64,000 nt of DNA from Thermodesulfobacteriota bacterium. Its GTDB lineage: Bacteria; Desulfobacterota_D; UBA1144; Nemesobacterales; UBA2774. The notes beneath the pieces are model-generated. The model was given only the letters and a program-made list of their open reading frames with translations. It had not been told where the DNA came from and searched no databases. Numbering within the stretch: the stretch's first letter is position 1; every line of letters starts with the position of its first letter. This document shows positions 1-64,000 of the stretch, one piece after another. The position numbers were made by a program, and so were the translations under genes. Where the stretch lies: the NCBI GenBank assembly GCA_965216785.1, contig OZ244197.1, positions 2,784,001 through 2,848,000 of the forward strand. Reading direction: 5' to 3'.

Positions 1-217
1 TCCAGCAGTCTATCTGCTCGCTATCGTTGGTTAATACGAGGTTATAACCATTGTCCTTACCCCATAACATCTGGTTCTTTAAGAGCTCATGATCCTTCTG
101 CTCTTCGTCATCCAGAAAATCAAGCGGCTTATGAAGTGTGTCTTTTTCGATCTGACCGATGTAGATGCTTCTTGAATAGGAGCTTCCGTGATTGTCTAAA
201 TTCTCTTTATTTAACAT
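1..217 (-). CDS. Hypothetical protein, N-terminal part; runs off the window edge
   Basis: ATG at 217 after a GGGGTG RBS-like sequence; reading frame open to position 1 (MLNKENLDNHGSSYSRSIYIGQIEKD...LWGKDNGYNLVLTNDSEQIDCW). Confidence 0.6.
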   Translation of the reverse strand, partial: MLNKENLDNHGSSYSRSIYIGQIEKDTLHKPLDFLDDEEQKDHELLKNQMLWGKDNGYNLVLTNDSEQIDCW

Positions 218-350
218 ATTTCACCCCAAAACTGGAAATCACTAAAATTTTTGCTGCACAGATACTATAAGTATGAATCCTCTCATTTCAAGAGGGGATT
301 TTAAAATTCTCCCGAAATTATTGCAATTTATTGATATTCTTCACAAGACC

Positions 351-677
351 CTAACAAGGCTCGCTTTTCTGACAGGACGCGACGCAGTTATCTTCCAGCT
401 TAGGTCTACAGCACTGGGCCTGGGTATCTATGTTCAGACAGCAGCACTCGTCTTTGGTGCAGGTCTCGCTGCCGCATTTATTGTTGGCAGTGAGTATTGC
501 GGCATCTGACGTGAGATCCAGGTATGGGTAGTCCGCCTGAGTGGCCTCAAAATCGATGAACTTAAGGTCAAGCGGCTGTGTGGAAATAGCTGTTTCGTTA
601 TTTACGTAGACGAATCCGCCTACTAAGAAAAGTATTAGAGCTGTGTTTAGTAGAAGCAATTTAACCATGTTTGACAT
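351..677 (-). CDS. Secreted or membrane-anchored small protein with Cys-rich C-terminus
   Basis: GGAGG RBS; N-terminal hydrophobic segment; 10 Cys in the last 41 residues. Confidence 0.7.
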   Translation of the reverse strand: MSNMVKLLLLNTALILFLVGGFVYVNNETAISTQPLDLKFIDFEATQADYPYLDLTSDAAILTANNKCGSETCTKDECCCLNIDTQAQCCRPKLEDNCVASCQKSEPC

Positions 678-914
678 TTTTTATTCCTCCAATAAGGAGT
701 ATAAGGTTTAAATGGGTGTAGTCAATGTGATTTTATAGGGATTTTGATTGGTGTGGCAGGAGATAGTTAAAATTTCACATCAAGCTATTTGGTATAATAT
801 TACGGATAAAATATTGTAGTCGGGTGCGCAGGCAGCGGCCCAAATCCCTAAAACTATATATGTCTTTTCAGAAAGCTAATATTATTAGAGTCAGAACCAA
901 GACCAGGACCGGAA

Positions 915-1988
915 ATGGCCGAGCTAGATAATGTGAGTGTAGACGCGGTTGTTGTAGGCGCTGGAATCGGAGGTTTGACTGCCGCTCGCAATCTATGCGC
1001 TCAAGGACTTTCCGTGGCGGTTCTGGAAGCCCGGGACCGGGTCGGGGGCAGACTACTATCAATTTCCGAAAGCGGTGTACTGCTGGACCTGGGAGCCACA
1101 TGGTTCTGGCCGAACGAGCCGCGGATCACAGAGCTCATTAATGATCTTGGCTTGGCAACCTTCCCACAGTACATTTCCGGAGACGCGATGTATGAAACCC
1201 CCGAGGGTGTGCAGCGGCTCGCGGGAAACCCGATCGATGTCCCATCGGGCAGATTTTTAAACGGGGCTCAGGAATTGGCGCAGGTCATAGCCAAAGGACT
1301 GCCGAGCGGGGTTGTCAGGTTTAATCAGCCAGTATTTAAAATCGTAGCGACAAGAGATGGGATACAGGCACACACTCCAAGCGGCATCTATTCTGCTGGT
1401 AATCTCATTCTAGCGGTTCCTCCTGCTCTTGCTGTTTCTTCTATCGAATTTAATCCGGCACTACCGGTAAAACTTTTTGAATTAGCCAAAATTACACCTG
1501 TATGGATGGGGGCTATTACCAAGGTAGTGGCCCAATACTCTGAGCCGTTTTGGCGCAGAGACGGACTCTCGGGATCGGCAATCAGCCATGTTGGCCCTAT
1601 GCGGGAGATCCATGACATGAGCGGACCGGAATGTGACCCGGCAGTACTGTTCGGCTTTGCAACTAGCATGGCAATTGGCGAGCCAACAGTAACTGCTGAG
1701 AAGGTACTAGATCAAATGACCGCACTCTTTGGCCCCAAGGCTTCCAAGCCAGAGCAGCTGCGTATAAGTGACTGGCGGCAGAAACGTTTCACCTCTCCAC
1801 CCGGTGTAGAGCGTCTTAATTCCTATGAACTGTTCGGCCATTCCCTCTACGCTACGCCGACACTTGGCGGGCGTCTCCATTGGGCATCGACGGAGACTGC
1901 AACAGAGAATCCCGGACATATAGAAGGGGCGCTTTCCGCAGCGGATAGAGCAGCAAACGCTGTTATCAAAGAGATAGAAACCCTATGA
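915..1988 (+). CDS. Flavin monoamine oxidase family FAD-dependent oxidoreductase
   Basis: VVVGAGIGGLTAA Rossmann motif, EARDRVGGR, DLGATW, C-terminal GHIEGAL. Confidence 0.9.
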   Translation: MAELDNVSVDAVVVGAGIGGLTAARNLCAQGLSVAVLEARDRVGGRLLSISESGVLLDLGATWFWPNEPRITELINDLGLATFPQYISGDAMYETPEGVQRLAGNPIDVPSGRFLNGAQELAQVIAKGLPSGVVRFNQPVFKIVATRDGIQAHTPSGIYSAGNLILAVPPALAVSSIEFNPALPVKLFELAKITPVWMGAITKVVAQYSEPFWRRDGLSGSAISHVGPMREIHDMSGPECDPAVLFGFATSMAIGEPTVTAEKVLDQMTALFGPKASKPEQLRISDWRQKRFTSPPGVERLNSYELFGHSLYATPTLGGRLHWASTETATENPGHIEGALSAADRAANAVIKEIETL

Positions 1989-2055
1989 GTACAAATAGTT
2001 CAAGTTAAGTTAGCATATGCGAGGAGTGCCAGCCGCTATTAATGTCGTAAACATT

Positions 2056-2265
2056 CACTCTTCGAGAACCTCAGAGTGAGCGGGTTTATATCCGAGATTC
2101 TGAAACAAGTTCAGAATGACAAGTGAATCACCCCCATCCTGACTATTTTGGTTTCGGCAATTATGTGCCCGGTCTTTAGTTACTTGTGAGGCTTTGCTTA
2201 AAGGAGATCTGTTCCTCGCTCGCTCGAAACAGTCCCCCATCAATGGGGAAGGAATCTAGCCTTGA
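2056..2265. repeat. Cluster of short REP-like palindromes
   Basis: Hairpins CACTCTTCGAGAACCTCAGAGTG (2056-2078), ATTCTGAAACAAGTTCAGAAT (2097-2117) and CCCCATCAATGGGG; a related copy lies at 45519-45541. Confidence 0.55.
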
Positions 2266-2346
2266 CTAGCCGTAGCCTTAAGGTAGCTTAACGGCAGTTA
2301 TTTTGATGTTATTTCAATCGCTTAAACTGAAGGAATTACTAATAAT

Positions 2347-3447
2347 ATGGGACTTAAATGCGGAATTGTAGGGCTTCCCAATGTGGGGAAGTCAACGCTG
2401 TTTAACGCGCTCACCAACGCGGGCGCTGAAGTGGGAAATTTCCCCTTTTGCACTGTTGAGGACAACGTGGGTGTAATACCTATCGCGGACGACAGGCTGC
2501 ATAAGATAGCGGAGCTGGTGCAGCCAAAGAAGATTACACCGACTTTTCTTGAAGTGGTCGATATAGCGGGGCTCGTGAAAGGGGCGTCTGAGGGTAAGGG
2601 GCGTGGGAACGCGTTTCTCGCGAGCATAAGGGAAGTGGACCTGATCCTGCACACTGTCAGGTGTTTTACAGATGAGAACGTCTCCCACGTGGAGGGCTCA
2701 AACGACGCTCTAAGGGATATTCATATAATAGAGGATGAACTGCTGCTAAAAGACCTTGAGACAATAGAGAGGCGGGAGGAGAGACTCACTTCACAAGCGA
2801 AGAGCGGTGACAAAGCCACAAAAGATAAGCTTCAGATTGTAACAAGTTTACGAGAGTTCGTGGAAGAGGGAAATAAGGTCCGGAACTTCCCACTTGACGA
2901 TCAGTCGCGAGAAGTAGTAAGGGAGATGTATCTTCTTACCGGCATACAGGTGATGTACGTATGTAATGTGTCAGAAGAGGATATCCCTGACGCTGAGGGT
3001 AACGAAGAGGTCCAGAAAGTTAAGGAGTACGCCGCTAAAGAAGGCTCGGAAGTGATAGTTCTTTCCGCGAAAATAGAGGCCGAGATCGCGGAGCTCCCAT
3101 ATGCGGAGAAGAGGATGTTCCTCGAGGACCTGGGGCTCGAGAGCTCGGGAATGGACAGGCTGATAAAGGCCGCATATGTTAAACTCGGTCTTATTACATT
3201 TTTCACTCAGGGGCCAACAGAAGTAAGAGCCTGGACTGTGAGGAAAGACTCCAAAGCCCCACAGGCAGCCGGGATTATACACTCTGATTTTGAGAGGGGG
3301 TTTATTAGGGCGGAGACAGCGAGTTTTGAGGACTTTGTCGAAGCAGGCTCTGAAGCAGCGCTAAAAGACGTTGGGAAGATGCGCTCGGAAGGTAAAGATT
3401 ACACAGTGAAAGACGGTGATATAATACTCTTCAGGTTCAATGTATAA
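2347..3447 (+). CDS. ychF: Redox-regulated ribosome-binding ATPase YchF
   Basis: GIVGLPNVGKSTLFNALT, NFPFCT, DIAGLVKGASEGKGRGN, C-terminal EGKDYTVKDGDIILFRFNV. Confidence 0.97.
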   Translation: MGLKCGIVGLPNVGKSTLFNALTNAGAEVGNFPFCTVEDNVGVIPIADDRLHKIAELVQPKKITPTFLEVVDIAGLVKGASEGKGRGNAFLASIREVDLILHTVRCFTDENVSHVEGSNDALRDIHIIEDELLLKDLETIERREERLTSQAKSGDKATKDKLQIVTSLREFVEEGNKVRNFPLDDQSREVVREMYLLTGIQVMYVCNVSEEDIPDAEGNEEVQKVKEYAAKEGSEVIVLSAKIEAEIAELPYAEKRMFLEDLGLESSGMDRLIKAAYVKLGLITFFTQGPTEVRAWTVRKDSKAPQAAGIIHSDFERGFIRAETASFEDFVEAGSEAALKDVGKMRSEGKDYTVKDGDIILFRFNV

Positions 3448-4543
3448 AGAGATAATAAGACCCATACTGAATAAGTTTGATTCCGAAACGTTTCACGGGC
3501 TTGCTCGTGAATCACTCCATTTTGCCGAAATATCGCAACTTACCCTAAAACTGGTAGAGCTTTTCGCCGACAAGCATAAGAGGTTTGCCGACCCGAGGCT
3601 TCGTACCCATGTAGGCGGGGTAGAGTTTGAGAACCCGCTTATCGTTGGAGCCGGCTGGGACAAAGCGGGTCGCGCCGTAGCGGGGCTATGGCATTTGGGA
3701 TTTGCCGGAGTGGAGGTGGGCTCTGTCCTTGAGCACCCTCAGCCCGGGAACCCGAAACCGCGCCTATATATGGTGTCAGACGGGACCGCTATAAACTGGC
3801 TTGGTTTTAACAGTCCCGGGGTGGATGTTGTTAAGCGCAATCTATCAAAATATAAAGACCACCCGGCGAGGATCGGTATCAGCATAGGAATGAATAGAGA
3901 TGTCCCCCATGATGATTCGCCAAGGGCGCATGCGGTAATCGTGGAAGAGCTTTGCGATGAAGCGGATTACTTCGCGATAAACATTAGCTCGCCTAACACC
4001 CCCGGATTGAGAAAGCTTCAGGAAAAGGGACGCACCATAGATATTGTGCATGCGGTAAAAGAGGCAATGGAAAGGAGCGGACACATAAGGCCCGTATTTA
4101 TTAAAATCGCGCCCGATCTGACCTATGAAGCTGTGGATGATATCATCGGCGTTGCTCTCGAGCACTCTATTGCAGGTATTATAGCCTCTAACACCACAAT
4201 CAATACTGATATTAAAGCAAAATACGGGAATAAATGGCGAAACTCCCAAGGGGGACTCAGCGGGGATGATGTGGATTATAGAAAAATGACTACGGAGATG
4301 ATCGCGCATATCTACCGACAGGCAGGTGATAGGCTTGATATTATAGGAGTCGGCGGAGTTCACGACGCGGAGAGCGCTCTTGAGAAGATAATGGCGGGTG
4401 CAAAAGCGCTCCAGCTGGTTACCGCAATAAGGGGAGAAGGCTCGGCAGTAGCGGGGAAGATAAACCGCGGGATTGTAGAGTTTTTGGAGAAGGAAAAAAT
4501 AGACAATATACAAGAATTAATAGGTATTAGCTCTAATACTTAA
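3440..4543 (+). CDS. pyrD: Quinone-dependent dihydroorotate dehydrogenase (class 2)
   Basis: GAGWDK, QPGNPKPRL, INWLGFNS, NISSPNTPGLR, KIAPDL, GGLSG, IIGVGG. Confidence 0.93.
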   Translation: MYKEIIRPILNKFDSETFHGLARESLHFAEISQLTLKLVELFADKHKRFADPRLRTHVGGVEFENPLIVGAGWDKAGRAVAGLWHLGFAGVEVGSVLEHPQPGNPKPRLYMVSDGTAINWLGFNSPGVDVVKRNLSKYKDHPARIGISIGMNRDVPHDDSPRAHAVIVEELCDEADYFAINISSPNTPGLRKLQEKGRTIDIVHAVKEAMERSGHIRPVFIKIAPDLTYEAVDDIIGVALEHSIAGIIASNTTINTDIKAKYGNKWRNSQGGLSGDDVDYRKMTTEMIAHIYRQAGDRLDIIGVGGVHDAESALEKIMAGAKALQLVTAIRGEGSAVAGKINRGIVEFLEKEKIDNIQELIGISSNT

Positions 4544-4572
4544 AGTACCTACTTAAACCATCCAAACTTACA

Positions 4573-5277
4573 TTACAACGTCAGCTCTTCAATGAATTTC
4601 CCTGATTTTAGCTCTTTTTCGGTATGATACTCGGTGAACCTGGTGAAGAGCTTTATATATTTGAGCACCTGAGAGAGGTAAACATCCATAGAACCCCTGT
4701 CTTCCAAAAATTCCCTTGAGATTAGGGAGCTATTTTTTTGGGTGCTGCAATTTGCGCAAACCGCCCCTCCCCTCTTAACGCTGAAGTATGATTCCCCGGG
4801 AATGTCGGCCCCGCAGTCAACGCAGCTTGCGAGGCTGGGCTCGTACCCGGAGAGTGAAAGCGCGTCCAGCTGATAACATAGCACTAGAGGTAAGACGCTT
4901 TTTTTTGAATCGAGCTCGCCAAGGGTATTTATTAACAGAGAGAAAAGCTCTTCGTTAGGAGTTTCCTGGGGCAGTACGGCGTCTGTGTACTCGAGCAGAT
5001 AACTCCCCCATGTAAAGAGGTCCAAATCTTCCATGAAGGCTCTGTAAGCCTGGACGGCCTCGACATCATCGATGAGCTTCATTCCGCCCCTGCCTTCTTT
5101 AAAGCTCACGTTTAAATGCACGAAGGGCTCTAAGCGTCCACCAAAGCGTTTCACGCTGTTTTTAGCGCTCCTGGCAAGCCCCGGCACCTTTCCCAAGTCT
5201 TTTGTAAACAGAGATAGGATTAGATCGGCGTCTCTGTAGGGCATCTTTCTGAGAAGTAAGGCTTCAGTCATTGCCAT
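4573..5277 (-). CDS. recO: DNA repair protein RecO
   Basis: N-terminal OB-fold pattern (LLRKMPYRDADLILSLFT..GK, KRFGGRLEPF); CVDC...CANC zinc finger. Confidence 0.92.
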   Translation of the reverse strand: MAMTEALLLRKMPYRDADLILSLFTKDLGKVPGLARSAKNSVKRFGGRLEPFVHLNVSFKEGRGGMKLIDDVEAVQAYRAFMEDLDLFTWGSYLLEYTDAVLPQETPNEELFSLLINTLGELDSKKSVLPLVLCYQLDALSLSGYEPSLASCVDCGADIPGESYFSVKRGGAVCANCSTQKNSSLISREFLEDRGSMDVYLSQVLKYIKLFTRFTEYHTEKELKSGKFIEELTL

Positions 5278-5344
5278 AGTGATAGTATTACCGGGAATTA
5301 GAATTTATCTATAGATTACGGGTATTTGGTATGAGTCCCTACTA

Positions 5345-5830
5345 CTACTTCTTCTTCAAGGTTTCCTTAATGAACGATCTCAGAAGCAGCATTTGATCAT
5401 ATGCCAGTTTCTGGCCGGTTAGCGCTATAGCATAGGCGCCTGCAATCAACACGACGGAAAGTGGGACGAGCCAAAACCCATATGCGCTCATTCCCAGAGT
5501 TAGCTGAGAAAAGCCCCAAACCACACCTGCGACGCCTATCAGAATCGCAAAGCCGTAGAAGGTGGCGAACATAGTCCAGATGGAGGAGTGCGGGCCGAGG
5601 AGGCATCTTATTTCTGTCCCCTCTTCCTTCTTTTCTATATCGAGGCTGAGCTCGGGCGACCAGAAGTGACGGTCTTCTTCGGGAACGGATATGACAACCA
5701 GGGGTTTTACAAATTTTCCTTTAATGCGGGCATCCGGTTTGTCTATAGCCGCTCTGAGCTTGTTTAAGACTGTTTCCTTATCCAGAGGAACTGTAAAATT
5801 ATAACGTGGGCGTATGCGTATTCTTTCCAT
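5345..5830 (-). CDS. Hypothetical membrane protein (two C-terminal TM helices)
   Basis: ORF from ATG at 5830 (MERIRIRPRY); HFWSPEL motif; two hydrophobic segments. Confidence 0.7.
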   Translation of the reverse strand: MERIRIRPRYNFTVPLDKETVLNKLRAAIDKPDARIKGKFVKPLVVISVPEEDRHFWSPELSLDIEKKEEGTEIRCLLGPHSSIWTMFATFYGFAILIGVAGVVWGFSQLTLGMSAYGFWLVPLSVVLIAGAYAIALTGQKLAYDQMLLLRSFIKETLKKK

Positions 5831-6037
5831 GAAGACATAATATATCGAAAAAATGAATCTATTGCACATTTTTTGCCGATTTGCTCTTACAAACCCTTAG
5901 AAAATGGAATATGTGCCGTAGAGATTAGCAGTGAGCGGGCGGTGGTTTTAATCCTCTCAAACGAGCTTTATTCGGACAACCACCCCTGTGTTACCGAATG
6001 TACGGGGTCTAGTGTGATGGAAGAACAAGGCTTGGCG

Positions 6038-7390
6038 CTATAAAATCAGCATAGCTATAAAGAGATAGAATACTGAGCCGAAGATGTCGTTGAACATTGT
6101 GAGGAAGGGACCTGAGGCGGCTGCGGGATCAAAGTCGAGCCTGTAGAGAGCAAGCGGCGCGGCGACACCTATGAATGAAGTAGCCATTGTGGCTGAAACC
6201 ATGGCTATGAACACAGCAATCGAGAGGCGAAAAACCTCGGGCTGCTGGTAGCTGATCATGGCGCCTATTACGGCTGCGATGAGTCCGCATATGACACCTA
6301 AAGCAAGCCCTACTCTAATCTCAGAGAAAACAATTCTGCCGACCTGCTTGACATTGATCGAGCCCATGCCGAGGCTCCTTATTACGATAGTCGTTGTTTG
6401 GAGCCCCACGTTTCCGCCTGTGGCCATTATTGCGGGCATGAACGCGGCGAGTATAGCTACTTTTTCAAGCGTCGGCTGAAACGCGTATACAATTATAAAT
6501 GCGATAAAGAGCTCTCCGATGAGAGTGAGCAGGAGCCACGGTGTCCTGAGCTTTATTCTGGTAAATGTAGGCGTGTAAATCGGGTGTAGGCTGTCTCCCA
6601 CACCGGCCATCTGCAAAAGGTCTTCGGAGGCCTCTTCTGATATAACGTCGAGCACGTCGTCTGCTGTGATTCTGCCGATGAGGACTCCCCTGGTGTCGAT
6701 TACGGGGAGAGTGACTATGTCGTATTTCTGGAATATTTTCGCTACCTCTTCCTGGTCTACATAAGGGGTGACGGTGACTTCGACAGGCTCCATCAGGTTT
6801 TCGACCTTGGCCCTGGGGCTTGCGAGAATGAGCTTACTCAGCGATATCTGCCCAAGAAGCTTATCATTCTCGTCCGTTACGAAAATGGAGTGAAAATCCT
6901 CTACTTCCTCTGCTATGAGCCTGATCCAATTGGTAGTGTCCCTGACCGTAAAGCTTTTATTGACCTTAACGAGCTCTGCCTGCATGAGGCCGCCTGCGGA
7001 GTCCTCTGGGTACTTTAGGAGAGGCGCAACGTCTTTTGCTTCCTCGGGGTCCATCTTGGAGAGCACTGTGCTGGCAGTCTGCTCGGGGAGCTCTCCTATG
7101 AGGTCCGCGGCATCGTCCGAGTCCATCTCCTCTGCGATGTCGGCTATCTTTTCTTCATCGAAATCCTCGAGTATGTCCTCACGCTGCTCGGGGTCGAGCT
7201 CGAGTATGACCTCTGAGGCAGTTTCATTATCCAGGGCATCGAGTATCTTTGTATGCTCTTCGGGGTCGAAGGACTGGATTATTCCGGCAATTTCGGAAGG
7301 GTGAATGGAGGACAGAGCTTCCCTGATCCCCTCTATATTTCCCTCAAGTAAATACTCGGATATTCTGGTTACGATCTCGGGTCTAGTCAT
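6038..7390 (-). CDS. mgtE: Magnesium transporter MgtE
   Basis: Acidic N-domain, YPEDSAGGLM, CBS pair, ATGGNVGLQ, DPAAASGPFLTMFND. Confidence 0.95.
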   Translation of the reverse strand: MTRPEIVTRISEYLLEGNIEGIREALSSIHPSEIAGIIQSFDPEEHTKILDALDNETASEVILELDPEQREDILEDFDEEKIADIAEEMDSDDAADLIGELPEQTASTVLSKMDPEEAKDVAPLLKYPEDSAGGLMQAELVKVNKSFTVRDTTNWIRLIAEEVEDFHSIFVTDENDKLLGQISLSKLILASPRAKVENLMEPVEVTVTPYVDQEEVAKIFQKYDIVTLPVIDTRGVLIGRITADDVLDVISEEASEDLLQMAGVGDSLHPIYTPTFTRIKLRTPWLLLTLIGELFIAFIIVYAFQPTLEKVAILAAFMPAIMATGGNVGLQTTTIVIRSLGMGSINVKQVGRIVFSEIRVGLALGVICGLIAAVIGAMISYQQPEVFRLSIAVFIAMVSATMATSFIGVAAPLALYRLDFDPAAASGPFLTMFNDIFGSVFYLFIAMLIL

Positions 7391-7493
7391 TAGGCGCTCC
7401 GCCCGGAATGGATTAGTTGGTTATTGTATAGAATGACAAATAAAAGTAAAGTAGACTGATAAGCCGGCTTAAGCTGCCCCGTGAGAGCTAACA

Positions 7494-8330
7494 ATGCTAA
7501 GAGACTACGCAAATTTCATAAAATTCGAGCATACGCTATTTTCTCTGCCGCTTATTTTCGCAGGCTCGTTCCTTGCTGCCAGTGGACTGCCCCGCACCGG
7601 GACCCTAATACTGATAATTCTTGCCGGGACGGGCGCCAGGACCGCGGCGCTTGCCATAAACAGGATTATAGACAGAAGAATCGACGCGCTGAACCCAAGA
7701 ACCAGCGAAAGAGAGCTACCTGCGGGAAGGATCGGCCTGGGGAATGCTTACCTGGTAACAGCACTTGGGTTGATACTCTATTTTACGGCGGCCTATTTCA
7801 TATGTGATCTGGTATTATTTCTATCCCCGATTCCGCTTGTAGTATTCATTATTTACCCGTTCTTAAAGCGCTTCACGTACTTATGTCATTTCGGGGTCGG
7901 GCTCGCGCTCGCGCTTGCTCCACTGGGGGGCTTCGTTGCCGTAACATGCTATTTCGAGGACATATTCCCCGCCGTAGTGCTCTCCTGCTTTACGCTATTC
8001 TGGGTCTCCGGATTTGATATTATTTACGCTACGCTCGATGAAGAGTTCGATAAACGTGAGGGGGTATATTCCATGGTGTCGAGCTTTGGTAAGGACACCG
8101 CCCTTCGGGTATCCAGCATACTGCATCTGGCCGCGTACTTTGCCGCCGCGTTTTTGTACTTTTATTTATATAAGACAATATTTGCAGGGATATTGCTTAT
8201 AGTTATCGGTTTTCTGCTTTTTCTGGAGCATAAAAAGTCAGAGGACGTGGACTTCGCTTTTTTCAGAATCAACATCCTAATAGGGTTCGCTATCTTCCTT
8301 TTCGTGCTCGCTGGGCTATACTTACCATAG
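7494..8330 (+). CDS. ubiA: UbiA-family polyprenyltransferase (MqnP-like, futalosine pathway)
   Basis: IKFEHTLFSLP, NRIIDRRIDALNPRTSERELP, GFDIIYA; clustered with ubiX, ubiD and mqnE. Confidence 0.9.
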   Translation: MLRDYANFIKFEHTLFSLPLIFAGSFLAASGLPRTGTLILIILAGTGARTAALAINRIIDRRIDALNPRTSERELPAGRIGLGNAYLVTALGLILYFTAAYFICDLVLFLSPIPLVVFIIYPFLKRFTYLCHFGVGLALALAPLGGFVAVTCYFEDIFPAVVLSCFTLFWVSGFDIIYATLDEEFDKREGVYSMVSSFGKDTALRVSSILHLAAYFAAAFLYFYLYKTIFAGILLIVIGFLLFLEHKKSEDVDFAFFRINILIGFAIFLFVLAGLYLP

Positions 8331-8332
8331 TT

Positions 8333-8884
8333 ATGAGAACAATAGTCGGGTTTACAGGAGCTTCGGGAGTCGCGTACGGCGTGGATTTTCTGCGCAGGTG
8401 CCCGGACGATAAATTCCTTGTGGCGAGCAAGTGGGGAAAGAGAGTGCTGCATGAAGAGCTTGGGCTCAAGACCGAGGAGCTAAAGCCCTGGGTGAATGAA
8501 ATCTACAGCGATTCTGACCTTGCGGCGCCGTTTTCCTCGGGAAGCAACCATTTTGACGCGCTTGTAATCATCCCTTGCTCTATTTCCACTCTGGCAAAGA
8601 TAGCAAACGGTATAGCGGACACTCTGATTACGCGAATCGCGCAGGTGGCCCTAAAAGAAAGAAGAAAGCTTATTATCGCTTTAAGAGAAACACCTCTTAG
8701 CTCGATCGCGCTAGAGAACGCTCTAAAGCTCTCTCGCGAGGGTGCTGTGATAATGCCGATAAGCCCTCCTCATTATATGAACGCCGAGAGCGTATCGAGC
8801 CTTGTCGAGGGATATGTGGATAAGGTGCTTAATATGGTCGGAGTCGAGACTGGTAATGGATGGCGGCATGAAGAGCTTGAGTGA
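8333..8884 (+). CDS. ubiX: Flavin prenyltransferase UbiX
   Basis: TGASG, APFSSGS, PCSISTLAKIANG, LKERRKL, RETPL. Confidence 0.93.
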   Translation: MRTIVGFTGASGVAYGVDFLRRCPDDKFLVASKWGKRVLHEELGLKTEELKPWVNEIYSDSDLAAPFSSGSNHFDALVIIPCSISTLAKIANGIADTLITRIAQVALKERRKLIIALRETPLSSIALENALKLSREGAVIMPISPPHYMNAESVSSLVEGYVDKVLNMVGVETGNGWRHEELE

Positions 8885-9013
8885 GCTGTAAAAGTATTTT
8901 AGGTGTCATAATTTTAAAGTATTAACCTGTATTATTTCCAACATCATATATACTAAACCGGAGTTTCAAATAATTTATATAAAGCTCTTCTGAAAAAGAG
9001 CGCTTACGAGTAA

Positions 9014-10786
9014 ATGTCTAAAACAAATTTCTACGACCTGCAGGAATATATAAACCATTTAAAGAAAATCGGCGACGTCGAGTACGTGAAGGCCGAAGTC
9101 GATCCGATATTGGAGATAACGGAAATCGCCTCCAGAGTGATAAAAGAGAACGGGCCCGCGCTTATTTTCGAGAACGTAAAGGGCGCTTCGTACCCTATGG
9201 CAATTAACCTTTTCGGTACTGAAGAGAGGGTGGAACTTGCTCTAGGGAGAAAACCCCGGGAAGTGGGTGAGGAGCTAGTTGAAATATTCCATAAAGTTAA
9301 TCCTCCGTCCTTGAAAGCCTTTTTCTCAATACTCCCTAAGGCATACGACCTGCTTTCGATGAGGACAAAAAAAGTAAAATTCGGGTTTTCCCAAGAGGTG
9401 GAAGAGCGCCCGAACCTGGACAAGCTTCCGATAATAAAATGCTGGCCGGACGACGGGGGCAGGTTTATTACGCTCGGGCTCGTGCTTACGGAAGACCCCG
9501 TCACATCGAGAAGGAACCTCGGGATATACAGGATGCAGGTTTATGACGAAAAAACCACTGGTATGCACTGGCACCCTCATAAAGGCGGAGCCGCTCACTA
9601 CCATGAAGCTGGAAAACTGGGAAGGCCTCTTGAAGTAGCTGTGGTGCTGGGCGGGGACCCGAAAATGATATTCACCGCAATCGCGCCGCTGCCTGAGGGA
9701 ATGGACGAGATTGCATTCGCCAGCTATCTGAGAGGAAAGCCGATACCGATGGTCAAAGGCAAGAGCGTATCTGTTAGCGTGCCCGCAAACGCAGAGTTTA
9801 TTATAGAGGGCATAGTCCCCCAAAACGAGCTACGGGAAGAGGGTCCGTTTGGAGACCACTTCGGACACTATTCGATGGAGGCTGATTTTCCGGTATTTCA
9901 TCTAAACGAAATTACGCACAGGATAAACCCTATAATGCCGGCAACTATTGTAGGCAAGCCTCCAAAGGAAGACGTATTTCTGGGTATGGCGGCGGGGGAT
10001 ATGTTCTCCCCTCTGACACGGATTATACACCCGGAGGTAAAAGATATGTGGGCCTACCCTGAGGCGGGCTTCCATAATCTCTTGGTAGTATCTGTAGACG
10101 AGCGCTATCCCAAGAACGGAATAAAAGCTATGCTCGCGCTCTGGGGCACCGGGCAGCTGCTGCTTACGAAAGTTATGATTACCGTATCGAGCGACGTTAA
10201 CCCCAGGGACTGGGACCAAGTGCTAAGAGAGATCGGCGAGAATTTTGACCCGGACGAGGATTTTCTGATGATCCCGTGGGCCCCTCTGGACACTCTGGAT
10301 TTTACAAGCGGGAAATTAAACGTGGGAAGCAAGATGGGAATAAACGCGGTCAGGGGCAGCAGCCGCAAGAAGAAAAAGCCTGCGCCGAAAAAACTCCCCG
10401 ACCCGAGGGAAAAGCATAAGTCTATCCTTGACTGGAGGCTGCTCGAGGGAGGCATACTGGCGATAAAGCTTGATAAGAACCCAAAGGATATGATAAAGAA
10501 AATTTTTAAGACGCCGGGCTATGAGGATGTGAGGATTGTGGCTATCGTTAGCCCCGATATAGACATTCATGATAACACAGAGCTTATCTGGGGGATATTT
10601 ACTAGATTCGACCCGTATCTTGATGTAGTATTTGAGCGCACCGAGCTAAAGGGCTCGGCCGTTGTTTACGGCGGGCGGATGGGAATAGATGCTACGATAA
10701 AAAACTGGTATCCTAAAGTGATTGAAATGACACCGGATATCGAGGAGCTTGTAAGCGAAAGATGGAACGAGTACTGGACGAAATAG
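9014..10786 (+). CDS. ubiD: UbiD-family menaquinone biosynthesis decarboxylase (MqnL-like)
   Basis: RRNLGIYRMQV, EGPFGDHFGHY, GKPPKED, DTLDF, KMGINA and RMGIDAT (duplicated C-terminal motif). Confidence 0.92.
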   Translation: MSKTNFYDLQEYINHLKKIGDVEYVKAEVDPILEITEIASRVIKENGPALIFENVKGASYPMAINLFGTEERVELALGRKPREVGEELVEIFHKVNPPSLKAFFSILPKAYDLLSMRTKKVKFGFSQEVEERPNLDKLPIIKCWPDDGGRFITLGLVLTEDPVTSRRNLGIYRMQVYDEKTTGMHWHPHKGGAAHYHEAGKLGRPLEVAVVLGGDPKMIFTAIAPLPEGMDEIAFASYLRGKPIPMVKGKSVSVSVPANAEFIIEGIVPQNELREEGPFGDHFGHYSMEADFPVFHLNEITHRINPIMPATIVGKPPKEDVFLGMAAGDMFSPLTRIIHPEVKDMWAYPEAGFHNLLVVSVDERYPKNGIKAMLALWGTGQLLLTKVMITVSSDVNPRDWDQVLREIGENFDPDEDFLMIPWAPLDTLDFTSGKLNVGSKMGINAVRGSSRKKKKPAPKKLPDPREKHKSILDWRLLEGGILAIKLDKNPKDMIKKIFKTPGYEDVRIVAIVSPDIDIHDNTELIWGIFTRFDPYLDVVFERTELKGSAVVYGGRMGIDATIKNWYPKVIEMTPDIEELVSERWNEYWTK

Positions 10787-11871
10787 AAAAACTTTGTTAC
10801 GACGAAAAACTGCTGCCCATACTGGAAAAAGTAGCGGACGGGGAGCGTCTCAGCTTTGAAGACGGTCTTACGATAATGGATACGCAGGACATAAACACCG
10901 TTGGGATGATGGCTGATTACGTTAAGCGTAAAAGAGCCGGAGACAAGGTGTATTTTGTGGTTAACCGCCACGTTAACCCCTCTAACATATGCGCCATTTC
11001 ATGCAGGTTCTGCGCGTTCGGAACTACGAAAAAATCTGCCAATGCTTACGAGCTTTCGCACGATCAGATACTTTCCATGCTTTCCGATGAGATCAAAGAG
11101 GTCCACATTGTAGGCGGCCTTCACCCGAACTGGAAGTTTGAGGATTACCTGGAAATCGTAAAGCTTGTAAAAGATAACTACCCTGAAACACACGTAAAAG
11201 CGTTCACCGCTGTAGAGATCGACTGGTTTACGGAGATAAGCGGAAAGAGTCTTGAAGGAGTGCTCGAAACATTAAGAGAGACAGGCGTAGACGCTCTAAC
11301 GGGCGGAGGCGCGGAGATACTCCACCCGGACGTGCGTAAGAAAATATGCGCCCCTAAGACAGTCGCGACGCGCTGGGAGGAGATACACAAGCTTGCTCAC
11401 AGTATGGGAATTCCGACTAACGCGACGATCCTCTACGGGCATATTGAAGAGCCCTTTCACATAGTAGACCATTACGAGCGCCTTAGAAATATCGAGGATG
11501 AGTCACCGGGGTTCTTTGCGTTTATTCCAGTTTTGTTTCAGCCGGAAAACACGGGGCTGAAAAATCAGGTTAAATTCTTCCCCGCCTCATATGACCTTAA
11601 GATTCACGCTCTCGCGAGGCTATATCTGGACAACTTCCCGCACATTAAGTCCTACTGGATCACGCTTGGGGAAAAAATGGCGCAGGTTGCGCTGCATTAC
11701 GGGTGCAGCGACGCAGACGGCACGATCATGCGTGAGAAGATTATTCACGACGCCGGAGCCCCTTCAGAGCTTGGGCACACACGTGACTTTATGGTCAACA
11801 TGATTAAGAACGCAGGATTCGTTCCGGTTGAGCGCGACGCGCTTTATAATGAAATACAGGTTTTCAACTAA
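10762..11871 (+). CDS. mqnE: Aminofutalosine synthase MqnE (radical SAM)
   Basis: NRHVNPSNICAISCRFCAF (CX3CX2C), EVHIVGGLHP, KAFTAVEI, GGGAEI, HIKSYW, PVERDALYN. Confidence 0.88.
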   Translation: MERVLDEIEKLCYDEKLLPILEKVADGERLSFEDGLTIMDTQDINTVGMMADYVKRKRAGDKVYFVVNRHVNPSNICAISCRFCAFGTTKKSANAYELSHDQILSMLSDEIKEVHIVGGLHPNWKFEDYLEIVKLVKDNYPETHVKAFTAVEIDWFTEISGKSLEGVLETLRETGVDALTGGGAEILHPDVRKKICAPKTVATRWEEIHKLAHSMGIPTNATILYGHIEEPFHIVDHYERLRNIEDESPGFFAFIPVLFQPENTGLKNQVKFFPASYDLKIHALARLYLDNFPHIKSYWITLGEKMAQVALHYGCSDADGTIMREKIIHDAGAPSELGHTRDFMVNMIKNAGFVPVERDALYNEIQVFN

Positions 11872-11956
11872 CTCTTCCACTAAATGTTATCTATGCACTG
11901 CAATACCGAGTGAAAATTCCTGAAATTCATATGTACACATTCCCCAGAAATTTGTG

Positions 11957-12448
11957 TCAATCAATTTGATGGAACCACTTCTCCGGAGTTTGACCCAGGA
12001 TACCCCCGAAGTACTGCTCGTCTGAGTCCCTGAGCTTCCATGATTTGACTGTTTCGGGCCTTACGCTGATCGTAAGCTCGCCGATTGCGGTAAACCCGCC
12101 GCCTACTACCGGGTCTGCGAGGGCGGTATCTGTAAGATAGCGCTTAAGAATTTTAACATGGATCGCTTGAGACTCCTCGCCAGTTATTATCTCTGCGTTC
12201 CCAGTAGCGCTAACCCACTGTTCGCTGCCCTGTCTACCTCTGCTATCAACCATGATAGAAACGCCGGGACGTTTGAGTATGTTCTTATACTTCCTCGCAT
12301 ATGACCCGCTGGATATCAAGAATCGGTCGTCTTCAAAGAGGTACCACACGGGGGTGAGGTGAATCGAGCCGTCCTCGTTTTGCGTCGCCAAAGTAGCATA
12401 GTGGCGCCCCTTCAGAAAATCCCTAATTGAATCATTAAGCATAGACAT
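11957..12448 (-). CDS. Pyridoxamine 5'-phosphate oxidase-like (PPOX class, possibly F420-binding) protein
   Basis: ATLATQNEDGSIHLTPVWY and RKYKNILKRPGVSI split-barrel motifs. Confidence 0.8.
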   Translation of the reverse strand: MSMLNDSIRDFLKGRHYATLATQNEDGSIHLTPVWYLFEDDRFLISSGSYARKYKNILKRPGVSIMVDSRGRQGSEQWVSATGNAEIITGEESQAIHVKILKRYLTDTALADPVVGGGFTAIGELTISVRPETVKSWKLRDSDEQYFGGILGQTPEKWFHQID

Positions 12449-12515
12449 AACCTACCTCCTGATCTTTATTCAAAGCTGAACTAATTTAGACTATCTACAT
12501 TATAATATTTCTATC

Positions 12516-13277
12516 TCAAGTCTTGAGCCTGTAGCCGGTTTTAAAAATCCACCAGACTGCCGCTACGCATAGGATCAGGAAAAGTACCGTCATTGCAAAG
12601 CTCACTACCACGTTTACGTCCGCGATGCCGTAAAAGCTCCACCTGAAACAGCTTACGAGATATACAACGGGATTAAACAGGGTGACTTTCTGCCAGAACA
12701 CGGGCAGCATGTTGATCGAGTAAAAAGTTCCGCCCAAAAACGTGAGCGGCGTGATGATCATAAGCGGTACTATCTGTAGCTTCTCAAAACCATCGGCCCA
12801 GATGCCGAGTATAAACCCGAACAAGCTGAAAGTAACGGATGTGAGAACTAGGAAACCGAACATCCATATGGGATGCTCCACTTCGTATGCAATGAAAAGA
12901 CGAGCCGTAATGAGTATGAGCACGCCAAGAATGACCGATTTTGTTGCCGCCGCGCCTACATAGCCGATGACTATTTCAATGTAGGAAACTGGAGCGGACA
13001 GGACTTCGTAAATAGTGCCGGCAAAGCGCGGCATATAGATGCCGAAAGAGGCATTGGCAATGCTTTCTGTCATTAGCGAGAGCATTATAAGGCCCGGGAT
13101 GATGAACGCGCCGTAGCTGACCCCTTCGACATCACCCATGCGGGACCCGATTGCGTCACCGAAGACAACGAAGTATAGTGAGGTCGAAAGAATCGGCGTC
13201 GCTATGCTCTGGATAAGCGTCCTCCACATGCGCGCCATCTCGAATTTATATATAGCTCTTATGCCGTATATGTTCAT
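12516..13277 (-). CDS. ABC-2 type transporter permease (YadH-like)
   Basis: Six TM segments; [23 protein letters not shown]; overlaps the ATPase stop. Confidence 0.9.
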
Positions 13278-14200
13278 TGTTTCTCGGTTACCAGACTGAC
13301 AAAGATTTCCTCAAGAGTGCTTTTGCTCGAATGAAGGTCCCTTATGTCTATCCCGTGATGATGGAGGTGTCCCAGGAGCTCCGCTACACCGGTTTGCTCG
13401 CTTCTGGCATCGAAGGTGTAAATAAGCTCAGTGCCGTCGGAAGATAGCTCAAGCGAAAGCTCATCGAATGCGCCCGGTATCGATTTTAGAGGATTCTGTA
13501 GCTCTAGTTTTAACTGCTTCTTACCCAGCTTCTCCATTAACGCCGTCTTGTCCTCTACTAAAATTATCTCTCCTTTATTGATAATACCGATGCGATCAGC
13601 CATCTCTTCCGCCTCATCTATATAATGAGTAGTAAGAATGATAGTAACGCCGTTTTCCCGCAGACCCCTTACCATCTCCCACATTTCCCGCCGCAGCTCT
13701 ACATCGACCCCGGCGGTAGGCTCATCGAGGAAAAGAATCTTGGGCTCGTGGGAAAGCGCCTTTCCAATTAATACGCGGCGCTTCATGCCGCCTGAGAGCT
13801 CTATGATCTTGGAATCTTTCTTATCCCAAAGCGATAGATCACGTAGGACTTTCTCGAGATAGGCGGGGTCCGGGGGTTTTCCGAATAGCCCACGGCTGAA
13901 ATTCATGGTATCCCCAACAGCTTCGAACACGTCCGTTGTGAGCTCCTGGGGAACCAGCCCTATTTTTGCTCTCGCGGCTTTATAGTCGGAAATGATATCA
14001 TGGCCGTCTGCGGTAATTGTGCCGGTGCTTGGGGTTACTATTCCGCAGATGATGCTGATGAGAGTAGTTTTTCCGGCTCCGTTGGGACCGAGTAATGCAA
14101 ATATCTCCCCCTTTCTTATATCCAGGTCAGTGCTTTTCAGGGCCTCGACGCCGGATGCATATATCTTAGACACATTCTTTACTGAAATGATGTTTTCCAA
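13274..14200 (-). CDS. ABC transporter ATP-binding protein (YadG-like)
   Basis: [32 protein letters not shown]. Confidence 0.93.
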
Positions 14201-14449
14201 AAGTTAACCGCTCTAGTTTGATTTACAGCACCTATGTAGAAGGCTCTATAGGTTCCGTCATATTTGATGAGGAAAAAGTATATGGGATGCAATGCAAAAG
14301 GCAAAGGAAGTATATGGATTTCTGATAACTACATTCAGGCGATGGCAAGTATTAGGCTTGGACGTAAAATTGCCAGAAAATACCACGGCCCATACAGGGG
14401 CCTCGTAATGACGGCTTCAGGGGATTTAATTCAATCCTTATTGCCAGTG

Positions 14450-15742
14450 TTACTCGGAATCTTCGGATTTACCGTCGAGCATCTGATAGAGCTTTCTGTT
14501 ACCGTTATTTTTCGCGAGCTGGTTCCAACGTTCAACGAGATAGTATTTAGATTCCTCAAACCTGCGGGTCCTGTCTTCAAGATAGAGCTCTGTTTCGGCG
14601 TCGTCCATCTTGGATACCCTGTTCACGAACGATAACGTACAGGAGTAATAAAGCGGTATCAGAGCTTCCATCATTTTTTCACGGTCTATATTGGTATTGT
14701 AAATATGGGCTAGAGTAAAATCGAACAAGATTCTGACCCATTCGTCGTCTTCATAATGAAACTCGTCGGGAGGAACTTCGCTAAGCCTGTGAAGGACCTG
14801 CATGTTCGAGGGCATAAGCACTTGCTGCCAAATATCGCCGTAATCCTCAAACCCGGTAATGAATGATTTGTGAAGCAGATCCGTGCTAACCGTAACTTCC
14901 TGGCTCACACCTGTTTGGCCGAGACCAAAGCCGTAAATGACGCTTGGGCGTGATACTTCAATGTTTTTCCAGACGTATTCAAAGATCTTTACCATCTCGA
15001 AGATGGTACCGACCACTTGTGAAAACATAGGTCCCAGATCGCTTGCCGGGTCTTTGGTGCGGTGGGTTTTCGATGAGCCCATGAATGCCTGGCAGACCTT
15101 AAAGTTGCGGCAAATGGCAACCGTGGTCATCCATATGTCTATACCGAAATTGCAGATCGCGTCGTTCCACGTAGGCTCGAGAAGCAAGCAATTGGCAAGC
15201 CTGCCCGAGAACGCGAAGTCTCCGGCAATCGGCTGCCGTATTCTGAGCCCAAAAAGCGTACGGAGCATGGGGTATGCAATGTTGTTTGTTATTGTGCCGT
15301 CGTATTTATGTCTCAGGTAAATGGGTACGACGAAATCGTATCCGTCAGTAAGGGGCTCGATGAAGTATTTTATCCACCTAGGCGTAAGACTCTTGAGGTC
15401 GGCGTCGAGCATAATTATGGCTTTGGCATTTAAGCCAGAGGCGACCTCTAGCAAGTTGCGGACGTTGCGTCCTTTGCCCAATACACCCTTTTTAGTAGAT
15501 ACGTACATCTTCGGGATTTTCGTTGGGGTGCTTAAAAATACATCTTTAGTCCCGTCAGGAGAGCAATTATCAACATTTACGATTACAGAGCTTTTATGTG
15601 GAAAATAGATATTGAGGCCCTTGCTCGCCTGCTCTACAGGGAAATATATGGAGTCTGCCTCATTATACGAGGGGATCCCGACGACTATGTCTGCAGAGGT
15701 TATTTTTGTGGGGTTTTCTATGTGATCTATCATAGATTCCAT
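14450..15742 (-). CDS. GT-A glycosyltransferase resembling glucosylglycerate synthase (Ggs-like)
   Basis: DIVVGIPSYNEA, DNCSPDGT, DADL, RHKYDGTITN..AYP, RQPIAGDFAFS, FGIDIWMTT. Confidence 0.75.
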   Translation of the reverse strand: MESMIDHIENPTKITSADIVVGIPSYNEADSIYFPVEQASKGLNIYFPHKSSVIVNVDNCSPDGTKDVFLSTPTKIPKMYVSTKKGVLGKGRNVRNLLEVASGLNAKAIIMLDADLKSLTPRWIKYFIEPLTDGYDFVVPIYLRHKYDGTITNNIAYPMLRTLFGLRIRQPIAGDFAFSGRLANCLLLEPTWNDAICNFGIDIWMTTVAICRNFKVCQAFMGSSKTHRTKDPASDLGPMFSQVVGTIFEMVKIFEYVWKNIEVSRPSVIYGFGLGQTGVSQEVTVSTDLLHKSFITGFEDYGDIWQQVLMPSNMQVLHRLSEVPPDEFHYEDDEWVRILFDFTLAHIYNTNIDREKMMEALIPLYYSCTLSFVNRVSKMDDAETELYLEDRTRRFEESKYYLVERWNQLAKNNGNRKLYQMLDGKSEDSE

Positions 15743-16099
15743 GATTAATGACCATCCTTCTTTAAGTACTTTGTTACACTCACTGCACGCGCCATGTATA
15801 CAAAATAATTTAGAATCTTATATAAAGTATACACCGCCTACATTATATAAATCTCATATATTAATAAATTGAAGCATCTAAGAGCTTCATTTAAACTCAA
15901 ATATATACTAGAATCGGGAAAAATCCATAGCTCAACCCACCTATACATGTATTTGGAAATCTACGCCGAAGAAACCATGGTAGTTATTGTATTTATCCGA
16001 CTAAAATAAATTAATACCGAGAACTTATATTATGTGATTTATTTCCGTATAATAAGGGTAGAGATAAGTAAATAAATAAAATACATGGAGGGAATTAAG

Positions 16100-16867
16100 A
16101 TGACAACGCTTGTGCACTCAAGTACCAGGAAAATGCTTGTTGTAGCCTTATTGATGGTTATGGGATACGCGCCCGTAAAAAGCCTCGCGCATGACGTAAC
16201 CCCGCACCCTGCGCCTTATAGCGGGAGCGATAAAGTATATCTGAACCAAATAGTCCCGATAATTACAGAGCTATCGGAAGTGGGTGAGGCTGTAAGCGCC
16301 TCGGCTGTAGGCCTACAGTCAAAGCCAAGCGAAGAGTGCGCGAACGAAAACGGTTTTTTCCAGGGGGTTGTTGGAGAGCTCAGAAATAACCTCGGCGCTA
16401 TAACACCGCCACAAAGGATGAAAGCCGTACACGTGAAAGCGCTTGACGGATTTACTGATTATATGACGGGGCTGAACCTTTATATCTCGGCATGCACGGA
16501 CAAAGAAACATCAATGCAAACAAAACTATTTGATCAGGGCACGCAGTATATCGTTAACGCGGACAGGACTATTCAAGCTGTAAACGACATGATCGCAAAC
16601 CCCGGACACATTCCCGCAAGACCAGCGGCCAGGGATCAGATTAAAGAATGGTGCGGGGCCAGATGGGCGGCAAATTACCAGATGCAGGAGCATTGCATAC
16701 AGGCACAGACACAGTCAAGGGAAGAGCTGGCGGGGATACTCGAGCGCAACCCGCGTGGGACCCCGGGACATGACGTGATACTCGACTGCACGGCGACTTG
16801 GACTGACCCGACAGGGGCATATAACTATAAGATGATAGTTTTCTGCGCCAAAAACAAGATCCAATGA
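16100..16867 (+). CDS. Secreted hypothetical protein with a tandem Cys/Trp repeat at the C-terminus
   Basis: GGAGGGA RBS before ATG at 16100; signal peptide ending ...VKSLA; two C-x3-W-...-NY-x-M-x3-C units. Confidence 0.75.
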   Translation: MTTLVHSSTRKMLVVALLMVMGYAPVKSLAHDVTPHPAPYSGSDKVYLNQIVPIITELSEVGEAVSASAVGLQSKPSEECANENGFFQGVVGELRNNLGAITPPQRMKAVHVKALDGFTDYMTGLNLYISACTDKETSMQTKLFDQGTQYIVNADRTIQAVNDMIANPGHIPARPAARDQIKEWCGARWAANYQMQEHCIQAQTQSREELAGILERNPRGTPGHDVILDCTATWTDPTGAYNYKMIVFCAKNKIQ

Positions 16868-16915
16868 GAGCACGCGTTGTTACTCTACGTAGAGTAAATT
16901 CCAGAGGAGATTAAC

Positions 16916-17275
16916 ATGCTTGAGTTAATACCGTTTAGGGAAGACAACATTATTGGTTTTCGGCTTAAAGGCAGCATCGAAGAGGATAGGTTTGACGAAG
17001 CGGTGGCGAAGATGGAGGAGATGCTTCAAAAGCACGATAAGCTAAGAGTCTACGCGGAGATAGAGGAGGTAGGCGGTATGAACGTGAATACGTTTATGAA
17101 GGATATCCATTTTAAACTCAAGCATTTTAACGATTTCGAGAAAGAGGCAGTGGTGTCCGACAAGGGGTGGATCCAAACGTGGATTAATATAGCCGACACC
17201 ATTTTCCCTCACATTGAGATCAAACACTTTTCTATGAGCGAGAAGGAAGAGGCTAAGGAGTGGCTTAAGGCATAG
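16916..17275 (+). CDS. SpoIIAA-like (STAS/SEC14) domain protein
   Basis: IIGFRLKGSI, KLRVYAEI, FEKEAVVSDKGWI, EIKHF...EEAKEWL. Confidence 0.85.
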   Translation: MLELIPFREDNIIGFRLKGSIEEDRFDEAVAKMEEMLQKHDKLRVYAEIEEVGGMNVNTFMKDIHFKLKHFNDFEKEAVVSDKGWIQTWINIADTIFPHIEIKHFSMSEKEEAKEWLKA

Positions 17276-17327
17276 CCATATTAATGCTATTGTTACAGGC
17301 AGTTAGACTTAACTATTCAAATACCAC

Positions 17328-17822
17328 ATGAGCTCTGAGATGATATATAGAAATATAGTAGCCGGGGAAGAGGTAGAGGTATGCAACCTTGTGGCGCGCT
17401 CGTTTAACGAGTTTATCGCTCCGGAGTTTTCTGAGGCGGGCATAGAGGAGTTTTACCGCTACGTGAACCCAAGGGCTCTCCACAGGAGGTGGCGGGCCGG
17501 ATATCACGTGATCGTGGCCGAAGACGAGGGTATGATCGTCGGGGTCGTGGAAGTTAAGAAGAGAAGGCACATTTCCATGTTATACGTTGAAAAGGCATAT
17601 CATAGAAAAGGTATAGCAAGTGAGCTTTTGAACAGGGCGCTTGATTATATTCTCTCAGCCGCACCTAAAACAAAGGAAGTAACTGTAAATTCCTCAAAGT
17701 ACGCAAGGGCTTTTTATGAAAGAGAAGGTTTTCGGAAAACAGAGGATGAGAAGGTGATACACGGCATACTCCACACTCCGATGACGCTTTTGCTGAACGG
17801 GAAAAAGGCGGTAAATTCTTGA
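17328..17822 (+). CDS. GNAT family N-acetyltransferase
   Basis: HISMLYVEKAYHRKGIASEL motif A; VNSSKYARAFYEREGF. Confidence 0.9.
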   Translation: MSSEMIYRNIVAGEEVEVCNLVARSFNEFIAPEFSEAGIEEFYRYVNPRALHRRWRAGYHVIVAEDEGMIVGVVEVKKRRHISMLYVEKAYHRKGIASELLNRALDYILSAAPKTKEVTVNSSKYARAFYEREGFRKTEDEKVIHGILHTPMTLLLNGKKAVNS

Positions 17823-18541
17823 AAACCCCTCTCGATAAAAAATCAACACCGGATGAGATAAGGGACAGATTCGATAGCGACGTTGAGAGGTTCTCGGACC
17901 TTGGCACTGCGCAGGAAGCGGTGATCGACGCCCCGATAATGCTCGAGCTCATTTCAGATCTCGCAGCTGTGGTGAAACCAGGCGCGGAGAATATGCTCGA
18001 CATAGGCTGCGGCGCGGGGAATAACTCTATAATGATAGTTAGAGGCATACCGGGGCTAAATTGCGACCTGCTCGACCTGAGCCTGCCGATGCTTGAAAAA
18101 GCCCAAGAGCGTTTAAAAAATGAAAAAGCCGGAGAAGTAAAAACTTTCCAGGGGGATTTCAGAGACGTGCCCCTACCCCGCTCGCACTACGACCTGATTG
18201 TGGCCGCGGCGGTGCTGCACCACTTAAGAGACGACTCTGATTGGGAGTATTGCTTTAAGAAGATTTATGATCTGCTAAGACCGGGGGGAGCGCTCTTTGT
18301 AAGTGACCTAGTACACCACGAGCACGACGCCGTGCACGAGAGCATGTGGAAACGCTACGGGGAGTACCTTGCATTCCTGGGAGACTCGGGCTACAGAGAC
18401 AAGGTTTTTGGGTATATAGACGTAGAGGATTCGCCAAGGAGTATTACTTATCAATTGGAGCTGATGAGAAAAGTAGGGTTTACGAACGTGGACGTTCTTC
18501 ATAAAAATTCCTGTTTCGGCGCCTACGTGGGCGTTAAATAA
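17819..18541 (+). CDS. Class I SAM-dependent methyltransferase
   Basis: LDIGCGAG, LDLSLPML, AVLHHLR, LRPGG. Confidence 0.9.
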   Translation: MKTPLDKKSTPDEIRDRFDSDVERFSDLGTAQEAVIDAPIMLELISDLAAVVKPGAENMLDIGCGAGNNSIMIVRGIPGLNCDLLDLSLPMLEKAQERLKNEKAGEVKTFQGDFRDVPLPRSHYDLIVAAAVLHHLRDDSDWEYCFKKIYDLLRPGGALFVSDLVHHEHDAVHESMWKRYGEYLAFLGDSGYRDKVFGYIDVEDSPRSITYQLELMRKVGFTNVDVLHKNSCFGAYVGVK

Positions 18542-18587
18542 CACATAAAGATAATAAGATGGAATAATAGCAGAAACACAAAAACTA

Positions 18588-18617
18588 TTGATTCGGACTC
18601 CCGGATCGTTCTATAAT
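18588..18617 (+). promoter_or_regulatory. Sigma70-type promoter of the small ORF
   Basis: TTGATT (18588) - 18 bp - TATAAT (18612). Confidence 0.6.
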
Positions 18618-18646
18618 ATGATTATATCCTTCAAAAGGAGACTATT

Positions 18647-18751
18647 ATGGGCGATCAATATGATAAACAGCAGGAGAGTATGGGAGCGTTTCTGTTTCTC
18701 TTAGCTTTAGTTTTGTTCGGAGTGCTTACTATTTATCTGTGGTTTAGCTAG
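18647..18751 (+). CDS. 34-aa single-TM small protein (below the ORF-track cutoff)
   Basis: AAGGAG RBS; MGDQYDKQQESMGAFLFLLALVLFGVLTIYLWFS*; own promoter and terminator. Confidence 0.7.
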   Translation: MGDQYDKQQESMGAFLFLLALVLFGVLTIYLWFS

Positions 18752-18788
18752 AAACCATTAGTACTATCCAAAAATTTCTACTTCTAAC

Positions 18789-18813
18789 AAAAAGGGGGCC
18801 GAGGCTCCCTTTT
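18789..18813 (+). terminator. Intrinsic terminator
   Basis: AAAAGGGGGCC-GA-GGCTCCCTTTT hairpin with A/T tails. Confidence 0.75.
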
Positions 18814-19067
18814 CAGTATCGTTATTCTTGTTTTTGCAGTGGCAACAGATTCAAGTAATAACTGTACCAATTCAAAAAAACATTGTTTTTAGAATTAGGG
18901 GGGTTCATTTGGGAGATTACTGATTCTCTTTAAATCTATACCCCCAAAGGCTTTACTAGGCTCTTTGGGTTTATGTTATTGAGGGCTTTTATTAATTGTT
19001 GACATTGAACTCCCTTGAACCTAATTTTAGATAAAGACTCTACTTAGTATTCAAGCACAATCTAAAA

Positions 19068-20309
19068 ATGGATAACCGGGATAATTCTAAAGGTATTTGG
19101 CGCGCGATTATAGTATGGGGTACAGGCGACCTGTACTTTATTCTGAGTGTAGTTACCGCAGTCTTGTTCGGTATATTGTCGCCTGAGCTACAGAAGCACC
19201 TAAATCTCACTACAGCTCAAGTGGGACTCCTCGGCTCTGTATTTTTCCTAAGTTATGGTTTGGCGCAGCTTGTAACTGGAAGCCTGATCGATTTATTGGG
19301 ACCCAGATTTACGCTGGCCGGATCGGCAGTAATTGCAGCGGCGGGTCTTCTCCTGCTTTCAGAAGCAGGTTCATTAGAAGTAGCATTGGCCGCTAAATTC
19401 CTCGTTGGCATAGGACTCTCAGCTTCCTACATCGGCGCGATTTATCTGGCAGGTACATGGTTTCCTTCAGAGAGGTTCCCACTCGTATCCGGCGTAACCG
19501 AAATGTCGGCAAATATATTTACAGCTGCCTTGGTGTTAGTAATGGCAATATCAGGGGGTTTTGTGAGCTATGGGCTTGTAATGAAAAGCTTGGGTCTAGT
19601 AATTTTAATACTAGGTGTTCTTATTTTCATAATTGTAAGGTCCGCACCGCGGACGAGCAGTGAAACGGAAAAGGCGAACCAGGAGAGAGGCTATCTCTCT
19701 GATGTACGCGCACTCGTGAGTATTCCTCAATTTTGGCTTGGAGCAATTTATTTTAGCGCCGCTTTCGCTGTCTACCTGGCATTTGCCGACCTATGGAATA
19801 TTCCCGATCAGCTGGCATATGGAAATTCACTTGAAACAGCCGCAATTATGAACGCTATGCTCCCTCTGGGCGGGGCATTCGGGGCTGTGCTGGCGGGATG
19901 GTTTTCCGATTACCTGGGCCGCCGTTCGATAGTGGCAAAATCTTATATGGGCGGGATGCTGATAGTCAGCGCTGTTATGATATACGGACCGACTTTACCG
20001 GTCTCGATCGCCTTTATGCTGCTTATAGTGCTAGGCTTCTTCTTTGGCGGCGCCGTGCTGGGCTTTCCGCTTGTGGAGCAGCATATACCGCCTGCACTTA
20101 AAGGAAGGGCTTTCGGACTCATGGCTATGATAGCTTATCTATTGAGCGCGCTCCTTCAGTACATAATGGGCGTACTTTTAGGATTGCAGCCTTCGCCCGG
20201 GACTCCGGCAGCTATACATGACTTCAAATTGGCATTAACGCCTTTAATTATAGTTCTCGTGATAGGTCTTATCTCAAGCCGCTGGCTCAAGGACCCTGAG
20301 AAGGTTTAA
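19068..20309 (+). CDS. MFS transporter
   Basis: About 12 TM segments; GSLIDLLGPR and GWFSDYLGRR motif A copies; WFPSERF. Confidence 0.9.
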   Translation: MDNRDNSKGIWRAIIVWGTGDLYFILSVVTAVLFGILSPELQKHLNLTTAQVGLLGSVFFLSYGLAQLVTGSLIDLLGPRFTLAGSAVIAAAGLLLLSEAGSLEVALAAKFLVGIGLSASYIGAIYLAGTWFPSERFPLVSGVTEMSANIFTAALVLVMAISGGFVSYGLVMKSLGLVILILGVLIFIIVRSAPRTSSETEKANQERGYLSDVRALVSIPQFWLGAIYFSAAFAVYLAFADLWNIPDQLAYGNSLETAAIMNAMLPLGGAFGAVLAGWFSDYLGRRSIVAKSYMGGMLIVSAVMIYGPTLPVSIAFMLLIVLGFFFGGAVLGFPLVEQHIPPALKGRAFGLMAMIAYLLSALLQYIMGVLLGLQPSPGTPAAIHDFKLALTPLIIVLVIGLISSRWLKDPEKV

Positions 20310-20342
20310 ATAAATTTAAAGAAATGGAGGTTTGATATCTAA

Positions 20343-20936
20343 ATGGAAGAAATAAAGATTATAGACAGGTTGTTAGAGGTTACCGAAAAGGATATTGTTC
20401 CAATGACACAAACGGGTGTACGAGCAGGCAACAAAGTGTTCGGGGCTGCAATCCTGAGGAAAGACGATTTATCACTCGTTGTCGCATCGACCAATACCGA
20501 GACCGAAAACCCGCTATGGCACGGGGAAGTTCACACACTAAAGAAGCTTTACGAAATGCCGCGTGATCAAAGACCCGCGCCAAAGGACTGCATCTTCTTT
20601 GCGACGCACGAGCCCTGCCCTCTTTGTCTCTCCGCCATTACATGGGGAGGATATGATAATTTCTATTACCTTTTCAGCTACGTCGATTCCCGTGATTCTT
20701 TCAATATCCCCCATGACCTCCGAATATTAAAAGAGGTCTTCAAGTGTGACCACGGACAGTACGCCCATGAAAACCATTACTGGAAGAGCTACAGTATGAT
20801 GAATTTGATCAATGGCCTCGATGACGAAACCGCGCGTAAATTTCTTGGGCGTGTCGAGAATCTAAAGAAGGTATATGACGAAATGTCAGAGATTTACCAG
20901 CAGTCAAAGGGCACCGCAGACATCCCACTTAATTGA
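20343..20936 (+). CDS. Nucleoside/nucleobase deaminase (cytidine deaminase fold)
   Basis: GNKVFGAAIL, NPLWHGEV, THEPCPLCLSAITW zinc motifs. Confidence 0.88.
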   Translation: MEEIKIIDRLLEVTEKDIVPMTQTGVRAGNKVFGAAILRKDDLSLVVASTNTETENPLWHGEVHTLKKLYEMPRDQRPAPKDCIFFATHEPCPLCLSAITWGGYDNFYYLFSYVDSRDSFNIPHDLRILKEVFKCDHGQYAHENHYWKSYSMMNLINGLDDETARKFLGRVENLKKVYDEMSEIYQQSKGTADIPLN

Positions 20937-20988
20937 GAAAAATGAGATTCCGACTACCCGGGCCCTAACAATATTTTCATTGTCCGGA

Positions 20989-21110
20989 CGTATTATAGTA
21001 GCCCCGTGGCTATTCATTCAGCCCGACGTTCAGGTAATCATAAACCCTGACGGCAGGAGCGACAAAGATGACGCGCTCGTTATAGGGTTTGGTGTGGGAA
21101 CTGTTTTTAA
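20989..21110 (+). pseudogene. C-terminal remnant of an OprB-like carbohydrate porin
   Basis: RIIVAPWLFIQPDVQVIINPDGRSDKDDALVIGFGVGTVF matches the OprB C-terminal pattern (PW..QPD.Q.I.NP.G....DALV.G) ending in Phe; no 5' part; a TAA lies one base out of frame. Confidence 0.65.
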
Positions 21111-21146
21111 AGCTTTTGCTTCCTTTACTCTTACCCAAACAAACCC

Positions 21147-21791
21147 CTACCTTAGCCTGAATGAGAAAGTGAAATTAAAGAGACCCGTAGCGTTGGCGCC
21201 GATAGCTGTCTGTGTTACCTCGCCACGGGCCCTACGGTATATTCCGCTTCCTCCCGTCACGGGTCTTTTAAAAGGAACGTTTAGATCAATGAGCTCCACA
21301 CCGTCGCTGATTAAAAGCCGGTCTCCGGGATTTTCTTCATCCAGGTTATATATCTGAGTTGTGGCTACGAAGGGACCGCTGGGGGTGAATATACCGCCCC
21401 TGGCGTCTTCACCGCCGTCACCTATAAACCACCCGCGGCAAATCCAGCGGCCTAGTACACTGTCAGGGAATTCGGGAGTACCGTCTGCAAAGAGCCCGCT
21501 ACCAGTATCTGAAAGCGTACCTTCGGGGTATATAACGCCCTGGACCACAAAGGATGCACCGTAGTACGGGTGAGGCCCCGGGTCTCCTTCCGGGTTATCA
21601 GGATTTGGACCCTGAGGCCCTTCGAACCTGATAGTGTTCGCGTCACAAGATACGTCTATATTAAGTCTGTTACGCTGGGCATTTGCTTGTGGTACGTTTA
21701 CGGCAGCAGCTGTGCCGATGCTAAGTGCGCCTAGCCCTAAGGTGCCGAGCTTGAGAAAACCACGTCTGGCAATCTTATCCAGAAATTCCAT
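21147..21791 (-). CDS. Tat-exported protein with dirigent/allene-oxide-cyclase-like beta-barrel
   Basis: AGGAGG RBS; twin-arginine signal ARRGFLK...ANA; C-terminal RPVTGGSGIYRRARGEV motif. Confidence 0.75.
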   Translation of the reverse strand: MEFLDKIARRGFLKLGTLGLGALSIGTAAAVNVPQANAQRNRLNIDVSCDANTIRFEGPQGPNPDNPEGDPGPHPYYGASFVVQGVIYPEGTLSDTGSGLFADGTPEFPDSVLGRWICRGWFIGDGGEDARGGIFTPSGPFVATTQIYNLDEENPGDRLLISDGVELIDLNVPFKRPVTGGSGIYRRARGEVTQTAIGANATGLFNFTFSFRLR

Positions 21792-21852
21792 GAAACACCT
21801 CCTGATTTTTTGCATCCGCCGCCATAAGGACGCGTGAGGGTAGCATGAGTGG

Positions 21853-21890
21853 AAAAGACGCCGAGGTATTACACTCTACTTCGGCAGTCT
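21853..21890 (-). terminator. Riboswitch expression-platform terminator
   Basis: Minus strand AGAC(T)GCCGA.GTA...TAC.TCGGCGTCT followed by TTT; the 5' arm overlaps the aptamer 3' end. Confidence 0.6.
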
Positions 21891-21982
21891 GGCGGCCATA
21901 CTCCACTGATCTCTGTAGATCAAACAGAGGTTAAGCCCATGACTTTGCGTGCCATCCTTTCAGATGGGTTGCCCTTATCGGT
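21880..21982 (-). ncRNA. c-di-GMP-I (GEMM) riboswitch
   Basis: Minus strand AAGGGCAACCCATCTGAAAGGATGGCACGCAAAGTCATGGGCTTAA...TATGGCCGCCAGACTGCCG: GNRA-capped P2, ACGCAAAG, tetraloop-receptor-like CTTAA..ATG, terminal CTGCC. Confidence 0.85.
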
Positions 21983-22187
21983 GTCGGACGTTTCAGCTCC
22001 AAGCGTAAAGGATAGATACTGCCGAATCAACAAAAATTTTCAGAATATTAGGCGCAATCTCTTACGTATGTATAAAATGAAGAATCCAATTCACATTTCC
22101 ATGATCTAAATATTCATAAACATTGAACCCAGATAAACAGAATATTTGATGTATGCCGATTTACCTACTAAAAATTTATAGAACGAG

Positions 22188-23036
22188 GTGTTGATAGTGA
22201 GATTTTTATTGATTGCGGCAATCGGCCTAATTTCGATATTTACGACTGCCCTAGCCTATGCTGATTCTAACGTCCAAAACGCTCAAGAGCTAAATGGAAA
22301 GCTGATCATTACGGGTTCAAGTACTGTGGCTCCTCTGGTCTCAGAGATAGCAAAGCGTTTTGAGGCCCAACATTCCGACGTTCGTATTGACGTCCAAATG
22401 GGAGGCTCTTCTAGGGGAATATCGGACGTAAGACAGAATATATCGGATATAGGCATGGTCTCCCGGGCTCTAAAAGAAAATGAAATGGATATTATGGCAT
22501 TCCCGATTGCGCTTGACGGGATAACTATGATAGTTCATGAATCTAACCCTGTGGACGAGCTGACGAATGGGCAAATAGTTGATATTTATACCGGGAAGAT
22601 CAGAAACTGGAACGAGGTTGGCGGGAATGACGCGCCGATAACCGTAGTCAGTAAAGCCGAGGGCCGCGGGACACTGGATTTATTTCTAAAGTACTTTCAG
22701 ATAAAAAACTCGGACATAAAGCCGCATGTAATTATCGGCGACAACGAGCAGGGAGTTAAAACGGTGTCAGCAAACAAGAACTCTATAGGTTTTGTTTCTG
22801 TAGGTACGGCGGAGTATGACGCCGGAATCGGGATACCGATAAAGCCCCTTCCGCTAAACGGTGTGGCGGCTTCCACCGAGAATATAAGGAGCGGTCAATT
22901 CCCCCTGAGCCGTAAGCTGAACCTTGTTACAAACGCCAATCCCGATGGGTTGACAGCGGTATTTATAGAGTTCGCAAACTCAAACGAAGTTGCCGATATT
23001 ATAGAGGATCAGTATTTTGTCACAACGCCTGAGTGA
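22188..23036 (+). CDS. pstS: Phosphate ABC transporter substrate-binding protein
   Basis: ITGSSTV, GGSSRG, DIGMVSR, IALDG, EGRGT; first gene of the pst operon. Confidence 0.9.
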   Translation: MLIVRFLLIAAIGLISIFTTALAYADSNVQNAQELNGKLIITGSSTVAPLVSEIAKRFEAQHSDVRIDVQMGGSSRGISDVRQNISDIGMVSRALKENEMDIMAFPIALDGITMIVHESNPVDELTNGQIVDIYTGKIRNWNEVGGNDAPITVVSKAEGRGTLDLFLKYFQIKNSDIKPHVIIGDNEQGVKTVSANKNSIGFVSVGTAEYDAGIGIPIKPLPLNGVAASTENIRSGQFPLSRKLNLVTNANPDGLTAVFIEFANSNEVADIIEDQYFVTTPE

Positions 23037-23871
23037 TGTCCTCTTAGTCTGGACGCTGAGAATCTGCGCGGTTTTGGCGGGCGTTATAGTCTTATTTATA
23101 GCTATATTCCTCGTTAAGGAGTCCCTTCCTGTTCTGAGTAGCGTTGGAATAGGCAGGTTCTTCACCGACTCTTCATGGCATCCCGCAGAGAATTTGTATA
23201 ACTTGACACCTATGCTCTTGGGTACGTTATTCGCTATGGCCGGCTCAGTGCTTATAGCAACCCCGCTTGGGATATTGTCGGCAATATTTGTGAATTACTA
23301 TGCGCCTCCGAGGGTAGCCCAGTCATTCCGGGGGGTTTTGGGGCTGCTTGCGGGGATCCCCTCAGTCGTCTACGGGTTTTGGGGACTCGTAGTACTGGTG
23401 CCTTTGATTGGTGAGCTCGAGCCTCCCGGACCGAGCCTTCTGGCCGGAATCCTGATACTGACAATTATGATACTTCCGACCATTGCTTTAGTCGCCGACT
23501 CAAGCATCGGCGGCGTACCGAAAGAATATATGACATCCGCAGCTTCATTGGGACTTTCAAGATGGACCGCAATAAGAAGAATAATCCTGCCCTCTGCCAA
23601 ATCCGGCCTGTTCACAGGAACAATACTTGAGACAGGGCGGGCAATCGGGGAGACAATGGCCGTGCTGATGGTGTGCGGGAACGTGGTGCAGATTCCGAAA
23701 AGCGTGTTTGAACCCGTGAGGACACTAACAGCGAACATCGCGCTTGAAATGGCTTATGCGCTGGGTGATCACCGATCGGCTCTTTTTGTGAGCGGACTAT
23801 TCCTGATGTTGATAATAGTGTGCTTGGTACTAGCTGCTGAGTGGATAAGCAGGGGGAGGATTTATGCGTGA
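23017..23871 (+). CDS. pstC: Phosphate ABC transporter permease PstC
   Basis: LLAGIPSVVYGFWG, GRAIGETMAVLMVCGN. Confidence 0.92.
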   Translation: MSQRLSDVLLVWTLRICAVLAGVIVLFIAIFLVKESLPVLSSVGIGRFFTDSSWHPAENLYNLTPMLLGTLFAMAGSVLIATPLGILSAIFVNYYAPPRVAQSFRGVLGLLAGIPSVVYGFWGLVVLVPLIGELEPPGPSLLAGILILTIMILPTIALVADSSIGGVPKEYMTSAASLGLSRWTAIRRIILPSAKSGLFTGTILETGRAIGETMAVLMVCGNVVQIPKSVFEPVRTLTANIALEMAYALGDHRSALFVSGLFLMLIIVCLVLAAEWISRGRIYA

Positions 23872-24742
23872 CGCTTTGGAGCTGAAGGGAAACAGAACAA
23901 TAAATTCAAAACGGGAAAGATTGCCGAAACTGATAGTATGGTCTTCGGCCATATTGGTGAGCGCCGTATTTTTCTTGATATTGAGCAGCATAGTGCGGCA
24001 CGGTATAGGGCAAATTTCCTGGGAGTTTATCACCTCGGCACCCGAGAATGCCGGGCGAGCCGGGGGGATCGGCCCTATACTGATATCGACGGGGCTTATA
24101 CTAGCTGTCGCAATAGCGGCGGCGCTTCCGATCGGGCTTGGTACAGCCATATTACTCTCAGAATTTACACCGAGAGATAGCATATTCGGACGATTTGTGA
24201 GAAGGAGCCTTGATATTTTAGCCGGAGTGCCATCTATAGTATTCGGGCTATTCGGTTTTGTTTTTTTCTCGAACATACTGGGACTCGGCTTTTCCATATT
24301 ATCAGGGGGGCTGACCCTTGCATGTATGGTGCTGCCCATATTGATAAGGTCCACGGAAGAGGGTTTCAGGTCGGCGCCCGAGGAATACAGAATATCCGCG
24401 GCTTCAGTAGGGTTATCAAAAACCACGACCATATTCAGGATACTCCTTCCCGCAGCTGCGCCCGGGCTCACAGTGGGGCTGATACTGGGTACCGGAAGAG
24501 CGATAGCTGAAACGGCGGCGCTTCTTTATACAAGCGGTTATGTGGACAGAATGCCTACTTCGCTTCTCGATTCGGGAAGGGCGTTATCTATACACATTTT
24601 CGATCTATCGATGAATGTTGCAGGAGGAAACGAGAAAGCGTACGCATCGGCGCTCGTACTGGTAAGCATATTGGCGGTCATAAATATAGTTTCTTTCTAT
24701 ATATCACATAATTGGCTAAGAAGGAGAATAACAATAATATGA
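23864..24742 (+). CDS. pstA: Phosphate ABC transporter permease PstA
   Basis: GGIGP, LAGVPSIVFGLFG, RAIAETAALL. Confidence 0.92.
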   Translation: MRDALELKGNRTINSKRERLPKLIVWSSAILVSAVFFLILSSIVRHGIGQISWEFITSAPENAGRAGGIGPILISTGLILAVAIAAALPIGLGTAILLSEFTPRDSIFGRFVRRSLDILAGVPSIVFGLFGFVFFSNILGLGFSILSGGLTLACMVLPILIRSTEEGFRSAPEEYRISAASVGLSKTTTIFRILLPAAAPGLTVGLILGTGRAIAETAALLYTSGYVDRMPTSLLDSGRALSIHIFDLSMNVAGGNEKAYASALVLVSILAVINIVSFYISHNWLRRRITII

Positions 24743-25575
24743 ATGTACTACTAAATAGGAGCGGCGCAGTTTATGAAAGTACTCGTAAATACGAGAGAGA
24801 GGAAAGGAGTCTTTCTCAAATAAGCACCCGGGATTTGAGTCTGTATTACGGCAATAAGCCTGCTTTCAAAGGAGTGAATCTGACAATAAATCCGGGATCC
24901 ATAACAGCAGTTGTAGGACCCTCAGGATGCGGCAAGTCAAGCTTCCTTCTTAGCTTAAACCGCCTGGCGGAGCTTGTTGCGGGCTGCACCGTGAGCGGCA
25001 GCGTGCGAATCGGAGAGCACGATATATTCTCACCTGAGACAGACCTTACATCCCTTCGTCTGAGCGTAGGGATGATATTCCAGAAACCAAACCCCTTCCC
25101 TCTTTCCGTTAAGGAAAACATTGCACTACCGTTAAAAGAGCACGGTACTTTAGATAAAAACGAAATCGACAAAAGAGTGGAAAAGGCGCTGAAGAAAGTA
25201 GGACTCTGGGACGAAGTGCGGGACAGGCTGAACACTCCTGCGCTGTCGCTATCGGGGGGTCAGCAGCAGCGCCTTTGTATCGCAAGGACTCTCGCGCTTG
25301 AGCCCAAAGTATTGTTACTGGACGAGCCCTGCAGCGCGCTCGATCCGCTAGCAAGCTCGGTCGTGGAAGATTTGATAACAGAGCTCAGGGGGAAATATAC
25401 GATTATCATCGTTACGCATAATCTTCCGCAGGCCAGGAGAATAGCTGATTACGTCGCTTTTTTCTGGATGCAAAATAACGCGGGAGCCCTAATTGAATAT
25501 GGCCTGACAGAGCGGATATTCAATGAGCCACAAAACGAGTTAACCGAGGCTTATATAAAGGGCGCTAGGGGATGA
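24739..25575 (+). CDS. pstB: Phosphate ABC transporter ATPase PstB
   Basis: ATGA overlap with pstA; GPSGCGKS, FQKPNPFP, LSGGQQQRLCIAR, DEPCSALDP. Confidence 0.93.
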   Translation: MNVLLNRSGAVYESTRKYEREERSLSQISTRDLSLYYGNKPAFKGVNLTINPGSITAVVGPSGCGKSSFLLSLNRLAELVAGCTVSGSVRIGEHDIFSPETDLTSLRLSVGMIFQKPNPFPLSVKENIALPLKEHGTLDKNEIDKRVEKALKKVGLWDEVRDRLNTPALSLSGGQQQRLCIARTLALEPKVLLLDEPCSALDPLASSVVEDLITELRGKYTIIIVTHNLPQARRIADYVAFFWMQNNAGALIEYGLTERIFNEPQNELTEAYIKGARG

Positions 25576-25636
25576 GCGGCTTATATTACATGAGCCTATA
25601 TATATGACTTTATATAGTCTAAAATAATGTGAAATT

Positions 25637-26407
25637 ATGAAACTTAAAATGAGAAATGCCGGGACATCGGGCCCGGAAATCCTGATACTGCACGGTTTGA
25701 TGGGATCCTCACGTAACTGGCAGCGTATCATGCGGCAGCTTTCTTCAGACTTCCGCGTGATTGTCCCTGATTTGCGGAACCACGGGGAATCGCCTTACGG
25801 TCCGCACAACATTGACGAGATGCAGGACGACGTACTCGAGCTCATAGATACGAAGTTTGAAGAGCCTCCCCACTTGATTGGCCATTCAATGGGAGGGCAG
25901 ACGGCAATGGCTGTGGCAACATCGGAAGGCACTCAAATTGCGAGCCTAACTTTGGTTGACGCGGCGGCTGTGAGGCTGAAAGGGAGTCTTTTCAAACTGC
26001 TAGACGCTCTTATGGAAATTGATCTTAATTCTATCACCAGCCGGGCTGACGCCGAAAAAGCAGTCTCAAACAAGATCACCGATCTGAGGGTACGGCAGTT
26101 TTTACTTCAGAACTTAAAACAAAATGATGAAGGTGAGTTTAACTGGCAATGCAATCTTCCCGAGCTGAGGCGCTACGCGGCAGAGGAAACTTTCTCTCTT
26201 CCAGACGAAGCAGTTTTTGAAGGACCTACTCTGGTACTCGCGGGAGGGCAATCGGAGTACCGGGTATGGGAGCAAGAGGATATCTATAAAACCCATTTTC
26301 CCAATATGACTCTTGAGATTGTAAGGGATGCGGGTCATTGGCTCCACGCCGATGCGTCTGAAATCTTTTTACGCCGTGTAAAGGATTTTATTGGCTCACA
26401 GATCTAA
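25637..26407 (+). CDS. Alpha/beta hydrolase (YbfF/ABHD11-like esterase)
   Basis: LHGLMGSSRNW, DLRNHGES, GHSMGG, AGHWLHAD. Confidence 0.88.
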   Translation: MKLKMRNAGTSGPEILILHGLMGSSRNWQRIMRQLSSDFRVIVPDLRNHGESPYGPHNIDEMQDDVLELIDTKFEEPPHLIGHSMGGQTAMAVATSEGTQIASLTLVDAAAVRLKGSLFKLLDALMEIDLNSITSRADAEKAVSNKITDLRVRQFLLQNLKQNDEGEFNWQCNLPELRRYAAEETFSLPDEAVFEGPTLVLAGGQSEYRVWEQEDIYKTHFPNMTLEIVRDAGHWLHADASEIFLRRVKDFIGSQI

Positions 26408-26522
26408 CTTATGTGGGGAGCCTTAGGCTTCAACAAATCACCGTTAAAGTCTTTTCACATTTGGATTAAATGATGAAAATAGGTATGACTGTATAAAAGC
26501 TGTGGTCACAGGAGACCAATGT

Positions 26523-27863
26523 ATGAGTAATGGCAGTGGAAATGTGAGTATTTCAAAAAATGGTCCGCTTGGCTGGGTGCGTGATATAAATTCCGATCAA
26601 TGGAAGGCTTTTTACGCAGCTTTTATGGGATGGACTCTCGACGCAATGGACCTGCTGCTGTTTGCCTTCGCTGTGAGCTCTATTGGTCAGGTCTTTAATC
26701 TCTCAGAGGCAATGGTCGGGGCGCTTTTCTCGGTAACGCTCTTTTCTTCTGCTTTCGGCGGCGCGGTGTTCGGAATTATCTCCGATTATATGGGGAGAGT
26801 TAGGGCGCTCACGTACAGCATACTTCTATATTCAGCTTTTACGGGTCTAAGCGCTTTTGCTCCCAATGTAACATATCTTCTTGTATGCCGAGTGTTTCTC
26901 GGCCTCGGTGTAGGTGGGGAATGGGCCTCAGGCGAGGTGCTCGTCGCCGAGAAATGGCCCAAGGAACATAGGGGTAAGGTAATAGGTATGGTCCAGAGCG
27001 GCTGGGGCATAGGTTATATACTTGCCGCGGTTCTGGCCACGCTGATTATCCCAAACTTCAAAGAGGGCGTGAGCTATACGGTTCCGATGATAGGGATTAC
27101 GTTCGACGGGCTTGATCTTGGGTGGAGGCTACTTTTCCTGGTGGGTGTACTGCCGGCGTTTCTGGTCTTCTATATAAGGAAGCATCTCGACGAGCCTGAG
27201 GTGTGGAAACAAACAAAGAAGCTAAGAAAAGAAGGGAGGCTTAGCGAAAAGGCAAAGAGATTTACACTCTCACAGATATTCAAACCGGACTTAATAAGAT
27301 ATACGGTTTCCGCAACCCTTCTAACGAGTCTCTGCATGATAGCGTACTGGGGTCTTTATTTCTGGATTCCTCAATTCTTAGCGAGTGAAAAGGGCGTGGG
27401 TTTGGACACAAAGGGCTTTATCTGGATTGTGCCAATAAATATCGGCGCTTTTATAGGATGCGTCACGTTCGGGTTTATAAGCGACCGTCTGGGAAGAAGA
27501 CCGGTTTTTGTTTTTTACCTTCTCATAATGGCGGTGCTCGTTTGGTTCTTTGGTCAGGCAACCACCCTTCGCGAGGTGCTTATCCTGGGGCCGTTCATCG
27601 GATTTTTCGGCACCGGGTTTTACTCTGGCTTCGGCTCGATATTCTCGGAGATATTTCCTACGAGAGCTCGGGGAACAGCACAGGGCTTCTGTTATAACGT
27701 AGGCAGAGGGGTATCCGCCGCCGCGCCACCTCTAATAGGCTTTCTCGTGGGGAAATACGGTTTTGCAACCGGATTGACGACTGTTTCCGTTTTTGCCGTT
27801 GCCGCGGCAGTCGTAGTAATAACGCTACCTGAAACTAAAGGCAAAGCGCTTGAGTTTGAATAA
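26523..27863 (+). CDS. MFS transporter (SHS/aromatic-acid type)
   Basis: GWTLDAMD, SDYMGRV, GLGVGGEW, SDRLGRR, EIFPTRARGTAQGF, LPETKGK. Confidence 0.9.
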   Translation: MSNGSGNVSISKNGPLGWVRDINSDQWKAFYAAFMGWTLDAMDLLLFAFAVSSIGQVFNLSEAMVGALFSVTLFSSAFGGAVFGIISDYMGRVRALTYSILLYSAFTGLSAFAPNVTYLLVCRVFLGLGVGGEWASGEVLVAEKWPKEHRGKVIGMVQSGWGIGYILAAVLATLIIPNFKEGVSYTVPMIGITFDGLDLGWRLLFLVGVLPAFLVFYIRKHLDEPEVWKQTKKLRKEGRLSEKAKRFTLSQIFKPDLIRYTVSATLLTSLCMIAYWGLYFWIPQFLASEKGVGLDTKGFIWIVPINIGAFIGCVTFGFISDRLGRRPVFVFYLLIMAVLVWFFGQATTLREVLILGPFIGFFGTGFYSGFGSIFSEIFPTRARGTAQGFCYNVGRGVSAAAPPLIGFLVGKYGFATGLTTVSVFAVAAAVVVITLPETKGKALEFE

Positions 27864-27895
27864 GGGTTATCAAATCCCCTTTTAATCTAACTATA

Positions 27896-28924
27896 CTATA
27901 TCGCTACATATTCCTGAGATAAAAGAATGGTTAATATCAGCAGTAAAAGCAGTAGTGACCAGATGATGATCGCGGTCCTTGTCGCTTTTTTAGCTTTTTT
28001 AGCTTCCCACCATGAGAGCGGTCTGACGCCCTGTATGAAGAAAGTTGTAACGGCGGATAGGTTTATACAGATAACGTTGACAAGTAAGAGCTGGAGAGCA
28101 CCTGCGGCCTGAGTAAAGTTACCGGTACCCGCCAGCATTCCGACGGATACAGTGGGAGGGAGTAGAGCGACGGCAACCATCACGCCAATGAGAGCACTCG
28201 GCAGTCCCTGGGTAAAAGCGAGAGTACCCGCGACTCCAGAGGCAAGGGCGAGAGCTATGTCTCCAAACCCGACCTCGGTTCTTGAGGCAAGCTGCGGTAT
28301 TGTGGGATCTACTGAAAAAATTACGCCTATGGCTATTGCGAATATTAGCGCAACCGCAAGACCGGCAGCGTTGGCCTTAAACGCTCTTACTATGAGGTTT
28401 AAATCCCCAAGCGTTGTGCCGAAAGCAAGAGCCATGTTTGGGCCTATGAGAGGGGCGATTACCATTGCGCCTATAATAATTGCTACATTATTTTTCAAGA
28501 TTCCGATTGATGCGACGACAGAGGAAAGCACTACGAGCACAATATATACTAAAGTAATGTTCGCGCTGTCGTTTATATCGGCGTACAGCTCCTCCCTGCT
28601 AATCCTGCCGATTTTTAATACTGATTCTTTCTTCTTCTCCGGAACACTTTCCGCTACCTCTTCTTTTGACTCAACGGGCCGGGGAATTGTAGCCTCTACA
28701 GGCAGCAGGACTATTCTAAATACCTTCTTGCCTGAATAACGCTTTTCCAGGATATCGAGGATGTCCTCGCAGTCTTTGGCAAGGGCAATGATTTTCACGA
28801 CTACGCTCTTGTCGGTCCCACTTTCCTCCCAGATACCAATAATGGGAAGCTCACCGAGAAGCTCTTTCACGGACTCTGTGGTTTCACCCACAGGCAGAAT
28901 AGATTCGATAAGACGTAGGCTCAT
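27896..28924 (-). CDS. TIGR00341/DUF389 family membrane protein
   Basis: SREELY, IIIGAMVIAPLIGP, GVMVAVALLPP. Confidence 0.85.
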   Translation of the reverse strand: MSLRLIESILPVGETTESVKELLGELPIIGIWEESGTDKSVVVKIIALAKDCEDILDILEKRYSGKKVFRIVLLPVEATIPRPVESKEEVAESVPEKKKESVLKIGRISREELYADINDSANITLVYIVLVVLSSVVASIGILKNNVAIIIGAMVIAPLIGPNMALAFGTTLGDLNLIVRAFKANAAGLAVALIFAIAIGVIFSVDPTIPQLASRTEVGFGDIALALASGVAGTLAFTQGLPSALIGVMVAVALLPPTVSVGMLAGTGNFTQAAGALQLLLVNVICINLSAVTTFFIQGVRPLSWWEAKKAKKATRTAIIIWSLLLLLLILTILLSQEYVAI

Positions 28925-29090
28925 TGCCGCTCCTTATAAATCATATTTAAGCTCGAATTGACTATAACAAAATACTCTAAGCAATTATGGAAGACAATGA
29001 CAGTCAAGTGGCAAGTTAGCAAGTCATTCAGGCTCAGGGGAATTAGAATACAGCGGCGGGTGGGACAAATGCGGAGTACTATTTACAAAC

Positions 29091-29118
29091 AAAAAAGGGA
29101 GCCGAAGCTCCCTTTTTT
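29091..29118 (-). terminator. Intrinsic terminator (bidirectional shape)
   Basis: AAAAAAGGGAGC-CGAA-GCTCCCTTTTTT; UUCG loop on the minus strand. Confidence 0.85.
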
Positions 29119-29152
29119 AATATATATCCTTAACGTTCTTTCTTGTGTGTAA

Positions 29153-29977
29153 TTAAGCTGCCGCTTTTCTTCTGCGCAGGGCAAAGAAACTGATAATCCC
29201 TAAAACGCCCGCGGTAGCTATAAGTCCCCATTCGCTCATTGTCGGTATGACCTTAGGGGCCATCCTTAAAGATATGGCACAAAATTTAAGCGCAATAGTA
29301 TCACCAATTCTAGGAAACGCCGGGAATTGGAAAGTACCTGCCGTGTCTTGAAATTCACTTATTCCAGTAAGTGCTAATCCAGGGCCTACTTCTACTAATT
29401 CAGTGAAACCGTCACTAAAAGGATCGGCTGATAATGCGCCTGATTGATTGCCGCCTGAGATTAAAAGTATTTGGACAAGCTGTGAGCCCGCTTCAAATTG
29501 CACAGGATCCGTGACGTACATCTGGCTCAAAGGATCAAATTCGGAGCAGGCGGAATCGATGATGGGATTGTCCTTGTCAACATTATTGTATCTGAAGCTT
29601 CCCGCCGCAAAAGCTGATGAATTGTCGGTATCCCAACTGCAGGTAATATCATCTGAACCCGAAGAGTCTGTGAAGCGGCTCCATATACCAAGCTGACATG
29701 AATCAGGGAAACATGTTTCATTTACAATCTCATTCCACGATCCGGGGCTCGGAGCATTAAACGGGTTAGGGTTACCATCCGCAAAAATACCGCAAGAAAT
29801 CAGCTCGTAATCACCCGGAGCTCCCGATCCGGTCTCAATTACACCTGAGAGTAACCCTCCGTTGAAATCGGCATCTTGAGTCGAGTTAACGTCCTCAATC
29901 AGCACATTTGCCTGAGATACGCTTACCGCTACAAGCGCAATTAAAACAAATACCGGTAAAAGTAATAGTTTTTTCAT
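29153..29977 (-). CDS. IPTL-CTERM sorting-domain surface protein
   Basis: GGAGGG RBS; signal peptide MKKLLLLP...SQA; C-terminal VIPTMSEWGLIATAGVLGIISFFALRRRKAAA. Confidence 0.88.
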   Translation of the reverse strand: MKKLLLLPVFVLIALVAVSVSQANVLIEDVNSTQDADFNGGLLSGVIETGSGAPGDYELISCGIFADGNPNPFNAPSPGSWNEIVNETCFPDSCQLGIWSRFTDSSGSDDITCSWDTDNSSAFAAGSFRYNNVDKDNPIIDSACSEFDPLSQMYVTDPVQFEAGSQLVQILLISGGNQSGALSADPFSDGFTELVEVGPGLALTGISEFQDTAGTFQFPAFPRIGDTIALKFCAISLRMAPKVIPTMSEWGLIATAGVLGIISFFALRRRKAAA

Positions 29978-30143
29978 ACCATCCCTCCATAAATGTTTGC
30001 TGTCAATATTAACACATTTTGGTAAATATCCATACATATTTATTAAGCATGTGAGTAAACGTAGATGTATGTTTGGAATGATACAAGAGTGGGTAAACGT
30101 AATGTAATTCTGTTATTAAGCTACCGGTCTATGGATTTGAAGT

Positions 30144-30220
30144 GGGTGCGCGACCGGACTTGAACCGGCGGCCTCTGGGGCCACAACCCAGTGCTCTAAC
30201 CAGGCTGAGCTACGCGCACC
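30144..30220 (-). tRNA. tRNA-His (GTG)
   Basis: GGTGCGCGTAGCTCAGCCTGGTTAGAGCA-CTGGG-TTGTGGC-CCCAG-AGGCCGCCGGTTCAAGTCCGGTCGCGCACC; G-1 and C73 present. Confidence 0.95.
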
Positions 30221-30435
30221 ACAAATTTGGAATTAATTATTACGGACTGAGAATATTACCACAAAGCTAACGGGAGACAAATATACTCAACCCCTCACCT
30301 TATAAATATACCGATTATCTTAAGATTAAACTTGCTATTTAAATAATCCGAGTAAAATAATAGGTAATCCAGTTATGCGACTTGGCACCGCATAGAGGAC
30401 AGATAACAGAATCGATTGCTCAGCCAAAGGTTAAA

Positions 30436-30930
30436 ATGAACAAGGCTCTCTTGGTGCTGGTAATATTGATAGGAGTTATGCTCGGCCTCGGAGGTTTTAC
30501 TTTTTACTACGGGGAAGGCCATTCCTATTTAAGTAAAAACCCAGAAGCTTGCCTTAACTGCCACATCATGAGACCTCAGTTCGATTCCTGGCAGAAAGCG
30601 AGCCACCACACAGCGGCAACCTGCGTTCAGTGCCATCTGCCTCAAAGCTCTGCATACAAGTATATATCTAAAGCCGAGAACGGCTTTAATCACTCAAAGG
30701 CTTTTACGCTTCAGAATTTTGACGAGCCGATAAAAATTACTGAAAAAAACAGCCGTATACTGCAGCAAAACTGCGTATATTGCCATAGCGCTATCACAGA
30801 AAATCTTACACACGGGAGCACTACAAACGCCGATGGCCTTAGCTGTGTTCATTGCCACAGGACGGTAGGGCATGGAGAACCATTGGGTCTGGGCGGCCCC
30901 CTGCGAAAGGAAGAGAAAGGAGGAATATAA
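30436..30930 (+). CDS. nrfH: Cytochrome c nitrite reductase small subunit NrfH
   Basis: N-terminal TM helix; four heme motifs CLNCHIM, CVQCH, CVYCH, CVHCH; directly upstream of nrfA. Confidence 0.92.
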
Positions 30931-30931
30931 A

Positions 30932-32374
30932 ATGAGCGGAGCTTCGTCAATACTTAAATCCAAAACAGGGATAGTGGTTATTGTAATAATTGTTGCGGCT
31001 ATTAGTGCTGTCATAACCGCGCTGCTGGTAAACATAATTCAAAGAAAGGCGGAGAGTAAAAACGGTTATGTAAGGCTCGTTGAAGTCACCGAGGACGATA
31101 CTGATCCTGAGAAATGGAAGACTAACTGGCCCAAGCAGTACGACTTGTATAAGAAAACCTCAATTGCAACGCGCACACGGTTCGGCGGTCACGGAGGTAG
31201 CGAGGCACTCCCCGAGCAGAAGATCGAGAGGGACCCATGGCTAAAGCGTATGTTCAAGGGCTACGCGTTCTCGATAGACTACCGTGACAGACGCGGTCAT
31301 GCCTATATGCTGGAAGACCAGGAGAACACAGAGCGTCAGTCGAAACCACAGACGGGATCATGTCTTCACTGCCACGCATCGATAATGCCTCTTTACAGAG
31401 AGCTTGGAAACGGCGATGCCGACGCGGGGTTTGAAGAGTCATATAAATACTCATACGCAGACCTTAATCAAATGTTAAAAGACTCGGGGAACAACCACCC
31501 AGTATCGTGTGTAGACTGCCACGACCCTGAATCGATGGAGATTCGTGTTACCAGACCCGGATTTATCCAGGGTATTCAGGCACTTGCGGAATCTGACGCG
31601 CCGACGCCTCATCTGCCCTCGATCGAGCAATGGAGAGAGGGACCGAGGTCGGCTCCTTACGACCCTAACGTAGACGCAACGCGCACTGAGATGCGCTCTT
31701 ACGCATGCGCGCAGTGCCACGTGGAGTATTACTGCGCGGGCAATATGAAGCTGACCTTCCCGTGGGGTAAAGGGCTCAAAGCAGAGGAAGTGGAAGAATT
31801 TTGGGACGATATAACGTTTAGTGACGGGCAGCAGTTCTTTGACTACACGCACAAAGAGAGCGGTGCAAAGATACTTAAAGCGCAGCACCCTGAGTTTGAG
31901 CTCTGGAGCCAGGGCATCCATGCCCGAAGCGGGGTATCATGTGCCGACTGTCATATGCCTTATATGAGGGACGGCGCAAGCAAGGTATCGGACCACTGGG
32001 TACGTAGCCCGCTGTTGAACGTGAACCGTGCCTGCCAGACATGTCACCGCTTTTCAGAGGAGGAAATCAAAGAGCGTGTGGACGGCATACAGCAGCGCAA
32101 CTTCGACCTCCTTCAGCGAGCGGGAGCCGCGCTTATGGAGCAGCTGGACGCCATAAATCAGGCAAGGGCAGAAGGCGCCACTGATGAGGACCTGAAAGAA
32201 GCCCTCGAGCTTCAGCGAAAAGCGCAGTGGCGGCTAGATTTTATTGCCGCAGAGAACTCAATGGGCTTTCACGCTCCGCAGGAAGCGGCCCGTGTGCTTG
32301 GCGAGGCTATTGATTACGCGTGGCAGGGGACTGTAGCTGCTTCGACTTGGCAGGATAAAACAGCACAGCAGTAA
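30932..32374 (+). CDS. nrfA: Ammonia-forming cytochrome c nitrite reductase NrfA (heme-1 CXXCH variant)
   Basis: [14 protein letters not shown]; five hemes [32 protein letters not shown]; KAQHPEFE; [10 protein letters not shown]. Confidence 0.93.
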
Positions 32375-32436
32375 GCACAGTACATTTTCTGGAGTGCCGT
32401 TCATATCCGCCGCCTTGATGAGTCTGGATAGTAAAG

Positions 32437-32838
32437 TTAGTTGTGGTTCTTCTCAATAATCCGATGATGATAAACGGATGGGATGTCCCATGCTTCAGCA
32501 ATTTTACCTTCGATAATCCGCCAGACAACAACGACATCAAATTCTATTGTATTGCCTTCTATAGTTATGCGGTTACAGGTCTGGGTTACGACCAGTTCGT
32601 CTCCAACAGCGCGAGCATCGATCACGGATACGTAAAAACTATCATTACTCATCTCAGCCAGCTTTGCGAAGAAATCCTTAAGCTCCTCAAGACCGTTATA
32701 GTCTCCTTGCAGATCAGGAAGCATAGGATTGAAATAGTGCCAAATAAAATTGTCCGCAAAAATGTCAGCACATGCATCCAGATCCCGGATATCGATTTTC
32801 TCTAGAATTGAGATATTTGATTTTATTGAATCAGTCAT
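32437..32838 (-). CDS. SnoaL/NTF2-like protein
   Basis: FADNFIWH, GDYNG, VWRIIEGKIAEAWD. Confidence 0.82.
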   Translation of the reverse strand: MTDSIKSNISILEKIDIRDLDACADIFADNFIWHYFNPMLPDLQGDYNGLEELKDFFAKLAEMSNDSFYVSVIDARAVGDELVVTQTCNRITIEGNTIEFDVVVVWRIIEGKIAEAWDIPSVYHHRIIEKNHN

Positions 32839-32987
32839 TTTTGCTTCTTACAATTGTCCAAAAATTTGTTATTCATAATCCAAGAATGAACCCTTGAAAC
32901 AAACAGTTCCGGGCTTTATTCTGACCATTCATGCTAAAGCTCAGGCACAATCCGCGCTTCACCATTTGGCAGATGTTGTTCTAGCAT
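32835..32987 (-). pseudogene. Decayed C-terminus of a probable alpha/beta hydrolase
   Basis: MLEQHLPNGEARIVPEL*HEWSE*SPELFVSRVHSWI...KQK*; two in-frame stops; final TGA overlaps the ATG of the SnoaL gene. Confidence 0.5.
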
Positions 32988-33075
32988 ACCACATATTAAA
33001 TTTATGCTATAAGAGTGTGGAATGTTCCTATTAAAACCCGGGAAACAGATGACGGGGTAAAAGAAAAATTCACTA

Positions 33076-33504
33076 CTAATCTTCGATGTTATCGTGAAGG
33101 TACCTGATGAGGTCTGTCGTGGTGACTATACCAGAGAGATCGCCCTTATGATCAACAACGATAATCGAATGGAATGAGCTATCGCTGAGCAGTCTTGCTA
33201 CATCCTTAACAGTCGCTGTTTCCTCATCAAGTATCACAAGGTTTGTGGTCATGACTTCGGAGAGCTTATACGTATTGTCCAGCAGTACGTCTAGCATTCT
33301 CTGATCAGTTGAGTCTACGTTGAATATGAGCTTGAAAACATCCTGGCTCGATAGTATGCCTACGGGTTTTGACCCTCTTAATACGGGGACGTGGTGGATG
33401 GAGTTTTCTCTGAATATCGCGGTTACGTCACTAAGGTTCTGGTTTTCGTGAACACTAATTACTTCTGAGCTTGAGATTTCCTTTATGCTTTTGTTTTCTA
33501 TCAT
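33076..33504 (-). CDS. CBS domain protein
   Basis: IHHVPV..GILSSQD and FHSIIVVD..GIVTTTDL CBS pair; GGGGGA RBS. Confidence 0.88.
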   Translation of the reverse strand: MIENKSIKEISSSEVISVHENQNLSDVTAIFRENSIHHVPVLRGSKPVGILSSQDVFKLIFNVDSTDQRMLDVLLDNTYKLSEVMTTNLVILDEETATVKDVARLLSDSSFHSIIVVDHKGDLSGIVTTTDLIRYLHDNIED

Positions 33505-33618
33505 GTTGAATTCCCCCATTTTGAAATTGGACAACCGGAGTATACCTAATTGTAGAGGCTAGTAAATATATTACGGACCAGAAATTGGCTTGGAGAGGAT
33601 AATCTTTTTAAATTGAAT

Positions 33619-33664
33619 GCGCGCCCGGAGGGATTCGAACCCCCGACCTACGGATTAGAAGTCC
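33619..33664 (-). repeat. att direct repeat: 3' half of tRNA-Arg(TCT)
   Basis: 46 bp identical to 45285-45330 (gcgcgcccggagggattcgaacccccgacctacggattagaagtcc). Confidence 0.95.
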
Positions 33665-33789
33665 TATTTAGGCTAAAATGGCAAGTTACTGATATCAATG
33701 AAAATTGGGTTAAGTTGTTGAATTTCATGGGTAATTTTCCGATACATGAAGTTACATAGGGTTCATGAAAAACTGATAATTCCGGATGG

Positions 33790-33811
33790 TTCTTTGGCTA
33801 TTCTTTGGTAA
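33790..33811 (+). promoter_or_regulatory. Putative integrase arm-type binding sites (left)
   Basis: Tandem TTCTTTGGCTA-TTCTTTGGTAA with an 11-bp period; matches the pair at 45207-45228. Confidence 0.6.
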
Positions 33812-33883
33812 AAAGAAAGGGGCCTTTGAGACAAGGTGTGAGCTCTATGAATTCACATCCTTTGAGTTGTTCTGGACATTTAA

Positions 33884-35395
33884 TCATTCCCTAACCTTTT
33901 TTAAAGAGTATAAAATTACACGTGTGTTTCTACTAACCTCAAATTCTCTTTCCTCCGTTATGCGGTAAAGGCTATTCTTATGTTGATATGAGGATTTCTG
34001 GCGGTTAACAAAATTCTTTTCGCCCAGAACGACCCAAAAATGATCAATATTCTCGAGTGCGCAATATTTAAACAGCATTGAAGGGTCTATTTTATGTTTA
34101 GGAAGTTTGCAGTATTTAAAATTTCCTCTATTGTAAAAATTAAAGCTGGGAAGGTTTAAAAAAGAGATTAGCACAATAGAGGTTTTGCCATAATCTTTTT
34201 CCTTGATATATGAGCCTACTTCTCTCCAATCTTTCCTGGATGGTTTTGTATGGTGAGTGTATAAACCGGATGAAATCAATATTAAGAATGCAATTAGAAT
34301 TATACCGAGAGGCACAACTTTATTTAGTTTTGTTAAAATCAGCGCCGTCAAAATATAAAATGCCGGAGCTGAGCATATTAAATACCGATCAAGGTACATA
34401 GGCTTTATAACCTCCGACATTATCAGAACTAATAGTATTGGAACAAACAGCCAAAGCACTACAAGCAAAGTCTCGCTTTTAATTTTCCAGATCGTCTTAT
34501 ATCCCGAGAAAAATTGTTTAAGCGATTTTAACCATTTCTTTTTCCCGGTAAATAATATGTAGGTTAGTGTTCCTATCAATAAAAATAGGACAGCAATGTA
34601 AAAAGTTGTAGAATCATGAGCTCCGAACGCCGGACTCATAAACCTTTTGATTGTGTTAATCGGTGCCCACGGCCCGGGAGAAGGTATCCAGTTTGGACCG
34701 CCTCCACCGATAGCTTTATTGCTGAAAGAATATATAAACCTTGGGGCAATACCGAGTAATATGATGAACTGACTAAAAACCCATTTAAGAATGATTGGTC
34801 TAAGCGATTTAATTTTGATTAGTACGTATAGATTTTGTGCGGCGATGATGAAAACGCCGAAGTCGTGGCTATAATAGAGCAGGATTGTTGATAATATATA
34901 CAGCGCGGCATAAAAATATGATTTTGAGCGTAAAAACTGGATATAGAAATAAAATGAGACCAGTGTCAGAAATTCAAAAAGACTGTAATATCTAAGCTCC
35001 TGGGAAAAGTGAATTTGGAACACAGACACGGACATAAAAAATGCGCTAATCACCCCGATCTTTCTGTCAAATAAAGTCTTTCCTACAATATAGATCAATA
35101 CAATCGAAAATACTCCGAAAATGACTGATAAAGAACGGGCCGCGACTTCAGAATACCCGAAATTCCCGATCCAGAAGTGCGCAAGAACTAGGTAAAGCGG
35201 GGGTCTCTTACCTGTTAGTATTGAGCTTAAACTTTCATGCGCGACCTCAAGCGTGATAATCTCATCGTACCAGTAAAACTGCTCGCTAAGCCCATGTACT
35301 CTCAAGAAAGTGCCGACAAGCAAAACAAAAAAGAGAAGATAAAAGATCTTACCATTGCTCTTAAAAAAAGAAGCTGTAGCGTTAATAAGTTTCAA
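33884..35395 (-). CDS. GT-C membrane glycosyltransferase (PMT/ArnT, GT39/GT83-like)
   Basis: FLRVHGL..WYDE, PPLY, ARSLSVIFG, FSQELRYYSL, RYLI; polytopic membrane protein. Confidence 0.85.
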   Translation of the reverse strand: MKLINATASFFKSNGKIFYLLFFVLLVGTFLRVHGLSEQFYWYDEIITLEVAHESLSSILTGKRPPLYLVLAHFWIGNFGYSEVAARSLSVIFGVFSIVLIYIVGKTLFDRKIGVISAFFMSVSVFQIHFSQELRYYSLFEFLTLVSFYFYIQFLRSKSYFYAALYILSTILLYYSHDFGVFIIAAQNLYVLIKIKSLRPIILKWVFSQFIILLGIAPRFIYSFSNKAIGGGGPNWIPSPGPWAPINTIKRFMSPAFGAHDSTTFYIAVLFLLIGTLTYILFTGKKKWLKSLKQFFSGYKTIWKIKSETLLVVLWLFVPILLVLIMSEVIKPMYLDRYLICSAPAFYILTALILTKLNKVVPLGIILIAFLILISSGLYTHHTKPSRKDWREVGSYIKEKDYGKTSIVLISFLNLPSFNFYNRGNFKYCKLPKHKIDPSMLFKYCALENIDHFWVVLGEKNFVNRQKSSYQHKNSLYRITEEREFEVSRNTRVILYSLKKVRE

Positions 35396-36351
35396 GAAGT
35401 CCTCCCGTTTACTATGAGAGCTCTCGCCTCGAATAACCCGCCCAGAAGACCGGGGACGATCCGTGTTACAGCAAACACTAGTATTGAGTAAGCAAACGCA
35501 CTGCTATCGCTAACGCCGAAAGTGCCCAGGAGAATTATAAATGAAGCCTCTCTTAAGCCCATGCCGGATATTGATATAGGGATCATCGTTACGAGTACCA
35601 CAAGGGACCTGATCCAGGCAATTGTTATAATCGATATATCAATGTCGATCGACTTTAGCAGAAGAAAAAATACAACTACGTTAATTAGCTGTGAAGCAAG
35701 CGAAATTTCGATCATAAATAAAAGAGTTTTATAAGATAGCTTTCCAAGACCTGATAAGCTGTCAGCGAATCTATTCAATTTTTGAGATTCATATACGCTA
35801 TTCACTAAACTCAATAACCATTTTATGATCCTTTGATTTCTGTCTATGAATAAGAGTAAACAAAAACATGTAAGGCTGATTAAGATAAAAATCATGAACA
35901 GAACGTATATGCTTAAATCTTTAGGAAAACTGAGTATCCAGAAAAATAGGCCTACAAGACACAGGGCCACAGTCGCAAATACTCTTTCCAGAGCGAGGGA
36001 AATGAACGCTTCTGAGAGTTTATTGTCTTTTCTCGACAACTTGTAAAACTTAATAATTCCTCCCGTCACGTTCCCGCCGGGCAGAAAAAGTCCGTAAAAA
36101 ATTGTGCTTAGATTAATCTCAAACGCTTGAAATGTTGATATGTAGAGTCCATTCAGGGCTGAGAAGTATTTTAGCCTGTAAGAAGTTACAGCCCAAGCTA
36201 GAAGAGTAAAAATGACAGCTGGAATCACATAATGTAGTTTGGCGGTTATGAGGGAGTTAAGGACATCCTGAATGTTGATTTTAGTGAAGAGGAATACTAT
36301 TATTGCTATAGCAACTGTAAACCTTAGGATAGTCCAGATTCTCTTGCTCAT
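35392..36351 (-). CDS. Flippase-like membrane protein (lysylphosphatidylglycerol synthase TM/UPF0104)
   Basis: LFLPGGNVTGG, LERVF, MIPISISGMGLREASF. Confidence 0.85.
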   Translation of the reverse strand: MSKRIWTILRFTVAIAIIVFLFTKINIQDVLNSLITAKLHYVIPAVIFTLLAWAVTSYRLKYFSALNGLYISTFQAFEINLSTIFYGLFLPGGNVTGGIIKFYKLSRKDNKLSEAFISLALERVFATVALCLVGLFFWILSFPKDLSIYVLFMIFILISLTCFCLLLFIDRNQRIIKWLLSLVNSVYESQKLNRFADSLSGLGKLSYKTLLFMIEISLASQLINVVVFFLLLKSIDIDISIITIAWIRSLVVLVTMIPISISGMGLREASFIILLGTFGVSDSSAFAYSILVFAVTRIVPGLLGGLFEARALIVNGRTS

Positions 36352-36440
36352 TGAATATCATGCTGCCTTATGAGTACTTTGTACTGAAAACAATCAGCTT
36401 CATGGTTCACACAGTCTAACCCTGAAAACTTCTTTATCTG

Positions 36441-37655
36441 TTATAGATGAAAAGCCTTGGTTCCTTTTAGAGCGCCAGATTGATCATATCCGAGAAGATT
36501 TAAGATTGAGGGTACGATATCTATGGTTTGAATTTCTTCACTATAGGCATTGTATTTATCATTCAAAATAATAAAAGTGCCCTTCTCACTGTCATTATGT
36601 GGCAGGTAACCGTGGTTCCCCCTATGTGCTGGGTTGAATAACCTGCTCCTTGCCTGTTCATTTGTAAGACCTAGATAAAAATTCCCAATCGGATGGTAAA
36701 AATCATTAGGAAAAAAGATAGTGCCGGGGTTTAAGACGTAGTAGTATTCACCGAAGCGGTCATCTTCAAATTTGATATTGAATTTTTCCATATCTTGCCG
36801 GCTTAGTAAGTTTCCATCTTTATTTTTCGAGAGATAATCGAGCATCTTTTCCTTTGCACTATCCGAATGAAACCAGAACCTGGCTTTAGGTGCTTCTATG
36901 TAATATGTAATCTCCGTATCTTTAATTCCCATTTCTTGAATTTTTTGTTTTATATTAACCGTATTTTTCACCTGCTCCATACCATGCTCGGACAAGATCA
37001 TTAAAGTTATCCCGTTTTTGTCACATTCTGAATGCAGAAATTTAATATAGCTATCAATCTTATTGTGTGAATCGATCATTATTTGCTTATCGTTAACGTA
37101 CCAGTGTGAGATTGTATCGATTGCATGAGTCTCAATTAACTCAAATCTAAGGTCTTTGTTAAATAACTCCGGGCTTATCTTGTCTAATTTGCGAAGCTCT
37201 CGATTGTATATATAACTGCTATGTCTTTGTCCGATCATGTTAAATAAAGTGTCATGTCCGCTTAGTGTGAGATAGTTGTTTAGAACTTTCTTATCATATC
37301 TAGTCTTGAGGATTTCGAAGCGCTTACGTCTCCAATAGGGAACGGCAGCCAAATTATATGATCCTGTAAGCATATGAATGAAGCATTGAGTGGTTGTAGT
37401 TACAATATCGGGCATGTAGTCAATCGAGGAGTTTGAGTGAGAAATGTCATTTGACTTTAACCGAACCTGACAAATGCCATGTTCGTGAGGATAAAGTCCG
37501 GTAAGAATAGTAGGGTCAAGGTCAACTTCGGGAAAGTTGGTAATCCTGGTCCAAGGGAATTCTTCCATTAGGCTGTATAAATATGGAGTATGTTCATCAT
37601 CAATTCTTCTGTGGTCCAGCGCGCTAACAAAGAAAACCATTAATTTGTCTATCAT
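36441..37655 (-). CDS. Alkaline phosphatase superfamily (NPP/phosphodiesterase-like) protein, paralogue 3
   Basis: TILTGLYPHEHGI, IDTISHW, ILSEHGM, RGNHGY, DIVPSILNLLG; 404 aa. Confidence 0.82.
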   Translation of the reverse strand: MIDKLMVFFVSALDHRRIDDEHTPYLYSLMEEFPWTRITNFPEVDLDPTILTGLYPHEHGICQVRLKSNDISHSNSSIDYMPDIVTTTTQCFIHMLTGSYNLAAVPYWRRKRFEILKTRYDKKVLNNYLTLSGHDTLFNMIGQRHSSYIYNRELRKLDKISPELFNKDLRFELIETHAIDTISHWYVNDKQIMIDSHNKIDSYIKFLHSECDKNGITLMILSEHGMEQVKNTVNIKQKIQEMGIKDTEITYYIEAPKARFWFHSDSAKEKMLDYLSKNKDGNLLSRQDMEKFNIKFEDDRFGEYYYVLNPGTIFFPNDFYHPIGNFYLGLTNEQARSRLFNPAHRGNHGYLPHNDSEKGTFIILNDKYNAYSEEIQTIDIVPSILNLLGYDQSGALKGTKAFHL

Positions 37656-37677
37656 TCTATATCTCCATCAAAAACCG

Positions 37678-38892
37678 CTAAAAATCAAAAGCGCTTTTAC
37701 CCTTTAATGGCTCGGGTTTATTGTAGCCTAATAAGTTAAGAATTGTTGGAGCAAAATCTATAGTTTCAATTTCTTTTTCACTCGTTTTATAACTGTTATC
37801 AAGAAGAATAAGGAACCCTTTTTCACATTCATTATAGGGCATATAGCCGTGGTATCCCCTGTATAGAGGGCTGCGGAACCTGCTCCTCTGCTGTTTTTCT
37901 GTTAGTCCCAGGTATAGGTTTGCTATGGGATGGTAATAATCATTCGGGAAAAAGATATTCCCCGGGTTTAATACAAAATAGTATTCACCGAAACTGCCGT
38001 CCTCGAATTTAATATTGTATTCATGCATGTCTCGATAGCTTAGCAGCACTCCATCAGGATTATTAGAGAGATAATCGAGCATCTTCTCCTTTGCGCTGCC
38101 CGAATGAAACCAGAATCTCGCCTTAGGGGCTTCAACAAAGTAAGTCATTTCGTTGTTTCTAATTCCCATCTCATGAATTTTTTGTTTTATATTGACTGTG
38201 TTTTTCACAACCTCCATGCCATGATCGGCTAAGATCATCAGTGTTACGCCTCTTCTTTCGCTTTCGGAATGCAGGAATTCAATATAACTGTCCACCTTTT
38301 TATACGAATCGATCATGAGTTGCTGATTATCCATAAACCAGTGCTCCGTTCTATCGAGACCATAGTCCTCGAATAACTCAAATCTAAGATCGCTACTAAA
38401 TGAGCTAGGTACTATTTGATCGAGTTTATCCAGCTCTGGATTGAAAATGAAATTACAATTACCTTCTCCTAGTATGTTAAAGATAGTGTCGTAACCGTTT
38501 ATTTTAAGATACGTCCTAACTTCTTTTTTAAGGTATCTTGTCTTAAATATTTCAAAGCGCTTACGTCTCCAGTATGGAACCGCAGCCAAATTATATGATC
38601 CTGTAAGCATATGAATGAAGCATTGAGTTGTAGTCGTAACTATGTCGGGCAAGTAATCAAAAGCGGATTTTGTAATTAAATTTTCTTTTGACTTCAAACG
38701 AACCTGCCAAATTCCATGCTCGTCTGGATAACGACCGGTCAATAAAGTCGGGATAAGATCTGATTCGGGAATGTTATTAATTTTGGTCCAAGGATATTTC
38801 TCCATTATGCTGTATAAATAAGGAGTATGGTGTTGATTGACTCTTCTCAGATCAAGTGAACTTCCAAAGAAAATCAATAATTTTTCTATCAT
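37678..38892 (-). CDS. Alkaline phosphatase superfamily protein, paralogue 2
   Basis: TLLTGRYPDEHGIW, LDRTEHW, ILADHGM, RGYHGY, DFAPTILNLLG; 404 aa. Confidence 0.82.
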   Translation of the reverse strand: MIEKLLIFFGSSLDLRRVNQHHTPYLYSIMEKYPWTKINNIPESDLIPTLLTGRYPDEHGIWQVRLKSKENLITKSAFDYLPDIVTTTTQCFIHMLTGSYNLAAVPYWRRKRFEIFKTRYLKKEVRTYLKINGYDTIFNILGEGNCNFIFNPELDKLDQIVPSSFSSDLRFELFEDYGLDRTEHWFMDNQQLMIDSYKKVDSYIEFLHSESERRGVTLMILADHGMEVVKNTVNIKQKIHEMGIRNNEMTYFVEAPKARFWFHSGSAKEKMLDYLSNNPDGVLLSYRDMHEYNIKFEDGSFGEYYFVLNPGNIFFPNDYYHPIANLYLGLTEKQQRSRFRSPLYRGYHGYMPYNECEKGFLILLDNSYKTSEKEIETIDFAPTILNLLGYNKPEPLKGKSAFDF

Positions 38893-38913
38893 TCGTAGTA
38901 CCAGTCAATAAAA

Positions 38914-40128
38914 TTAAAGATGATAAGCACTATTGCCCTTTAATGAATCCGGTTTCTGATAACCTAATAAGTTAAGAACAGTTGGTGCTACATCTATTAT
39001 TTCAATTTCTTTTCTGTTTGGTTCATAGTCCTCATCAAGGAGCATAACAAAGCCTTTCTCGCACTCGTTATGGGGAAGATGCCCATGATACGATCTATAG
39101 ACGGGGCTCTTTAGCCTGCTCCTCATGTTTTGGTTTGTGAGTCCCAAGTATATGTTCGCAAGCGGGTGGTGAAAATCGGTCGGAAAGAATATCGTACCGG
39201 GATTTGTTATGAAATAATATTCTCCATAGCTGTCGTTGTTGAATTTTATATTGTATCTGTGTAACTCTTCAAAATGGAGTAACTTTCCTTTGTCCAGTTC
39301 CGAAAGATAGCTCAACATCTTTTCCCTGGCGCTGTCCGTGTGAAACCAGAACCTTGCCTTAGAAGCCTCAATTAGATAGCTAATTTCATGTTTTTGGATT
39401 CCCAATTCCTTTATTGTAGCCGCTATATCGATTGTATCTTTGACCTCAGCATGGCCATGATCACTCAATATCATGACTGAAATACCCCTTCTCTCACATT
39501 GTCCATGCATGTTTTTTATACAGTTATCGATCTTTTTATAAGCGTCGATCATCATATCTTCGTCATCAATATTCCAATGCGTAAAATGATCTGTCCCGTG
39601 CCCATCAAAAACCTCAAGCTTCTTATTTTTAATAAATTGAGGGTTGATCTCGCCTATCATTATGTGAAACCTGTCCTCATAGTGATAGTTACAGTTTTTG
39701 TCTCCAAGGATTTTAAAGATAGAATCTACTCCGTTAAAAGTGAACTGAGCGTTTGAGTTTCTCCACCAGTACTTGGTTTTATAAATATCAAAACGCCTTC
39801 GTCTCCAGTCAGGTACGCCCGCAAGGTCAAATTTTCCGTTAACAGCGTGTATGAAACATTGAAAGGTTGTTGAGAATATGTCAGGTAGATAATCCCATAT
39901 TTTTTTCGTATCAAAATCACGGTCATCTTTTAGGCGTGCCTGCCACATACCGTGCTCGTTGGGATAACAGCCCGACCACATCGTAGTCTTCATATCTACG
40001 TCCGGTATCGTGTTTATCTTAATCATCGGATATTTTCCTGTCAGGCTGTACAGATATGGTGTAATATCTGTAGTGACTTTCCTATAATCCATGCCACTAA
40101 AATACAGAATTATTAACTTATCAATCAT
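38914..40128 (-). CDS. Alkaline phosphatase superfamily protein, paralogue 1
   Basis: TMWSGCYPNEHGMW, TDHFTHW, ILSDHGH, RSYHGH, DVAPTVLNLLG; 404 aa. Confidence 0.82.
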   Translation of the reverse strand: MIDKLIILYFSGMDYRKVTTDITPYLYSLTGKYPMIKINTIPDVDMKTTMWSGCYPNEHGMWQARLKDDRDFDTKKIWDYLPDIFSTTFQCFIHAVNGKFDLAGVPDWRRRRFDIYKTKYWWRNSNAQFTFNGVDSIFKILGDKNCNYHYEDRFHIMIGEINPQFIKNKKLEVFDGHGTDHFTHWNIDDEDMMIDAYKKIDNCIKNMHGQCERRGISVMILSDHGHAEVKDTIDIAATIKELGIQKHEISYLIEASKARFWFHTDSAREKMLSYLSELDKGKLLHFEELHRYNIKFNNDSYGEYYFITNPGTIFFPTDFHHPLANIYLGLTNQNMRSRLKSPVYRSYHGHLPHNECEKGFVMLLDEDYEPNRKEIEIIDVAPTVLNLLGYQKPDSLKGNSAYHL

Positions 40129-40188
40129 AGCATTTCCTATTAAAAACCGGTTTTATATTCTTACTAAATACATTTAGCACAAGCCAGT

Positions 40189-41733
40189 TTAATGAAAGAT
40201 TGGTAATCTTGATATTACCTCAGCTTCCTCTTTATTTCTCGTACTGTTATCCCAATTAAGCTCCTTTGCCATAACTTCTGAATATTGCTTTAAATTAGTC
40301 CTTATCTCCTCAAAATCTAAGTCTAAGCGACGGAAAACAATGTCTGATAGCTTCCGGGCCATTTCTTCCCTTATGGCAAAAACAATTTGAGAGCTTACTA
40401 TAGAGTTTTTCTTATTCTCCATATTAGAGTTATCCTGAAGATTGCTTATGTTACCTGAGTATGGAGTAGCTAATCCGGTCAGAGAAGACCTAAACGTTTT
40501 TCCCATTTTGGTCATAATCAAATCTACACATTCCTCAGCCACTATTCTGGCTTCTGTGTATTTGGAGCCTCTTGCGGAGAAAAGTCCGCCGGGACCGTTT
40601 TCCTTTTCATGATCAAGTAGGTGAGTTCTTACACCTATTTTAGGTTTTCCATCATTTACTGAATAGGTGGGCACATAACCGCCGTACACAAATTCAACAT
40701 CGTCAGTCTTTAAAGAAGCGGCCGGATAGCAGGTATTGATATCATCCAGAAAAGAGCCTATTTCCTCGAGAGTTTCTTTAAAATTGTCCGGATCGTCATT
40801 TGAAGGCAGATATTCCGTCCCAATTAATGACTTGCCCTTCCAGGGTGTGATAAATAGATAACGGGATTTCTTTGAGAATATGCTTTGTATAGTAGGGTTT
40901 TTTATTTTCGTATTTAGTCCGAGTGCATACCCTTTTGTTAAATCTCTTCTAATTGCGAGATTGAATGCTTTTAAATTCCCCGAGCTCGCCAATGAAGAGT
41001 TTATCCCTGTACGAGAGGGTATATAGTTTAACCATGGCCCTGATGAGTTTACGGTAAATTTTGCACGAATCTCGAATTCATCTCTAGTTATTATGTCTCT
41101 GACAAAAGCTCCCTTTACTCTGTTATTTTTTATATTTAAGCCTAGGGCTTGCACATAGTTGGCTAAATTAGCGCCTTCTTCAAATGCTGAAGCTGCAATT
41201 GTGAGGCTAAAATGCTCAGAGTTTGACAGCTGGCAGTCGGTGAATATAATTCCGCCGCTGAGGTTATTTTTTTCTATATCGGGAATCATGTCTATGCACT
41301 CTTCTCTTGTGATAACCCGGTTATTGAATTTCTCTAAACCGCTGTGCTTTGATGCTCCAAGACCTATAGCTAAGAGATCATAAACTTTTAAAGCTGCGTC
41401 GAAGGATTTTTTTGTGAAAAAGTTGCTGTTATAAAGCGGTATTATTACCGGCATTGGTCTTACAAGATGTGGGGCGAGCTTCATTAAGATTCTCTGTTCC
41501 TTCATGAACCTCCTGGTACTGCTGAAATCAAGATATTGGATGTGTCTAAAGCCTCCGTGAATTATCCTGAGTGAATTGGAAGACGTGGCGCCCCCAAAGT
41601 CTCCTTTATCAATTAGTGCTACGGAGAGTCCCCTGAGCGCAGCGTCCCAAGCAATAAAGAGTCCGAGTATGCCTCCTCCTATAATAAGAATGTCATACTC
41701 TCTGTCTTTTAATTGTTCTAATCGTCTCTTCAT
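40189..41733 (-). CDS. GlpD-like FAD-dependent oxidoreductase (glycerol-3-phosphate dehydrogenase/oxidase family)
   Basis: IIGGGILG, DAALRGLSVALIDKGDFGGATSSNSLRIIHGG, APHLVRP, AIREEMARKLSDIVFRR. Confidence 0.85.
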   Translation of the reverse strand: MKRRLEQLKDREYDILIIGGGILGLFIAWDAALRGLSVALIDKGDFGGATSSNSLRIIHGGFRHIQYLDFSSTRRFMKEQRILMKLAPHLVRPMPVIIPLYNSNFFTKKSFDAALKVYDLLAIGLGASKHSGLEKFNNRVITREECIDMIPDIEKNNLSGGIIFTDCQLSNSEHFSLTIAASAFEEGANLANYVQALGLNIKNNRVKGAFVRDIITRDEFEIRAKFTVNSSGPWLNYIPSRTGINSSLASSGNLKAFNLAIRRDLTKGYALGLNTKIKNPTIQSIFSKKSRYLFITPWKGKSLIGTEYLPSNDDPDNFKETLEEIGSFLDDINTCYPAASLKTDDVEFVYGGYVPTYSVNDGKPKIGVRTHLLDHEKENGPGGLFSARGSKYTEARIVAEECVDLIMTKMGKTFRSSLTGLATPYSGNISNLQDNSNMENKKNSIVSSQIVFAIREEMARKLSDIVFRRLDLDFEEIRTNLKQYSEVMAKELNWDNSTRNKEEAEVISRLPIFH

Positions 41734-41736
41734 TTC

Positions 41737-42534
41737 TCATTTAACCACTTTTACTATAATATGGTGGCCGTAGGATTTTAAAAACCTTTTCGGAATCAAA
41801 TTAAATGCCGGGACGAAAAGTTTATTATACAAGACAGTTTGAATTTTATTGTCCCTATCGGCTTTAATCGGAAAGCGGTCGGTTGTAATACGGACCTCCG
41901 AAAAAGAGCTTAAAAGACTCTTAAGCTCTTCAGTCTTATGTTGTTTGAAAACCGGCGCTTCTTCTCTATATGATTTTGAGTTAAATGTTTTGAATAAAAG
42001 ATTCAGCCATGAATCTGAGTTATATAATACGAGATACGCTTCATGCTCCTTTTTGAGTACACGGTGTATTTCTTGAATCATTTTCTCGGGATTAGGAGTA
42101 TAAGGAATAGATGAGATAGCAAATACTACATCAAAACTCTCATCTTCATACTCCATGTACTCTCCGTCTGTTCTATAGACTTGCGCTTTTAAGTTGCGGA
42201 TTTCCACATTCTTTCTCGACATCTCAACAGCAAAATCAGATATATCTATGCCAGTAACAATAGCCCCGGAGTTTGCTAATTTCACAAGCTCGTTTCCAAG
42301 TCCACAGCCGATTTCCAAAATCCTTTTTCCCTCTAAGCTTCTATAGTCAATGGCTCCATTTAGGTAACCGTGCTTTTTCTCATAATAAGCCTTAATGTCA
42401 TTAAAATAATCGATAGTTCCTGGTGGATGTTTAGAAACCTGATACTCGTGCGGGTTTTTATTCCAATACTCACGTATATGCTCTATTACCGTTAATCCCG
42501 CTGAGTCAATATTACTGATTGAAGCTTTATTCAT
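41737..42534 (-). CDS. Class I SAM-dependent methyltransferase
   Basis: ILEIGCGLG, GIDIS, ESFDVV, EIHRVLK. Confidence 0.88.
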   Translation of the reverse strand: MNKASISNIDSAGLTVIEHIREYWNKNPHEYQVSKHPPGTIDYFNDIKAYYEKKHGYLNGAIDYRSLEGKRILEIGCGLGNELVKLANSGAIVTGIDISDFAVEMSRKNVEIRNLKAQVYRTDGEYMEYEDESFDVVFAISSIPYTPNPEKMIQEIHRVLKKEHEAYLVLYNSDSWLNLLFKTFNSKSYREEAPVFKQHKTEELKSLLSSFSEVRITTDRFPIKADRDNKIQTVLYNKLFVPAFNLIPKRFLKSYGHHIIVKVVK

Positions 42535-43739
42535 TAGAGACCCCTTTGCATGATCGCATTGAGAATTTGTCTTGTCTTTTCCATTTTGTCTTCCGAACTG
42601 TAGTTTTTCTCAAAACATTTCCTGGAATTGAGAGCAAGCTTGCTTGCATAGGAAGAATCTTCTATGACATCTATAATTCCCTGAGCGACAGCTTCAGGGC
42701 AAGTATTAACTAAAACTGCTGTGTCTTCATTTAAAACTTGAGTATGTGCCACGATATTTGTGGCGACTATAGGCTTTCCAGCTCCAAGGTAGTCATAAAT
42801 CTTCAACGGTGGATTGTTGCCGATTGTTCGCGTTGATAAGAGAACATCGGCGATTTTCATATATTGAGGTATTTCATCAATAGGAAGATTGCCAGTAAAA
42901 TTAACGCTAGATGCTATTCCAAGTTTAGAGGCCAATTCCTTTAAGCCCTTAATTTGGTTTTTATTCCCTCCAGCGAGAACAAACACGGTATCGTTACGTG
43001 ATTTAATCACTATCTGCGCAGCCGCCAGTAAAAGCTCGAGTCCCTGATAACGCTCAAAAGTTCCTGAGTATAGTACGACTTTGCTACCGTTAAGCTCTGT
43101 ATGAAAAAGTTTGAATGAGTCGGAGGTTTCTTCGTCTGCAGATTCAAAGTCATAATGCTGAAAATTCTCTATAGTAACTCTTGGAATTTTATTGTTCAGA
43201 CCCATAACATATGTGTCCAAATCTTCAGAGATCGTTATAACGCCCTTACAGGAATTAACAACATACTTTTCTAGAAGTTCAAAAGCATATATCAGACTTC
43301 TGTGTCGTTCATATCCGAAGTTTTTCATCGCTTGAGGAAGTGATGAATGAAAGTCATAGAGGTGTCTGACTTTAAATATCCTGGAGAACAAAGCTCCAAA
43401 ATAACTTGCTTCTTCGTGAGTATGTATAAGGTCATATTCTTTGCTTAATAGTAGGCGAAACGCTTTAAAAAAAATGAATACGTCGAGGAAGATTTTTTTT
43501 AATGAAGGGCCGACCGGAACTTGTTTTATAAACGGTATATTGACCGTGCGAAAAGTCTTAAGCCCTGGCAGCCCAATATCTTCCCCTACATGATAGGTTA
43601 CTAAATCCACCTCATGGCCGAGTTTGGATAAGTCTTCCAATCTGGATCTGACTGATATAGGGGTTCCTCGCGAAGAGAAGAAAGGTAGGCAAGCTAGCAT
43701 CAAAATTTTTAAACTACCGTTTGTATTAGAATCTGACAT
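42534..43739 (-). CDS. Glycosyltransferase family 4
   Basis: PFFSSRGTPISV, HTHEEA, YSGTFERYQG, PLKIYDYLGAGKPIVAT. Confidence 0.9.
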   Translation of the reverse strand: MSDSNTNGSLKILMLACLPFFSSRGTPISVRSRLEDLSKLGHEVDLVTYHVGEDIGLPGLKTFRTVNIPFIKQVPVGPSLKKIFLDVFIFFKAFRLLLSKEYDLIHTHEEASYFGALFSRIFKVRHLYDFHSSLPQAMKNFGYERHRSLIYAFELLEKYVVNSCKGVITISEDLDTYVMGLNNKIPRVTIENFQHYDFESADEETSDSFKLFHTELNGSKVVLYSGTFERYQGLELLLAAAQIVIKSRNDTVFVLAGGNKNQIKGLKELASKLGIASSVNFTGNLPIDEIPQYMKIADVLLSTRTIGNNPPLKIYDYLGAGKPIVATNIVAHTQVLNEDTAVLVNTCPEAVAQGIIDVIEDSSYASKLALNSRKCFEKNYSSEDKMEKTRQILNAIMQRGL

Positions 43740-43746
43740 TTAATAT

Positions 43747-44727
43747 TTATAGTTTTGTTTTAGAATCTATGATTTCTCTGATTACATAAGTTGGTTTATC
43801 TACAGACTCATAATAGGTCCTGACTACAAGCTCGCCGATAAGGCCGATAGAGCAAAGCTGGACTCCGAATATTATAAGGAGCGCTCCTAGTAGCAAAAGC
43901 GGTCTATCGCTTAGGTGATAACCGTAGAAGATTTTTAGGAACGAGAGGTAACCAGCAATTATTATACCCAGTAGGAAAGACACGATACCGAAGAGACCGA
44001 ATATCTGAATAGGTTTTGTAGAATAGCCCAACAGGAATTTTACAGCAATCAGGTCCAGTATCACTCTTATAGTTCTCGTGAGACTGTAACTGGAGGTGCC
44101 GGATATCCTGGGGGCATGATTGACTTCAATTTCGCTCACAGATACGCCCATCCAGCTGGCAACGGCAGGTATGAATCTGTGCATTTCACCGTAGAGTTTA
44201 ATGTTCTTTATTACATCACATCTATAGGCCTTAAGCGAGCATCCGTAATCATGAAGTTTTACGCCGGTTAACATGGAGATTATGTAATTAGCGATCTGAG
44301 AAGGTAGACGTCGAGTAAGATAGTCATCTGCCCTTTTCTTGCGCCATCCGCTTACAATATCGTATCCGTTATCAAGCTCCTGAATCAGTTTTTCTATATC
44401 GGCAGGATCGTTTTGCAAATCAGCGTCCATAGTAATGATGATATTTCCTTTTGCCAAATCGAAACCAGCCGAAAAGGCCGAGGTTTGTCCGAAATTACGG
44501 CGTAAACGTATAATTTTCAATTTTTCGTAGCTCGTTGAGAGCTTTTTCATAACTTCAAAACTGTCGTCTCTGCTTCCATCATCAATCATTATAATTTCGT
44601 AAGTTTGCCCAGTTTTAGTTAATACCTCATTTAATTTAGTCATCAGTGGTAAAATGTTATCTGATTCATTGAATACAGGTATTACGATCGATAGTTCTAA
44701 GTCGTTTTTTTCTTTAGAAGTTGCCAC
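43747..44727 (-). CDS. GT2 polyprenyl-phosphate glycosyltransferase (GtrB/ArnC-like)
   Basis: SIVIPVFNE, DDGSRD, RNFGQ, MDADLQNDPAD, LHDYGCSLKAY, HRFIP; two C-terminal TM helices. Confidence 0.9.
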   Translation of the reverse strand: MATSKEKNDLELSIVIPVFNESDNILPLMTKLNEVLTKTGQTYEIIMIDDGSRDDSFEVMKKLSTSYEKLKIIRLRRNFGQTSAFSAGFDLAKGNIIITMDADLQNDPADIEKLIQELDNGYDIVSGWRKKRADDYLTRRLPSQIANYIISMLTGVKLHDYGCSLKAYRCDVIKNIKLYGEMHRFIPAVASWMGVSVSEIEVNHAPRISGTSSYSLTRTIRVILDLIAVKFLLGYSTKPIQIFGLFGIVSFLLGIIIAGYLSFLKIFYGYHLSDRPLLLLGALLIIFGVQLCSIGLIGELVVRTYYESVDKPTYVIREIIDSKTKL

Positions 44728-45206
44728 AGTTCCATCATTCTATATCGTATTTCGGGGTTTTTAAAGTATGCCCTCCTTTAATAAGATCAAGATAAAGAAA
44801 TAATCGAGCCAGAGAAGTAAAGCGTATATCTAGGAAAAACCGGGAGCTAACTCAAATTATTGGCTCACATACCATTGAATAAAAAAACAGAGGAAGATTT
44901 CATCCCAACTCCAGACGTAGTGTGTTGGAAAGTATATGAAGTCTTTTATTTTTGAAGAGTTGGGATGTCAAAAAGCTAAGTTATGATTACCTATAACCAT
45001 TCAATTTACTTTGTAAAATGTATGAAAGTATGTCTATGAGTTCCTGAGGAAATTCGCCACCCCCCGACCAACAGACATTTGTCCGTTGGTTCTACCAAAA
45101 GGGAAATGGAATTATAATTAACCTCTCGTAACTACTTGATATGAAATGAATATTTATTTGCTAATGATTTTGGATCTTGAAAAAAAATACGCTTATTCAA
45201 TTTTCA

Positions 45207-45228
45207 TTCTTTGACTATTCTTTGACGG
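45207..45228 (+). promoter_or_regulatory. Putative integrase arm-type binding sites (right)
   Basis: Tandem TTCTTTGACTA-TTCTTTGACGG; an exact IHF consensus match (TATCAAGTAGTTA on the minus strand) lies at 45129-45141. Confidence 0.6.
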
Positions 45229-45282
45229 AAAAAATAGGATATTTCGAGGGGTCACACAACTAGCTGAATTTATTGGGATAAT

Positions 45283-45359
<77 letters not shown>

Positions 45360-45518
45360 AAGTGATTCCGGAAAGATTGAGAATATTACCCAAACGTACG
45401 GGAGTCTTCAATAATGGAAAATTTGTAGGGAAATCAAGATACTCACTCGATCGCATTTTCCCCCGTCAGGGGGATGGGGAAAAAAACAAACAAAGGTGAC
45501 GGATGGGATCCTTGACTT

Positions 45519-45541
45519 GTCCTGAACTCAATTCAGGATCT
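45519..45541. repeat. REP-like palindrome
   Basis: GTCCTGAACTCAATTCAGGATCT resembles the reverse complement of 2095-2120 (GTCATTCTGAACTTGTTTCAGAATCT). Confidence 0.5.
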
Positions 45542-45569
45542 GACCGGGACGACAATAAACGCCGTTTGC

Positions 45570-46358
45570 TCAAGCATCGATTACAGTCCAGTTGTCGCAA
45601 TAAAGATCGCTCGTGTCATGAGCCGCAGTGTAACCAGTACCGAACCAGCGGCTGGGCGCGATGATAGTCTTTTCTTCATTCTCTGATAGCCAGGAACCCC
45701 ACCAGGAGAAAGAAGAGTTCGCAATAATAAAGTCCTCACAAAGACTCATCAGACACAGCTCGGCAAGCTCGTCACATCCTTCACTGATGAGATACCTCTC
45801 GTCAGCAAACTGCTCCTTACACCAATCTGGGTCATCAGAAAACACCATGATAGGACGCATGGTATCAAAGTGCTTAATCGCTTCGTTGTAATAGTTAGGG
45901 GAGCAGGGAGGATGGTTTTCGCTGTTGGTCAGATAGTCGCCGCGGCGAACGTGCATAGCGATAGGATTCTCTACACCGTCCATCATCTCCTTACAAGGAT
46001 TGTAAATGTTATTCTTGAACTGAAAGTCCTGACGGATTTTAGATTCAATGTGCTTGAAGTATTTCTCTGTCTGAAGATACCCGTAGAGATTATGTCCATC
46101 AGGCATGTTGTTCAGCAGGTCTTCATCAAATGCAAAGTGCAGCTCCCGGACATAACTACCGGGAACAACTTTGATGTTGGTAAGACCCCTCAGTTTGAAT
46201 GCTTCAAAGAGCTGGTGGTCAGTCCATGGATCTTTGAAGTCGCTTGGAGGAATAGCAAACTCATAACCACAGTGCGCTGCGATACCACGCAGGCTTGCAT
46301 ACTGAAACATTTGATTGCCAAGTCGTCCGAGGCGGCCAAGGTGATTAAATCCAATCAT
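45570..46358 (-). CDS. Glycosyltransferase family 11 (alpha-1,2-fucosyltransferase)
   Basis: GRLGNQMFQYA, GYLQTEKYF, HVRRGDY, VFSDD, IANSSFSWWGSWL. Confidence 0.93.
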   Translation of the reverse strand: MIGFNHLGRLGRLGNQMFQYASLRGIAAHCGYEFAIPPSDFKDPWTDHQLFEAFKLRGLTNIKVVPGSYVRELHFAFDEDLLNNMPDGHNLYGYLQTEKYFKHIESKIRQDFQFKNNIYNPCKEMMDGVENPIAMHVRRGDYLTNSENHPPCSPNYYNEAIKHFDTMRPIMVFSDDPDWCKEQFADERYLISEGCDELAELCLMSLCEDFIIANSSFSWWGSWLSENEEKTIIAPSRWFGTGYTAAHDTSDLYCDNWTVIDA

Positions 46359-46676
46359 GATAGAAGCAATAGAAACTTTTTTCCAACACTAGTTAAATTA
46401 GAGATATCAGACACTCCACTTAAGTAATGTTATATTTAATTCTAAATTCTATACTGCTTCCCATTAAGAATCTAGTAGAATGAACTGGATATATGGGTTG
46501 AGTATTACGACAGAAACTACCTTGATTCAGCACACGAATCCCGCAATCCGTTTCAGGCGGAGCCGGAACATTCCAGCAATCATAGCTCAGATTTAAACGC
46601 AGCTTGACATAAGGGGAGCAGTACCTTATGTTGCAACTAGGAATTTAGCTGTCTTTGTAGATGATCCTTGCCAACC

Positions 46677-47486
46677 ATGATGAAGAAACTCATAAAACCA
46701 CTCCATCAGTACTTGGTAACCTTTGGAATCGACCCATTGATAACCATCCGCTCATTCAGAGGTATACCTAACTTTCTCATTGATTATTTCAAACTTAAAA
46801 AGCAACAACCAAAAGACAACAGCCACTTTGATTTTGGAAGATTCCACCCATGCTTTGATGACAGATTTGCACCTAGCGGCGATGCAAAAGGGCATTACTT
46901 TCATCAGGATCTTTTGGTCGCCTCCAGGATTTTCGTTAACCAGCCGGAGCGACATATTGATGTAGGGTCTCGAGTCGATGGTTTCGTTGCACATGTTGCA
47001 TCTTTCCGCACGATTGTCGTTGCTGATATTCGTCCCCTAAAAACTCACATACGTAATGTCGAATCTATACAGGTTGATATTATGAAGGAAGTACCCGAAG
47101 AACTGGTGGAATCTTGTGATTCCCTTTCTTGTCTACATGCACTTGAACATTTTGGGTTAGGGCGGTACGGCGATCGCGTATGCTGGGATGGTTATCGTAT
47201 AGGCTTCGACAATCTCCTGGCCATGCTTAAGCCAGGCGGCAAGTTTTATTTTGCCGTACCCGTGGGTGAGCAACGCATAGAGTTTAACGCACACCGTGTG
47301 TTCTCGATAGCATATCTGCTGGAAATGTTCTCAGGGCGACTGCGTGTAGATGATTATTCATACGTCGATGATTTGGGTGACCTTCATGAAAGCGTTATTC
47401 TCGATGAAAACAATATCAAGACTAATTGTGAGTGTTTATTTGGCTGTGGAATATTCGAGCTAACTAAGGTAAAAACATTTGAATAG
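46677..47486 (+). CDS. DUF268-type SAM methyltransferase-like protein
   Basis: HYFHQDL, HIDVGSRVDGFVAHVASFR, DSLSCLHALEHFGLGRYGD, FNAHRVF. Confidence 0.82.
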   Translation: MMKKLIKPLHQYLVTFGIDPLITIRSFRGIPNFLIDYFKLKKQQPKDNSHFDFGRFHPCFDDRFAPSGDAKGHYFHQDLLVASRIFVNQPERHIDVGSRVDGFVAHVASFRTIVVADIRPLKTHIRNVESIQVDIMKEVPEELVESCDSLSCLHALEHFGLGRYGDRVCWDGYRIGFDNLLAMLKPGGKFYFAVPVGEQRIEFNAHRVFSIAYLLEMFSGRLRVDDYSYVDDLGDLHESVILDENNIKTNCECLFGCGIFELTKVKTFE

Positions 47487-47672
47487 TAGGCTAGGAATTC
47501 CACAAAATAAAAAGATAAAAATTTGCATCAAGAGTGAGCTCCGCATTATTAATAGTTAGAACTTAAATCGAGCTTAACAAATGGGGGCAGCACAATTTAC
47601 AATCCTAGTCTAATATAAAAAGTGTGATCATGACAGCTAAACAATGACATAAGACTGATGAGAAAATACTAC

Positions 47673-48065
47673 TCAGTAACGCTTTCTGTTAAGGTAGTCA
47701 AAATCTATGAGCCTGGCTTTTACTCCCTTGGCGCGGGCGCGTTTGAGCATGTCGCCGCACACCTTACTGGTTCTGAGATTCTGAACGAACACGACCGCTA
47801 GGTCGGGGTTATGGTATGAGAGCATGAGCTCGTTACGGCGGTAGAAGCAGTTGTCTCCAAGCGCTCTTACTGCAGGGTGAACAATGCGGTCGATGCCGCG
47901 GACTTTACAGACCTCATCTGCGATGGACTCTGGCCCCGGCTCGCCGCCGTGGATTATAAGAAGCTTCTTACCCTCGAGCCTTGAGAGCTTCTCAAGTTTG
48001 ACTATCTCGTCCTCAATGTATCTATCGAATGTCCAGTGTCTTGACCCTGTGATTATGACCCGCAT
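47673..48065 (-). CDS. SLOG-superfamily (DUF2493/YspA-like) protein
   Basis: MRVIITGSRHW, IIHGG, RRNELML. Confidence 0.75.
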   Translation of the reverse strand: MRVIITGSRHWTFDRYIEDEIVKLEKLSRLEGKKLLIIHGGEPGPESIADEVCKVRGIDRIVHPAVRALGDNCFYRRNELMLSYHNPDLAVVFVQNLRTSKVCGDMLKRARAKGVKARLIDFDYLNRKRY

Positions 48066-48197
48066 CGACCGTCCCGCACCCCTACAGAACAGTCCAATTG
48101 ACTCTATTCTTTCATGGATACTGATTATTACTACTCTATAATATATTACATGGCGCCTTGGAATTGCAATACCGAGAGGAAGTATTTTCTGTTTATC

Positions 48198-48422
48198 TTA
48201 CCAAACATGGCTGTTTATATCGTCGGACCTGCCCGGGCGGAAGATATCCAGCGCGTCCGGGTTGTAGTAACCTCCGTAACCCTGAGGACACACGCATGGG
48301 TAATCGGTACTCTGGCATTCGTAACAGTCGCCCCCTACACTACCACCCACTTTGGCACCGCACGAGCCTAAGGATATAAGAAGTAGTGTAGCTAGAAGAA
48401 GTCTTATAAAATGAACCCGCAT
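48198..48422 (-). CDS. Small Cys-containing lipoprotein
   Basis: GAGG RBS; signal peptide with LGSC lipobox; CYEC...CVCPQGYGG. Confidence 0.65.
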   Translation of the reverse strand: MRVHFIRLLLATLLLISLGSCGAKVGGSVGGDCYECQSTDYPCVCPQGYGGYYNPDALDIFRPGRSDDINSHVW

Positions 48423-48474
48423 AGCCTCGCCTCTTCATTAACCTGCCTATATAAATTTACCACAGGATTAGCGT

Positions 48475-48765
48475 CTATTCGCAGGTAGTTTTATCGGATT
48501 CCTTATAGGCGGATCTTAAAATGCTCAAGCAGAGGGAGACGTGGGTACCGAATCGCGGATCATCGGCGCCCAGGAGAAGGGCTTCGTGATGAACGCGAAG
48601 AAAAGTAGTGTAATATGTACTGCTTATGCCTGAAAGCTCTTCTATTAACTTAAGCGCTCGCTTACCCCAATCTTTAAAATCCTCTTTTTTCCACAGTCCG
48701 TGAGTAGTGCGACTGGTTTCGTCCAAGAGCTCCGTATATGTGTCTTTTAAGTTAAGATCGGCCAT
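48475..48765 (-). CDS. Hypothetical helical protein
   Basis: 96-aa ORF co-oriented with neighbours. Confidence 0.55.
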   Translation of the reverse strand: MADLNLKDTYTELLDETSRTTHGLWKKEDFKDWGKRALKLIEELSGISSTYYTTFLRVHHEALLLGADDPRFGTHVSLCLSILRSAYKESDKTTCE

Positions 48766-48834
48766 AAGATATGCCCTGCAACCTTCCACAATTACAGCGT
48801 TTTATTTTAATAACAGCTAAAACAATACGGAAAT

Positions 48835-49305
48835 TTAGAACCTTGGGGCGTAGGCAAGGTTCTGGAGCCAAAAATCGATGACATACTCGATCCTTGGAAG
48901 CATGGGCTCCCGGTATGTGTCCAGATCGGGCAGATGTATCCAGCGGCACTCTATTATCCCCTCCTCGAACTGCGGAGAGACGTCTGAGTCTTTACCGTGG
49001 TATCGAACAAGATACCAGTGGGTTTTCTTTAGATACTTAGTTTTCTGATGCCTGGTCGTGTGCCAAGTGGACACGAGCTTGCCGTTAATACTCAGCTTGT
49101 CCTTGTCCAGACCCGTCTCCTCTGCGATTTCCCTGAGCGCAGTCTCGGCAGGATTATCATCACCGTTGAACCTGCCTTTGGGCAAGTCCCACCTGCCGCG
49201 TTTAAATATTAACAGGACATGGTAGTTGTCGTTATAAACCAGCCCGCCGGCTGACTTTACAATCGGCAGGTTGAGCGTATTACCTAAATTATAATCTTCA
49301 GTCAT
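48835..49305 (-). CDS. NUDIX hydrolase
   Basis: SAGGLV, WDLPKG...ETALREIAEETGL Nudix box. Confidence 0.92.
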   Translation of the reverse strand: MTEDYNLGNTLNLPIVKSAGGLVYNDNYHVLLIFKRGRWDLPKGRFNGDDNPAETALREIAEETGLDKDKLSINGKLVSTWHTTRHQKTKYLKKTHWYLVRYHGKDSDVSPQFEEGIIECRWIHLPDLDTYREPMLPRIEYVIDFWLQNLAYAPRF

Positions 49306-50200
49306 TCTGCATCCTTGTAAGCACTTCTTTTTTAGATTTTCCTAAATTTTTTTCTTCATTTTCTTCAACTAATTCACTTAGCACGGAGAGCTGCAGCTTG
49401 TTAAGACCGTTAAAGGCAACTCCGTTCAGTTCGATACTATATTTTTCAGAAACATCCTCTCCGGTCAATGGTACGAACTTTTTATTCCCGTAGAGCCTCA
49501 CAACATAGAGCATGGTGGTAAGCCTCGATTCTTTTCTTGAATTTGAATCGATCAGTATCCACGGGGATTTTTTAGAGGCGGTATGCGTAAACATCTGCTC
49601 TTTGTATTTGGTGTAGGTTTCCCACTTTTTTCTCGCGTGAAAATCATTCTCGGAAAATTTCCAGAACTTAAGCGGGTCTGAGAGCCTTTCCTGAAAACGG
49701 TAAAGCTGGTGCTCCGGGTCTACGGAGAGATAAAACTTTACAAGCTTAAGCCCTTTATCGATCAGGTTGTGCTCCCACTCGAGCACCTTGTTCATGAAGT
49801 ACTCGTACTGCGACTGTGTGCAGTAGCCCATTGTGGGCTCAATCAACGCGCGGTTGTACCAAGAGCGGTCGAAAAATACGACTTCCCCGGGTTTTGGCAG
49901 GAGTTTCTCATAGCGGTGAAACCAGTACTTTGACTCTTTGGGTGTCGGGATTCCGAGATCGACGGTTCGGTAGTACTTGGGCATGAGATTCTGAGTGAAA
50001 CGGAGAATCGTGGAGCCCTTCCCCGCCGCGTCGCGTCCGTCAAAACAAATGCAGAGTCTCTGAGACCGCTTGGCTACTTTTTGCTGTATTGTGAGCAGCT
50101 CGAGCTGAAGACGGCGCTTTTCGATATGATAATCTTTAAGGCTTATCCCCTCGTAGGGAGCTTCAATTTTATAAACTTTCTCCCCGGTGAGTTTTTTCAT
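49298..50200 (-). CDS. ppk2: Polyphosphate kinase 2
   Basis: FDGRDAAGKGS, FDRSWYNRALIEP.MG, DPLKFWKFS. Confidence 0.92.
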   Translation of the reverse strand: MKKLTGEKVYKIEAPYEGISLKDYHIEKRRLQLELLTIQQKVAKRSQRLCICFDGRDAAGKGSTILRFTQNLMPKYYRTVDLGIPTPKESKYWFHRYEKLLPKPGEVVFFDRSWYNRALIEPTMGYCTQSQYEYFMNKVLEWEHNLIDKGLKLVKFYLSVDPEHQLYRFQERLSDPLKFWKFSENDFHARKKWETYTKYKEQMFTHTASKKSPWILIDSNSRKESRLTTMLYVVRLYGNKKFVPLTGEDVSEKYSIELNGVAFNGLNKLQLSVLSELVEENEEKNLGKSKKEVLTRMQND

Positions 50201-50490
50201 CTGGTAATTCCTCCTATAATAGTTTCATACCCTATCATAGAAAAGTTAATAAACACTAAACCCCTGCTCTCAAAATCTTTCTAGTACCCTAAATAATGCC
50301 GATTTAATATTCATAGCTGAAATAAAACTAAGGTTAAGATCGGGCCGGCCAACTCTATACAAAAGAAGTATATAAAATGGGATGATTAATGCAAATAACA
50401 GGGATCTGAGCTTAACGGCTTTGAAAAAGTTGGTGATTTATATGTATATGGGAAGTATTATTAGAGCTAAATATCGTTACGGAGGAAAAT

Positions 50491-50982
50491 ATGGGAATTA
50501 AACCGCATGTATTTATTATTTGCTTAGCAATTATCTTTTTGTCTGCGGCTTTTACATTTGATACCGAGGCAAAGATGTTATCGGGGTTTGAAGAAAAAGC
50601 ATCGGTTCAATATGAGCCGGAGGGGCCCCTGGACCCGGCAGAAGAGCAGCTGGATCAGGTGTCTGAGCCGGTGGGAGAGATCTCAGAGCCTTTGGTGGAT
50701 ACACCGACAGAGCCTTTGGACTCGGTATCTGAAACCACGGACCAGGCAACAGAGTCAGTTAACTCTCTGACTGAGGAGCCTGAACCTCTGGGCGAGGACT
50801 CCGAGTCTATAGATCAGGTGGGAGAAAACCTCGATCAGGTATCTGAAACAGCGGAGGAGGCTTCAGAGAACCTACCGATCGCCCCTGAAGGAGACGGCTC
50901 TGGGATGGAATACGATACGCGTGAGGCTGAGATGCCGCTTGGAGACAGGGAAGCTGAAGGCAGAGGCATAGGGGATTATTAG
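50491..50982 (+). CDS. Secreted acidic low-complexity repeat protein
   Basis: GGAGG RBS; signal peptide; repeated E-x-L-D-x-V-S-like heptads. Confidence 0.7.
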   Translation: MGIKPHVFIICLAIIFLSAAFTFDTEAKMLSGFEEKASVQYEPEGPLDPAEEQLDQVSEPVGEISEPLVDTPTEPLDSVSETTDQATESVNSLTEEPEPLGEDSESIDQVGENLDQVSETAEEASENLPIAPEGDGSGMEYDTREAEMPLGDREAEGRGIGDY

Positions 50983-51029
50983 TACGGGCATATCCGGAAA
51001 AAGAGGGTTTCGGTTACCACCCTAGAAGG

Positions 51030-51106
51030 TGGTCGGGGTGAGAGGGCTCGAACCTCCGACCTCAGCGTCCCAAGCGCTGCGCGCTACCAAACTGCGCTAC
51101 ACCCCG
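51030..51106 (-). tRNA. tRNA-Pro (TGG)
   Basis: CGGGGTGTAGCGCAGTTTGGTAGCGCG-CAGCG-CTTGGGA-CGCTG-AGGTCGGAGGTTCGAGCCCTCTCACCCCGACCA. Confidence 0.97.
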
Positions 51107-51192
51107 ACTATAAGCATTCTCTCTTAGAGAGCAATCAGTATACCTATAATGCTAAAAACGACAAGCACTAATACTAAAGTTTTGAGCTTACT

Positions 51193-51492
51193 CTAACCAA
51201 GGTATTTCTTATAGACTTCCGTAGCCCAAAAGATTTCTGTACCCGAGGAAACAAGTGCCGTATGCATGATGGTTTCGGCTATTTCGGCCTTTGTTATCTT
51301 AAGAGCGAGCGCCTTTTTTATCCTTGACTCTGTACAGTGAGGACACCTTCCGTGAACCGCCACTGAAAGCGCTATGAGGGCTTTTGTCTTTGGGTCAAGC
51401 TTGGTCTCTCCCTCACAAGCTTTATAGAACTTCCACCAGCCCTCTGCCATCTCAGGGGCGTGTTTTTCAAACCATCTCTGATCGTCTGCCAT
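51193..51492 (-). CDS. Carboxymuconolactone decarboxylase/AhpD-like protein
   Basis: LDPKTKALIALSVAV..RCPHC, EIAE. Confidence 0.85.
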   Translation of the reverse strand: MADDQRWFEKHAPEMAEGWWKFYKACEGETKLDPKTKALIALSVAVHGRCPHCTESRIKKALALKITKAEIAETIMHTALVSSGTEIFWATEVYKKYLG

Positions 51493-51548
51493 GCTTTAAT
51501 ACCTCCTGTGTTGAATTGATTATTCTATGTTTTCCGGTTTTATCAATA

Positions 51549-52082
51549 TTACTTTTTATTCTTCATATACTGTATATAACTTTCTCTTCCCGACCCGTAT
51601 TTATAGTTTTGGTAGCCGATCGGGTTCTTCTCGTAGTACTTCTGATGATAGCCTTCCGCGGGATAAAACTCCATAGCAGGGCGAATGTCCGTTACAATCG
51701 GGGCCTTATATCGCCCGGATTCACCGAGCCTGCGCTTTGATTCCTCAGCAGCGCTTTTCTGAAAGTCACTGTGGTAAAAGATAGCGGTCTGGTAGTGATG
51801 CCCTCTGTCAACGAACTGCCCCCCGTCGTCTGTCGGATCGACGTTCAGCCAGAAAACGTCCAAGAGCTTCTCATAGGATATTACTGATGGGTCGTAGATT
51901 ACCTCTATGGACTCAAGATGCTCAGTCATACCATGGCAGACTTCTTCGTACTTGGGGTTAGCCTCCTTGCCCCCGGTGTATCCTACGGTTGTTGAGATTA
52001 CGCCTTCAAGATTGTCAAACGGAGGCTGCATACACCAGAAACAACCGCCTGAGAAAGTAGCTTTTTCCTGTTTGTTATCCAT
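51549..52082 (-). CDS. msrA: Peptide methionine sulfoxide reductase A
   Basis: GGCFWC, GYTGG, GGQFVDRG, FYPAEGYHQKYY. Confidence 0.95.
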   Translation of the reverse strand: MDNKQEKATFSGGCFWCMQPPFDNLEGVISTTVGYTGGKEANPKYEEVCHGMTEHLESIEVIYDPSVISYEKLLDVFWLNVDPTDDGGQFVDRGHHYQTAIFYHSDFQKSAAEESKRRLGESGRYKAPIVTDIRPAMEFYPAEGYHQKYYEKNPIGYQNYKYGSGRESYIQYMKNKK

Positions 52083-52193
52083 TATCGCCCCAATATCTTA
52101 TTAGTATAGATTAATTTAGATGAAATGATTATACGTATGGATGCCTCCTTTAGCAAAAGAGTTATAACATAGAAACTTTTAAGATGACCGGAA

Positions 52194-52613
52194 TTAGGAG
52201 GTCTGCTCTTCGATCCCTCTTTTTTGGCCGAGAGATTTAAATATAAAGTAAATAATGGGAACGCCCAAGATTAATTTAATCAAAGAGCGGGTGAAGGGTT
52301 TGCCAAACTCGGCGTAATTCTCCTGGAGGAAGCTGAGGGAGATTATAAGCCCCTTATCAAATAAATCAGAAAAAACAAGAACTGAAACGGTAACGAGATA
52401 TAACCAGGCGATTAGAGAGAGGTAAAAGCCCCATTTAGCTCCGCGCCAGAGAAGTATCCCCCCGATTGTGCCACACACGCCCCTTAAGACAAAAGAATTA
52501 AGTACAACCATCTTTGCAGGAAGCGGGAAATCGGCGAACATACCTACCAGGAGTAAAGCTCCGAGACCGGGAAGAGCGGCAGCTATGGTAATTAGCCCGA
52601 CAGCTTTATTCAC
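52194..52613 (-). CDS. Hypothetical membrane protein
   Basis: About four TM segments; start abuts the protease stop. Confidence 0.6.
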   Translation of the reverse strand: MNKAVGLITIAAALPGLGALLLVGMFADFPLPAKMVVLNSFVLRGVCGTIGGILLWRGAKWGFYLSLIAWLYLVTVSVLVFSDLFDKGLIISLSFLQENYAEFGKPFTRSLIKLILGVPIIYFIFKSLGQKRGIEEQTS

Positions 52614-55600
52614 TAATTGCTCACACTTCCGCCTGAGCGGTCCTGATATAGAGGTCTTTTGGGTCTCTGAGAGGGGTTATCGTCCAGAAGCTCCTGAATG
52701 ACCTCTAAAGCTTTCTCGAGCTGTTGGTCATCCGAATCATTCAGGTTTGAAGGCAGATCAGGGACTTCATAATCGGGATCGACCCCCCTTCCCTCTACGT
52801 CCCACTCACCCTTGAGGTTGTAGAAAGCGTAAGTGGGCGCCGTGACGTAACCGCCGTCGATGAACCCGGGGTTGCCGCCTATACCGATAAGCCCGCCGTG
52901 TGTGCGTGTGCCGATGATCGGACCCAAGCCGGCTTTACGGAAGTAATAGGGGAACGCGTCTCCCCCAGAGCCCGACCAGCCGTTAATGAGCATTACCTTT
53001 GGACCGGTGTGTGAGAGCGAGGGAGTCTGCCAGTCCTCAAACTCTCGTATTGCCCAGTAATTTTGTACAGGGCGGTTTAAGAGCTCTACGAAACGGTCAG
53101 GGACCTGCCCTCCGCCGTTAAAGCGCTCGTCTATGATAAGCGCCTCGGTTTTTTGCTGAGGAACGAATTGCCGAACCAGCTCGTTCTGCCCTCTGCGTCC
53201 TGTGTCTGGAACGTATACATACCCTACTCTGCCCTCTGTGGCTCTATCGACATATTGTCTATTTTCTTCGACCCAGGTCATGTAGCGGAGCTTTCGGTCA
53301 TCGTCTCTGGATATGGGTTTAACCAGTATCTCCCTTGCATCCTTTAGTTTCGCGCTCTTGCCTATAGCAAGCTCAACGACTTCACCCGTAAGACCTTGAA
53401 AAGAAGCCCAGGGGTCTTTAGAAGTATCGAGCGGATTACCGTTAACGCTTAGAAGATAGTCGCCCTCCTCCACATTTACACCAGGCTCTTTCAGAGGTGA
53501 GCGAATATCGGGGATATTACTCGACGCTCCGTAAATCTTTTTAATTCGGTACGCGTTATTTTTTTTATCAAGCTCAAAATCGGCTCCCAAAAGTCCTACT
53601 GATATACGATCTGTTTCCTCAATATCCCCTCCCCCTATGTAGGCATGTGAGGAGTTTAGCTCACCCATCATCTCACCTATTACAAAATTTAGGTCCTCCC
53701 TGTCGACAATGTAGGGAAGCAGCTTTTCATACCTTACTTTAACCTCGTCCCAGTCTACTCCGTGCATTTTCGGGTCGTAAAAGAAATCGCGTTGAATGCG
53801 CCATGAATCACCAAATATCTGCTGCCATTCCTGACGAGGATCGATCTTGGTTTTTAACTTCGAGGTATCGATTTTTCCCTGTCCGGTGCTTCTGCCCTCA
53901 CCGAAATCCACTATGCCGTAGACATCGTCCGATCTGTATACGAGCTTTGTTCCGTCCAAGGTTAAGTCAAAATCATTTGTGTTCGGGATTACAGTTTTTT
54001 CATGGCCGTCTCGAAGATCGTAAAACTGGAGCTGTCCTTTTCCTCCGTTGTGATCCTCTACTCCGGCCCTCGGGTATCTGAGGTATGCGACTTTATCGTC
54101 AAGGGCTTTCAAATGCCCGAAATTGCCGGCTCTTACAGGGAGCTTGACTACGCGCTCCTCAATTCCATCAAAATCGATTTTCACGGATTCACGGGTGTTC
54201 TGATCAGTATTTTCGTTCTTGCTCTCGGTTTCCTCATCACTTCTCGGTGCTATGGGGGACAGTGTGTCCGCTCTGAGCGTAAGAGCGTAAACACCGGTTG
54301 AGTTTGGATATATCCAGGTATCGTCCATGTCTCCATACACTGGCGTGAAGCTGCGGTCAGAGTAAAAGTACAGGTACCTGCCTCCGGGGTCGAATACAGG
54401 GGAGTTGTCATTATAAAAATCGGTCGTTACTTTACGAGGCTTCTTATCCTTAGTGTCGTAGATCATTACCGACTTTAGCCCGTTATCGGCTGTGTACGGA
54501 TAGGTAAGCCACCTGCTGTCGGGAGACCACGCGTAGCTGCCGATTGGGTTACGAAGATCCTTTGAGACTAGTAGGGGTTTGTTGCTTGAAATATCAACTA
54601 TAAAAAGGCTCCCGGTCTTATCGCTGTAAGCAATTTTTTTACTGTCCGGAGACCAGACGGGATGGAAGCGGTAAACACCGCCGTCTGTAGTAATGCGGGT
54701 TTCTTCGCTCTTTCCGTCGCTTTGGCGTATATAGAGCTCGTACTCTCCTGTGCGGTCTGAGAAGTAGGCGACATTTTTACCGTCGGGGGACCAGGCGGGA
54801 AAGCGCTCCGCTATCCCGGCAGTTTGAGTAAGGTTCCTGACGCTGCCCCTTTGCTGGGGCACTGTGAATATCTCGCCCCTAGCCTCAAAAAGAGCCCTCT
54901 TACCACTCGGGGAAATGGAAAAATTGTTTATATTCTTTGAGACTTCTTTTAACCGCGGCCGTAGCTCGGGCAAATCATCGGGTACCCGCACAGAGACCTG
55001 GGAATAACTTTCATCGCCAAGCTCTAATAGATAAAGCGCGCCTCCGTTTTCAAATACTATGTCCCCCGGACCAAGGCTCGGCCATTTAACATCGTATTCC
55101 TTAAAATTTGTGACCTGCCTTTTTTCTTCGGTGGCAGTGTCGTAAGCCCAGATATTCAGCCTCTGCTCAGGACCCCTGTCCGAGAGAAAATAAATCGTAT
55201 CGTTATGCCACATCGGAATCGCATCTGTACCCTCATAGTCCGTAAACTTTTTAAGTGATTGATCCTTAAGATTATATATCCAGAGGTCGCTCGCAGTCCC
55301 GCCCTTGTAGCGCTTCCAGGCATTTGATTGTCTGGTTTTATACTGAAAGGCAAGCCTATCGCCCCCAGGACTGAAGCTTCCGATCTCGCCGTAGGGAAGT
55401 GGTAGCACTTCCGGCATACCGCCCTCTACGGGCTGGCGGAACAAACGGTTGTATCGCTCGCTCGGGCTCAGCATCTTTGAGCGCATGAGAACGCTCTCAC
55501 CGTCCGGGTACCAGTCAACCACCAAATCCTCTCCAGGATGGTGAGTGATCCTCTCGGGCATACCGCCCGCGCCCGATACGACGTAAATATCTGTGTTGCC

Positions 55601-55885
55601 GTCGTAGTTGCCGCTGAACGCGACTTTATCGCCATCTGGGGAGAATTTGGGAAACGACTCGCGTCCACTGGGCGAGCTCAGCTTTCTGGCTACCCCACCG
55701 TCTTTGGAAACTATCCAAACGTCCCCGCCGTATACAAATACTATTTCGCTTTCACTCACATCCGGGAAACGGAGCATTAGGGCATCGGGAGAATGACTTA
55801 TATGCTGATCCTCTTTTGCTACAGATGCACCCAGGGAACACAATATAGTGAACAGTAATACTGCGGCGATAACACTTATATTCAT
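52613..55885 (-). CDS. Tricorn protease homologue (peptidase S41, beta-propellers plus PDZ)
   Basis: Signal peptide; WKRYKGGTA, PD40-like repeats (FSPDG, WSPDS), GELNSSHAY, IDERFNGGG, SGSGGDAFP, GTRTHGG. Confidence 0.93.
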   Translation of the reverse strand: MNISVIAAVLLFTILCSLGASVAKEDQHISHSPDALMLRFPDVSESEIVFVYGGDVWIVSKDGGVARKLSSPSGRESFPKFSPDGDKVAFSGNYDGNTDIYVVSGAGGMPERITHHPGEDLVVDWYPDGESVLMRSKMLSPSERYNRLFRQPVEGGMPEVLPLPYGEIGSFSPGGDRLAFQYKTRQSNAWKRYKGGTASDLWIYNLKDQSLKKFTDYEGTDAIPMWHNDTIYFLSDRGPEQRLNIWAYDTATEEKRQVTNFKEYDVKWPSLGPGDIVFENGGALYLLELGDESYSQVSVRVPDDLPELRPRLKEVSKNINNFSISPSGKRALFEARGEIFTVPQQRGSVRNLTQTAGIAERFPAWSPDGKNVAYFSDRTGEYELYIRQSDGKSEETRITTDGGVYRFHPVWSPDSKKIAYSDKTGSLFIVDISSNKPLLVSKDLRNPIGSYAWSPDSRWLTYPYTADNGLKSVMIYDTKDKKPRKVTTDFYNDNSPVFDPGGRYLYFYSDRSFTPVYGDMDDTWIYPNSTGVYALTLRADTLSPIAPRSDEETESKNENTDQNTRESVKIDFDGIEERVVKLPVRAGNFGHLKALDDKVAYLRYPRAGVEDHNGGKGQLQFYDLRDGHEKTVIPNTNDFDLTLDGTKLVYRSDDVYGIVDFGEGRSTGQGKIDTSKLKTKIDPRQEWQQIFGDSWRIQRDFFYDPKMHGVDWDEVKVRYEKLLPYIVDREDLNFVIGEMMGELNSSHAYIGGGDIEETDRISVGLLGADFELDKKNNAYRIKKIYGASSNIPDIRSPLKEPGVNVEEGDYLLSVNGNPLDTSKDPWASFQGLTGEVVELAIGKSAKLKDAREILVKPISRDDDRKLRYMTWVEENRQYVDRATEGRVGYVYVPDTGRRGQNELVRQFVPQQKTEALIIDERFNGGGQVPDRFVELLNRPVQNYWAIREFEDWQTPSLSHTGPKVMLINGWSGSGGDAFPYYFRKAGLGPIIGTRTHGGLIGIGGNPGFIDGGYVTAPTYAFYNLKGEWDVEGRGVDPDYEVPDLPSNLNDSDDQQLEKALEVIQELLDDNPSQRPKRPLYQDRSGGSVSN

Positions 55886-56096
55886 TTTGCGATATCCTCT
55901 CTCATAAACCCATCATTTAGAGAACCTACGATAAATCTAAATTTGTTAGTATTGATAACATCTTAACCGCTAGCAAATATCATAATAAATATACCTCAAG
56001 TTAGTTAAAATTACGGTTATATATTAGAGAAAAATCGGGGTGTCCGTGACCCGCCGGGGGAACGTTGACTCAGTAGGGATAGAACTCTAAGTTTTT

Positions 56097-58178
56097 TTAC
56101 ATATATTCCTTATGGAATTTACGCATGCTGGAGGGCTCGCCAATAACGGTAAGCCTGTCGTTTTCCTTTAGCACCGTGTTGCCTCTTGGCACAATGATCT
56201 GCTCATCCCGGCGGATTAGAGCAACCAGGCTGCCTACGGGCATGTTTATCTCTCTTAGCTCCTTACCTATTAGGGACTCGGTCGGTGTGTCCTTGTGCAG
56301 GTAGATAGAGTGGAACCTCTCATTATGAATGAGCGCTTCCTTTAACTGCTGCTCGTCCTCGGCGTGAAGCCAGTCCTCAAAAAACGTGTCGCTTTCTACG
56401 TGGCGCGCCACCTGGGCGAGCATCCTCAGGTGCTGAGTCGGGTTATCGAGAGGACTAAGGAAAAAGAATATCGCGTGTAGAGTCTGCTCTTCCTCGCTGT
56501 CGGTCGCGGGGTTATTGAACTTGATGTGAACCCCGGGTTTTGAGCGCACCATTACAAGCTCCATTTGACTAAGACCATCTACGCGCAAATGCGGCAGGGC
56601 CACATTATGCGCAACAGGAGTTATGCCTACAACGGTACCTTCCATGAAAGTTGTATTGAGGTTCTCATAAGATAGGGGTACAAACTCCGAGAGAAGCTTG
56701 CTTACATCGTTAACTATTTTCCCAAAATCGATCTCGGCACCGACATCGAGCACATGGCTCCGCGCGACAAGCTCGTCAAATGGATCTTCTTTTCTGAGCT
56801 CTTTTTCCTTTAGTATGCCTCTGAGCTCTCTGTCCAGTCCTTCATATCTGGATTGCCCGAGCTGCTCGAAGATGTGAAATATCGCCCCGCTCCTGATTAC
56901 ATTCTTACTGACGTAGAATTTGTACCACACAATCCCAAGCACGACCATTACGCCCGTCAGCACCTTTGTCCATATACCCATCTGAACCAGGAGCCAAAGT
57001 GAGGCGAGGATCCCGAATATCTGCATCCAGGGATAAAGAGGAGAGCGGTAACCCGGATCGTAGGACTCGATCCTGCTCTCTCTCATTACAATGACGGCAA
57101 AACATATGAGCATGAACATTAAGAGCTGAAACGCGCTTGCGATCTTAACAATTTTTGTAGTATCCAGTACCGCCAGGAACACAACGATGGACAGAACTGT
57201 GACTATGATAGCGGCATAGGGCATTTTGTTTTTACCGAGTCTCTGGAAGAAGCTCGGCATCATAAGATCGCGGCTCATTGCGAGTGGATAGCGTGAGGCG
57301 CTCATTGTACCCGCGTTCGCAACGGAGATAAACGCCAGAAGTGCGGCAAAGGAAATTAGTATGACTCCGGTCTTTCCGAATATAATATTTGCGGCTGTCG
57401 CCACTGGGGAGAGATCTCCCTTTAACTGATCCATCGGTATAACGCCCACCATTAAGGCGGTGCCGATGCCGTAGACCAATAACGCTGTGCCAAGAGCAAG
57501 GAAAATACCAAGAGGCAGGTTACGCTCGGGGTTTTCAACCTCCTCTGAGAGGCTGGCAACTTTTGTGACACCTACATAGCTTATGTACACCATGGCCGAG
57601 GTTGAAAGTATGGCGGCCATTCCCGGGTCGAAAAACCCCTCGAAATGAGATATCTGAACATGGGTGATTCCGTCCCCTATAAAAACGACCAGGATACCCA
57701 GGAGTACAACCACAAGGAATACCTGAAAGCCCCCGCTTAACCTTGCGCCAACGAGATTCAGTATTCCAAGAGCAATGGCGATCCCTATTGCGACCGGCAC
57801 TATAGGGAGCTCGGGAACGAATAGACCAATATAGACCCCCATACCTATAAGAGCGAACGCAACTTTGAGCACCAGGGCAAGCCAGGTGCCGATGCCGCCA
57901 ATGGTGCCGAACAGCGGCCCCATGGAACGGTCGAGGAAATAGTATACTCCGCCTGCCCGGGGCATGGCTGTAGTAAGCTCGACGATACTGAATGTTGCGG
58001 GGATAAGTGGTAGCGCGGCGATAAGATACGCCAGCACGATTGCGGGGCCAGCCTGCATAGCGGCAAGACCCGGCAATAGGAAAAAGCCCGCGCTTAGAGT
58101 TGTACCTGTCGCAAGGGCGTATACGTCCAGCAGCTTTAAATTTTTCTTTAGACGCTCGGGCTCTTTTTGTGCGTGCAT
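56097..58178 (-). CDS. APC amino-acid permease fused to PTS EIIA-like and TrkA-C (RCK_C) domains
   Basis: GTTLSAGFFLLPG, SEEVENPERNLP, SRYPLAMSRD; VALPHLR..HLRMLAQVA; LVALIRRDEQIIVPRGNTVLKENDRLTVIG. Confidence 0.88.
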   Translation of the reverse strand: MHAQKEPERLKKNLKLLDVYALATGTTLSAGFFLLPGLAAMQAGPAIVLAYLIAALPLIPATFSIVELTTAMPRAGGVYYFLDRSMGPLFGTIGGIGTWLALVLKVAFALIGMGVYIGLFVPELPIVPVAIGIAIALGILNLVGARLSGGFQVFLVVVLLGILVVFIGDGITHVQISHFEGFFDPGMAAILSTSAMVYISYVGVTKVASLSEEVENPERNLPLGIFLALGTALLVYGIGTALMVGVIPMDQLKGDLSPVATAANIIFGKTGVILISFAALLAFISVANAGTMSASRYPLAMSRDLMMPSFFQRLGKNKMPYAAIIVTVLSIVVFLAVLDTTKIVKIASAFQLLMFMLICFAVIVMRESRIESYDPGYRSPLYPWMQIFGILASLWLLVQMGIWTKVLTGVMVVLGIVWYKFYVSKNVIRSGAIFHIFEQLGQSRYEGLDRELRGILKEKELRKEDPFDELVARSHVLDVGAEIDFGKIVNDVSKLLSEFVPLSYENLNTTFMEGTVVGITPVAHNVALPHLRVDGLSQMELVMVRSKPGVHIKFNNPATDSEEEQTLHAIFFFLSPLDNPTQHLRMLAQVARHVESDTFFEDWLHAEDEQQLKEALIHNERFHSIYLHKDTPTESLIGKELREINMPVGSLVALIRRDEQIIVPRGNTVLKENDRLTVIGEPSSMRKFHKEYM

Positions 58179-58314
58179 AATAGAATGAGGTTAAGATAAC
58201 CCTTACCAGGGTTCATTAAACTAATAAAGTGCTATAGATTTTTAATAATTATAGCTAATTAGCGGATAATGTGAAAAACACTCATCTACAGACGTCCTTT
58301 CATATAGGAATAAG

Positions 58315-59442
58315 TTATTCTGAGGACGGGGTTTTTTGAATATCCGTGATATCGACTTTCAAACTCTTTTGAGATTCGTTCCTTTCGATTGCAAGCTCGA
58401 TGAGCCGTGTTATAAGCTCAGAGTAAGGGATTCCGCTCAGCTCCCAGAGCTTTGGGTACATACTGATCTGAGTGAAGCCCGGTATGGTGTTTATCTCGCT
58501 TATAAAAAGCTCGTTTGTCTGTCTGTCCATGAGGAAATCGACTCTTCCCATTCCCTTGCAGTCAAGGGCTTTAAACGCGCCTACGGCCAATTCGCCGAGA
58601 CGCGAGGTTACATCTTGATCCAGCTCCGCGGGGGCTATGAGAGCGGTATCTTCATCAAGATACTTTGCGGTGTAATCGTAGAACTCCCTCTTAGGAACTA
58701 TCTCGCCCGGACAGGAAGCTTCGGGCGCGTCGTTTCCGAGAACGCTTACCTCGATTTCCCTCGGAGCTACTACCGCTTTTTCAACTAGTACGCGGTTTGA
58801 AAACCGGCAGGAAAAATTAACGGCTTCATCCAGAGCGTCTTCTGAGTCTACTTTTGATATACCAATACTGGAGCCTAAGTCCGCGGATTTTACGAAGCAG
58901 GGAAACCCTATTTTATTTATAATATTATTTTTTAGCGCGGTTGAACCGGTTTCCCACTCATACTTATAAAAATCTATATGCTGAACCACAGGCAGCCCCG
59001 CCTCTTTTAAGACGGCCTTCATGACTGTCTTGTCCATACCGACGGAAGAGCCGAGCACCGAAGCGCCCACAAACGGCACTCCCATTAACTCGAAAAGGCC
59101 CTGTACGGTACCGTCCTCACCGTAGGTGCCGTGAAGAACCGGGAACACCGTCTCTATTTCATGCTCTTCGATTACTTTGTCGTGGGCTATTTCATATAGA
59201 ACCCGCTCCTCAGGATTGAGCGAAGGTGAGAGAAAGGAATCGGCCTTATATTCAAATTCCCCTTCCCCGAGCCAGCCCTCCGTATCCGCAGCGCGCCATG
59301 TGCCGCTCTTTTCTATATATATGGGGAACACCTCGAATTTAGAGCGGTCAATATTTCTTAAAATCGACTTCGCGGAGAGAATGGATATCTCGTGCTCGAC
59401 CGATCTACCCCCGAAAATTACTGCAACTTTTTTCATAGACAA
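58315..59442 (-). CDS. ddl: D-alanine--D-alanine ligase
   Basis: FGGRSVEHEIS, LHGTYGEDGTVQG, GSSIG, FYDYTAKY, EINTIPGFT..SMYP. Confidence 0.95.
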   Translation of the reverse strand: MSMKKVAVIFGGRSVEHEISILSAKSILRNIDRSKFEVFPIYIEKSGTWRAADTEGWLGEGEFEYKADSFLSPSLNPEERVLYEIAHDKVIEEHEIETVFPVLHGTYGEDGTVQGLFELMGVPFVGASVLGSSVGMDKTVMKAVLKEAGLPVVQHIDFYKYEWETGSTALKNNIINKIGFPCFVKSADLGSSIGISKVDSEDALDEAVNFSCRFSNRVLVEKAVVAPREIEVSVLGNDAPEASCPGEIVPKREFYDYTAKYLDEDTALIAPAELDQDVTSRLGELAVGAFKALDCKGMGRVDFLMDRQTNELFISEINTIPGFTQISMYPKLWELSGIPYSELITRLIELAIERNESQKSLKVDITDIQKTPSSE

Positions 59443-59596
59443 ATATAGTATCTCCCGAAATTGAGTACTAACGGATTACCCAAAGCTATAAGTGCTGTCA
59501 AGAAGAGCCATATCGTACTTGCAAAAAAAAAAGTTAAATGTAAAATGTCAGAAGACTTTATTCGCACTTGCACAATAAAATTTTAGGAGGCATAAA

Positions 59597-60799
59597 ATGC
59601 AGAAAGTTGTTATTAGCGAACCGCTAAGAACTGCAATTGGGGCTTTTGGCGGCACATTAAAAGATACAAGCCCAAGACAGCTGGGAGCAAACGTTGTCAA
59701 GGCAATTTTGGACCGCACGGGGGTAGACCCGAGTGAGATAGACGACTGTATTATAGGAAATATTCTAAGCGCAGGCCAGGGCATGAATATATCTAGACAG
59801 GTATCGCTCGATTCGGGGCTTCCTATCGAAACACCCGCAATGACTATCAACAGGGTTTGCGGATCGGGTGTTCAGACCATTGTACAGGCGGCTCAGGCGA
59901 TAAAAGCAGGGGACGCGGACGCAATAATCGCGGGCGGTACTGAAAATATGAACCAGGCACCGTTCTATCTTGATAAAGCCCGTTACGGCTATAGAATGGG
60001 GATGCCTAAAGACAATATTACAGACGGCATGGTTTATGACGGACTATGGGATGTTTTCAACGACTATCACATGGGAGTAACAGCTGAGAACCTTGCCGAA
60101 TCTTATAATATTTCCAAAGAAGAGCAGGACGAGTTTGCTTACAAGAGTCAGATGAAGTGTAAGGACGCAATGGAGAGCGGCAAGTTCAAAGACGAAATAG
60201 TACCAGTAATGATTCCTCAGAGAAGAGCAGACCCGATCGCGTTCGATACGGACGAGCACCCGAAGGGAGATACTACTCCGGAAGGGCTCGCAAGGCTCCG
60301 CGCCGTATTTAAAGTAGGCGGAACGGTAAGCGCCGGAAACGCGTCTGGCATTAATGACGGCGCCGCGGCAGTGCTCGTATCATCGGAGAAGAAGGCCAAA
60401 GAGCTCGGGTTAAAACCCTACGCCTCGATCGTATCATACGCCATAGCGGGCGTAGACCCTTCGATCATGGGTATAGGACCTGTACCAGCGGTGCAGAAAG
60501 CGCTTGATAAGGCGAAACTATCTCTTGACGACATCGACCTCTTTGAGCTTAATGAAGCTTTCGCCGCGCAGTCTATTGCTGTGCTTAGAGACCTGCCGAT
60601 ACCAGAAAACAAGATAAACGTTAACGGGGGCGCTATTGCGCTAGGCCACCCGATCGGAGCTTCGGGCACAAGGATTTTGGTAACGCTTCTTCACGAGATG
60701 AAGAGAAGAAAGAAAGTAAAACGCGGACTCGCCACCCTATGCTGCGGCGGCGGAATGGGTATTGCTATAATTGTTGAGAAACTGAACGGTAAAAAATAA
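59597..60799 (+). CDS. Acetyl-CoA C-acetyltransferase (thiolase)
   Basis: NRVCGSG, NASGINDGAAA, NEAFA, GHPIGASG, CCGGGMG. Confidence 0.95.
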   Translation: MQKVVISEPLRTAIGAFGGTLKDTSPRQLGANVVKAILDRTGVDPSEIDDCIIGNILSAGQGMNISRQVSLDSGLPIETPAMTINRVCGSGVQTIVQAAQAIKAGDADAIIAGGTENMNQAPFYLDKARYGYRMGMPKDNITDGMVYDGLWDVFNDYHMGVTAENLAESYNISKEEQDEFAYKSQMKCKDAMESGKFKDEIVPVMIPQRRADPIAFDTDEHPKGDTTPEGLARLRAVFKVGGTVSAGNASGINDGAAAVLVSSEKKAKELGLKPYASIVSYAIAGVDPSIMGIGPVPAVQKALDKAKLSLDDIDLFELNEAFAAQSIAVLRDLPIPENKINVNGGAIALGHPIGASGTRILVTLLHEMKRRKKVKRGLATLCCGGGMGIAIIVEKLNGKK

Positions 60800-60809
60800 T
60801 TTTGTGATC

Positions 60810-60837
60810 TCAGGCCGGGGAGAGATCCCCGGCTTGA
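60810..60837. terminator. Terminator hairpin between convergent genes
   Basis: TCAGGCCGGGGA-GAGA-TCCCCGGCTTGA. Confidence 0.65.
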
Positions 60838-60867
60838 TTCTTAACCGGCAGATTAATCTGTGAGTAG

Positions 60868-61326
60868 TTATTCCAATATCTGAACTTCAACCTTGTAGGC
60901 ACTCGCCTCGAAAAGCTTCTTAAACTCCTCGGGTACTCCTACAACTTCGCGCTTTTCGTAGTTCATAAATACAATCCCAGTCTTAACGTACGCAAGGTCA
61001 TCGCCTGAGTCCTTTTCCGATAGCCTGTACACCAGGTCGCAGCCGTATTTGGTATAATCGCACACCGCGATCTCTATAACGATCCTGTGGCCGTAGAAAC
61101 CCTCAGACTTATAGGTTACCGCTAAGTCTGAAATAACAATGCCCGGGCCGAAAACATCTAGCTCGGTGAACCCGTACTCTTTAAAAAACCTTACCCGGGC
61201 TTCGTGTGTTAGGGTGAGAACCGAGTCGTGACCCAGATGGCCCCCATAGTTAATATCGCTTATGCGAAGAGCTATTTCGGTTTTATATACGAAACTCTCA
61301 GGTAATTCGATCTTGATCCTCGCCAT
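60868..61326 (-). CDS. Hot-dog fold thioesterase
   Basis: MARIKIELP, RISDINYGGHLGHDS..HEAR. Confidence 0.85.
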   Translation of the reverse strand: MARIKIELPESFVYKTEIALRISDINYGGHLGHDSVLTLTHEARVRFFKEYGFTELDVFGPGIVISDLAVTYKSEGFYGHRIVIEIAVCDYTKYGCDLVYRLSEKDSGDDLAYVKTGIVFMNYEKREVVGVPEEFKKLFEASAYKVEVQILE

Positions 61327-61514
61327 TTTAGTTTCCCTTGTATTATTTGGATTGAGCTGAGCTTGATGAGCTTTGCCGTGGGGGAAATTATATCTTAGAG
61401 ACACCTTCATCACAAAAACAGAATTTGACATACAGGGCCGAATTTTGCTAAATTGAATATGTGGACACACGATAGGAGAACATACTTTTACCGTATCAGG
61501 AGGGTGAGCGCGCG

Positions 61515-62066
61515 ATGAATATTGAGAGAATCAGCCCCGCTACTATAAGGTCATTCTTCGGCAGGCTCGTAAAGATGAGCTTCTTTGATCTGGGAAAAGC
61601 GCAGGACAGCCTAGCTGCCACTTATCTGACAGACATGCTTACAGAGTTCGCCCGTACCGAGAAGCTGTATAAGATCCAGGACTCAGAGGGCAAGAAAATC
61701 CAGACAATCGTGGAAATGCTGATCGAGACTCAGAATATAAAAGAAGAGTCTACGGAATCCGAAAGAGAAGTAAGAAAGTACGTAGGGGACTTCTCGCTCT
61801 TTATGAGCGGTATATTCAGAGACTACGTAAACAGGGGCTCTTACCTTAGGTATTACATGGACGAGGGGATGAAGTCGTATTTTGCGGTATCAAGAATTGA
61901 CCTGGAAATGGGCAAAGGCGACCCTATTATGTTCAGCAGATTGTCCCGGGAGTTTGAGTTTTACTCGGGCGCGCTTGATTATATGAGGAGGGTTTATTTC
62001 GAGCAGGTAAATACGACAGACCCTCTTTCGAATTTCACGTACCAGATTTCAAAACTGGAGCATTAA
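61515..62066 (+). CDS. Conserved hypothetical helical protein
   Basis: GGAGG RBS; YLTDMLTEF, RKYVGDFSLFMSGIF, YY..EG..SY. Confidence 0.7.
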   Translation: MNIERISPATIRSFFGRLVKMSFFDLGKAQDSLAATYLTDMLTEFARTEKLYKIQDSEGKKIQTIVEMLIETQNIKEESTESEREVRKYVGDFSLFMSGIFRDYVNRGSYLRYYMDEGMKSYFAVSRIDLEMGKGDPIMFSRLSREFEFYSGALDYMRRVYFEQVNTTDPLSNFTYQISKLEH

Positions 62067-62083
62067 TAAAAGCATCCTCAGAA

Positions 62084-63127
62084 TTAGCCCCTGAAGTAAG
62101 GAATTACTTCTTCTGATAAAACTTTAAAGGACAGAGCGCGGTCGGGACTGAAGTCTCTTAGAATAAAGTGTCCTACCCCTGCTTCTACATAGGACTCAAG
62201 CCGCTTTATAACATCTTCTTTGGAGCCCGCTATCACAAAATCGAGCATAAGCTCGCGCGTATAGTATTTCTCTCCCATCTCTTTGAACTTTCTCAGCATC
62301 TCGGTGTCGTTGGGCATAATTTTTGTATAAGCGAGTCCTTTATATTGATCTTCGATCTCTATGTCGTAGCCTGATTCCGAAAGGAGCTCGGGCCAAACAA
62401 GAGCATGTTTTATGGGCTCAATTGAGCTATAGGCCTCGTCCTCATCCCCGGCAAGGGAAATAAATATAAAGAGCGTTTTTTCAATCGAGCTCAGATCCTG
62501 AGCTCTGTCTAAGGCGCCTTCATCGACAGCCTTGGACTTTTCGGCGAACACGCGCGCCGGCATGGCGTTCGTTACCCAGCCGTCCCCGTACCGACCGGCG
62601 GTCCTGAGAGCCTTCGGACCTGTTGCCGCTATGTAAATAGGAACTCCATGCTCGGGTGTTATACGGAGCTCGGCATCTGTGAGACTGTAGAACTCACCGT
62701 TAAAATTTACGGACTCACCGCTCCAGAGAGAACGCATGACCTGAACGGACTCGGCAACGCGCATAAGAGGTTTATTCCACGCAATACCGTAGGGGTCAAG
62801 GTTCATCTTCTCTCCGTAACCAAGACACACAAATGCCCGGCCATGGGATATATGGTCTATAGTGGCGAGACGCTGTGCCATCACGGCAGGGTGAATCCTG
62901 TGGGCGTCTCCAATCGTACCCATATGAATTGAATCTGTTTTCATCGAGGCCGCGGTAATGACGCTCCAGACCTCAGGAGTCATTCTCTTAGCCATGAATA
63001 CCATGTGATCCGGGAACCACACTGTATCGAAGCCAGCACTCTCTGCGCTTGAGACGAAGTCGATAAGCCCCTCTACCGACTCACCGGGCACTGGAGCTGA
63101 GATACCGAATTTCACTCGATTGCTCAT
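62084..63127 (-). CDS. LLM class flavin-dependent (luciferase-like/Mer-like) oxidoreductase
   Basis: AESAGFDTVWFPDH, ATIDHISHGR, PIYIAATGPKALRTAGRYGDGW. Confidence 0.9.
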   Translation of the reverse strand: MSNRVKFGISAPVPGESVEGLIDFVSSAESAGFDTVWFPDHMVFMAKRMTPEVWSVITAASMKTDSIHMGTIGDAHRIHPAVMAQRLATIDHISHGRAFVCLGYGEKMNLDPYGIAWNKPLMRVAESVQVMRSLWSGESVNFNGEFYSLTDAELRITPEHGVPIYIAATGPKALRTAGRYGDGWVTNAMPARVFAEKSKAVDEGALDRAQDLSSIEKTLFIFISLAGDEDEAYSSIEPIKHALVWPELLSESGYDIEIEDQYKGLAYTKIMPNDTEMLRKFKEMGEKYYTRELMLDFVIAGSKEDVIKRLESYVEAGVGHFILRDFSPDRALSFKVLSEEVIPYFRG

Positions 63128-63294
63128 GATATGATGACCTCCTAAAGGACTTTGCATCCGAAAAGATTATACAATATCCGATTTTAAACTTTTATCTTGA
63201 TTTTTTAAAATCCAAGAGTTATTATTTCCAGCCTATATCAAACACTACTATTCAAAATCCCAGATATTGGGACTGAGGCGGAGGTAGAAAGAAC

Positions 63295-63570
63295 ATGGAA
63301 AGACAGGAAAGATCGGAAAAAGAGCACGCTAGCAAGCATGTTGATATTGAGTCAAAACGCTTTTTCTTTGACGTAAAAGAAAACCACAAGGGCAAATATC
63401 TGAGGATAACGGAACTAAGCGGCGGAAGGTCGTGCATTGTGATTCCTCTGGGCGGAATAAACCTATTTAAAGAAAGGCTCGGCGAGATAATTGAGGAAGC
63501 TGAGGGCTTGATCGACGCTCCTCAAGAAGAAGAAACCGTAAGCTCTTCGCCATTCGCGAGCGGCAGCTAG
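63295..63570 (+). CDS. PUR-domain (PurA/Pur-alpha-like) ssDNA/RNA-binding protein
   Basis: SKHVDIESKRFFFDVKENHKGKYLRITE..GRSCIVIP matches the PUR repeat; GGAGG RBS. Confidence 0.85.
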   Translation: MERQERSEKEHASKHVDIESKRFFFDVKENHKGKYLRITELSGGRSCIVIPLGGINLFKERLGEIIEEAEGLIDAPQEEETVSSSPFASGS

Positions 63571-63675
63571 AAAGCCTGCCCCACCTAATACAACTCAGTA
63601 TGAGAGTAAATCCTATCGGGGGCTGGAAGGGCTTTATCCGATAGATAGGTGAAAGCTGTTTATTGCGGCCAATGT

Positions 63676-64000
63676 TTATTTTAGAAAATCGGGCATTCTC
63701 TCAAGCTTGAGTAAGTCGTCGTAGGTTTCCCTTTCTCTCACTATTGAGTAATTACCCTCTTTAACCAAAACCTCGGGCGCGCGCGGGCGCGTGTTGTAGT
63801 TTGAGGCCATAACGAATCCGTAGGCCCCGGCGCTGAGAACCGCTAAGAGGTCTCCGCTGCTTACACTGGGGAGCTCTCTGTCCTGCGCAAGGAAATCGCC
63901 CGATTCACATATAGGACCGACGACATCCACTACGGCTCCTGTTTGTAGATTCTCGTTGACTGTCAGAATCTCGTGATAGGATTCGTAAAAAGCGGGGCGG
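63676..64000 (-). CDS. lysA: Diaminopimelate decarboxylase, C-terminal part
   Basis: RPAFYESYH, VVGPICESGDF, AGAYGFVMASNYNTRPR. Confidence 0.93.
   Translation of the reverse strand, partial: RPAFYESYHEILTVNENLQTGAVVDVVGPICESGDFLAQDRELPSVSSGDLLAVLSAGAYGFVMASNYNTRPRAPEVLVKEGNYSIVRERETYDDLLKLERMPDFLK

Follow-up and report, generated by a model that had tools for sequence, protein, structure and literature searches.

Three tandem NPP-like paralogues with an altered active site beside a flippase-like membrane protein: candidate transferases of lipid-linked glycans

Three paralogues of an NPP-like fold

We analysed a window of 64,000 nucleotides (the whole stretch of DNA under study) from a Thermodesulfobacteriota bacterium. 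Three tandem ORFs, p1, p2 and p3, are embedded here with a PF03706 gene in a GT2/GT4/GT-C cassette. The genes are as follows, with residues in p1 numbering.

33884..35395, minus strand: PMT_2 (GT-C-type) membrane glycosyltransferase, by profile match
35392..36351, minus strand: PF03706 LPG_synthase_TM flippase-like membrane protein, the conserved downstream partner of the family
36441..37655, minus strand: paralogue p3, predicted NPP fold; S11, E43, D45, E223; PF01663 55.5 bits
37678..38892, minus strand: paralogue p2, predicted NPP fold; S11, E43, D45, D223; PF01663 45.5 bits
38914..40128, minus strand: paralogue p1, predicted NPP fold; S11, D43, D45, D180, H184, D223, H224, H348; PF01663 31 bits; AF2 pLDDT 94.4
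40189..41733, minus strand: GlpD-like FAD oxidoreductase, below the NCBIfam equivalog cut-offs
41737..42534, minus strand: class I SAM methyltransferase, by profile match
42534..43739, minus strand: GT4 glycosyltransferase, by profile match
43747..44727, minus strand: GT2, ArnC/PgfS-like polyprenyl-phosphate glycosyltransferase, below cut-offs

Each of the three ORFs is 1215 bp long and encodes 404 aa, the intergenic gaps are 21 and 22 bp, and the products align without gaps at 46-64% pairwise identity. With strand 1 beginning at residue 5 and frames of only 408-412 codons from stop to stop, no signal peptide is possible; the ORF coordinates and frames bear out this arrangement, which had been described in an earlier note on the same DNA. 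From the motifs listed in that note, D180-x3-H184, S/A-D/E223-H224-G, the late H348-G and the SEHG of p3 were all recovered, but the TG motif does not hold for p1, which reads SG. Alignment also agreed with the note on two unusual positions in all three proteins: Ser11 stands at the position of the first-strand metal-2 Asp, and an acidic residue (D43, E43 and E43 in p1, p2 and p3) lies nine positions ahead of TG/SG.

The dN/dS values, a check that the note had proposed, were 0.09-0.11 for every paralogue against its own L001 counterpart, indicating purifying selection. Recent duplication of p1, p2 and p3 was ruled out, because synonymous sites are near or at saturation. The idea that the triplet is strictly constrained in length was dropped, since equal length is family-wide: among 100 aligned proteins, p1, p2 and p3 included, 39 have exactly 404 aa and 84 have 403-410 aa. 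The three are confirmed as genuine, conserved copies of one phosphodiesterase-shaped protein that awaits characterisation.

Profile and structure-model checks both led to the NPP fold. The PF01663 scores of all three paralogues exceed the gathering cut-off of 23 bits, no NCBIfam family scored above its cut-off for them, and an Atlas search with p2 returned PF01663 clusters only. The best Foldseek match of the p1 model was Xac NPP (E 2e-14), and its VIA Z scores were 30.1 with ENPP6 (rmsd 3.2, 330 aligned), 27.7 with Xac NPP, 24.2 with PhnA and 18.2 with the best sulfatase. These comparisons place p1-p3, with a predicted core and cap, in the NPP-like branch of the alkaline phosphatase (AP) superfamily. 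We found neither this NPP-fold family nor an NPP branch without the nucleophile described in the open-licence PMC and bioRxiv literature.

Active-site conservation in the family and its sister clade

Conservation, the tree and column changes were evaluated over 204 family members. The metal-1 triad is near-invariant (D180 in 202, H184 in 192, H348 in 202), H224 is kept in 202, D/E223 in 194, and an acid is conserved at position 45 in 198 members (D in 96, E in 102). Other highly conserved residues include R109 (204), R338 (200), R259 (197), D318 (204) and Q90 (203). The first-strand Asp (D11) occurs in only 9 of the 204, and no conserved Ser/Thr nucleophile was found among them in any alignment register, which upholds the earlier proposal of a non-canonical subfamily. 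With two canonical catalytic residues gone and PF03706 closely linked, the proteins could be pseudo-enzymes or binding scaffolds that present the flippase with an anionic lipid-linked substrate; this is improbable, given that conservation stands at 94-100% for the four His/Asp ligands and for several Arg, Asp and Gln residues across 28-70% identity, and that stand-alone copies occur.

Position 43, at which the earlier note had envisaged a carboxylate nucleophile, contains E in 62 members, S in 55, D in 35, T in 31 and N in 15. It underwent 41 changes on the tree against a column median of 41.5, Ser/Thr occupies it in 86 members, and residues 41-47 contain no S, T or C at all in 61. Because the column is as variable as the average, a catalytic carboxylate at position 43 is improbable; it is position 45 that holds the conserved acid. 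A HAD-like DxD nucleophile at position 43 was rejected. Both candidate registers, 43 and 45, are acidic in p1, p2 and p3, and the HMMER register sets P42-x-x-E45-L46 against the P-S-L-T-F of NPPs, so that the conserved acid falls on the Thr. This register, and the acid found at position 43 in 77 of the 79 members of the clade to which p1-p3 belong, would suit a carboxylate nucleophile that forms an acyl-phosphate or acyl-sulfate intermediate, whether D/E45 or, in that clade, D/E43. We nevertheless give it little credence, as position 43 varies readily throughout the family, D and E interchange freely at position 45, and the sister clade has Gly, Ser or Ala at the 45-equivalent yet retains all metal ligands.

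Alternatively, an ordinary Ser/Thr enzyme family might have decayed in some clades only, p1-p3 included. Of the 64 GTDB-locus copies, 49 have S/T at position 43, and parsimony gives a hydroxyl residue as the root state. However, S/T, D, N and other residues swap repeatedly inside tight clades, with 24 class changes, and all 97 acidic-43 members keep D180, H184, H224 and H348, which makes such a history very improbable.

The losses and gains of ligands bear on the second metal. D11 is present in 50 of 52 sister proteins, none of which has an acid at the 45-equivalent; within the family, D223 is lost in seven of the nine D11-bearing members, in two separate clades, and members without either D11 or D223 also exist, three by one count and P0175, P0184 and P0192 by another. 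Judging from these alignments, D/E45 likely stands in for the lost first-strand Asp as a metal-2 ligand. A single-metal enzyme, also suggested before, is possible and less likely, because H224, D/E223 and D/E45 offer a second ligand set. The Ser/Thr nucleophile is missing from 29 of the 52 sister proteins as well, and the model of one of them, P0268, has an NPP fold with a helix from residue 45, eight ahead of TG. The nucleotidyltransferase-like partner of the sister clade was absent from the host genome (G000) and from the loci of the p1-p3 family, and a search run without a positive control did not find it in five carrier genomes.

The intact triad, and the better retention of H224 (202) than of an acidic residue 223 (194), would also accommodate a mononuclear Zn de-N-acylase, with Asp-His-His on Zn, D/E45 as base and H224 as acid, which deacylates a lipid-linked amino sugar in a HexD-like manner. 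No amidase is known in this fold, and the many invariant Arg residues suggest polyanionic substrates. The HexSDF layout of glycosyltransferase, modifier and PF03706 (PMC10128005) speaks for this activity, which we consider very unlikely overall.

Gene neighbourhood and a candidate transfer reaction

The family gene is present in one copy in 50 of 58 loci, so the obligate hetero-oligomer considered earlier, a heterotrimer here, was discarded. A PF03706 gene starts no more than 250 bp downstream in 39 of the 55 loci with room for it, in many phyla, and 44 of the 58 loci contain one; the adjacent flippase is missing in 16 of the 55, and 13 of these have none in the fetched DNA. All eight carriers found among 120 genomes of the phylum have the same flippase subfamily. 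Genome-level co-presence is uninformative, as 61 of 61 genomes of a control phylum have PF03706, and so was a profile comparison of the two families, while the mirror-tree result is ambiguous (Pearson 0.71, Spearman 0.20, 40 pairs). The flipping activity of PF03706 is itself largely inferred. Glycosyltransferases near the family gene comprise GT4 in nine, GT2 in eight and GT-C in six of the 58 loci, with none in many loci, and no NDP-donor-making gene was found among the recurrent neighbour clusters.

A hydrolase would not require a donor gene. Metal-bound water would cut a phosphoester or anhydride (in a lipid-linked sugar phosphate, a glycerophosphoglycolipid or an NDP-sugar) as maturation before flipping, in keeping with the NPP fold, the intact metal-1 site and the GlpD-like gene of the window and of 7 of 58 loci. 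Hydrolysis accounts less well for three paralogues each under purifying selection, and those AP-core proteins from lipid-linked glycan clusters that had been tested, in the publications consulted, are required for the addition of a group and not for its removal; we regard it as unlikely.

The explanation that we favour, tentatively and short of calling it probable, is that p1-p3 are cytoplasmic enzymes which modify a lipid-linked glycan by direct transfer of an anionic group, with a nucleotide as the donor; the transferase role raised in the earlier note is plausible. The leading option for the group, itself doubtful, is sulfate from PAPS, placed ahead because of the analogy with Halobacterium Agl30/Agl31, and a phosphate-linked group from an NDP donor is rather unlikely. 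An NPP-like fold with an intact metal-1 site favours phosphoryl chemistry. An APS kinase is encoded in G000, inside a glycan gene cluster, and three classical sulfotransferases of this genome could account for it. No ATP sulfurylase was found in G000 (PF01747 absent), in which the sole PF01507 match looks CysH-like. In counts whose kin are not independent, APS kinase occurs in 36 of 41 family carriers outside the phylum, five showing none, and, among Gemmatimonadota, in 9 of 9 carriers as opposed to 27 of 60 genomes sampled overall; the baseline is high elsewhere (92/120 in the host's own phylum, 27/40 in the order of G124).

In the proposed transfer, the signal-less p1-p3 would act at the inner membrane face. 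Metal 1, on D180, H184 and H348, would hold the donor phosphate, and metal 2 would be rebuilt on D/E223, H224 and, in place of the first-strand Asp, D/E45. The acceptor sugar hydroxyl would take the place of the missing Thr alkoxide in a single displacement without covalent intermediate, with the invariant Arg residues contacting the anionic donor and carrier. The adjacent PF03706 protein might then flip the modified lipid-linked sugar outward and the GT-C protein hand the product to an outer acceptor; p1, p2 and p3 would probably each decorate separate sugar positions.

A broader and speculative possibility concerns the family and its sister clades together, which amount to 1127 representatives at E<=1e-10. 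This unannotated large NPP-fold radiation may have dropped the covalent nucleophile of the AP superfamily for direct two-metal transfer; in the p1-p3 branch, a metal ligand would have left strand 1 for the helix that once held the nucleophile, giving a bacterial sulfotransferase unrelated to the P-loop type, with a dedicated flippase and paralogues that sulfate different positions of a lipid-linked glycan. The AP superfamily is a main model for enzyme evolution, and a widespread natural branch that kept the metal ligands and lost the nucleophile would allow a direct test of single displacement on this scaffold. The superfamily members covered by a review use Ser, Thr or formylglycine nucleophiles (PMC3693508). 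Many proteins that now carry the label 'alkaline phosphatase family protein' would also gain a function from such a result, one PF03706 subfamily would gain a substrate class, and several little-cultured phyla a path by which anionic surface glycans are made. As p1-p3 are small, soluble and well modelled, ordinary tests suffice.

Comparison with known systems

The NPP family (Xac NPP 2GSN, ENPP4/5/6/7; PF01663) shares with p1-p3 the entire fold with its cap (Z 27.7-30.1), the Asp/His/His of metal 1, the DH of metal 2 and a Pfam score above cut-off. In contrast, p1-p3 lack the first-strand Asp, the conserved Thr and a signal peptide, their TP motif-to-TG spacing is four residues shorter, and identity is 13-15%. 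PhnA (1EI6) is likewise a cytoplasmic NPP-like protein of similar size (Z 24.2, rmsd 3.1, 310 aligned), but has a catabolic role and 12% identity; its nucleophile is Thr. The C/S-x-P-x-R motif of S1 formylglycine sulfatases is absent from p1-p3, which gave no PF00884 match.

LtaS, EptA, MCR and MdoB have the AP fold (Z 15-17) and decorate envelope polymers by transfer, as is proposed for p1-p3. They sit outside the cytoplasm on a membrane anchor, depend on Thr, and retain metal 2 instead of metal 1; p1-p3, with strand 1 at residue 5, have no membrane anchor, export or Thr nucleophile of the LtaS/EptA/MdoB type. A search for fused forms of the family among longer proteins gave one unrelated partial match only, which is weak evidence.

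The HexSDF and HpnIJKL modules resemble the p1-p3 locus in combining a glycosyltransferase, a modifier enzyme and an MprF-like flippase domain (PF03706). The modifier of the Hpn module is a deacetylase of a different fold. The same is true of HexD in HexSDF, where HexF is dispensable for its glycolipid (PMC10128005).

Agl30 and Agl31 of Halobacterium have an AP core, and two positions of a dolichol-linked glycan depend on them for sulfation (PMC11980604). Genetic and mass-spectrometric evidence supports the role of these two proteins and of Haloferax Agl7 in lipid-linked glycan sulfation, and, like p1-p3, they are AP-superfamily proteins encoded several per glycan cluster (PMC11980604; PMC3892788). 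The nearest structures for Agl30/Agl31 are sulfatases, and those for p1-p3 are NPPs.

The three genes and their cassette

The three open reading frames described in the earlier note were recovered as reported, each encoding 404 aa with gaps of 21 and 22 bp, and gapless alignment gave pairwise identities of 46-64%. They are the sole members of their family, hereafter the p1-p3 family, within the 3.1-Mb genome. In gene order, the minus-strand run comprises GT2, GT4, methyltransferase, GlpD-like oxidoreductase, p1, p2, p3, a PF03706 protein and a PMT_2 GT-C, and the features discussed below are as follows.

38914..40128, minus strand, p1
37678..38892, minus strand, p2
36441..37655, minus strand, p3
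35392..36351, minus strand, flippase-like PF03706 membrane protein
45283..45359, tRNA-Arg adjoining the run

The GC content of the run is 0.38-0.39 versus 0.41-0.51 elsewhere (GC-poor stretch, window 34001-44000). Since the family is present in only 8 of 120 genomes of the phylum, the run has the look of an accessory cassette for glycosylation. The family was not found in two same-genus genomes (80-82% complete), and the nearest named relatives come from Dadabacteria/Thermodesulfobacteriota MAGs. A secreted-looking protein is encoded at window 29153-30037 (minus strand), whose end we take to be an IPTL-CTERM-like sorting tail; secreted proteins with such a tail may serve as one class of GT-C acceptors. 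Window 30382-32374 (plus strand) holds two adjacent multihaem cytochrome c genes, presumably NrfH/NrfA-like by their motifs.

An obligate heterotrimer was not borne out, the copy number being one in 50 of 58 loci; p1-p3 may form optional hetero-oligomers. The supposed strict length constraint also lost its weight, since 84 of 100 family proteins measure 403-410 aa. One other locus (L001) holds these three paralogues in an unchanged order; each shares ~70% identity with its counterpart at a dN/dS of 0.09-0.11 (dS near saturation), and another genome (G044) carries three copies with residues differing at the active-site positions examined. The triplet fits an old duplication with divided substrate specificity.

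Fold, nucleophile and predicted metal sites

In the profile search, p1, p2 and p3 each scored above the PF01663 cut-off. The predicted structure of p1 (pLDDT 94.4) gave NPPs as its best structural matches (VIA Z: ENPP6 30.1, Xac NPP 27.7, PhnA 24.2, best sulfatase 18.2). The canonical residues in Xac NPP are D54/T90/D257/H258 at metal 2 and D210/H214/H363 at metal 1, and HMMER alignments show the matching motifs. Judged by profile and model, the family is thus placed within the NPP-like branch.

For the family census, we pooled database proteins of 370-470 aa with locus copies no shorter than 370 aa; excluding 9 duplicates and 2 outgroups left 204 sequences (p1 numbering). Alignment A2 used 97 of 111 database matches, leaving out 12 fragments and 2 window proteins. 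Substitutions were counted on a tree inferred after removal of the trait columns.

Residues at selected positions in the family census (n = 204)
Metal-1 triad and H224: retained in 192-202
Position 223: acid (D/E) in 194
Other near-invariant residues: D14 200, Q90 203, R109 204, R259 197, D318 204, R338 200
Position 11: P78, S74, R10, D9, V9
Position 43: E62, S55, D35, T31, N15, plus six further residues; 41 changes (column median 41.5), 24 class changes
Position 45: D/E in 198; 3 class changes

Counting nine residues before TG places the NPP Thr at 43, in agreement with G-Y-S-S-type sister proteins, which can be matched without gaps (the sister clade being related PF01663 proteins outside the family). 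The HMMER register differs, aligning NPP P-S-x-T-F to P42-x-x-E45-L46 and the ENPP4 Thr to the sister-clade Gly equivalent to 45. Loss of the conserved nucleophile holds in either register, because p1, p2 and p3 are acidic at both 43 and 45 and residues 41-47 lack any S/T/C in 61 of 204 members. The sister clade carries S21, F19, G4, Y4, T2 and A2 at TG-9, so that it too has no fixed nucleophile and the loss predates the triplet and extends beyond it.

A mix of S/T/D/N/E at one position is typical of a helix cap rather than a nucleophile, and the composition of position 43 speaks against a nucleophile role. Acidic residues occupy it in 77 of 79 members of the window's clade, where they are a derived state, and Ser/Thr in 49 of 64 GTDB-locus copies. 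The "rewired active site" of the earlier note stands as regards the missing nucleophile, which is family-wide, but position 43 itself is labile and probably not a nucleophile.

The sister set comprised 52 full-length proteins, drawn from the 150 top-ranked of 3590 representatives plus two earlier matches; within it D11 and the D-H/D-H/H set were each found in 50, and an acid at the 45-equivalent in 0. The p1-p3 family reverses this pattern, keeping the acid at 45 while D11 is rare, and D223 is lost in 7 of 9 D11-bearing members, in two clades. We infer from these sequence patterns that the carboxylates for the predicted metal 2 come jointly from residues 11, 45 and 223, with counter-examples in 3 census members and three further representatives having neither D11 nor D223. 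The findings that merit testing are the family-wide nucleophile loss, what looks like a ligand relocation, and the link to the flippase; the triplet and its equal length are minor.

Divergent members in L045, L049, L006:15916 and L053/L055 show changed metal-1 ligands (N180 with C348; R184) or form divergent pairs; they may have lost activity or become specialised. In L055 and L056 the copies are broken between reading frames, through either a frameshift or misassembly.

Flippase-like partner and sister-clade neighbourhoods

Gene context was surveyed in 58 GTDB loci that, going by their record titles, span Dadabacteria, Desulfobacterota, Gemmatimonadota, Planctomycetota, Eisenbacteria, Proteobacteria, Acidobacteriota and Verrucomicrobiota; many of the Phycisphaeraceae loci are kin. 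In 39 of the 55 loci with room, the family gene is followed by a PF03706 gene whose start lies no more than 250 bp downstream, and 44 of the 58 loci contain one somewhere. The partner proteins form a subfamily of their own, marked by invariant Arg residues and present in 8/8 phylum genomes carrying the p1-p3 family; two more genomes have this subfamily without the family, and their clusters each hold another PF01663 protein. In those clusters (L116:6905-13974 and L117:7251-14050, from G048 and G052), it accompanies GT4, a methyltransferase, a 553-aa PF01663 protein and a lactate-racemase N-terminal-domain protein. One flippase gene (L081:6248-7242, G059) is split between two or more frames, either by a frameshift or through misassembly. 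An unnamed ~540-aa protein with partial GT-C-like profile overlap recurs in 13 of 58 loci, followed by GT4 (9), GT2 (8), GlpD-like (7), methyltransferase, GT-C and Gfo/Idh/MocA (6 each) and NAD epimerase (5).

Sister-clade genes are accompanied by a ~410-aa protein in 58 of 80 loci (L120-L199, e.g. L120:3842-5137 and L144:7206-8408), within 150 bp in 45 loci and fused once (L173:249-2867). It matched no Pfam or NCBIfam family; its best PDB match is weak (streptomycin adenylyltransferase, E 0.016), and its motif GGFGRGEG...D-Y-D is, we assume, Pol-beta nucleotidyltransferase-like. These loci, some near-duplicates, are rich in glycosyltransferases and also encode PfkB and P-loop kinases; the pair may form an undescribed two-enzyme glycan-modification system. 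Two sister-type proteins, P0308 and P0254, are GT2 fusions, one of 827 aa and the other of 1208 aa, the latter with two PF01663 stretches; the residue after the A-F motif is Glu in P0308 and Gln in P0254.

Proposed group transfer and known systems

Periplasmic glycosylation usually takes three steps: a GT2 makes the sugar carried on polyprenyl phosphate, and a flippase-like protein and a GT-C provide the other two. In the simplest view, a signal-less modifier tied to a flippase would act on the lipid-linked sugar ahead of flipping. Because both predicted metal sites are kept and a protein nucleophile is absent, direct attack would come from an outside hydroxyl, either that of the acceptor sugar or that of water.

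The transferred group would foremost be sulfate from PAPS. PMC11980604 describes Agl30 and Agl31, AP-core proteins of Halobacterium, as required for sulfating two positions of a dolichol-linked glycan, with no effect seen for a third paralogue, and PMC3892788 reports that Agl7, labelled a sulfatase, also contributes to sulfation. PAPS supply in carriers was partly positive. Among 41 carriers outside the phylum, hand-chosen from the 58 loci without L001-L006 and several close kin, 36 have APS kinase and five gave no match. In Gemmatimonadota it occurs in 9/9 carriers versus a 27/60 baseline; baselines elsewhere are 92/120 and 27/40. ATP sulfurylase was not found in the window's genome (G000). 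Its APS kinase lies inside another glycan cluster (G000:C1:2316220-2321349), beside putative carbamoyltransferase, RmlD-like and GT2 genes. Phosphoryl chemistry comes close behind sulfate transfer, favoured by the NPP-type metal-1 site and by PfkB, uridine-kinase-like and thymidylate-kinase-like genes near sister-clade genes.

The p1-p3 family was undescribed in the open-licence literature searched. Unlike NPP/PhnA enzymes, it lacks two of their defining catalytic features, and by inference its working mode would be closer to that of Agl30/31, or to a cytoplasmic counterpart of EptA/LtaS.
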